Shown here: positions 1-6,049 of the stretch, one piece after another | Position numbering within the stretch: position 1 is the first letter of the stretch | Layout: each line of letters opens with the position of its first letter | Virus record (IMG/VR): IMGVR_UViG_2681813004_000019 | Span: 1-6,049 of that record | Direction: 5' to 3' (one strand) | Source: a virus | Lineage: Duplodnaviria > Heunggongvirae > Uroviricota > Caudoviricetes | DNA: 6,049 nucleotides | Position numbers and translations under genes: made by a program | Notes under the pieces: model-generated | What the model saw: only the letters and a program-made list of their open reading frames with translations | Databases searched by the model: none | What the model was told of the DNA's origin: nothing

Positions 1-804
1 ATGAAGCGCATGCATGACGCCTTCCCTAATCGTCCGGCATCTTCTATCACGGTTAAGCAATGGGTTGACCTGCTTACCGAAGAAGAAAAAGATAATCCAC
101 GCCGAGCAAGGCAGGTGCTAAGTCAACTAAGATCAGCAATTAGTTGGTGCATGCGGCGTCAGTTGATAGATAGTTGCGCAATTATGAGCATCCAGCCAAG
201 GGACTTCGGCTCCCGTGCTGAGGTAGGGGATCGGGTACTGTCGTATCACGAACTGGCTAAGATTTGGCTTGCTATTGAAAGAAGCCGTGCGTCTACGTCA
301 AATAAGCTCCTTCATCAGATGCTTATGCTGTGGGGGGCGAGGCTCTCAGAGCTTAGGCTGGCAACAAAGACAGAATTTGACCTGCTGGACAACGTATGGA
401 CCGTACCGAAAGAGCATAGCAAGATGGGTAATGTTATCCGCCGTCCAATCTTCGAACAAATTAAGCCTTTCCTCGATAAGGCCATGACAACGTACAATGA
501 TGTTCTTTTCCCTGGAGAAGACATAAACAAACCGATCAGCATCGCTGCAGCCAACCGATTCGTAAATAGAATAAGGGGAGGGATGGATATAGGTTACTGG
601 CGAACACATGATTTCAGAAGAACGCTTGTTACACGTCTGTCCGAGATGAATGTCGAGCCTCATGTTACTGAGCGAATGCTCGGTCATGAACTTGGCGGGA
701 TAATGTCCGTATACAATAAACACGACTGGATAGAGGCTCAGCGCAAAGCGTATGAGCTTCACGCTGATAAATTGTTCTGGCACATCAGGAGCATTTCTGA
801 TTAA
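1..804 (+). CDS. int: Tyrosine-type phage integrase, C-terminal catalytic part; the gene almost certainly starts upstream of the window
   Basis: The 267-aa frame from position 1 contains the catalytic-domain motifs HDFRRT (His-x-x-Arg), LGH and a C-terminal Tyr in SVYNKHDW, ending at a TAA at 802-804. The N-terminal DNA-binding portion expected for a ~350-400 aa integrase is missing, so the ATG at position 1 is probably internal. Confidence 0.85.
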   Translation: MKRMHDAFPNRPASSITVKQWVDLLTEEEKDNPRRARQVLSQLRSAISWCMRRQLIDSCAIMSIQPRDFGSRAEVGDRVLSYHELAKIWLAIERSRASTSNKLLHQMLMLWGARLSELRLATKTEFDLLDNVWTVPKEHSKMGNVIRRPIFEQIKPFLDKAMTTYNDVLFPGEDINKPISIAAANRFVNRIRGGMDIGYWRTHDFRRTLVTRLSEMNVEPHVTERMLGHELGGIMSVYNKHDWIEAQRKAYELHADKLFWHIRSISD

Positions 805-976
805 CGCCACCGTTAAGAATCCACCCTTCAACAGCTTCACGAAGGTATGATTTGGGGTGGGTTCTGACTGGCTTCGGAAATCCGTGCCGTTTGGTATAGT
901 TCCAGATTGTCTGACGTGATGAAACACCGAGCTTGTTCATCACTTCTTTCTCAGGAATCAGGCTGGTATCGGTCAT
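785..976 (-). CDS. xis: Excisionase / AlpA-family HTH DNA-binding protein (63 aa)
   Basis: The protein MTDTSLIPEKEVMNKLGVSSRQTIWNYTKRHGFPKPV... has the helix-turn-helix plus FPKP motif typical of AlpA/Xis (HTH_17) proteins. A GGAG lies 7 nt upstream of the ATG at 976. The gene is convergent with int and their 3' ends overlap by 20 bp. Confidence 0.7.
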   Translation of the reverse strand: MTDTSLIPEKEVMNKLGVSSRQTIWNYTKRHGFPKPVRTHPKSYLREAVEGWILNGGVNQKCS

Positions 977-993
977 CTTAATTCTCCAGGCAA

Positions 994-1017
994 AAATAAA
1001 CCGCCATCAGGCGGCTT
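994..1017 (-). terminator. Intrinsic terminator on the - strand, between the 55-aa ORF and xis
   Basis: Read on the - strand the sequence is GCCGCC-TGAT-GGCGG followed by TTTATTTTTG. The stop codon of the upstream 55-aa ORF sits in the loop. Confidence 0.6.
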
Positions 1018-1174
1018 GGTGTTCTTTCAGTTCTTCAATTCGAATATTGGTTATGTCTGCATGTGCTATCTGCGCCCATATCATCCAGTGGTCGTAGCAG
1101 TCGTTGATGTTCTCCGCTTCGATAACTCTGTTGAATGGTTCTCCATTCCATTCACCTCTGACTTTGAATTTCAT
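1007..1174 (-). CDS. Small phage protein of unknown function (55 aa), absent from the ORF track because it is under 60 aa
   Basis: Hand translation gives MKFKVRGEWNGEPFNRVIEAENINDCYDHWMIGAQIAHADITNIRIEELKEHKAA. An AGGTGA Shine-Dalgarno lies 6 nt upstream of the ATG. The ORF exactly fills the gap between two intrinsic terminators. Confidence 0.4.
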   Translation of the reverse strand: MKFKVRGEWNGEPFNRVIEAENINDCYDHWMIWAQIAHADITNIRIEELKEHQAA

Positions 1175-1188
1175 TAAGTTTCACCTGT

Positions 1189-1212
1189 AAAAAAAGGAGC
1201 CGAAGCTCCTTT
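1189..1212 (-). terminator. Intrinsic terminator with a UUCG tetraloop, just downstream of the antirepressor-like gene
   Basis: Read on the - strand the sequence is AAAGGAGC-TTCG-GCTCCTTT followed by a run of 7 T, beginning 5 nt after the stop of the 1217-1840 gene. Confidence 0.65.
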
Positions 1213-1216
1213 GATA

Positions 1217-1840
1217 TTAAAATTCGAATTGTCTCGCCCGAAGGCTTTTTAACATTGGTCTTGCCCGTTCGAAAATGGCGCTTGTCTGGTCAATTCGTGT
1301 TGCCTCCCTGAGAAGTGCGTCTCTGTTTTTCGTCACCGCGTAGAAGGTTTCAAACGCGATGTCATACAGCTTGCTCGCGTATGATGAGTTAAGTTCCTTC
1401 ATTATCGGGTACAGGTGTTTGCAGATGTCCTGTGCATTCTCCATCTGTACCTGCATGTAGCAGAGGAGGATGATTTCCTCGTCTGTGAATTGCTGCGCTG
1501 GTTGCATGCTGCGAAGTTTCTTTTCGCACTCGATGAAGTATCGGCGTATCTGGCGGCCTTTTTCGTTGCGCTCCACCATCGCAGTTTCTTTGGCTGTATC
1601 GAGGGTGAGGTGATAGTCTTTGCTACGGCGATCGCCTCCTCGACCTTTGATTTCCCGATTTGGGGAAACCAAAATATAGTCCTGATTTTCAACGAAACCA
1701 TATTCAGCAATGCGTTCTGTAATCCACGATGCAAAGCGTTTACCTACCCCAAGAAAAGTATGTAAATCGCGAGCATTAACGAGAAGAGTGGTTTCGTTGG
1801 CGATAGTGCCGTTGAATACGGGGATGAGTTGACTGGTCAT
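1217..1840 (-). CDS. Phage antirepressor-like protein with an AntA/AntB-type N-terminal domain (207 aa)
   Basis: The N-terminal segment ...LVNARDLHTFLGVGKRFASWITERIAEYGFVENQDYILV... matches the recalled AntA/AntB antirepressor domain pattern. The gene sits downstream of a promoter/terminator leader and is followed by its own terminator. Confidence 0.55.
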   Translation of the reverse strand: MTSQLIPVFNGTIANETTLLVNARDLHTFLGVGKRFASWITERIAEYGFVENQDYILVSPNREIKGRGGDRRSKDYHLTLDTAKETAMVERNEKGRQIRRYFIECEKKLRSMQPAQQFTDEEIILLCYMQVQMENAQDICKHLYPIMKELNSSYASKLYDIAFETFYAVTKNRDALLREATRIDQTSAIFERARPMLKSLRARQFEF

Positions 1841-1985
1841 TTTTATGCCCTTTGCATTTGTTCAGATAGCCCTGTGTTCAGCAGGGCGGTCAGGTACTTG
1901 AACACCGTGCAAAGTCGGCCCGTATCCTTAACCTTTCGGTTGTTTTTCGGTATACGCGCTACCCGACCATATCTGAGAAATGGAC

Positions 1986-2015
1986 ATAAAAAAGCCGCAT
2001 GACTGACGGGTGCGG
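1986..2015 (-). terminator. Intrinsic terminator or attenuator on the - strand, in the leader upstream of the antirepressor-like gene
   Basis: Read on the - strand: CCGCA, an 11-nt loop, TGCGG, then CTTTTTTAT. The stem is short (5 bp), but the U-tract is strong. Confidence 0.5.
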
Positions 2016-2045
2016 TTTCCGCTTTGCAAGGTGTGTTCAGCACCA

Positions 2046-2083
2046 TGAAGCGGAATATAGCCCCGTTAATGCGGATTTGTCAA
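2046..2083 (-). promoter_or_regulatory. Sigma70-like promoter reading leftward toward the terminator and antirepressor gene
   Basis: On the - strand there is a perfect -35 TTGACA (+ coordinates 2078-2083), an 18-nt spacer, and a -10 TATATT (2054-2059). The predicted start is near 2046, about 58 nt upstream of the terminator U-tract. Confidence 0.5.
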
Positions 2084-2125
2084 ATCATGTGGTCTTTATC
2101 TTGCTGTAAGCCGCGCCATTCGGGA

Positions 2126-2147
2126 TTTTCCCCATATTTGGGGAAAA
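2126..2147. promoter_or_regulatory. Perfect 9-bp inverted repeat with a 4-bp spacer; candidate operator for a dimeric regulator
   Basis: TTTTCCCCA-TATT-TGGGGAAAA lies in the gap between the Ea22-like stop (2187) and the promoter. No T-tract follows it on either strand, so it is unlikely to be a terminator. Confidence 0.4.
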
Positions 2148-2186
2148 CTATCTGCGAAGTATTCACCTTTAACGGCAAGTTGCAAG

Positions 2187-3101
2187 TTAGCCACAGTTTA
2201 CCTCCTGCGGCGGTTCTGGTAGCGGCATCCAGAACAAGACGTTCCCTAACCACGATAAAGTGCCGTCGCTCAACTCCACGTATTCCCCTTGTACCTGTCC
2301 TGCCATATACTCGCCGTGCTTTGAATAAATTAAAATCCAATCATCTTGAGCGGGCATTCGCTCACTACAGCTTATCCAACTATCCGGAGTTACCGGAGAG
2401 TTGCCCGACAGCTCGTTCAACTTGTAAGTTTGGCTTACAGATTCGGCTTCCAGTGGCGGTAAATCTGGCACTGTTACGCCAAACAACGCTGCCAGTGCAC
2501 GATAGTTTTGCTCACTGTGATAGCGGCCTTTACAGCGAACCAGTTTTTCCGCAGCGGATTTGATTACTTCCAGTTCTGCTACCCTCTGCTGATACGTTAA
2601 TGACTCCTGTGCCAGCCCAGCATTCCAGTCTCGCAGTTCTGCTATGTGCTTCTCTGATGCTTCAAGTAACGCCTGCTTATCGCGTAGCGCTTCTTCCAGT
2701 TCAGCAACATGGCATTCACTATCAATAAGGTTGTTATCTGCGGCTTCCTGCTCTGATTTGCGCATCAAAACAACGTGCTTTAATGCGTCCTGGGCTTTCT
2801 GAAATTTCAGTGCATAGTCAGTGGCGATTTTTTCCAGTTCTGCGATACACTTGTTTTGGGCTTCCCGTTCATCCAGCAGTGCCTGCACTACTTTAGGGTT
2901 GAAAGCTGCGATAAATTCTGCGTTGTTCTCTGCATTTTTCTGGCCGTCAAAGCCAGGCCATTTGATAATGTCTCCGCAACGTTCATCCCCCGGCGTATGC
3001 ACCGCATATGTATCAGTGCCCGGCGAAATGAATGCGACCCATTCGCCCTGTGTTGCCTGTTTTGCTAACTCACGCAGTGCCTGATAGTCAATCTTGCTCA
3101 C
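2187..3101 (-). CDS. Ea22-like phage protein with a coiled-coil middle region and a DUF551-like C-terminal domain (304 aa)
   Basis: The N-terminus [21 protein letters not shown]...[10 protein letters not shown] matches the recalled ead/Ea22-like pattern. The middle is rich in heptad-like charged residues. The C-terminus carries the W/P-rich DUF551-type signature ([11 protein letters not shown]...WMPLPEPP). It uses a GTG start preceded by AGGAGG at 7 nt, and the start overlaps the stop of the upstream 55-aa ORF (GTGA). Confidence 0.7.
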
Positions 3102-3265
3102 TGGTTGCCTCCTTTACGCCACATCGCATTCAGATATTTGTTTTGATTCACTGATGGAAAAGAATTTCTCTTAAGCAATTCCTCTCTCGATGGCATTGGC
3201 TTTACGCGTTGGCGAATAATCATTTCTGCCGGAAGAATGCCGGGATTGTATGCAAGTCCTCTCAT
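3098..3265 (-). CDS. Small phage protein of unknown function (55 aa); its first 12 codons lie inside direct-repeat copy 1 and it has no good Shine-Dalgarno
   Basis: Hand translation gives [55 protein letters not shown]. Its stop overlaps the Ea22 GTG start. The sequence upstream of the ATG is chromosomal-like insert DNA without an SD, whereas the duplicated copy of the ATG at 3954 keeps a GAGGAA SD. Confidence 0.4.
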
Positions 3266-3271
3266 GGTAAA
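3231..3271. repeat. 41-bp perfect direct repeat, copy 1
   Basis: GGAAGAATGCCGGGATTGTATGCAAGTCCTCTCATGGTAAA is identical to 3920-3960, an offset of 689 bp. The flanking bases differ on both sides. Confidence 0.95.
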
Positions 3272-3343
3272 CCCGGTAGCCGTAAGGGATAAGCCGAGGG
3301 CACCGCGCAGCGGCGATTTTGTTCGCCAGAGCCCGGGGGTGCA

Positions 3344-3369
3344 GGGGGCGGCGGCGATTGGCCGCCCCC
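3344..3369. repeat. GC-rich perfect hairpin (9-bp stem, 8-nt loop)
   Basis: GGGGGCGGC-ggcgattg-GCCGCCCCC lies inside the inserted segment. No U-tract follows it on either strand. It could be a chromosomal extragenic repeat or structural element. Confidence 0.4.
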
Positions 3370-3481
3370 TGCGCGCTCCTTGCGCCAGTGATTATATGAA
3401 GCAATGCACATGACAGGAGCGCAACAGGATGAGAGACTGAAATATTCTCGTTATTTTCGGACCTGATGACATTAATTAATT

Positions 3482-3565
3482 TTAAAATATCATCTTAAAT
3501 ACGCCAGTCACCACCAGTAGCCCAATCAGGAAAATAATCAATACAGCCCAGAGTATAATTTTCAT
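3482..3565 (-). CDS. yohP: 27-aa hydrophobic single-pass membrane peptide resembling E. coli YohP (identification from memory)
   Basis: Hand translation gives MKIILWAVLIIFLIGLLVVTGVFKMIF with a TAA stop. AAGGA lies 6 nt upstream of the ATG. The peptide is almost entirely hydrophobic, consistent with one transmembrane helix. Confidence 0.5.
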   Translation of the reverse strand: MKIILWAVLIIFLIGLLVVTGVFKMIF

Positions 3566-3818
3566 TGGCGTTCCTTTATTTGTGAGTGCTGAATAAGTAT
3601 AGGAAAAAACGAAGCCCTTTGCCGTTATCCATAAACGATTAAGATAAATCGGAAGATATCATTCACTTAGTGTATATTTTTCTGGATATGTCGTTTTATT
3701 GCTACTGATGTATTGCCACGCGAAACTAAAAAATATATCGCAACACACGGTAATCTTCGCGCACCTTTTCTTACCTGATTATTCCCCCATGAATCGTGAT
3801 TCCTTTTATCCAGCCATC

Positions 3819-3918
3819 GGGTAATGCTGCCAACTTACTGATTTAGTGTATGATGGTGTTTTTGAGGTGCTCCAGTGGCTTCTGTTTCTATCAGCTGTCC
3901 CTCCTGTTCAGCTACTGA
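3819..3918 (+). mobile_element. insA: IS1 terminal fragment: left inverted repeat plus the first 14 codons of insA, truncated
   Basis: GGTAATGCTGCCAACTTACTGAT...GAGGTGCTCCAGTGGCTTCTGTTTCTATCAGCTGTCCCTCCTGTTCAGCTACTGA matches the recalled IS1 end and the InsA N-terminus MASVSISCPSCSAT. Identity stops at 3918, one base before repeat copy 2. Confidence 0.8.
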
Positions 3919-3919
3919 A

Positions 3920-3960
3920 GGAAGAATGCCGGGATTGTATGCAAGTCCTCTCATGGTAAA
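3920..3960. repeat. 41-bp perfect direct repeat, copy 2, abutting the IS1 fragment
   Basis: Identical to 3231-3271. It contains the ATG (3954) and first 12 codons of the small ORF, here preceded by the native GAGGAA SD and the stop of the 98-aa gene. Confidence 0.95.
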
Positions 3961-3964
3961 TTCC

Positions 3965-4261
3965 TCAGTCATTACTGATAGCGCCATAGCGTGAGCGGTA
4001 ATTACGCAGGCGCGGGTCGATATATTCAGGGAATTTGTCTATTGTCGCTTTTCGCAACGGTCTCATTGCTGTTTCGTTTGTTCGGTCCTTCTCATCTTTT
4101 AACGCGAGTTGTATATCGCGTCGGTACATCCGTTCTGCTTTTGTTTCTGGTGGCAGATCAATAAACGTGTCGAAAATGTTTTTGATATTTTCCAGCACCT
4201 CCGCCTTGGAGCTACCGGAGCAATTGCGCGGGTCATCCGCACCATACAGAGGCGCTGGCAT
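3965..4261 (-). CDS. Phage protein of unknown function (98 aa)
   Basis: The ORF is in the six-frame track, lies in the operon between the SSB-like gene (stop at 4285) and the split small ORF, and is charged and hydrophilic. I do not recognise a family. Confidence 0.45.
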   Translation of the reverse strand: MPAPLYGADDPRNCSGSSKAEVLENIKNIFDTFIDLPPETKAERMYRRDIQLALKDEKDRTNETAMRPLRKATIDKFPEYIDPRLRNYRSRYGAISND

Positions 4262-4284
4262 AATGGGAGCCTTATTTTCAGTAA

Positions 4285-4872
4285 TCAGAAAGGAGGGTAA
4301 TCGTTCTGGCTGTAACCATAATCATCTGCATGATTCTGGCTTACGTTTTTAGAGCGATTGTCTTTATCTTTGAGATTGGCAACCATGTTGGCGATAGTTT
4401 CTGGTTGCTTGCCTTCTGCCTTTTCTTTAAGGGTTTGACCTGTTTGTGCAATAAACGGGATGCGTATTTCCATCTGGTAGCTGTCTGCGCCAGTCTTTTT
4501 GTTTGTGGTTAATACTTTCTGGAGCACTAACCCGATTTTCTTTCCATGAAATTCAGGTGCAACAAATTTACTGGCGGAAACCATATGCTGCGTTAATTGT
4601 CCAATCCCGGCACACCCCATCATGGCGTGAACGACATTTGCGCCAAATTTGTTTTCCGTGCCGTCATTTTTCTGAACACAGACGCTAAGATATTGGATTT
4701 TACGTCCGTCGTCGGATTCGCCAGAAAACTCAATAAATTTGGCTCCTTTTTCTGATTGCTTTAGTTCTGCTTCAGTAATGGTAATGATATGAGCACCAGT
4801 TTCGTTAATAAAACCACCTTGCCCTGCGGTCAGTGCTGCTTCTTCGTTATAAGTAAAAATCACGTTGCTCAT
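4285..4872 (-). CDS. Putative phage ssDNA-binding protein partnering the Sak4-like ATPase (195 aa); the C-terminus DYPPF resembles the SSB/gp2.5 acidic-aromatic tip
   Basis: The start ATG overlaps the Sak4 stop (ATGA), suggesting translational coupling. The C-terminal ~50 residues are low-complexity and polar, ending ...NHADDYGYSQNDYPPF, which recalls the ...DDDIPF tip of SSB. The family assignment is uncertain. Confidence 0.4.
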   Translation of the reverse strand: MSNVIFTYNEEAALTAGQGGFINETGAHIITITEAELKQSEKGAKFIEFSGESDDGRKIQYLSVCVQKNDGTENKFGANVVHAMMGCAGIGQLTQHMVSASKFVAPEFHGKKIGLVLQKVLTTNKKTGADSYQMEIRIPFIAQTGQTLKEKAEGKQPETIANMVANLKDKDNRSKNVSQNHADDYGYSQNDYPPF

Positions 4873-5549
4873 GCGGCGTTTTCCTTAATTTGATGAACAT
4901 TATTGATGCCGTAGTAATCACAAACAGTGGCATCGACGAAAGAGAGATCGTTATCAATCTCATTGGAATCAAACATTCCCATTGGGGATTTAACAGTGTC
5001 TGCACCGTTGTTTTTTGTGGTGAAAAAGAACTGGTCATCACGGGTAAGGGTGCGAAGAACTATAGTAAACATGCCTTCGACAGTGATTTTCTCGTCCAGC
5101 ATTTTGCCGATAGTCTTCATTTTCACACGCCCCATAGGAGTTTCTTCGGTGTGCGCAAGAAAATAGACTCTCAGGTCATCAGGCGCATCCTGCGCAGCCT
5201 TAATGACCTCCCATGCGTGACGGCCTATCTCAGTAAATTTATCAAACGATTTTTCTTCTGAGCGGCGCATAAACTCATTGCTCATCACATACTGGAAGTC
5301 ATCAACAATAACGATTCTTTTCCCGTATTCGTGAGCACGCTTAATTACGGCAACTATTACGTCCCATTTGTCAGTGGTAACTACGGTTCCTTTTTTTGCT
5401 CTGGCATCCCATGCAAGCCAGTCTTTTGATTTAAATGGTAGCGGCTTGCCTATTGGTTTTATAAGTATTGCTTCCTCTGGATTGATATTTCTCATGCTGG
5501 TTGATTTTCCGGTGCCAGACTCACCGAGTATTAATGTCGCAGTTCCCAT
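4869..5549 (-). CDS. Sak4-like phage recombination ATPase, RecA/Rad51-like core, AAA_24-type (226 aa)
   Basis: Walker A GESGTGKS is near the N-terminus, Walker B is RIVIVDD, and the size is about 226 aa. It occupies the position where lambda has bet/exo, downstream of cIII-kil. GAGG lies 7 nt upstream of the ATG. Confidence 0.6.
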   Translation of the reverse strand: MGTATLILGESGTGKSTSMRNINPEEAILIKPIGKPLPFKSKDWLAWDARAKKGTVVTTDKWDVIVAVIKRAHEYGKRIVIVDDFQYVMSNEFMRRSEEKSFDKFTEIGRHAWEVIKAAQDAPDDLRVYFLAHTEETPMGRVKMKTIGKMLDEKITVEGMFTIVLRTLTRDDQFFFTTKNNGADTVKSPMGMFDSNEIDNDLSFVDATVCDYYGINNVHQIKENAA

Positions 5550-5557
5550 AATTTGCC

Positions 5558-5746
5558 TCAGAATGGTAATTCGGATGGGGAGGAAAGAAACTCGCGCTCA
5601 TTCATGCGCTCTCTTTGTGCCTGCCATAAACAAAGTTGTTTCTTTGATTTATCTCCCGCTTTACGCCAGTAACGAGCCTCAGCAATGTGATATTCTCTTT
5701 TTAATCGACTTAACTCTGGAGTTTTCGCCAGTTCTACCGGAATCAT
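5558..5746 (-). CDS. Small phage protein of unknown function (62 aa, counted from the second ATG), ending ...SELPF
   Basis: GGAGG lies 5 nt upstream of the second ATG (MIPVELAKTPEL...), whereas the first ATG has no usable SD. The start overlaps the kil-like stop (ATGA). Confidence 0.45.
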   Translation of the reverse strand: MIPVELAKTPELSRLKREYHIAEARYWRKAGDKSKKQLCLWQAQRERMNEREFLSSPSELPF

Positions 5747-5856
5747 TTTGACCTCCATTTCCTGTAGGCTTCGACGGCCTCACGAAACATCTTTTCATCG
5801 CCAATAAAAGTGGCGATAGTGAATTTAGTCTGGATAGCCATAAGTGTTTTATCCAT
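5743..5856 (-). CDS. kil: Kil-like protein (lambda kil family, host cell-division inhibitor), 37 aa as encoded here
   Basis: MDKTLMAIQTKFTIATFIGDEKMFREAVEAYRKW... matches my recollection of lambda Kil (MDQTLMAIQTKF...). The start overlaps the 3' end of cIII as in lambda, with AGGAG 9 nt upstream. Confidence 0.6.
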   Translation of the reverse strand: MDKTLMAIQTKFTIATFIGDEKMFREAVEAYRKWRSK

Positions 5857-5989
5857 TTTTTGGAACTCCTGGCTGATTAAGTATGTCGATAAGGCGTTTC
5901 CATCCGTCACGTAATTTACGTGTGATTCGCTCAAGTAAAGATTCGGAAGGGCAGCCAGCAACAGGCCACCCTGCAATGGCATATTGCAT
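5849..5989 (-). CDS. cIII: CIII-like protein (lambda cIII family, FtsH inhibitor that stabilises CII), 46 aa as encoded here
   Basis: MQYAIAGWPVAGCPSESLLERITRKLRDGWKRLIDILNQPGVPKNG matches the recalled lambda CIII sequence, including the central amphipathic helix. A strong RBS AAGGAG lies 6 nt upstream of the ATG. Confidence 0.8.
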   Translation of the reverse strand: MQYAIAGWPVAGCPSESLLERITRKLRDGWKRLIDILNQPGVPKNG

Positions 5990-6049
5990 GGTGTGCTCCT
6001 TATTTATACATAACGAAAACGCCTCGAGTGAAGCGTTATTGGTATGCAT

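What the first reader, a model, noticed from the sequence alone, without database searches (positions are those of the whole stretch)
1986..2147. Compact control region upstream of the antirepressor-like gene: palindrome, strong promoter and close-coupled terminator
Within about 160 bp there are three elements: a perfect 9-bp inverted repeat TTTTCCCCA-TATT-TGGGGAAAA (2126-2147); a promoter with a perfect TTGACA -35 and TATATT -10 on the - strand (2054-2083); and, roughly 58 nt after the predicted start, a hairpin plus U-tract terminator (1986-2015) immediately before the AntA-like gene. This resembles phage promoter-terminator pairs such as lambda pR'-tR' or po-to, and the immunity I logic of P22 ant control. 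It would give either a constitutive short RNA of about 60 nt that could act in trans or antisense, or an attenuator that permits antirepressor expression only under antitermination. The palindrome is a candidate binding site for an unidentified dimeric regulator. Antirepressor control determines whether a prophage induces independently of host SOS. A near-copy of one half-site, TTTGGGGAAAC, occurs inside the antirepressor gene at about 1668-1678, which may be coincidence.
Basis: partly seen in the sequence, partly recalled or inferred. Interest (0 to 1): 0.55.

Follow-up and report, generated by a model that had tools for sequence, protein, structure and literature searches.

The report
Antisense RNA cassette guarding antirepressor gene

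Summary
All three elements exist. The promoter (2083..2054, minus strand) and the hairpin plus U-tract (2015..1988) are real and conserved. The palindrome (2126-2147) is a leftover of AntA-domain coding DNA at the cassette's edge, not a likely operator.

Between the terminator and the antA start codon lies an sRNA-Xcc1 RNA (RF02221, 1968..1880, 69 bits).
- Its hairpin-2 loop (CUUUGCA) is complementary to UGCAAAG in the short leader (2028..2022) and to UGCAAAG overlapping the antA Shine-Dalgarno (1856..1850).
- A second element (GUGUUCA) matches UGAACAC in the leader hairpin loop and again upstream of the ribosome-binding site.

Across about 150 non-redundant loci from phages and bacterial genomes these sites co-vary. 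At a fixed position, 60 of 71 leader 7-mers are antisense to their own loop (2.0 expected on permutation), with 53 distinct 7-mers. The downstream genes encode AntA, Bro-N, KilA-N, Rha, ORF6N or P22_AR_N proteins.

Phage N15's C4 (immA) locus has the same topology. The region is therefore a P1/N15/P4-type RNA immunity module built on a different RNA family. Base-pairing is well supported; translational repression and the role of the leader are inferred.

The parts
2126..2147 (-). Perfect 9-bp inverted repeat. It lies inside a 53-bp relic (2094-2146) of AntA-domain coding DNA at the 5' edge of the cassette (mosaic breakpoint at 2153/2154). Probably not a regulatory site.
2054..2083 (-). Sigma-70 promoter, TTGACA (2083..2078), 18 nt, TATATT (2059..2054). 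The predicted start is near 2047-2046.
   Evidence: 11 of 12; conserved TTGAC(N) -35 in 81 of 98 related loci; annotated 'promoter by homology' in phage Nil2.
2030..2044 (-). Leader 5' hairpin GGUG-CUGAACA-CACC. Its loop carries target copy b1 (UGAACAC, 2039..2033), which is complementary to sRNA element b2.
2022..2028 (-). Leader target copy a1 (UGCAAAG), complementary to the sRNA hairpin-2 loop. It abuts arm a (GCGG, 2022..2019).
1988..2015 (-). Terminator-like hairpin CCGCA-N11-UGCGG followed by C-U6. Arm b (CCGC) can pair instead with arm a (GCGG).
1880..1968 (-). sRNA-Xcc1 family RNA. P1 is 1968..1960 with 1896..1888; hairpin 2 is 1919..1904; a2 loop CUUUGCA is 1914..1908; b2 GUGUUCA is 1905..1899; the 3' tail GCCC is 1887..1884.
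   Evidence: Rfam RF02221, 69.3 bits against a gathering score of 53, E = 1.6e-11; own model R1, 69.6 bits; helix covariation.
1869..1887 (-). Hairpin GCCCUG-CUGAACA-CAGGGC directly after the sRNA. Its loop carries a b-type target copy (UGAACAC, 1880..1874).
1848..1864 (-). Target at the antA ribosome-binding site: b' UGAACA (1864..1859), then a' UGCAAAG (1856..1850), which overlaps the Shine-Dalgarno AAGGG (1852..1848). The ATG is at 1840..1838.
1217..1840 (-). antA: a 207-aa antirepressor-type protein (AntA N-terminal domain plus P22_AR_C).
1189..1212 (-). Strong intrinsic terminator after antA (AAAGGAGC-UUCG-GCUCCUUU + U run, -11 kcal/mol). It closes the cassette.

Best explanation
The region is the front end of an autonomous, moron-like RNA immunity cassette: promoter, then a ~58-nt leader ending in a weak intrinsic terminator, then the sRNA-Xcc1 RNA, then the antA ribosome-binding site and gene, then a terminator.

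Proposed sequence of events. Transcripts that read through the leader terminator carry the 89-nt sRNA. It is probably excised (RNase P-like 5' processing is suggested but untested) and accumulates. Its hairpin-2 loop (a2) and the junction 3' of it (b2) pair with a'/b' at the antA Shine-Dalgarno and block translation, so the antirepressor stays off while the sRNA is present. The same two elements also pair with copies a1/b1 in the nascent or terminated leader. That pairing is predicted to flip the leader from a GCGG:CCGC hairpin to the CCGCA:UGCGG terminator hairpin.

My preferred reading is that this gives feedback on read-through, as in the P4 CI and N15 type of control.

Status of each step. 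Shown here: the parts, their order, and the three-way co-variation of two sequence elements. Inferred: co-transcription, processing, translational repression, and the direction of the leader effect.
For: Rfam identifies sRNA-Xcc1 at 1968..1880 above its gathering score. The same RNA sits between a TTGACA promoter with a hairpin-T-tract leader and an ant-type gene in phages Nil2, Aaphi23 and phiON-2011, and in 14 of 14 sampled viral contigs.

My own covariance model finds it 16-77 nt after the leader hairpin in 121 of 133 hits. The other 12 have variant hairpins with compensatory stems.

Fixed-position test: the leader 7-mer abutting CGG is antisense to its own hairpin 2 in 60 of 71 loci (permuted mean 2.0, maximum 8 in 2000 permutations). 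It recurs within 80 nt 3' of the sRNA in 54 of 71 (permuted mean 1.9). There are 53 distinct 7-mers. The downstream copy ends in AG-GAG, 8-12 nt before the ATG.

A genome set selected only by a hairpin-1 motif gives the same result: 67 of 76 have at least 7 nt of complementarity.

The second element also co-varies: own-locus match 7.0 nt against 4.4 for other loci on the leader side, and 6.1 against 4.2 on the ribosome-binding-site side.

All 12 loci that hold several cassettes have different loops in each.

Downstream genes carry AntA, ORF6N, Bro-N, P22_AR_N, Rha or KilA-N domains in 16 of 20 representatives.

The sRNA helices are 97.8% paired, and 16 of 18 pairs show changes on both sides. 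The tail after P1 is N-C(92%)-C(96%).

The N15 immA locus (IsrK/c4-a1b1 leader, terminator, C4, ant) shows the identical placement of a and b elements.

RNAfold predicts the leader switch when a1 is masked: P(a:b) falls from 0.94 to 0.13 and P(b:c) rises from 0.04 to 0.71.

Published data: an 88-nt discrete RNA in Xanthomonas (PMC2996969), and an abundant RNA annotated sRNA-Xcc1 with low ribosome coverage in EHEC (PMC5331693).
Against: There are no transcript, processing or translation data for this locus.

The leader hairpin is thermodynamically weak (z = +0.71) and was missed by the generic terminator scan.

A 7-nt plus 6-7-nt interaction is short.

The viral set was fished with the leader hairpin pattern. 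This biases the leader hairpin itself, though not the loop, leader-site or RBS sequences.

The alignments were fitted to my model.

In Xanthomonadaceae copies the downstream a' site is missing although the leader site is kept, so targeting of the ribosome-binding site is not universal in the family.

I could not locate the EHEC sRNA-Xcc1 at the published coordinates in the assembly I had, so its context is unverified.

The C4 covariance model does not match this RNA.

The direction of the leader effect cannot be derived from sequence.
Confidence: 0.72

Rival explanations
1. IsrK-type activation. Most transcripts stop at the U-tract. The resulting abundant ~58-nt leader RNA, which carries a1/b1, acts in trans as a decoy that titrates the sRNA (or refolds the read-through mRNA) and so turns antA translation ON. 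The promoter-terminator pair would then be the inducer arm rather than a feedback arm.
For: In Gifsy-1, short IsrK (a terminated leader) binds the read-through isrK-orf45-anrP transcript and activates translation of the antirepressor (PMC4825925). The IsrK/c4-a1b1 leaders of N15 and Nil2 have the same layout as this leader. Here the leader copies are as well matched to the sRNA as the ribosome-binding-site copies are.
Against: It does not explain why the a1 site always abuts the terminator or anti-terminator arm (ending 5-8 nt before CCGC in nearly all loci). It does not explain why masking a1 switches the predicted leader fold. No abundance data exist. This reading is compatible with the core model (sRNA represses at the ribosome-binding site) and differs only in the role of the leader.
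Confidence: 0.3
2. This is a lambda pR'-tR'-like promoter-terminator pair, and antA is expressed only when a phage antiterminator (N or Q) modifies RNA polymerase. The structured RNA is incidental.
For: In Aaphi23 the cassette sits directly after a Q-like gene and before ant and the lysis genes. In the window, pL-derived N-modified transcription from upstream would also read through the leader terminator (inference).
Against: In the window the cassette is in the early-left arm next to int/xis. In Nil2 it lies between two ant genes, and in Lys12581Vzw it is one of tandem ant cassettes. Adjacency to Q is therefore not a shared feature. The model does not explain the three-way co-variation.
Confidence: 0.08
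3. The palindrome 2126-2147 is the operator of a dimeric repressor or activator that controls the antA promoter.
For: It is an exact 9-bp inverted repeat centred about 90 bp upstream of the predicted start. Inverted-repeat character is kept in phiON-2011 and Lys12581Vzw.
Against: It is at chance level in a 6-kb window. Positions 2094-2146 are 96% identical to internal AntA-domain coding DNA in E. coli ABU 83972, where the sequence encodes ISPNLGKS. The spacer differs between relatives (4, 7 and 8 nt). It is absent from the Nil2, Aaphi23 and most other cassettes. The 'second half-site' is the homologous codons of antA itself.
Confidence: 0.06
4. sRNA-Xcc1 is a free-standing trans-acting sRNA that regulates unlinked host or virulence genes, as proposed for Xanthomonas and Xylella. 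Its position next to antA would be a hitch-hiking accident.
For: It is described as trans-acting and under HrpG/HrpX control in Xanthomonas (title of Chen et al. 2011, cited; the paper itself was not readable). Xanthomonadaceae copies lack an adjacent a' site.
Against: Linkage to antirepressor-type genes holds across phyla. The loop co-varies with the adjacent Shine-Dalgarno region. Cassettes within one locus have different loops.
Confidence: 0.05

Closest known systems
Phage P1/P7 immI: c4 antisense RNA, icd, ant (Rfam C4 RF01695 and c4-a1b1 RF03163)
   Same: The antisense RNA is encoded on the same strand, upstream of its target, in one transcription unit with an antirepressor. Two recognition elements (a, b) are present in three copies: in the leader, in the RNA, and at the downstream ribosome-binding site. 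The RNA has a closing stem, two inner hairpins and a 3' RCC tail. Specificity varies between heteroimmune relatives. (The role of P1 is cited from PMC8198154; details of a1b1/a2b2/a'b' and of RNase P processing are from my own knowledge of Citron and Schuster 1990 and Hartmann et al. 1995.)
   Different: It is a different RNA family: the C4 model gives no hit here even at E = 10. P1 is 8-9 bp instead of about 17, and hairpin 1 is large, with conserved AUACAA / GGGGAAUA internal loops. There is no icd-like upstream ORF; the target is the Shine-Dalgarno of the ant gene itself. No C1-type operator is evident.
Phage N15 immA (anti-immunity) locus
   Same: I analysed it here. The order is promoter, IsrK/c4-a1b1 leader ending in an annotated rho-independent terminator, C4 RNA, then ant. 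The elements are placed as in the window: a2 in the hairpin-2 loop, b2 in the 3' junction, b1 in a leader hairpin loop, a1 just 5' of the terminator, and b' then a' before the Shine-Dalgarno.
   Different: The RNA belongs to the C4 family. Two small ORFs precede ant. Experimental work on its small processed RNA (Ravin et al. 1999) is recalled from memory and was not found in the library.
Satellite phage P4 CI RNA with seqA / seqC
   Same: A processed RNA from an untranslated leader pairs with complementary sequences both upstream and downstream of itself, and causes premature termination (as summarised in PMC4825925).
   Different: The P4 target controls replication genes, not an antirepressor. 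Termination there is not at a leader hairpin directly abutting the upstream site (my own knowledge). I did not analyse any P4 sequence.
Gifsy-1 IsrK / STnc1160 / anrP (Rfam isrK RF01394)
   Same: The promoter-proximal sRNA ends at an intrinsic terminator. Read-through yields an mRNA for an antirepressor, and a stable processed RNA is made downstream of the terminator. The short form acts in trans on the long form.
   Different: The isrK model does not match the window leader. In Gifsy-1 the demonstrated effect is activation through an upstream ORF (orf45).
P22 immI sar RNA; lambda pR'-tR' 6S RNA and oop
   Same: A short RNA linked to control of ant or of late genes; a promoter paired closely with a terminator.
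   Different: sar and oop are transcribed convergently, as true cis-antisense RNAs, whereas here everything is on one strand. pR'-tR' needs Q and qut, which are not present here.
Antisense-RNA-driven transcription attenuation in plasmids pT181 / pIP501 (my own knowledge)
   Same: If the leader switch predicted is real, sRNA binding would choose between two alternative hairpins ahead of a U-tract.
   Different: Those countertranscripts are made from the opposite strand. Untested here.

Membership tests
Rfam RF02221 sRNA-Xcc1 | Covariance-model score at or above the curated gathering score (53 bits), full length | tested here: met
   69.3 bits, E = 1.6e-11, model positions 1-87 of 87, at 1968..1880 on the minus strand.
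Rfam RF02221 sRNA-Xcc1 | Closing stem enclosing two hairpins, supported by covariation | tested here: met
   97.8% of cells are paired and 16 of 18 pairs have changes on both sides. Slid controls give at most 56% paired. The alignment was fitted to my model.
P1/P7/N15 c4-type immunity RNA (Rfam C4 RF01695, clan CL00128) | Match to the C4 covariance model | tested here: not met
   No C4 hit in the window at E up to 10. The same search finds C4 in Nil2 (66.7 bits) and N15 (78.8 bits).
P1/P7/N15 c4-type immunity RNA (Rfam C4 RF01695, clan CL00128) | Recognition elements present three times: upstream leader, the RNA itself, downstream ribosome-binding site | tested here: met
   Window: a1 2028..2022, a2 1914..1908, a' 1856..1850; b1 2039..2033, b2 1905..1899, b' 1864..1859 and 1880..1874. 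They co-vary across loci. N15 has the same topology.
P1/P7/N15 c4-type immunity RNA (Rfam C4 RF01695, clan CL00128) | The controlled gene is an antirepressor | tested here: met
   AntA (95 bits) plus P22_AR_C (37 bits). Antirepressor activity itself was not tested.
P1/P7/N15 c4-type immunity RNA (Rfam C4 RF01695, clan CL00128) | The mature RNA is released from the leader transcript by RNase P | not testable with these tools
   Consistent features only: no room for a promoter in the 19 nt between the U-tract and P1; a conserved N-C-C tail after P1; and an 88-nt mature species in Xanthomonas whose length matches the 87-position Rfam model.
P1/P7/N15 c4-type immunity RNA (Rfam C4 RF01695, clan CL00128) | A small upstream ORF (icd-like) whose translation is the direct target | tested here: not met
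   The a' site overlaps the Shine-Dalgarno of antA itself, 9 nt before its ATG. There is no intervening ORF.
IsrK (Rfam RF01394) / c4-a1b1 (RF03163) leader | Match to the covariance model | tested here: not met
   No hit at 1986-2046 at E up to 10.
IsrK (Rfam RF01394) / c4-a1b1 (RF03163) leader | Promoter-proximal RNA that carries the target copies and ends in a hairpin plus U-run | tested here: met
   by sequence only.
Intrinsic (rho-independent) terminator | GC-rich hairpin immediately followed by a U-run | tested here: inconclusive
   The stem is 5 bp with an 11-nt loop, followed by C-U6. It was not called by the scan and is weak, but it is conserved with 28 different stems in 67 of 75 unbiased loci. 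Termination efficiency is unknown.
Lambda pR'-tR' late control | Located after the Q gene, with a qut site, ahead of the lysis and late genes | tested here: not met
   The window is the int-xis-ea-cIII early-left arm. Only Aaphi23 has Q upstream.
P22 sar-type cis-antisense control | Convergent promoter producing an RNA from the strand opposite to ant | tested here: not met
   No plus-strand promoter-like site in 1840-2150. All elements are on the minus strand.

The most novel reading that the evidence does not exclude
sRNA-Xcc1 cassettes may form a very large, programmable set of mutually orthogonal RNA 'immunity' specificities. There are at least 53 different 7-mers in the sample, and the loops always differ within one genome. 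The set has spread across many bacterial phyla.

Copies that keep the leader site but have no adjacent target (integron cassettes in Xanthomonadaceae; tandem arrays such as the five copies reported in Xylella) would then act in trans. They would silence the antirepressor, Bro or KilA-N genes of incoming or resident phages that carry the matching sequence. This would be an RNA-guided superinfection-immunity or anti-induction system carried by mobile elements.
Probability: 0.15. Interest if true: 0.85.

Novelty: new variant of a known kind. Interest (0 to 1): 0.7.

Why it matters
Antirepressors decide whether a prophage is induced independently of SOS, including in Shiga-toxin phages. Near-identical copies of this cassette occur in many Stx2a-converting phages, and parts of this region match 382 of 5,426 complete E. 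coli genomes, 79 of them over at least 80% of its length.

The analysis gives a concrete, testable mechanism for an Rfam family that has been annotated for 15 years as a virulence-associated sRNA of unknown function. None of the papers mentioning it that I examined describes this mechanism.

It shows that the c4/CI style of RNA immunity is not confined to P1-, N15- and P4-like elements. The same style exists in a second RNA scaffold, linked to nearly every class of Bro, KilA-N, AntA, Rha and ORF6N gene, in Proteobacteria and in genome assemblies attributed to Acidobacteriota, Bacteroidota, Planctomycetota and Verrucomicrobiota.

The short, modular and co-varying recognition elements also make it a natural candidate for orthogonal synthetic riboregulators.

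Tried and rejected
1. Generic terminator scan and folding of 1980-2046. On these alone the terminator looks unconvincing. I kept it only because of comparative evidence.
2. MAFFT plus RNAalifold on 17 sRNAs gave a poor structure (-4 kcal/mol). I replaced it with a hand-specified structure and realignment to a covariance model.
3. A pairing between the conserved terminator loop (ACCCG) and the 5' strand of P1 (CGGGU), and a 3-4-bp pseudoknot CGG(a):CCG(loop). These are suggestive: CGG follows the a-site in 46 of 67 loci and CCG lies in the loop in 55 of 67, with matched variants in L171, L219 and L138. I did not test them formally and make no claim.
4. The palindrome flank as an extended relic of the window's own antA. 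The local alignment is only marginal (score 24; 8 of 500 shuffles reach it). The real source turned out to be a different antA/antB lineage.
5. I tried to confirm that the abundant EHEC 'sRNA-Xcc1' (PMC5331693) lies in such a cassette. The published coordinate falls on a hok/gef gene in assembly NZ_CP008957, and my model finds nothing there. The paper probably used another coordinate system, so this remains unresolved.
6. Chen et al. 2011 (the sRNA-Xcc1 paper) was not readable, and a search for the N15 CA RNA work found nothing in the library.
7. RNAduplex energies for whole-sRNA against target are meaningless because the sRNA is unfolded in that calculation. I did not use them.
Full report
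CONTEXT. The window is the early-left arm of a lambdoid prophage, and all the genes named here lie on the minus strand except the integrase fragment. The features are an integrase 3' end (1-804, plus strand), an AlpA/Xis-like ORF, a 55-aa ORF, a 207-aa ORF at 1840..1217, an Ea22-like ORF at 3101..2187, a DUF669-like gene, an ATPase gene, and cIII with its Rfam thermoregulator element at 6002..5944. The 207-aa protein has an AntA N-terminal domain (95 bits) and a P22 antirepressor C-terminal domain (37 bits).

CHECK OF THE OBSERVATION: PROMOTER AND HAIRPIN. The promoter TTGACA-18-TATATT at 2083..2054 is the best sigma-70 match in the window, at 11 of 12 positions. The hairpin CCGCA-N11-UGCGG followed by C-U6 is at 2015..1988. 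Taken alone it is unconvincing. The terminator scan missed it, and the ~67-nt leader folds no better than shuffled sequence (z = +0.71).

CHECK OF THE OBSERVATION: PALINDROME. The palindrome is exact at 2126-2147. Inverted repeats of this quality are expected 0.29 times per shuffled window. The 'half-site' is at 1659-1669, not 1668-1678.

THE MISSING PIECE. An Rfam scan placed an sRNA-Xcc1 RNA (RF02221) at 1968..1880 on the minus strand, at 69.3 bits against a gathering score of 53.

BLAST against phage records found the same promoter-leader block in front of ant-type genes in many Stx phages, in phage Nil2 (annotated there as 'promoter by homology' between antA and antB) and, surprisingly, in the Aggregatibacter phage Aaphi23. 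Each of these also has sRNA-Xcc1 in the same position, at 65-86 bits. In the four-way alignment the most conserved block is the hairpin plus T-run.

THE KEY RESULT. In all four phages the loop of the sRNA's second hairpin is complementary to two sites: a site in the leader just 5' of the GCGG arm, and the sequence running into the Shine-Dalgarno of the ant gene. All three change together:
- window: CUUUGCA / UGCAAAG / UGCAAAG-GG
- Nil2: CUACUUG / CAAGUAG / CAAGUAG-G
- Aaphi23: CUGUUUG / CAAACAG / CAAACAG-GAG
- phiON-2011: CUUUGAAG / CUUCAAAG / CUUCAAAG-GAGG

TEST ON THE VIRAL SET. To test this I collected 119 viral contigs with the leader hairpin pattern. I confirmed sRNA-Xcc1 by Rfam in 14 of 14 sampled contigs and built a covariance model from 17 Rfam-supported copies. 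The model found 133 copies in the viral loci. Of these, 121 had the exact leader motif 16-77 nt upstream, and the rest had variant hairpins with compensatory stems.

Among 78 non-redundant hairpin-2 sequences, about 70 showed a perfect 7-8-nt match. One match was to a leader site ending 5-8 nt before CCGC. The other was to a site 18-40 nt after the sRNA that ends in AG-GAG, 8-12 nt before an ATG.

In a fixed-position test, the leader 7-mer abutting CGG was antisense to its own hairpin in 60 of 71 loci. After permuting loci the mean was 2.0 and the maximum 8 in 2000 permutations. The 7-mer recurred downstream in 54 of 71 (permuted mean 1.9). There were 53 different 7-mers.

TEST ON AN UNBIASED GENOME SET. 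A genome scan used a motif from hairpin 1 only, so it was unbiased for the leader, the loop and the ribosome-binding site. It returned 120 loci from Gamma-, Beta-, Alpha- and Deltaproteobacteria and from assemblies attributed to Acidobacteriota, Bacteroidota, Planctomycetota, Verrucomicrobiota and others. In this set 67 of 76 non-redundant copies have at least 7 nt of leader complementarity. In 67 of 75 loci a hairpin stands directly before a run of at least 4 T, with 28 different 5' stem strands. The terminator-like hairpin is therefore a real, selected RNA structure.

A SECOND RECOGNITION ELEMENT. The junction 3' of hairpin 2 (window GUGUUCA, 1905..1899) is complementary to three places:
- the loop of the leader's 5' hairpin (UGAACAC, 2039..2033)
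- the loop of a hairpin right after the sRNA (1880..1874)
- UGAACA at 1864..1859, two nucleotides before the a' site

This element co-varies as well. The own-locus match is 7.0 nt against 4.4 for other loci on the leader side, and 6.1 against 4.2 on the ribosome-binding-site side.

OTHER SHARED FEATURES OF THE CASSETTES.
- A TTGAC(N) -35 is present in 81 of 98 loci.
- The downstream genes encode AntA, ORF6N, Bro-N, P22_AR_N, Rha or KilA-N domains, often with P22_AR_C, in 16 of 20 representatives.
- Loci with several cassettes always have different loops (12 of 12).
- The sRNA helices are strongly supported.
- The three nucleotides after the closing stem are N-C-C, with C at 92% and 96%.

COMPARISON WITH KNOWN SYSTEMS. 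The layout is that of the c4-type immunity loci. In Nil2 and in phage N15, Rfam finds an IsrK/c4-a1b1 leader ending in a terminator, then C4, then an antirepressor operon.

Analysing N15 in the same way showed the same placement of elements:
- the hairpin-2 loop of C4 (CUUCUUGU) matches ACAAGAAG just 5' of the leader terminator and UACAAGA before the Shine-Dalgarno
- the 3' junction (GUUGAGAA) matches the loop of a leader hairpin (UCUCAAC) and UUCUCAAC downstream

Published work supplies the functional precedents. P1 needs C4 RNA for full repression of ant (PMC8198154). In Gifsy-1 the terminated leader IsrK acts in trans on the read-through antirepressor mRNA, and a processed RNA (STnc1160) arises downstream of the terminator. 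The same paper summarises P4 CI RNA pairing with seqA upstream and seqC downstream (PMC4825925).

The window RNA is not a member of the C4 or isrK families as defined by their models. It works like them on a different scaffold.

HOW IT MOST LIKELY WORKS. Shown by sequence and comparison: the parts, their order, and two co-varying pairing elements that link the sRNA to the leader and to the antA ribosome-binding site. Inferred:
1. One promoter drives everything. Only 19 nt separate the U-run from the sRNA.
2. The sRNA is cut out and accumulates. The supporting data are an 88-nt species in Xanthomonas (PMC2996969) and an abundant RNA annotated sRNA-Xcc1 with low ribosome coverage in EHEC (PMC5331693), whose locus I could not verify.
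3. Pairing at the Shine-Dalgarno blocks antA translation.
4. Pairing at the leader changes its fold. RNAfold predicts GCGG:CCGC (P = 0.94) when the leader is free and CCGCA:UGCGG (P = 0.71-0.92) when a1 is masked.

Whether the fourth step increases termination (feedback, P4/N15-like, which I prefer) cannot be decided from sequence. The alternative is that the terminated leader serves as a decoy that activates antA, as IsrK does.

THE PALINDROME. Homology to Stx2a-phage cassettes ends at 2153, right next to the palindrome. Other phages share only 2155-2198. Alignment shows that 2155-2194 is the 5' end of an ASCH-like gene that is intact in VT2-Sakai and truncated here.

Positions 2094-2146 are 96% identical to internal AntA-domain coding sequence of an antA/antB gene in E. 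coli ABU 83972, where the sequence encodes ISPNLGKS. The palindrome therefore travels with the cassette as a relic of another ant gene.

The spacer of the repeat differs between relatives (4, 7 and 8 nt), and the repeat is absent from most cassettes. The similar 'half-site' inside antA is the homologous SPN-motif codons. An operator function is not excluded but is unsupported.

NOVELTY. The 16 of the 24 library papers mentioning sRNA-Xcc1 that date from 2019 on were all listed, and 8 papers were opened. They treat it as a virulence-associated or vesicle-borne sRNA, or simply note it upstream of an ORF6N gene (APSE phage) or of symE (Xanthomonas integrons). In the passages read, none describes the leader, the pairing or a link to c4. 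The original 2011 paper could not be read, so prior description cannot be fully excluded. I rate it a new variant of a known kind.

CAVEATS. There are no expression data for this locus. The viral set was selected through the leader hairpin. The alignments are fitted to my model. Related sequences are not independent, although 53 distinct 7-mers and the cross-locus permutations address this. Xanthomonadaceae copies keep the leader site but lack the adjacent a' site.

Noticed in passing
window 3226-3960: A 46-nt direct repeat (3226-3271 and 3915-3960, 96% identical) brackets a 643-bp insert (3272-3914) that is 99.7% identical to the E. coli chromosomal yohP-mdtQ region plus an IS1 piece. This looks like host DNA carried inside the prophage, probably through an IS1-mediated event or an assembly chimera. 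A sub-threshold AgvB-like Rfam hit (22.9 bits) lies inside it at 3459..3399.
   Followed up: partly
window 2155-2194 (minus strand): The first ~13 codons of an ASCH-like gene ([13 protein letters not shown]...), intact in VT2-Sakai, are fused to the cassette's relic sequence. This gives a 32-aa ORF (2194..2096). Window and phiON-2011 differ at 5 positions in it, 4 of them synonymous.
   Followed up: partly
window 5944-6002 (minus strand): Lambda cIII thermoregulator element (Rfam RF01804, 88.5 bits) at the start of a cIII-like ORF.
   Followed up: no
L245 (E. coli ABU 83972) about 1330-1349; window 1651-1669: AntA-domain genes encode their SPN motif with (near-)palindromic DNA. ABU 83972 has a perfect 20-bp palindrome TTTCCCCAAATTTGGGGAAA inside the coding sequence. 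The window's own antA has TTTCCCGATTTGGGGAAA. I did not examine whether this symmetry has a DNA-level role, for example as a recombination point for cassette exchange.
   Followed up: no
L244 (phage Lys12581Vzw) 745-830 and 1281-1369; L122, L010, L109 and others: Several phages carry two or three tandem antirepressor cassettes, each with its own sRNA-Xcc1. The loops always differ (12 of 12 loci).
   Followed up: partly
L124, L128, L148, L159, L164, L168, L187, L189, L214, L220, L221 (Xanthomonadaceae): These copies keep the promoter, the leader site, the terminator and the sRNA, with loop and leader site co-varying. The gene that follows shows no matching a' site at its ribosome-binding site. 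A preprint reports sRNA-Xcc1 upstream of symE in Xanthomonas integron cassettes. Their target is unknown.
   Followed up: partly
L127, L131, L179 (Bartonella sp. DGB2): A variant leader in which the hairpin after the a1 site (UAAAUAA-CCGAAA-UUAUUUA) is not followed by a T-run, although the a' site at the ribosome-binding site is kept.
   Followed up: no
leaders of many loci (e.g. window 2019-2022 and 2006-2008): The CGG directly after the a1 site and a CCG in the terminator loop are both widely conserved and change together in a few loci (CGGG with CCCG in L171 and L219; both lost in L138). This hints at a small pseudoknot.
   Followed up: partly
L001 (phage Nil2) 1402-2628: One phage carries both RNA systems in series: an IsrK/c4-a1b1 leader, C4 and antA, followed directly by the sRNA-Xcc1 cassette and antB. 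The depositors annotated the split as an ant gene 'disrupted by a putative bacterial retrotransposon'.
   Followed up: partly

Follow-up and report, generated by a model that had tools for sequence, protein, structure and literature searches.

The 6,049-nucleotide stretch of DNA analysed here (the window) belongs to a lambdoid prophage in which two copies of a 41-bp sequence bracket 648 bp of host chromosomal DNA and IS1. We tentatively propose, with somewhat less than even confidence, that one recent illegitimate-recombination event copied these 648 bp of host DNA into the prophage, most likely by template switching. We read the structure as a private, very recent insertion in a grounded prophage, with misassembly as the less likely alternative. 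An earlier note, made from the sequence of the window, had read the region as an insertion scar pointing to illegitimate or template-switch recombination, or to capture from a chromosomal locus already bearing IS1, and our analysis supports that reading.

The genes to the right of position 980 all lie on the minus strand and make up the pL (early-left) operon of a lambdoid prophage resembling HK620/P22, in the order cIII with a thermoregulator RNA, kil, a 62-aa ORF, a Sak4-like ATPase, DUF669, abc2, DUF2737, Ead/Ea22-DUF551, and an AntA-like gene. The prophage adjoins sbcB. Its integrase gene contains an in-frame stop codon, and the first ORF of the window (1-804) encodes only the C-terminal 267 aa; because of this stop codon, the prophage is probably grounded (defective). 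The operon genes around the insertion are as follows.

4869-5549, minus strand: Sak4-like ATPase.
4285-4872, minus strand: DUF669 protein.
3965-4261, minus strand: abc2, encoding an anti-RecBCD protein (Pfam Anti-RecBCD_p2; RefSeq annotation in the related locus L003); the operon gene upstream of the insertion.
3098-3265, minus strand: intact DUF2737 gene, 55 aa, whose stop codon overlaps the Ea22 start (GTGA).
2187-3101, minus strand: Ead/Ea22 + DUF551 gene, 304 aa, downstream of DUF2737, with its start overlapping the DUF2737 stop.
1228-1851, minus strand: AntA-like protein.

Comparison of the 6-kb window with itself revealed a perfect direct repeat, in which positions 3231-3271 match 3920-3960 letter for letter; such a repeat has a chance expectation of ~4e-18 in 6 kb. 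If two mismatches are allowed, the similarity reaches 5 nt further to the left (3226/3915). The DNA between the copies differs from its surroundings in composition, with a GC content of 65% at 3272-3432 and 36% at 3433-3818, against ~44-47% in the flanks. The earlier note had described two identical 41-bp copies around 648 bp unlike the neighboring phage DNA, and both observations held: the sequence comparison returned exactly these copies, and the segment, besides its deviating GC content, proved to be native E. coli dusC-yohP-mdtQ DNA joined to IS1. The repeat copies and the parts of the insert are listed from left to right.

3231-3271: target duplication copy 1, identical to 3920-3960; on the minus strand it holds 6 nt upstream of the DUF2737 ATG and codons 1-12 (codon 12 incomplete).
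3272-3919, plus strand: insert of 648 bp, composed of host chromosomal DNA, IS1 nt 1-100 and one orphan base; missing exactly from GCA_014391625.1 (L004).
3272-3432, plus strand: the right 161 bp of a GC-rich repeat element, ~274 bp long, from the dusC-yohP spacer; 100% identical to K-12.
3482-3565, minus strand: intact yohP, encoding a small membrane protein of 27 aa with the same sequence as K-12 YohP; Pfam likewise calls YohP on the source contig.
3566-3788: complete yohP-mdtQ intergenic spacer, containing the yohP upstream regulatory region; colinear with K-12 (L001 3295-3517).
3789-3818, plus strand: mdtQ codons 1-10, then interrupted by IS1; the K-12 mdtQ start (L001 3518) corresponds to window position 3789.
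3819-3918, plus strand: IS1 nt 1-100, with the left inverted repeat (3819-3841), two hexamers resembling the pIRL promoter (3827-3854) and insA codons 1-14 from 3875.
3919: orphan base A, at a position where IS1 and phage both have C.
3920-3960: target duplication copy 2, which retains its native right-hand neighbor, the Shine-Dalgarno sequence and the abc2 stop codon.

The host part of the insert (3272-3818, 547 bp) is colinear with the native dusC-yohP-mdtQ region of K-12 (L001 3001-3547) at 99.6% identity. The two SNPs both fall in the yohP-mdtQ spacer, at 3703 and 3757, where the window reads T. As the earlier note had suggested, we compared this segment with E. coli genomes, and it is the native yohP neighborhood, matched in all 5,426 of 5,426 complete genomes; yohP was annotated in every matching genome. 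In K-12 the ~274-bp repeat element occupies L001 2888-3161 and has a second copy, at 94% identity, in the lysO-aqpZ spacer. The 161-bp portion of it in the window includes the perfect hairpin that the earlier note had placed in the GC-rich part (3341-3372, with a 12-bp stem and an 8-nt loop), and the YohP-like 27-aa peptide that it had noticed in the AT-rich part is, by its translation, K-12 YohP itself. The gene has the same orientation as the phage early-left operon. A search of the insert interior against Rfam gave nothing significant (best score, AgvB at 22.9 bits against a gathering score of 56).

Past mdtQ codon 10, K-12 reads CCTGTTTTCC and the window reads GGTAATGCTG. The change occurs exactly where IS1 opens with its terminal GGT at 3819, directly on mdtQ, indicating that IS1 had inserted into mdtQ. 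The IS1 part (3820-3918) is 100% identical to an IS1B copy (L002), and IS1 is annotated likewise in phage P1 and other records. The earlier note had counted 100 bp of IS1 ending one base short of the second repeat copy; 3819-3918 is indeed IS1 nt 1-100, with only the orphan A between it and the repeat. Judging from its sequence, the insert may have been copied from an mdtQ::IS1 locus that already existed, possibly in the same genome. Searches of complete E. coli, phage, plasmid, species-representative, metagenome and viral collections yielded no second instance of the mdtQ::IS1 junction at codon 10, the presumed donor allele. IS1 is present at other yohP-mdtQ positions in dozens of genomes. 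Two groups of these were considered as donors and rejected: genomes of the H31 type carry IS1 at another spacer site, and in H126 and H127 it lies ~21 bp away.

The presence of a genuine IS1 left end abutting host DNA precisely at its terminal GGT, in a region that bears IS1 at other sites in so many genomes, is what would be expected if IS1 transposase had built the structure, whether by one-ended or pseudo-end transposition, by a cointegrate that later underwent deletion, or by an adjacent deletion or inversion joining mdtQ and the prophage. We nevertheless consider a transposase origin highly improbable. The window holds only the left inverted repeat, which is internal to the insert, and the left border at 3272 lacks an IS1-like end. 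The element is cut internally at ~nt 100 (the full element has 768 bp with insA/insB'), insA ends after codon 14, and no second copy is present. The duplication measures 41 bp rather than 8-9 bp. After an adjacent deletion or inversion, moreover, ~145 kb would be missing or turned around, but the sbcB flank is unbroken and equals that of the empty-site strain; this intact flank and the left border without IS1 rule out both the adjacent deletion/inversion models and excised-circle models. A cryptic IS1 end at the target (GGTAA...TTACTGAT) was rejected as well, as 44 of 500 shuffles, and other tiles of the window too, scored at least as high. The single, truncated and internally placed end, together with the 41-bp duplication, likewise excludes simple IS1 transposition, which the earlier note had already judged unable to explain the structure.

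The structure was seen in one short-read draft contig only, AOTC01000242.1 of GCA_001447405.1, which is 100% identical to the window and breaks 69 bp past it, inside the same prophage. A second assembly of the same clone, GCA_014391625.1, has the same prophage at the same chromosomal site with a single 41-mer. Aligned to window positions 1-3271 and 3920-6049, it showed 0 mismatches in 5,401 bp, and 9,284 bp are identical when the host flank is included; the sole difference is the 648 bp plus the second 41-mer. This perfect empty site in the same clone indicates that the event is recent and private, and the complete identity of the flanks shows that it added exactly 648 bp and one 41-mer, with no change since.

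Related loci gave the same picture. In 22 further prophage loci with the same DUF2737 or Abc2 protein, abc2 is followed by a 10-nt spacer and DUF2737, or else by an intervening phage gene. The position that yohP holds here, between abc2 and DUF2737, is without yohP both in these 22 loci and in GCA_014391625.1. The earlier note had anticipated that related prophages would lack the insert and carry a single 41-bp copy; all 23 loci lack the insert, and the 41-mer is single wherever we examined it, that is, in 12 related loci and in GCA_014391625.1. The abc2|DUF2737 boundary is a mosaic junction, with DUF5405 or an HNH endonuclease present there in some phages.

That mosaicism would suit an insert that belonged natively to a phage lineage, as an established moron passed on through homologous recombination, but we give this explanation almost no chance. 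The arrangement was found in 0 of 5,426 complete E. coli genomes, yohP DNA in 0 of 50,697 phage records and in 0 viral contigs, and neither junction in any of these; the flanks, moreover, show zero divergence from the empty-site twin. The earlier note had named related phages natively carrying the arrangement as the finding that would count against its reading, and these same phage records and viral contigs contained none. More widely, neither junction was matched in the complete E. coli genomes, phages, plasmids, species-representative genomes, or metagenome and viral contigs, and exact look-up of five junction-spanning ORFs (50, 77, 41, 39 and 39 aa) recovered no independent contig across the junctions. 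Among the collections searched, the arrangement is confined to a single assembly and is not maintained or spread in a phage lineage.

Occurrence in one draft assembly alone, with the sister assembly of the same clone empty, also raises the concern that the structure is an assembly or finishing artefact, in which a contig of 647-648 bp was placed between prophage contigs overlapping by 40-41 bp and joined without a gap. The small contig would be bounded by the 274-bp element on its left and by IS1 on its right, and the orphan A would be a placeholder or a contig-tip error. Several features agree with this. The source contig breaks inside the same prophage, hence a short-read assembly; the insert ends on both sides in repeated DNA; and 41 is a common k value, with a 40-41-bp overlap typical for adjacent contigs of a k-mer graph. 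If position 3271 is also taken as a separator A, the overlap becomes 40, or k-1, and both junctions look like contig + A + contig. In addition, the “second sample” with the contig is probably the same assembly in two sources, as happens with many NCBI records. However, a false graph edge would require a k-mer in common, and none exists either between IS1 nt 100 and phage or between phage and the 274-bp element, so the junctions need supporting reads or blunt concatenation. The reach into the repeats is also unlike that of one k: on the left the insert extends 22 nt past the nearest K-12-type SNP that distinguishes the copies, and on the right 100 nt into IS1, an inconsistency that led us to reject a De Bruijn contig-end model of the artefact. 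No Ns are present, and a target duplication around an insertion is a normal biological signature. We therefore regard an artefact as unlikely, but far from negligible.

The junctions bear on how a real insertion would have formed. On the left, the phage sequence …GGTAAA and the donor sequence …CCCGA have one A in common. On the right lies an imperfect 7-nt microhomology (6/7), with IS1 reading CTGACGG, the phage CTGCCGG and the product CTGAAGG at 3915-3921. Microhomology is thus short or imperfect at both junctions, 1 nt at one and 6/7 with a base change inside at the other. On the K-12 map, ~145 kb separate sbcB (2.076 Mb) from yohP (2.222 Mb). Relative to K-12 coordinates, the prophage flank and the insert are both reversed, which makes the insert a direct-orientation copy of a locus ~145 kb away, assuming that the source strain is syntenic with K-12; the same orientation is expected by chance in 50% of cases.

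As the route we favor template switching during replication, in the manner of long-distance template switching or MMBIR, because of the minimal or imperfect microhomology at both junctions, the base change at one of them, and the re-entry 41 nt back. The target would be the 5' end of the DUF2737 gene, and the copied piece would comprise part of the dusC-yohP spacer, yohP, the yohP-mdtQ spacer, ten mdtQ codons and ~100 nt of IS1. A nascent strand on the prophage would leave its template where the 41-bp stretch ends and resume on the yohP/mdtQ::IS1 locus, ~145 kb off on the K-12 map and in the same orientation. After 648 nt, the strand would re-enter the prophage 41 nt behind its exit point, so that 41 bp would be copied twice. 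We infer this two-switch path from the anatomy of the junctions; in it, IS1 would be a passenger, not the agent. Long-distance template switching with short imperfect junction homologies and adjacent point changes has been described in E. coli (Slack et al. 2006, PMC1428787) and was generalised as MMBIR (Hastings et al. 2009, PMC2621351).

Two observations weigh against this route: the structure occurs in one short-read draft contig, and the presumed donor allele is absent from every collection searched. The single nucleotide shared at the left junction fits blunt end-joining equally well. The same insert could therefore have arisen by fragment capture, through alternative end-joining or illegitimate recombination of the topoisomerase type, if a free linear 648-bp fragment from the host or a foreign E. 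coli had been ligated into a staggered break with 41-nt overhangs that were then filled in. The near-blunt junctions (1 nt on the left, one untemplated or mutated base on the right) agree with such a ligation, and the absence of the donor junction from all genomes searched fits an exogenous fragment. But capture needs a break with 41-nt overhangs, and we know of no enzyme that would produce one here. End-joining in E. coli usually deletes rather than duplicates sequence, which also counts against capture, and the location of the return junction in a 6/7 microhomology (CTGNCGG) favors annealing-primed synthesis. We consider fragment capture less likely than template switching and, on its own, improbable.

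The arrangement is expected to affect the genes at the target. At the empty site, the GAGGAA before the DUF2737 ATG overlaps the abc2 stop codon. In the window, the GAGGAA upstream of the intact DUF2737 copy has been replaced by host sequence (…ACCGGGTTTACC ATG), and the copy that kept its Shine-Dalgarno sequence opens a different reading frame:

3954 to 3835, minus strand: chimeric 39-aa ORF, with the native Shine-Dalgarno sequence and DUF2737 codons 1-12 fused to antisense IS1.

The sequence and its ORFs therefore bear out two statements of the earlier note, that the 55-aa ORF (3098-3265) is without its Shine-Dalgarno sequence and that the copy with it (ATG at 3954) reads into IS1 and ends at 3835 after 39 aa. 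No public assembly has a gene call for the chimeric ORF. Translation of DUF2737, whose ribosome-binding site is lost, and of Ea22 is likely to be reduced, to judge from the sequence; because the Ea22 start overlaps the DUF2737 stop, Ea22 probably loses translation too. The displaced ribosome-binding site would instead drive the 39-aa chimeric peptide. The insertion may thus have a polar effect on downstream genes. No intrinsic terminator was detected in the insert, and since pL transcripts are antiterminated, strong transcriptional polarity is not expected. Scanning for consensus promoters gave no sigma-70 site on the minus strand; on the plus strand, the pIRL-like promoter (3827-3854) would point antisense into abc2.

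If the insertion is real, it placed in the prophage a second, complete yohP with its own upstream region, co-oriented with pL transcription, and would put this copy under phage early transcription. YohP has been reported to depolarise the membrane, lowering the membrane potential, to induce the stringent response and to cause “metabolic silencing,” and in K-12 the gene is known to be expressed from its native promoter (PMC12719787). An additional copy driven by the phage might matter on induction. A far bolder reading, to which we assign only a slim chance, is that the window shows a moron caught at birth, in which the insertion is real and yohP has been newly acquired in the sense orientation of the N-antiterminated early-left operon. 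Were this so, induction or superinfection would overproduce YohP and shut the cell down, giving an abortive-infection-like or lysis-timing phenotype, and comparing the empty site (before) with the window (after) would demonstrate long-distance template switching as the origin of such captures. Even more speculatively, a yohP read-through RNA could have been reverse-transcribed to give the insert, the 41-bp duplication being a target-primed signature; the sole support for this is the variable-length duplication.

Among known systems, the insert shares with template switching and MMBIR (PMC1428787, PMC2621351) imperfect microhomology of 1-7 nt and a point change at a junction, a presumed template on the same replichore, in direct orientation and at a distance of tens to hundreds of kb, and a short duplication that re-entry behind the exit point would leave. 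The E. coli cases in the literature, however, were obtained by selection under starvation and consist of tandem duplications or amplifications spanning 7-32 kb, whereas the present case would be a 648-bp patch copied into a distant site by two switches, a mechanism proposed from the junction anatomy. Like lambda bio/gal specialised transduction, the event joined host DNA to lambdoid DNA at non-homologous junctions; but aberrant excision takes att-adjacent DNA and replaces phage DNA, and here a distant locus was inserted internally with no phage DNA lost. With simple IS1 insertion the window has in common an authentic IS1 left end joined precisely to mdtQ, and differs in that only one end is present, within the block. 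No more than 100 of the 768 nt of IS1 are there, a transposase gene is lacking, and the duplication is 41 bp long where IS1 would leave 8-9 bp.

Lambdoid morons are self-contained host-like transcription units between phage genes. The insert resembles them in that a complete non-phage gene with its upstream region, of sharply different GC content, lies between two early-left genes. Unlike them, it is private, shows zero divergence and has an identifiable host donor locus; it disrupts a gene start and carries an IS1 stub, no terminator was detected in it, and there is no evidence of selection or spread. We therefore regard it as a new instance of a known event type in a single isolate, and not as a new element or system. 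If real, it is a rare natural host-gene capture resolved to the base in its donor locus, twin prophage and junctions, with no blurring divergence, and it would strengthen the case that phage morons can arise by replication-based illegitimate recombination. Its chief interest is that the states before and after the capture of a host gene by a prophage can be compared cleanly.

The GC-rich part of the insert (window 3272-3432) belongs to a family of ~274-bp repeats that is found at a median of three places per E. coli genome.

Places of the ~274-bp repeat family
Window 3272-3432: GC-rich part of the insert
K-12 dusC-yohP-mdtQ locus (L001), 2888-3161
Locus L007, 1389-1661
Locus L021, 10471-10741
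Locus L006, 855-1126
Locus L008, 1400-1671

One copy sits in the dusC-yohP spacer and another in the lysO-aqpZ spacer (94% identity), and in O157:H7 and E2348/69 the dusC-yohP copy is inverted relative to that of K-12 (~88% identity). The left half of the repeat matched the TwoAYGGAY RNA motif below threshold in the two copies tested, which scored 30.9 and 30.6 bits where the gathering score is 43; the hairpin loop of this match is AUGGAU.

In dozens of complete E. coli genomes, IS1 has inserted into the short yohP-mdtQ region, at several distinct sites. Thus, the region seems to be a frequent target of IS1.

IS1 insertions in the yohP-mdtQ region
Locus with an IS1B copy (L002), 1945-2712
Complete E. 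coli genomes, numbered matches H31-H65 and H126-H128

The 171-kb source contig (L019) stops inside the prophage, 69 bp past the window end at 6049 (L019 12050-12118), and the sister assembly (L004) runs on into phage DNA at this point. The contig end is a sign of a draft assembly with unresolved prophage repeats. On the host side, plaP is followed directly by sbcB in the source strain (L019 2589-5445 compared with L022 8234-12540); tsuA/tsuB (yeeE/yeeD), which lie between these genes in K-12, are missing.

A single in-frame stop codon breaks the prophage integrase (window 1-804; L019 5626-6804) in two: an Arm-DNA-binding part of 107 aa and a catalytic part of 267 aa. Because this stop is common to all three samples of the clone (L004, L019 and L020), the prophage has probably lost the ability to excise.

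Within the Ea22-like gene, a 16-nt CTTCCAGTTCTGCTAC-like motif recurs with a 63-nt period (window 2567-2708), a spacing that suggests 21-residue repeats in the encoded protein.

Two stretches of the window matched known RNA families.

Matches to RNA families
Window 1880-1968, minus strand: sRNA-Xcc1 Rfam match, 69.3 bits (gathering score 53), directly upstream of the AntA-like gene (1228-1851)
Window 5944-6002, minus strand: lambda cIII thermoregulator RNA element, 88.5 bits

The latter match is full-length, and it confirms that the cIII region starts at the right end of the window.

Follow-up and report, generated by a model that had tools for sequence, protein, structure and literature searches.

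Morons, as recognised in the comparative genomics of lambdoid phages and HK97, are extra transcription units that part two genes which in related phages are neighbours. Host DNA is likewise captured by the lambda gal and bio specialised transducing phages, which arise illegitimately at short homologies. The insertion sequence IS1, when it transposes, usually leaves a target duplication of 8-11 nt.

In Escherichia coli, the native YohP protein increases in stationary phase, in minimal medium and upon oxygen limitation (PMC12719787). It is inserted into the membrane post-translationally via SRP and SecYEG/YidC (PMC7549839). The effects described for YohP comprise a loss of membrane potential, the phage-shock response, accumulation of ppGpp, nucleoid condensation, 'metabolic silencing' and a quiescent state (PMC12719787, PMC12542507); the depolarisation described in the literature is sublethal only (PMC12542507). 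In Salmonella, the orthologue STnc1330/yohP depends strongly on RpoS and on the growth phase (PMC5437024).

Here, we describe a yohP copy that resides in an E. coli prophage, within a stretch of 6,049 nt that was analysed as a whole and is referred to as the window. The copy has the peptide, the ribosome-binding site, the upstream intergenic region and the 3' flank in common with chromosomal yohP of E. coli K-12 (99.6% identity over 549 nt). It differs from the chromosomal gene in its ectopic position in an early-left operon, in its truncated neighbours (31 nt of mdtQ and 99 nt of IS1) and in that it should be readable from a phage promoter.

Results

The prophage and its early-left region

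Contig AOTC01000242.1 from the draft E. coli assembly GCA_001447405.1 matches the window at 100% identity from end to end, is therefore its source, and ends 70 nt past it. The prophage is integrated beside sbcB, and the window covers a lambdoid/P22-like early-left region in which genes for an AntA antirepressor, an Ead/Ea22-DUF551 protein, DUF2737, the anti-RecBCD protein Abc2, DUF669, an AAA ATPase, Kil and cIII surround yohP on the minus strand, while the integrase gene lies on the plus strand at the left end of the prophage region. An Rfam match to the lambda cIII thermoregulator RNA (window 5944-6002, minus strand; 88.5 bits, full length) confirms that this is a lambda-type early-left operon. 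A preliminary description, made from the sequence alone, had placed yohP inside the prophage and in the orientation of a pL-type early operon, and it was right on both counts: phage sequence rather than host flank is present on either side, and all surrounding phage genes are on the minus strand.

The integrase gene carries a nonsense mutation at codon 108 (TAC to TAA; positions 6170-6172 of L005, just upstream of window position 1, and the same in L004). The window's ORF 1..804 represents only the C-terminal 267 amino acids of the integrase, restarting at an internal ATG. Judged from this mutation, the prophage is probably unable to excise.

Two further elements were noted in the region. The Rfam family sRNA-Xcc1 (RF02221) matches positions 1880-1968 of the minus strand, between antA and ead/Ea22, over its full length with 69.3 bits (gathering score 53). 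The ead/Ea22-DUF551 gene contains copies of a 16-nt motif, CTTCCAGTTCTGCTAC, at 2567-2846; the first three are spaced by 63 nt and the fourth follows 138 nt beyond. These copies probably reflect a repeated coiled-coil segment.

An intact yohP gene among phage genes

The product of ORF 3482..3565, 27 amino acids in length, is MKIILWAVLIIFLIGLLVVTGVFKMIF and is identical to the RefSeq entry 'small membrane protein YohP' (WP_000691708.1) from the native E. coli locus. Pfam family PF25659 (YohP) matches the peptide over its full length (residues 1-27; E=1.8e-13). The score of 50.6 bits, where 27 is the cut-off, is far beyond chance, and membership in the YohP family stands. The family's traits, a length of about 27 residues and one hydrophobic helix with a lysine near each end, can be read from the sequence as K2, the core IILWAVLIIFLIGLLVVTGVF and K24. 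The yohP locus is characterised by its conserved position between dusC and mdtQ (PMC12719787); the prophage copy, located beside sbcB, has fragments of this neighbourhood only. This position defines the locus and not the protein family, and its absence leaves the assignment to YohP intact.

The ORF with a good ribosome-binding site that had been proposed at these exact coordinates is borne out: it lies on the minus strand, with an AAGGAA motif 5 nt before the ATG (Table 1), and the resemblance to YohP turned out to be full identity. The suggestion that such a gene is missed by length-thresholded ORF callers proved mistaken, as the gene caller of the source collection did call a 27-aa gene and PGAP annotates yohP routinely. 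In the gene table of AOTC01000242.1, a 27-aa PF25659 gene is listed between Abc2 and DUF2737. As a gene, yohP is well known, and finding it in a prophage does not alter the biology of YohP.

Table 1. Position of the features in and around the inserted segment (window coordinates)
Feature	Position	Strand	Remarks
DUF2737 gene	3098..3265	-	ORF intact, ATG at 3265; parted from its native Shine-Dalgarno sequence GAGGAA, which is left upstream of duplication copy 2
41-nt duplication, copy 1	3231..3271	.	phage DNA; holds the first 12 codons of DUF2737
Host chromosome patch, 549 nt	3272..3819	.	99.6% identity to L002 (native dusC-yohP-mdtQ) 2500-3048; contains yohP, the mdtQ start, all of the intergenic region between these two genes and a portion of the dusC-yohP intergenic repeat
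Hairpin, 12-bp, G+C-rich, without U tract	3341..3372	-	native 3' flank of yohP
yohP CDS	3482..3565	-	27 codons plus stop, ATG start; protein identical to chromosomal YohP
yohP-mdtQ intergenic region, complete	3566-3788		223 nt, inside the patch
Shine-Dalgarno sequence AAGGAA	3571..3576	-	5 nt before the yohP ATG; read from the sequence
CTATACT, sigma-S-type -10 element	3596..3602	-	about 30 nt upstream of the yohP ATG; read from the sequence
First 31 nt of mdtQ	3789-3819	+	inside the patch
IS1, terminal 99 nt	3820..3918	+	left inverted repeat and insA start; 100% identity to IS1 in L003
Chimeric 39-aa ORF	3835..3954	-	N-terminal 12 aa of DUF2737 plus antisense IS1; keeps the native Shine-Dalgarno sequence GAGGAA
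41-nt duplication, copy 2	3920..3960	.	exact match to copy 1; phage DNA resumes at 3920
Abc2 (anti-RecBCD protein 2) gene	3965..4261	-	upstream neighbour of the insertion; adjoins DUF2737 in the empty-site prophage

Composition of the inserted DNA

The patch between abc2 and DUF2737 amounts to 648 nt and consists of 549 nt of the native yohP locus and a 99-nt IS1 end. The preliminary description had spoken of a captured copy and had proposed a comparison of its flanks with the chromosomal locus; the term is apt for host DNA lodged between phage genes that are adjacent in other phages, and the comparison revealed that 3' flank, upstream intergenic region and mdtQ start are retained at 99.6% identity. 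Relative to the nearest native loci examined, only two mismatches, at window positions 3757 (T) and 3812 (A), are present in the 549 nt; these could be alleles of the lineage or mutations acquired after copying. One of them, in mdtQ codon 8, is 8 nt away from the IS1 joint. The practical absence of divergence from the chromosomal allele points to a very recent event. The IS1 segment begins exactly at the IS1 tip, GGTAATGCTGCC, which abuts mdtQ codon 11, implying that IS1 had been inserted in this codon at the donor locus and that the patch holds a relic of mdtQ::IS1. Many complete E. coli genomes have IS1 at another, recurrent site in the gap between yohP and mdtQ (EA7 type; window 3705-3715, L003 2934-3711), and the yohP-mdtQ region seems to be an IS1 hotspot.

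The 214-nt 3' flank of yohP folds at -81.6 kcal/mol (z = -3.9). The dusC-yohP intergenic region (window 3272-3441; L002 2388-2670) contains a G+C-rich, structured repeat of about 280 nt that recurs, with 85-94% identity, at a median of 3 and a maximum of 8 places in an E. coli genome and is missing from the dusC-yohP locus in about a third of the genomes; no Rfam family matches it. Around the patch, an Rfam search at a permissive threshold yielded AgvB alone, at chance level (22.9 bits versus a gathering score of 56), and no Rfam antitoxin RNA was found near the yohP copy.

Joints and target duplication

Compared with the empty-site prophage, the event is an insertion of 648 nt together with an exact duplication of 41 nt of the target. 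The region is bracketed by a 46-nt direct repeat (3226-3271 and 3915-3960). A reading of this repeat as tRNA-associated att sites was discarded: no tRNA was found, and the repeat is the start of the phage gene for DUF2737. At the left joint a single nucleotide (A) is common to phage and chromosome. The right joint exhibits microhomology at 6 of 7 positions, IS1 having CTGACGG and the phage CTGCCGG; the window reads CTGAAGG, and base 3919 (A) matches neither parent.

Transposition of IS1, or of a composite transposon, was likewise rejected, given that the IS1 tip abuts mdtQ and not the phage, that one 99-nt stub is all that is present and that the duplication measures 41 nt. The 41-nt duplication and the single truncated IS1 end with its tip on mdtQ instead suggest that IS1 was a bystander in the donor locus. 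By their sequence, the joints appear to be illegitimate and the product of neither IS1 transposition nor site-specific recombination.

The empty site and the rarity of the arrangement

The window's 304-aa Ea22-like protein was found on only two contigs in the whole collection, from GCA_001447405.1 and GCA_014391625.1. The prophage of GCA_014391625.1 is also located next to sbcB, is 100% identical over all 9,284 shared bases and has the int nonsense mutation in common with the filled-site prophage of GCA_001447405.1. Its site is empty: the 41-mer is there once, and Abc2 directly neighbours DUF2737. The two are the same prophage, probably immobilised, in near-isogenic E. coli. The abc2 and DUF2737 genes abut in L004, L001, JEP4 and Stx2 phages.

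A yohP gene is matched in 5,422 of the 5,426 complete E. coli genomes, at a median of 1 and at most 2 places per genome, and on no plasmid record of that collection. Matches in a plasmid collection were set aside, the records concerned being 0.3-4.9 Mb in size and likely chromosomes or chromosome fragments. The arrangement in a prophage occurs in none of the 5,426 genomes and in none of 50,697 phage records, and the mdtQ::IS1 joint is likewise absent from the 5,426 genomes as well as from three representative Escherichia/Shigella loci. In the phage collection, tblastn with YohP gave no match, a search in which the low-complexity filter may mask the peptide, and blastn with yohP DNA gave only an unannotated 1,458-nt Salmonella fragment of 77% identity that we take for host DNA. 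Among 2.9 million IMG/VR contigs, none was hit by degenerate patterns that allow for all synonymous codings of the peptide or of its core. Neither of the chimeric ORFs, 3835..3987 and 3699..3824, which were looked up as indicators of further carriers or of a native mdtQ::IS1, is on record. In these collections, the prophage yohP is a one-off that is confined to one lineage and does not represent a phage gene family.

Expression signals and effects on neighbouring genes

The CTATACT element (Table 1) would be the native yohP promoter. On the minus strand, a scan for consensus promoters gave nothing that resembles a sigma-70 promoter; an intrinsic terminator was not found, nor was a terminator-like site preceding yohP. 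The patch brings along its own ribosome-binding site, sigma-S-type -10 element and 3' flank. Expression of the copy should therefore follow that of the native gene and would take place in stationary phase or starvation, adding to yohP dosage. Upon induction, read-through from pL would be expected because yohP is co-oriented with the operon and no terminator-like site stands ahead of it. Such read-through assumes antitermination; no N-type antiterminator was identified in L004.

Concerning the neighbours, abc2 is faced in antisense by the promoter region of mdtQ and by the IS1 end, and the strong hairpins that follow yohP may exert polar effects on ea22-antA-xis. The chimeric ORF joining DUF2737 and IS1 is not on record as a called gene and is probably without function. 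These side effects of the insertion do not look adaptive for the phage.

Discussion

The locus described here can be set against several known ways in which additional genes come to lie in phage genomes. It resembles morons in that the insertion separates abc2 and DUF2737, which abut in related phages, and possibly in that it brings its own promoter-like and ribosome-binding signals. The position expected of a moron is thus present, and with respect to signals there is the CTATACT -10 element, no sigma-70 consensus on the minus strand, no intrinsic terminator and hairpins without a U tract. Unlike morons, the insert is conserved in no phage and is a very recent copy from the host chromosome that came with fragments of other genes and duplicated 41 nt of its target; recurrence is lacking, with zero occurrences in 50,697 phage records and in IMG/VR and with an isogenic empty site. 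In common with the lambda gal and bio captures, the joints between host and phage DNA have little or no homology, but the host DNA does not adjoin the attachment site and forms an internal insertion with target duplication instead of a substitution at a prophage end. With IS1 transposition and composite transposons it shares an IS1 end as part of the inserted DNA; it departs from them in the single truncated end, the tip on mdtQ and the 41 nt of duplication. IsrI/STM14_3199 of Salmonella Gifsy-1 is, like the yohP copy, a small prophage ORF that is probably under sigma-S control (PMC5437024); its sequence is unrelated, and it is stable on Gifsy-1 in several strains, whereas the yohP copy is a one-off of a core gene. 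The patch is not a recognised toxin-antitoxin system. Taken as a whole, the arrangement would be a new single instance of an event of known kind, the capture of host DNA by a prophage.

We consider it likely that the patch is a recent, strain-specific, microhomology-mediated copy of host DNA in a decaying prophage and, functionally, an extra sigma-S-driven copy of yohP. The donor would have been the strain's own chromosome, from which a stretch of 648 nt was copied that starts in the dusC-yohP intergenic repeat, spans yohP and 31 nt of mdtQ and takes in 99 nt of IS1. In a copy-choice template switch during replication, the nascent strand would leave the phage template after the 41-mer, copy the 648 nt of the mdtQ::IS1-yohP locus and then re-enter the phage 41 nt behind its point of departure. 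Fill-in repair of a staggered break that had captured a fragment would fit equally well. Either process, template switch or break repair, would be expected to leave joints and a duplication of this kind and would amount to ordinary illegitimate recombination.

As the filled site is known from one draft assembly (GCA_001447405.1), a misjoin has to be weighed, in which a small native yohP contig bounded by repeats was threaded between overlapping prophage contigs and a k = 41 overlap was left untrimmed. Such an origin is suggested by the draft status of the source and a contig break 2.1 kb away, by a duplication of exactly 41 nt, which is unusual for biology and an odd number typical of assembler k-mers, by the ends of the patch in repeated DNA (IS1 and the dispersed intergenic repeat of about 280 nt), by the homology of 1 nt only at the left joint and by base 3919, which is found in neither parent. 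On the other hand, a de Bruijn path can be built only if both joints are spanned by reads. In each of the three representative genomes that contain it, the patch's first 41-mer is single-copy, so a unitig would not end there, and a unitig entering IS1 should end about 40 nt in and not at nt 99. Furthermore, the 6-of-7 microhomology at the right joint is expected for real recombination and would by our estimate occur by chance in about 0.1-0.5% of cases, and the contig is reported in 2 samples. With these points taken together, we regard a misjoin as unlikely. The possibility that yohP belongs to the host flank of the prophage, or to host DNA enclosed by two tandem elements, deserves practically no credence: the segment is indeed native chromosomal, and the 46-nt direct repeat resembles att sites at first, but the prophage resides next to sbcB and not next to yohP, the segment is followed on either side by phage sequence from within the early operon, a phage gene starts with the repeat, and the host segment is only 549 nt long and ends in an IS1 stub. 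The phage flanks, the location at sbcB and the comparison with the empty site refute this reading.

If the copy in the prophage is genuine, it might be retained as a moron for a benefit to the lysogen, such as extra stress tolerance or quiescence, or to the phage, be it a Kil-like effect on membrane and cell physiology at induction or the exclusion of other phages. The intact transcription unit and its co-orientation with the early operon are in line with selection, and prophage-borne, sigma-S-dependent small proteins do exist, an example being IsrI/STM14_3199 on Gifsy-1 (PMC5437024). Against it stand the single occurrence beside an isogenic empty site, the absence of YohP from every phage collection searched, and a patch that is hardly diverged from the chromosomal allele, very recent in origin, laden with junk in the form of mdtQ and IS1 remnants and responsible for uncoupling DUF2737 from its Shine-Dalgarno sequence; the int nonsense mutation, moreover, leaves little scope for selection at the level of the phage. 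We therefore think it very improbable that the gene has been kept by selection. Equally small is the chance that a moron has been caught at birth, that is, that a self-contained, sigma-S-driven host gene was acquired by template switching and that extra or induction-coupled YohP already alters lysogen physiology. Were this true, deeper quiescence and stress tolerance could ensue, or a Kil-like depolarisation that affects lysis timing or superinfection.

The preliminary description had left the choice between an acquired phage role and a mere passenger. An acquired role finds no backing in a gene restricted to one lineage, with an empty site in an otherwise 100% identical prophage, no YohP in phages or IMG/VR, accompanying junk fragments and a nonsense codon in int. 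The passenger alternative fits best, with its useless mdtQ and IS1 fragments, a DUF2737 gene parted from its ribosome-binding site and a broken int. In our judgement, the yohP patch is a passenger of a decaying prophage, with a neutral or slightly disruptive effect, and not an adapted phage function.

The pair of filled and empty prophages reveals, base by base, how a host transcription unit can enter a prophage operon without transposase or integrase. Such an entry is marked here by joints in microhomology, by fragments of bystander sequences and by the 41 nt of duplicated target. For the specialist, this pair and the anatomy of its joints are a tidy illustration and not a surprise. Captures of this kind supply the material out of which morons are believed to originate in phages. 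For annotation, the case advises caution: a small membrane peptide encoded in a prophage is not necessarily a phage toxin.

What the first reader, a model, noticed from the sequence alone, without database searches (positions are those of the whole stretch)
3965..5746. Uncharacterised small early proteins, two with SSB-tip-like C-termini (...ELPF, ...DYPPF)
The 62-aa, 98-aa and 55-aa ORFs in the early-left operon have no family I can recognise. In lambdoid phages this slot typically carries host-takeover, anti-restriction or anti-defence accessory genes. The 62-aa ORF ends in ELPF and the 195-aa SSB-like protein ends in DYPPF. Both resemble the aromatic, acidic, Phe-terminal tip that SSB uses to recruit partners such as RecO, ExoI and RecQ, which suggests a way to mimic or compete with host SSB. 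This is speculative.
Basis: inference. Interest (0 to 1): 0.35.

Follow-up and report, generated by a model that had tools for sequence, protein, structure and literature searches.

The report
HK620-type phage recombination module
The flagged genes are the already studied recombination module of an HK620-like prophage (HkaM, Sak4 annealase, phage SSB, Abc2); only the 62-aa HkaM is still of unknown function, and its family always sits just before the annealase gene and almost always ends in Pro-Phe.

Summary
The sequence observation is correct. Minus-strand ORFs of 62 aa (5558-5746, ends ELPF), 195 aa (4285-4872, ends DYPPF) and 98 aa (3965-4261) exist. "No recognisable family" is wrong for most of them.

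- **Identity:** the region is the hkaM-sak4-ssb-abc2 Rec module of an HK620-like lambdoid prophage. HkaM, SSB and Sak4 are 98-99.6% identical to HK620.
- **98-aa protein:** Abc2, the anti-RecBCD protein (Pfam E=3e-35; PDB 8B1T E=1e-31).
- **55-aa protein:** DUF2737, lying outside the stated range.
- **195-aa protein:** the SSB tail NDYPPF was already shown experimentally (Hutinet 2018) to be needed for loading and stimulating the phage's own Sak4. No mimicry of host SSB has been shown.
- **62-aa HkaM:** this is the open part. HkaM is a published orphan. Among 61 homologues, down to about 25% pairwise identity, 57 end in PF-COOH. Pro and Phe use synonymous codons. The gene always ends 8-12 nt upstream of a strand-annealing gene, whether Sak4, long AAA_24, Erf or Rad52-like.
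- **Limits on the mimic idea:** HkaM is a basic helical hairpin with a short flexible tail, and tail acidity is not conserved. An SSB-tip-like docking role is plausible (about 0.3) but unproven.

Overall this is mostly known biology with one modest new lead.

The parts
5558..5746 (-). hkaM: 62-aa basic helical-hairpin protein (pI 9.6) ending SSPSELPF. It is the first gene of the Rec module and its function is unknown.
   Evidence: ORF. phrog_1723 E=2e-33. 98.4% identical to HK620 HkaM. AF2 pLDDT 89.6 with helices 10-30 and 33-54. dN is far below dS.
5561..5584 (-). Codons for the HkaM tail, residues 55-62 (SSPSELPF). It is a low-confidence, flexible segment ending in the family-invariant Pro-Phe-COOH.
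   Evidence: pLDDT is 57-75 for the last blocks. P61 and F62 are 100% conserved in the 51-sequence alignment. Pro uses CCA/CCG/CCT and Phe uses TTC/TTT. Residue 56 varies S/V/A/C among near-identical alleles.
5752..5756 (-). GGAGG Shine-Dalgarno for the MIPV start of hkaM. The kil ORF ends at 5743, overlapping the hkaM start.
   Evidence: Sequence read. All homologues of this subfamily start MIPV.
5550..5560 (-). hkaM stop codon TGA (5558-5560) overlapping the GAGG Shine-Dalgarno of sak4, with 8 nt between the stop and the sak4 ATG (5549). This suggests translational coupling.
   Evidence: The gap is 8 nt in 88 of 94 loci whatever the downstream annealase.
4869..5549 (-). sak4 (hkaL): 226-aa core-only RecA-like ATP-dependent single-strand annealing protein.
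   Evidence: phrog_2872 E=4e-108; Pfam AAA_24 E=5e-7. 99.6% identical to HK620 Sak4. Biochemistry in PMC5928155.
4285..4872 (-). ssb (hkaK, 'SSB-2', named DUF669 by sources): 195-aa phage single-strand DNA-binding protein.
   Evidence: phrog_743 E=6e-67. 99.0% identical to HK620 SSB. Sources name homologues DUF669. Shown to be an SSB in PMC5928155.
4288..4305 (-). Codons for the SSB C-terminal hexapeptide NDYPPF, the experimentally defined Sak4-recruiting tip.
   Evidence: Identical to the HK620 tail. Deleting these six residues cuts recombineering 10-fold and abolishes stimulation of annealing (PMC5928155). Family-wide, 106/116 end in F and 65/116 in PF.
3965..4261 (-). abc2: 98-aa anti-RecBCD protein 2. 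It is a divergent allele, 61-62% identical to the HK620 and P22 Abc2 proteins, with conserved N- and C-termini.
   Evidence: PF11043 E=3e-35, full length. phrog_656 E=6e-44. PDB 8b1t E=1e-31. Identities.
3098..3265 (-). 55-aa DUF2737 protein (like HK97 gp38 and HK620 HkaI), function unknown.
   Evidence: PF10930 E=9e-32; phrog_1117 E=2e-37.

Best explanation
Window 3965-5746 is the homologous-recombination (Rec) module of the PL operon of an HK620-like lambdoid prophage. On the minus strand, transcribed after cIII and kil, the gene order is hkaM, sak4, ssb, abc2.

**Steps shown elsewhere for near-identical proteins**
- The 195-aa protein coats ssDNA.
- Its C-terminal NDYPPF tip lets the RecA-core annealase Sak4 bind SSB-covered ssDNA and stimulates ATP-dependent annealing.
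- Abc2 binds RecC and redirects host RecBCD. So the SSB tip works like a bacterial SSB-Ct, and its demonstrated client is the phage's own annealase.

**Steps inferred here for HkaM**
- It is a real, purifying-selected protein of about 60 aa: a basic two-helix hairpin followed by a short flexible tail that ends in a near-invariant Pro-Phe-COOH.
- Its stop codon overlaps the ribosome-binding site of whichever annealase gene follows (Sak4, long AAA_24, Erf or Rad52-like). It is therefore probably co-translated with the annealase and acts as a generic accessory recombination factor.
- My preferred mechanism is that the PF-COOH tip docks into the kind of pocket that recognises SSB tails. That pocket could be on the annealase or on a host SSB client. 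The basic hairpin would bind nucleic acid or an acidic partner.

**Confidence.** The identification of the module is near certain. The HkaM tip mechanism is a hypothesis, at about 0.3.
For: **Identity of the module**
- Synteny and annotation match HK620.
- Identities to HK620 are 98.4% (HkaM), 99.0% (SSB) and 99.6% (Sak4).
- Abc2 matches PDB 8b1t.

**Published function.** PMC5928155 reports the SSB activity, the NDYPPF requirement in vivo and in vitro, and HkaM as an orphan. PMC12315714 reports the Rec-module classification, with HkaK as 'SSB-2'.

**HkaM family**
- 57 of 61 homologues end in PF.
- Only A24, E46, P61 and F62 are 100% conserved across 51 sequences with pairwise identity down to 25%.
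- Pro and Phe use synonymous codons, and both TGA and TAA occur as the stop.
- dN is 0.25-0.97 with dS saturated, or dN/dS is about 0.3.
- AF2 predicts a hairpin at pLDDT 89.6 with a low-confidence tail.
- pI is 9-11.3 in 16 members.

**Synteny.** The gene is always directly upstream of a strand-annealing gene of any fold.

**PF termini.** In these neighbourhoods PF-COOH is otherwise found almost only on SSBs.
Against: **Against the HkaM mechanism**
- The acidic run that defines bacterial SSB-Ct is absent from most family members (GPCPF, GPAPF, GEPPF).
- The tail is only 4-8 residues beyond helix 2, so it could be part of the fold or of a different interface.
- No OB domain is present.
- No structural or sequence relative with a known function was found.
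- In Hutinet 2018, sak4+ssb alone gave the full stimulation seen with the whole module, so HkaM is not needed for oligonucleotide recombineering in a recA mutS strain.
- No protein-protein prediction could be run.

**Against the module identity.** There is nothing substantial. The current Pfam copy gave no DUF669 hit for the 195-aa protein at E<=0.1, although sources name it DUF669.
Confidence: 0.8

Rival explanations
1. The HkaM PF-COOH has nothing to do with SSB-tail recognition. The conserved [FY]FLG-xx-PF end is a structural cap of the hairpin, a dimerisation element, or a contact with an unrelated partner. HkaM is an accessory recombination factor, analogous in position to P22 Arf, that acts through its basic helices, for example by binding DNA.
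For: - The conserved motif is longer than the tip (N49, F53, L54, then G, then PF) and abuts helix 2.
- The tail is not acidic in most members, and the protein is uniformly basic.
- P22 Arf occupies the same slot without any PF tip.
Against: - AF2 does not pack the tail onto the hairpin; the last 8 residues have low pLDDT.
- The linker varies in length (2-5 residues) and in sequence, even among near-identical alleles, while PF stays fixed at the carboxyl end.
- In these loci PF-COOH is otherwise an SSB hallmark.
Confidence: 0.4
2. HkaM and/or the phage SSB mimic the host SSB tip to compete with host SSB for clients such as ExoI, RecQ, RecO and PriA. That would amount to host takeover, for example by protecting 3' ssDNA recombination intermediates.
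For: - The E. coli/Salmonella HkaM alleles end [DE][LIM]PF, like host DDDIPF.
- HkaM accompanies unrelated annealase folds, and modules with SSB-1, SSB-2 or no phage SSB (phage L). This fits a constant host target rather than a module-specific one.
- Some SSB-2 homologues carry an exact DFDDDIPF.
Against: - For the SSB, the demonstrated client is the phage's Sak4, and no host competition is reported.
- HkaM's acidity is not conserved.
- HkaM is monomer-sized with one tip, against four tips on an SSB tetramer concentrated on ssDNA.
- No binding data or multimer prediction is available.
Confidence: 0.15
3. hkaM is only a leader ORF whose translation delivers ribosomes to the annealase start (translational coupling). 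The peptide itself has no function.
For: The stop codon overlaps the annealase Shine-Dalgarno, and the 8-nt spacing is nearly invariant.
Against: - There is strong purifying selection on the protein, with dN far below dS.
- A confident conserved fold is predicted.
- Invariant residues are kept through synonymous codon changes.
- The family is retained down to about 25% pairwise identity.
Confidence: 0.05

Closest known systems
Phage HK620 recombination module hkaM-hkaL(sak4)-hkaK(ssb)-hkaJ(abc2) (Clark 2001; Hutinet et al. 2018, PMC5928155)
   Same: Gene order, spacing and orientation are the same. HkaM is 98.4%, SSB 99.0% and Sak4 99.6% identical. The NDYPPF SSB tail is identical.
   Different: Abc2 is a divergent allele (61% identity). 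Downstream of abc2 the window carries a 650-bp piece of E. coli chromosome (yohP) that HK620 lacks.
Bacterial SSB C-terminal tip (SSB-Ct, DDDIPF)
   Same: Terminal Pro-Phe-COOH at the end of a flexible segment. In the phage SSB it is experimentally a partner-recruiting element. In HkaM the PF is family-invariant.
   Different: The phage SSB is not a PF00436 SSB by sequence and its tip is NDYPPF. HkaM has no OB domain, a very short linker, a basic body and, in most members, no acidic residues near the tip.
P22 Arf (accessory recombination function; Poteete et al. 1991, cited in PMC12315714)
   Same: A small ORF (47 aa) in the same slot, between kil and the annealase gene. It aids recombination but is not essential, and its molecular function is unknown.
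   Different: There is no sequence similarity. Arf is acidic and ends ...WDEFAGYYS, with no PF tip. Hutinet 2018 states explicitly that HkaM is not homologous to Arf.
P22 Abc2 (anti-RecBCD protein 2; PDB 8B1T/8B1U)
   Same: Full-length homology, conserved N- and C-terminal segments, and the same position in the Rec module.
   Different: The central region is only about 62% identical overall. RecC binding was not tested.
Red-beta C-terminal domain / SSAP-SSB-Ct interaction (Caldwell et al. 2019, PMC6393309)
   Same: A precedent that phage annealases recognise an SSB C-terminal tail. It is the kind of pocket that an HkaM tip could occupy.
   Different: Different annealase family. Nothing links HkaM to such a pocket experimentally. 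I saw only the title and abstract of this paper.

Membership tests
Abc2 / Anti-RecBCD_p2 (PF11043) | Full-length match to the family HMM above the curated cut-off | tested here: met
   120.6 bits against a cut-off of 25; residues 1-98 match profile positions 1-97 of 97. phrog_656 E=6e-44. PDB 8b1t E=1e-31.
Abc2 / Anti-RecBCD_p2 (PF11043) | Located in the lambdoid early-left Rec module, downstream of the annealase | tested here: met
   Same slot as HK620 hkaJ and P22 abc2.
Abc2 / Anti-RecBCD_p2 (PF11043) | Binds RecC and modifies RecBCD activity | not testable with these tools
   This is a biochemical property. The allele is only 61-62% identical to the studied proteins.
HK620-type phage SSB (HkaK, 'SSB-2', phrog_743) | Sequence membership | tested here: met
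   phrog_743 E=6e-67. 99.0% identical to the experimentally characterised HkaK.
HK620-type phage SSB (HkaK, 'SSB-2', phrog_743) | Gene adjacent to a sak4 or other annealase gene | tested here: met
   The ssb start overlaps the sak4 stop (4869-4872). The arrangement is the same in HK620.
HK620-type phage SSB (HkaK, 'SSB-2', phrog_743) | Aromatic Phe-terminal C-terminal tip required for annealase stimulation | tested here: met
   The NDYPPF tail is identical. 106/116 homologues end in F and 65/116 in PF. The functional requirement comes from PMC5928155 and was not re-tested.
Pfam DUF669 | Match to the Pfam model | tested here: not met
   No Pfam family at E<=0.1 for the 195-aa protein in this Pfam copy. 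NCBI and UniRef nonetheless label homologues DUF669, and Hutinet 2018 equates it with DUF669.
Canonical bacterial SSB (PF00436) | Match to the SSB OB-fold model | tested here: not met
   No PF00436 hit and no PDB sequence relative. The literature calls it a distant or non-homologous SSB.
Sak4 annealases (phrog_2872 / AAA_24) | RecA-core P-loop ATPase matching the Sak4 profile | tested here: met
   phrog_2872 E=4e-108; AAA_24 30.2 bits against a cut-off of 27. 99.6% identical to HK620 Sak4.
HkaM family (phrog_1723) | Sequence membership | tested here: met
   phrog_1723 E=2e-33. 98.4% identical to HkaM. The PHROG label 'recombinase' has no experimental support that I found; Hutinet 2018 calls HkaM an orphan of unknown function, and HK620 hkaM was originally annotated arf by analogy with P22.
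HkaM family (phrog_1723) | Position immediately upstream of a strand-annealing gene (feature derived here) | tested here: met
   The gap is 8 nt in 88/94 loci. Distant members sit upstream of ERF or Rad52_Rad22 genes.
SSB-Ct-type tip (applied to HkaM) | Pro-Phe at the free carboxyl terminus | tested here: met
   57/61 members. 100% in the 51-sequence alignment. Codons vary synonymously.
SSB-Ct-type tip (applied to HkaM) | Acidic run immediately before the tip (D-D-D-I-P-F) | tested here: not met
   The window allele has a single Glu (SELPF). The largest subfamily ends GPCPF, GPAPF or GEPPF, and the net charge of the last 10 residues is 0 to +1.
SSB-Ct-type tip (applied to HkaM) | Tip carried on a disordered linker | tested here: inconclusive
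   The last 8 residues have low pLDDT (57-75) and variable length, but the linker is only 2-8 residues long.
SSB-Ct-type tip (applied to HkaM) | Binds the hydrophobic pocket and basic lip of SSB-client proteins | not testable with these tools
   No multimer prediction or binding assay is available.
P22 Arf | Sequence similarity to Arf | tested here: not met
   Arf (MQHEFSDEEF...AGYYS) is acidic and unrelated. The same conclusion is drawn in PMC5928155.
DUF2737 (PF10930), for the 55-aa ORF at 3098-3265 | Full-length HMM match above the cut-off | tested here: met
   109.2 bits against a cut-off of 25; residues 1-51 of a 53-position model.

The most novel reading that the evidence does not exclude
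HkaM defines a family of roughly 56-62-aa basic hairpin proteins that carry an SSB-style Pro-Phe-COOH docking tip without being SSBs. They are translationally coupled to whatever annealase a lambdoid phage uses. The tip would plug into SSB-tail-binding pockets, either on the annealase (acting as a loader or regulator) or on host SSB clients such as ExoI, RecQ or PriA (acting as a decoy that shields recombination intermediates). That would be a portable 'SSB-tail on a stick' accessory for phage recombination, and possibly the missing helper for dsDNA or in-phage recombination by Sak4 and Erf systems.
Probability: 0.3. Interest if true: 0.6.

Novelty: new member of a known kind. Interest (0 to 1): 0.33.

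Why it matters
For the finding as written it matters little. The module and the SSB-tail mechanism are published, and Abc2 is textbook phage biology.

The residual value is the HkaM family. It is a conserved, uncharacterised first gene of many enterobacterial phage Rec modules. It travels with four different annealase types, is probably co-translated with them, and keeps a Pro-Phe carboxyl end under protein-level selection.

If that tip engages SSB-tail pockets, it would be a new way for phages to tap or jam the SSB interaction hub. It could also matter practically for recombineering systems built from Sak4 or Erf annealases, where missing accessory factors limit efficiency.

Tried and rejected
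- **Pfam and NCBIfam for HkaM.** No hits.
- **PDB profile search for HkaM.** Nothing.
- **Foldseek for HkaM.** Both the PDB and the viral BFVD library gave only generic helical hairpins at E>1, which says nothing about function.
- **Beta-clamp-binding motif.** I considered QLCLW in the window allele and NQRYFL in the 56-aa subfamily. I rejected it because the Gln and the spacing are not conserved across the family.
- **PF conserved only through the downstream ribosome-binding site.** Rejected. Pro uses CCA/CCG/CCT and Phe uses TTC/TTT, the stop is TGA or TAA, and the spacer differs.
- **Homology of HkaM to P22 Arf.** Rejected.
- **Locus searches.** The search for related loci with the diverse alignment A3 failed because no stretch was conserved enough. 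The genome-contig scan with A2 gave only 2 loci. The viral-contig scan returned mostly near-identical alleles.
- **Literature.** Searches for an SSB-Ct mimic in phages and for 'hkaM' found nothing beyond Hutinet 2018 and Casjens-type Rec-module surveys.
- **Tip type versus module type.** I looked for a correlation between the HkaM tip and the annealase or SSB type. None is evident, and the identical allele precedes Sak4 or the Erf-like Rad52_Rad22-type annealase (Pfam names are from the protein in L007).
Full report
**What is in the window**

All relevant genes are on the minus strand and form the early-left (PL) operon of a lambdoid prophage. The order of elements is as follows:

| Coordinates | Element |
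|---|---|
| 5849-6049+ | cIII, with its Rfam thermoregulator at 5944-6002 |
| 5743-5982 | kil ORF |
| 5558-5746 | 62-aa ORF |
| 4869-5549 | 226-aa P-loop protein |
| 4285-4872 | 195-aa protein |
| 3965-4261 | 98-aa protein |
| 3835-3987 | truncated 50-aa ORF |
| about 3271-3918 | roughly 650-bp insert |
| 3098-3265 | 55-aa DUF2737 ORF |
| 2187-3101 | Ead/Ea22-DUF551 protein |
| 1217-1840 | Ant-like protein |
| 1007-1174 | 55-aa phrog_676 ORF |
| 785-976 | AlpA-like excisionase |
| 1-804 (+) | partial integrase |

Megablast finds the region in 585 phage records. These are mostly E. coli, Stx-converting and Salmonella lambdoid phages, including HK620.

**Check of the observation**

The three ORFs and the two C-termini are as described. 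The 62-aa ORF ends SSPSELPF and the 195-aa ORF ends NDYPPF. The 62-aa reading starts at MIPV. That start has a GGAGG Shine-Dalgarno 6 nt upstream and is the annotated HK620 start. The 55-aa ORF lies outside the stated coordinates.

The PF termini are not chance. Of 2672 unique six-frame ORF products from about 100 related loci, 70 end in PF. Apart from two probably spurious ORFs, these are all SSBs, SSB-like proteins or homologues of the 62-aa protein.

**Identity of the genes**

The annotated HK620 genome has the same four genes in the same order and spacing: hkaM, hkaL (sak4), hkaK (ssb) and hkaJ (abc2). Identities to HK620 are given below.

| Protein | Identity to HK620 |
|---|---|
| HkaM | 98.4% |
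| SSB | 99.0% |
| Sak4 | 99.6% |
| Abc2 | 61% |

- **98-aa protein.** It is a full-length member of Pfam Anti-RecBCD_p2 (E=3e-35; 120.6 bits against a cut-off of 25). It matches the solved P22 Abc2 chain 8b1t at E=1e-31. The claim of 'no recognisable family' is therefore wrong for it. It is a divergent allele, about 61-62% identical to the HK620 and P22 proteins.
- **55-aa protein.** It belongs to DUF2737 (E=9e-32), a family of unknown function.
- **195-aa protein.** It hits phrog_743, 'single strand DNA binding protein', at E=6e-67. It has no Pfam hit in the copy used, although sources label its homologues DUF669.

**What is already published**

Hutinet et al. 2018 (PMC5928155) showed the following for proteins 99% identical to those here:

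- HkaK is a bona fide SSB.
- The last six residues, NDYPPF, which the authors explicitly compared with E. coli DDDIPF, are needed both for that stimulation and for Sak4 binding to SSB-covered ssDNA.
- HkaM is an orphan of unknown function, not homologous to P22 Arf.
- sak4+ssb alone reproduced the effect of the whole four-gene module in oligonucleotide recombineering.

A 2025 survey of lambdoid Rec modules classifies HkaK as 'SSB-2' and Sak4 as a strand-annealing protein of the Rad51/RecA type (PMC12315714).

It is already known, and the demonstrated partner is the phage annealase rather than host SSB clients.

I confirmed tail conservation independently. Of 116 full-length homologues, 106 end in Phe and 65 in Pro-Phe, usually after acidic and aromatic residues. 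Some Xenorhabdus members carry an exact DFDDDIPF.

**The remaining unknown: HkaM**

*Size of the family.* A first search found 19 relatives. A profile search of 1.84 billion representatives found 21. A profile search of the 5.8-billion-protein collection found 77. All named sources are Enterobacterales or their phages.

*The C-terminus.* Of 61 usable members, 57 end exactly in PF. One ends in SF. In three, the [PS]F is followed by a read-through or fusion extension. In a 51-sequence alignment with pairwise identity down to 25%, only four columns are 100% conserved: A24, E46, P61 and F62. N49, F53 and L54 are above 90%. The family motif is therefore N-x-x-x-[FL]-L-G-x(2-5)-P-F-COOH.

*Selection at the protein level.* Pro is encoded by CCA, CCG or CCT, Phe by TTC or TTT, and the stop is TGA or TAA. 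dN is 0.25-0.97 while dS is saturated, or dN/dS is about 0.3.

*A fixed tip on a variable linker.* Among near-identical E. coli alleles, residue 56 in the linker varies between S, V, A and C while the LPF stays fixed.

*Predicted structure.* With the 18-sequence alignment, AlphaFold2 gives a confident two-helix hairpin (pLDDT 89.6; helices 10-30 and 33-54). The last eight residues have low confidence.

*Charge and database matches.* The family is uniformly basic, with pI 9.0-11.3. No structural or sequence match to anything characterised was found.

**Genomic context of HkaM**

In every locus with enough flanking DNA, the HkaM gene lies after cIII or kil and ends 8-12 nt before a strand-annealing gene. 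The gap is 8 nt in 88 of 94 loci. The downstream annealase varies:

- short Sak4 (226 aa);
- long AAA_24 proteins (287-299 aa);
- Erf (PF04404);
- Rad52_Rad22-type proteins (PF04098).

The identical ELPF allele precedes either Sak4 or the Erf-like Rad52_Rad22-type annealase (Pfam names are from the protein in L007). The accompanying SSB can be SSB-2, a canonical PF00436 SSB ending D[ID]IPF, or absent, as in phage L.

The hkaM stop codon overlaps the annealase Shine-Dalgarno (TGAGGTGA or TGAGGCAA), which suggests translational coupling.

**Interpretation**

The module identification is secure. For HkaM, the evidence supports a real, conserved accessory protein of the Rec module whose carboxy-terminal Pro-Phe is functionally important.

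Some evidence favours an SSB-tail-like docking tip:

- PF is invariant at the free carboxyl end.
- The linker is variable.
- PF-COOH is otherwise nearly exclusive to SSBs in these loci.
- The family is linked to annealases, a protein class known to read SSB tails (Sak4; Red-beta in the title and abstract of PMC6393309).

Other evidence goes against it:

- The acidic run that defines SSB-Ct is missing in most members (GPCPF, GPAPF, GEPPF).
- The tail is very short.
- The body is basic.
- There is no OB fold.
- HkaM was dispensable in the one functional assay published.

I put the SSB-tip-like docking mechanism at about 0.3. A different role for the conserved end (structural, dimerisation or another partner) is at about 0.4. 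The specific host-SSB-competition version is at about 0.15. A pure leader-ORF role is at about 0.05. These overlap in part, because the host-competition version is a subset of the docking idea.

**Verdict**

The finding is largely a rediscovery of a characterised module. One gene (Abc2) was mis-called as unknown, and one correct but already published inference was made (the SSB tip). The new element is the family-wide conservation of the HkaM PF end and its strict coupling to annealase genes of unrelated folds. That is a modest, testable lead.

**Observations outside the finding**

- **yohP insert.** The 649 bp between the two copies of a 46-nt direct repeat (3226-3271 and 3915-3960) are 99.5% identical to the E. 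coli chromosomal yohP-mdtQ region. They include the 27-codon yohP gene and a REP-like hairpin. The junction arrangement occurs in none of 5426 complete E. coli genomes and in no phage record, where the flanks are contiguous. It is either a unique capture of host DNA or an assembly or engineering artefact.
- **sRNA.** Rfam finds an sRNA-Xcc1 copy at 1880-1968 (-).
- **Shared annealase C-terminus.** Annealases of different core folds in HkaM-linked modules share a C-terminal segment ending ...IR.xEL[KE]Q.AA.

Noticed in passing
window 3226-3960 (insert about 3271-3918; repeats 3226-3271 and 3915-3960): A roughly 650-bp segment, 99.5% identical to the E. coli chromosomal yohP-mdtQ region, sits inside the phage early-left operon. 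It carries the 27-codon small membrane protein gene yohP (MKIILWAVLIIFLIGLLVVTGVFKMIF) and a GC-rich REP-like hairpin. It is bracketed by a 46-nt direct duplication of the 5' end of the DUF2737 gene, which creates the truncated 50-aa ORF at 3835-3987. The junctions occur in 0 of 5426 complete E. coli genomes and in no phage record, so this is a unique host-gene capture, a mis-assembly or an engineered scar.
   Followed up: partly
window 1880-1968 (-): Rfam sRNA-Xcc1 (RF02221) match at 69.3 bits (gathering score 53, E=1.6e-11). It lies in the gap between the Ant-like gene and the Ead/Ea22 gene.
   Followed up: no
window 5944-6002 (-): Full-length Lambda_thermo (cIII thermoregulator, RF01804) match at 88.5 bits, at the start of cIII. 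This confirms lambda-like cIII regulation in this prophage.
   Followed up: no
window 5743-5982 (-): The kil ORF is open for 79 aa, but the Pfam Lambda_Kil domain covers only residues 44-74, and HK620 and other phages annotate a 37-aa Kil. The long ORF overlaps cIII. The true start was not resolved.
   Followed up: no
L003, L004, L006, L009, L012, L014, L016, L102 (annealase genes downstream of HkaM homologues): Annealases with different cores (Erf, Rad52_Rad22-like, long AAA_24) share a similar C-terminal segment ending ...(Y/N)xIR(K/I)xEL(E/K)Q.AA. Even short Sak4 ends ...HQIKENAA. This may be a shuffled partner-interaction domain, and the terminal Ala-Ala resembles a ClpX-type degron. It was not analysed.
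   Followed up: no
L008 5943-6518 and 5001-5186: In a Salmonella prophage the SSB-2 homologue ends ...YYGDMDY, with no terminal Phe. The HkaM homologue in the same module keeps ...DDNRMPF, and the annealase is Rad52_Rad22-type. This may bear on who supplies the PF tip.
   Followed up: no
L003 6284-6808 and L009 3400-3903: Phage PF00436 SSBs in which the DDDIPF motif is internal, followed by a further 15 residues (DDDIPFAPVTLPFPRHAIHSI). The canonical tip would then not be at the free carboxyl end.
   Followed up: no
proteins P0009, P0019, P0176: Natural fusions or deletions exist. P0009 joins the HkaM N-terminus to the Abc2 C-terminus, with sak4 and ssb deleted. P0019 joins the HkaM N-terminus to Sak4. 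P0176 is a 56-aa-subfamily HkaM read through into a Lar_restr_allev domain. They show recombination breakpoints inside hkaM, consistent with the very conserved MIPVELAKTPELSRLKR N-terminus acting as a mosaic junction.
   Followed up: no
window 3965-4261 (-): Abc2 here is only 61-62% identical to the HK620 and P22 Abc2 proteins, while its three module neighbours are 98-99.6% identical to HK620. The N-terminal 16 and C-terminal roughly 25 residues are conserved and the central helices are replaced. This allele swap may reflect adaptation to RecC variants or to defences that sense Abc2.
   Followed up: partly

Follow-up and report, generated by a model that had tools for sequence, protein, structure and literature searches.

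Positions 4285-5989 of the window, by which is meant the whole stretch of 6,049 nucleotides analysed here, are very probably (about 93%) part of an HK620-type homologous-recombination (Rec) module in the PL (leftward early) operon of a lambdoid prophage. The genes of the module all lie on the minus strand in the order cIII, kil, hkaM, sak4 (hkaL), ssb (hkaK) and abc2 (hkaJ), and the same order is annotated in the HK620 record. Over 4285-5989 the DNA is 97.8% identical to that of HK620, and the identities of the cIII, Kil, HkaM, Sak4 and SSB proteins to their HK620 counterparts are 97.3-99.6%. The cassette is already known as the published HK620 module and is not a new mosaic. It illustrates in textbook fashion how lambdoid phages exchange modules; the HK620 cassette has been sequenced, annotated and biochemically tested, and the window adds one more copy and no new kind. 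Re-examination of this region is mainly corrective, in that the anti-RecBCD function of the module is assigned to abc2 instead of the 62-aa ORF.

Gene content and distribution

The gene content, the identities, the position of the junction and the domain and fold assignments described below come directly from the present analysis. The features are as follows.

5944-6002, minus strand: cIII thermoregulator RNA element (Rfam RF01804, Lambda_thermo; 88.5 bits, gathering score 50)
5849-5989, minus strand: cIII, 46 aa (Pfam Lambda_CIII, PF02061, 9.4e-31; 97.8% identical to HK620 CIII)
5743-5856, minus strand: kil, 37 aa (Pfam Lambda_Kil, PF06301, 8.4e-22; 97.3% identical to HK620 Kil)
5558-5746, minus strand: hkaM, 62 aa, its start overlapping the kil stop (ATGA; 98.4% identical to HK620 HkaM)
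4869-5549, minus strand: sak4 (hkaL), 226 aa, a RecA-core-only ATPase and predicted single-strand annealing protein
4285-4872, minus strand: ssb (hkaK; 'SSB-2', DUF669), 195 aa, an OB-fold protein with the tail ...NDYPPF
3965-4261, minus strand: abc2 (hkaJ), 98 aa, a P22-type RecBCD modifier and the fourth gene of the module, outside 4285-5989

The original prediction had described cIII, kil and ORFs of 62, 226 and 195 aa, all of which are present at these coordinates on the minus strand. It had also placed a Sak4-type ATPase with an SSB-like partner after a lambda-like cIII-kil segment, where lambda has gam-bet-exo, a description with which the Pfam and PHROG matches and the alignment to lambda agree. 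The modular exchange that it proposed is real as far as the mosaic is concerned, but the module was drawn too short, abc2 beyond 4285 having been overlooked.

The combination of HK620 Sak4, SSB-2 and Abc2 is a recognised type of lambdoid Rec module (PMC12315714). Among 5426 complete E. coli genomes, 240 contain the module block, and JEP4, HK629 and several dozen Stx1a/Stx2a phages carry it with at least 98% identity; the HK620-type cassette is a common prophage module. The point where the end of an IS1 meets phage DNA had no match in the GTDB species genomes, and in no complete E. coli genome was more than 80% of the window found.

The junction with lambda-like DNA

The RF01804 match is full-length (1-59 of 59) and spans the translation start of cIII. 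The near-identity of cIII to its lambda counterpart, as first proposed, holds for the sequence, residues 1-46 being identical to lambda CIII (46/46), but not for the length, since a TCA-to-TAA change at window position 5850 shortens the protein to 46 aa, compared with 54 aa in lambda. The HK620 cIII allele is of the same truncated type. Kil is lambda-like up to Trp34 and then carries the HK620-type tail RSK.

At the DNA level, identity to lambda is 96.1% over 5755-6034, an interval that starts before cIII and runs as far as codon 34 of kil, and 93% over the kil part of this interval (5755-5856), and drops to 43%, the random level, over 5655-5754. The boundary between lambda-like and non-lambda DNA lies at about 5755-5779. 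Because the mismatches to lambda crowd into 5761-5779, the junction is placed in kil codons 26-34, the lambda-like protein breaking off after Trp34. A junction within the 3′ end of kil had been anticipated, and the change from 96.1% to 43% around 5755 locates it there. The anticipated overlap of the kil stop with the start of the 62-aa ORF is also seen directly in the sequence, with GGAGG 7 nt upstream of that start. It is an old recombination junction by which the module is joined to lambda-like cIII-kil DNA, and HK620, HK629, JEP4 and many Stx phages already have the same kil junction.

The Sak4-SSB pair

The 226-aa protein carries a Walker A motif (GESGTGKS, residues 9-16) and a Walker B motif (RIVIVDD, residues 78-84), both read directly from the sequence. 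Its match to Pfam AAA_24, a search called for at the outset, exceeds the cut-off (30.2 bits; cut-off 27), and it matches PHROG 2872, 'Sak4-like', over residues 1-220 (3.9e-108). These matches bear out the proposal of a Sak4-type ATPase with Walker A and B motifs. It is identical to HK620 HkaL/Sak4 at 225 of 226 residues (99.6%), the sole substitution being D43E. Size, Walker motifs, AAA_24 and Sak4 profiles and near-identity to a characterised member all place it in the Sak4 family. So does the adjoining ssb gene, whose start overlaps the sak4 stop at 4869-4872 (ATGA); this overlap, which had been proposed as a sign of translational coupling, is directly visible, and up to 80% of sak4 genes are reported to have an adjoining ssb (PMC5928155).

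The SSB-like partner with an SSB-like tail is likewise supported, by a match of the 195-aa protein to PHROG 743, 'single strand DNA binding protein' (5.9e-67), and by the OB fold in its structure model. It is 99.0% identical to HK620 HkaK, the differences being E153V and N166S. The protein ends in ...DDYGYSQNDYPPF; its tail is predicted to be flexible (pLDDT below 50 at residues 176-193), its last six residues, NDYPPF, are identical to those of HK620, and F195 is invariant in 30 homologues. A check against Pfam DUF669, SSB and gp2.5 had been suggested for this protein, and no match to any of the three was found in the local Pfam scan (E up to 10) or in NCBIfam, so that the SSB assignment is based on PHROG, near-identity to HK620 and fold instead of Pfam. 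The homologues of the protein are named DUF669 at NCBI. Sequence searches with Sak4 and with SSB against PDB chains gave no meaningful match to a solved structure.

The biochemistry and recombineering activity of HK620 Sak4 and SSB have been characterised (Hutinet et al., 2018; PMC5928155). HK620 Sak4 anneals DNA in an ATP-dependent manner, and SSB stimulates this annealing in dependence on its last six residues, which recruit Sak4. On their own, sak4 and ssb give the same 210-fold recombineering as all four genes of the module together (Hutinet et al., 2018; PMC5928155). Given their near-identity to the HK620 proteins, the proteins of the window probably have the same activities: as in the experiments with the HK620 protein, Sak4, an ATPase reduced to the RecA/Rad51 core, would bind single-stranded DNA and anneal complementary strands in an ATP-dependent manner.

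Abc2

The gene for Abc2 begins 23 nt downstream of the 195-aa SSB gene. Its product matches Pfam Anti-RecBCD_p2 (PF11043) over its full length (residues 1-98 to positions 1-97 of 97; 3.3e-35) and PHROG 656 (6e-44), and is 61% identical to P22 Abc2 (E 4e-42), which places it in the Abc2 family. It is also 61% identical to HK620 Abc2 and 94% identical to that of JEP4. By homology, abc2 probably supplies the RecBCD-directed function of the module. The protein would bind RecC and, according to the cited papers, would convert RecBCD, otherwise a destructive nuclease, into a resection enzyme feeding the annealase; since this allele stands at that distance from those of HK620 and P22 (61% identity in each case), its activity is predicted less directly than those of its neighbours. 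Directly downstream of abc2 lies a 689-bp insertion of host DNA, which leaves the module genes untouched and has no counterpart in HK620, in JEP4 or in the E. coli prophage closest to the window. A misassembly may lie behind the insertion, whose position is given as 3272-3919.

HkaM and its possible roles

Many Stx and P22-like phages carry hkaM, an orphan gene. The protein matches PHROG 1723 (1.6e-33) and has no usable match in Pfam (E up to 10) or NCBIfam. Its AF2 model consists of a helical hairpin (helices 10-30 and 33-49) and a disordered tail ending in ELPF, with pLDDT below 55 after residue 50; a Foldseek search of the PDB with this model returned 41 matches, generic helical hairpins at E>2. 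Compared with ES18 gp50, to which the protein is 66% identical, synonymous sites are saturated (pS 0.97) and pN is 0.19. Judged by these substitution rates, HkaM is a real, conserved protein, and its family is confined to lambdoid Rec modules. HkaM was also considered as a counterpart of P22 Arf, the Erf cofactor, and this was rejected: hhalign gave a probability of 0.3% and a forced alignment 26% identity, and by charge count Arf is acidic and HkaM net basic, the two having only position in common.

The original prediction saw in the 62-aa protein a functional analogue of lambda Gam, an inhibitor of RecBCD. HkaM does stand first after kil, where lambda has gam, and its conservation fits a functional protein, but the proposal is undercut because the module carries abc2, a P22-type RecBCD modifier, and homologues of HkaM mostly co-occur with Abc2, as in ES18, ST64T and metagenomic loci. 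At 62 aa, HkaM is less than half as long as Gam (138 aa), to which BLASTP gives E=28, and no Gam chain is found among the Foldseek matches. A Gam-like role is therefore very unlikely. It is still harder to credit that the ORF does not function as a protein and serves as a leader or spacer which couples translation of kil to that of sak4 or houses a terminator. A putative terminator, tL2D, is annotated inside hkaM in the HK620 record, and the ORF, besides overlapping the kil stop, ends 8 nt before sak4. Such a role would nevertheless leave unexplained the low pN at saturated synonymous sites, the retention of length, predicted helices and C-terminal motif down to about 35% identity, and the retention of its position where an HNH gene has been inserted between the HkaM homologue and erf (L009 and L013).

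A speculative reading, rather unlikely on present evidence, is that HkaM mimics the SSB tail as an adaptor or competitor, docking into SSB-C-tail pockets through its ...[DE]-[LI]-P-F-COOH tip. It would act on the annealase of the phage or on a host enzyme that interacts with SSB, such as ExoI, RecJ, RecQ or PriA, and would so tune the processing of single-stranded DNA intermediates. Every intact family member found ends in Pro-Phe, including those at E of about 1e-3 and about 35% identity, and the tail residues before it vary in sequence and length, but this conservation says less than it seems to, because the family has few members (18 cluster representatives), which are fairly close relatives. 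The tip is like the ends of the ES18 SSB tail (...DDEIPF) and of the phage SSB-2 tail (...DYPPF), the latter being the element by which SSB recruits Sak4 in HK620, and hkaM and its homologues are always directly upstream of an annealase, whether the 226-aa Sak4, Erf or an AAA_24 protein of about 290 aa. The mimicry is nonetheless something we infer, the terminal Pro-Phe could have another purpose, and HkaM is dispensable for oligo recombineering in HK620, where sak4 plus ssb equal the full module (PMC5928155). The one small new point is that the invariant Pro-Phe end of the family, on a tail predicted to be disordered, appears to resemble the C-terminal tip of SSB, and this tip offers a cheap, testable lead. 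If the mimicry were true, HkaM would be a generic regulator, not recognised before, of phage Rec modules with Sak4, Erf and other annealases.

Comparison with known recombination modules

The closest known system is the HK620 module itself, hkaM-hkaL(sak4)-hkaK(ssb)-hkaJ(abc2), at 4161-5942 of NC_002730 (Hutinet et al., 2018), whose gene names that paper attributes to Clark et al. (2001). Genes, order, overlaps, truncated cIII and kil tail are all the same as in the window, and HkaM, Sak4 and SSB are 98.4, 99.6 and 99.0% identical. HK620 differs in the central part of its abc2 allele and in lacking the host-DNA insertion that follows abc2 in the window.

The Red system of lambda (gam-bet-exo) follows cIII-kil directly, at the same place of the PL operon, and does the same overall job with an annealase and a means of handling RecBCD, although homology with the window ends at kil codon 34. 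Its annealase, Beta, is Rad52-like, whereas that of the window is of the ATP-dependent RecA-core type; the window module has no exonuclease but a dedicated SSB, and would modify RecBCD through Abc2 where Gam blocks it.

The arf-erf-abc1-abc2 module of P22 and its variants in ES18 and ST64T likewise have four genes in this layout behind c3-kil, with an abc2 homologous to that of the window, and in ES18 and ST64T the place of arf is taken by a homologue of HkaM (66-68% identical). In all three the annealase is the Rad52-like Erf, in contrast to Sak4 in the window, and in P22 Arf is unrelated to HkaM and Abc1 to SSB.

Gene order and spread of the recombination cassette

The cassette joined to cIII and kil is the published recombination (Rec) module of the coliphage HK620, common in E. 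coli prophages and already known. Except for abc2 and the thermoregulator, the features below were taken from the ORF listing and direct reading.

Features of the cassette, with protein identity to HK620
5944–6002, minus strand: cIII thermoregulator element (Rfam, complete, 88.5 bits)
5849–5989, minus strand: cIII, 46 aa; 97.8%
5743–5856, minus strand: kil, 37 aa; 97.3%
5558–5746, minus strand: hkaM, 62-aa ORF; 98.4%
4869–5549, minus strand: sak4 (hkaL), 226-aa ORF; 99.6%, D43E the only difference
4285–4872, minus strand: ssb (hkaK), 195-aa ORF; 99.0%, with E153V and N166S, last six residues identical
3965–4261, minus strand: abc2 (hkaJ), 98-aa ORF, 23 nt downstream of ssb; Pfam Anti-RecBCD_p2

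The HK620 record has the same order (cIII, kil, hkaM, hkaL, hkaK, hkaJ) and annotates hkaL as 'Sak4-like ssDNA annealing protein', hkaK as 'single strand DNA binding protein' and hkaJ as 'abc2 anti-RecBCD'; DNA identity with the window is 97.8% over 4285–5989. PHROG profiles assign the three proteins accordingly (Sak4-like, 3.9e-108; SSB, 5.9e-67; abc2, 6.4e-44). The 226-aa protein passes Pfam AAA_24 (30.2 against a gathering score of 27), and its Pfam hits are to generic AAA families only, led by AAA_24, rather than to a kinase or an ABC fragment. It carries Walker A (GESGTGKS) and Walker B (RIVIVDD), and the 195-aa protein ends in ...DDYGYSQNDYPPF. The kil stop codon overlaps the start of the 62-aa ORF in an ATGA, and the 226-aa and 195-aa ORFs overlap in the same way. 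The first of these overlaps, with a GGAGG located 7 nt before the ATG, favors the 62-aa start over a 66-aa alternative at 5758. Thus, the ORFs, overlaps, motifs and protein tail of the original prediction are all real, and its Sak4-type ATPase and SSB-like partner hold.

By megablast against phage records, 4285–6049 matched 284 entries, 64 of which span at least 80% of it at ~98% identity, including JEP4 and dozens of Stx1a/Stx2a converting phages. HK629 Sak4 is 99.6% identical to that of the window. Of 5426 complete E. coli genomes, 240 contain the hkaM-sak4-ssb block.

The HK620 module has a fourth gene, abc2, which had been missed. Its product matches Anti-RecBCD_p2 along the full length (3.3e-35) and is 61% identical to P22 Abc2. 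The allele is mosaic, both ends being identical to HK620 abc2 and the central part being another allele; amino acid identity is 61% to HK620 and 94% to JEP4.

Junction with lambda

Pfam assigns cIII to Lambda_CIII (9.4e-31) and kil to Lambda_Kil (8.4e-22). On an alignment of the window with lambda 30500–34500 and HK620, identity to lambda is 96.1% across 5755–6034 and 43%, a random level, across 5655–5754. Six of the 11 mismatches in the former interval fall in 5761–5779; this crowding and the drop in identity place the junction in kil codons 26–34, with homology reaching Trp34. Kil ends in RSK* in the window and ILILKLRSSKSIH* in lambda. Through a single C-to-A change at 5850, cIII codon 47 becomes TAA and Kil Q3 becomes K, so that cIII is identical to lambda at 46 of 46 residues and then truncated, a feature also noted in the HK620 record. 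The predicted mosaic of nearly lambda-identical cIII-kil and a Sak4/SSB pair, joined inside the 3′ end of kil, is therefore right.

Surroundings and the 689-bp insertion

The window is the int-proximal end of a lambdoid prophage.

Features outside the cassette
1–804, plus strand: tyrosine integrase, C-terminal 267 codons
785–976, minus strand: AlpA-type (AlpA/HTH_17-like) excisionase ORF
1217–1840: AntA/P22_AR_C antirepressor
1880–1968, minus strand: sRNA-Xcc1 (Rfam RF02221, full-length, 69.3 bits; gathering score 53)
2187–3101, minus strand: Ead/Ea22-DUF551 protein, single 304-aa ORF
3098–3265: 55-aa ORF, counterpart of the DUF2737 gene in related prophages

The integrase and excisionase genes are convergent, their 3′ ends overlapping by 20 nt, whereas int and xis are co-directional in lambda and HK620. 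Ead/Ea22 (residues 2–142) and the C-terminal DUF551 (241–299) are fused in the window but encoded by separate genes in HK620 (hkaG, hkaE) and the closest E. coli prophage. The sRNA-Xcc1 match sits in an ORF-poor stretch between the antirepressor and Ead/Ea22 genes.

Between abc2 and the 55-aa ORF lies a 689-bp insertion (insert 3272–3919), flanked by a direct repeat (3226–3271 and 3915–3960; 41 bp exact, 46 bp at 96%) that is the 5′ end of the 55-aa ORF. It consists of an E. coli chromosomal dusC-yohP-mdtQ' intergenic segment (3271–3819), including the gene for the small membrane protein YohP, and the first 102 bp of IS1 (3820–3921). Neither HK620 nor JEP4 has the insertion, nor does the closest E. 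coli prophage, and its junction had no match in GTDB species genomes; it may reflect either a true rearrangement or a misassembly.

HkaM and its Pro-Phe tip

HkaM is a real protein: in the comparison with ES18 gp50 (66% amino acid identity), pS is 0.97, with synonymous sites saturated, and pN 0.19. The proposal that it is a Gam analogue is supported by position only; BLASTP against Gam gave E=28, and the module already has abc2. P22 Arf was likewise rejected as a relative (hhalign probability 0.3%). The predicted model is a helical hairpin (helices 10–30 and 33–49) with a low-confidence tail, for which no informative structural neighbor was found.

HkaM homologues occur in 107 phage records and near-identical Sak4 in ~66, so that ~40 HkaM-bearing records presumably have a different annealase. 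Among the examined loci, a homologue lies directly upstream of Erf in ES18, ST64T and three metagenomic loci (L009, L012, L013); in two others (L010, L014) the gene directly downstream of it encodes a ~290-aa AAA_24 protein, accompanied by a bacterial-type SSB. In view of these different annealases, and of the Abc2 present in most of these modules too, HkaM is neither Sak4-specific nor an anti-RecBCD replacement. An HNH endonuclease gene stands between the homologue and erf in L009 (4192–4662) and L013 (3036–3506), the latter having a second HNH gene after erf. The database protein P0009 (87 aa, 36-kb contig) joins HkaM residues 1–47 to a segment for which an Abc2 (PF11043) match had been precomputed, which suggests a natural sak4-ssb deletion fusing hkaM to abc2.

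An exhaustive profile search of 1.8 billion proteins yielded only 18 cluster representatives of the family. Every intact member found, down to ~35% identity, ends in Pro-Phe (ELPF, DLPF, EMPF, EPPF, DMPF, ETPF, PAPF, PCPF, NCPF), while the residues upstream differ in sequence and length. This ending is a small new observation. Bacterial SSB tails have the same tip (ES18 SSB ends in ...DDEIPF), and so does the phage SSB-2 tail, ...DYPPF, the element recruiting Sak4 in HK620. HkaM might conceivably dock into SSB-tail binding pockets of the annealase or of host SSB-client enzymes, although we think this improbable. HkaM is a minor testable lead in an otherwise known cassette.

Comparison with the HK620 system

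HK620 Sak4 was shown to bind ssDNA and to carry out ATP-dependent annealing of complementary strands, but to be weak when alone; HkaK proved to be a genuine SSB, stimulating both annealing and recombineering, and Sak4 requires the last six HkaK residues in order to bind ssDNA coated with this SSB (Hutinet et al., 2018, PMC5928155). In the same study, sak4 and ssb alone gave the same 210-fold recombineering as all four genes of the module, abc2 had no added effect in the oligonucleotide assay, HkaM was an orphan without assigned function, and Abc2 was described as redirecting RecBCD into a 5′-3′ resection enzyme (PMC5928155). Given their near-identity, the window proteins would be expected to share these activities. 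A Rad51/RecA-type annealase with 'SSB-2' and Abc2, without a nuclease, is a recognized type of lambdoid Rec module in a 2025 survey (PMC12315714).
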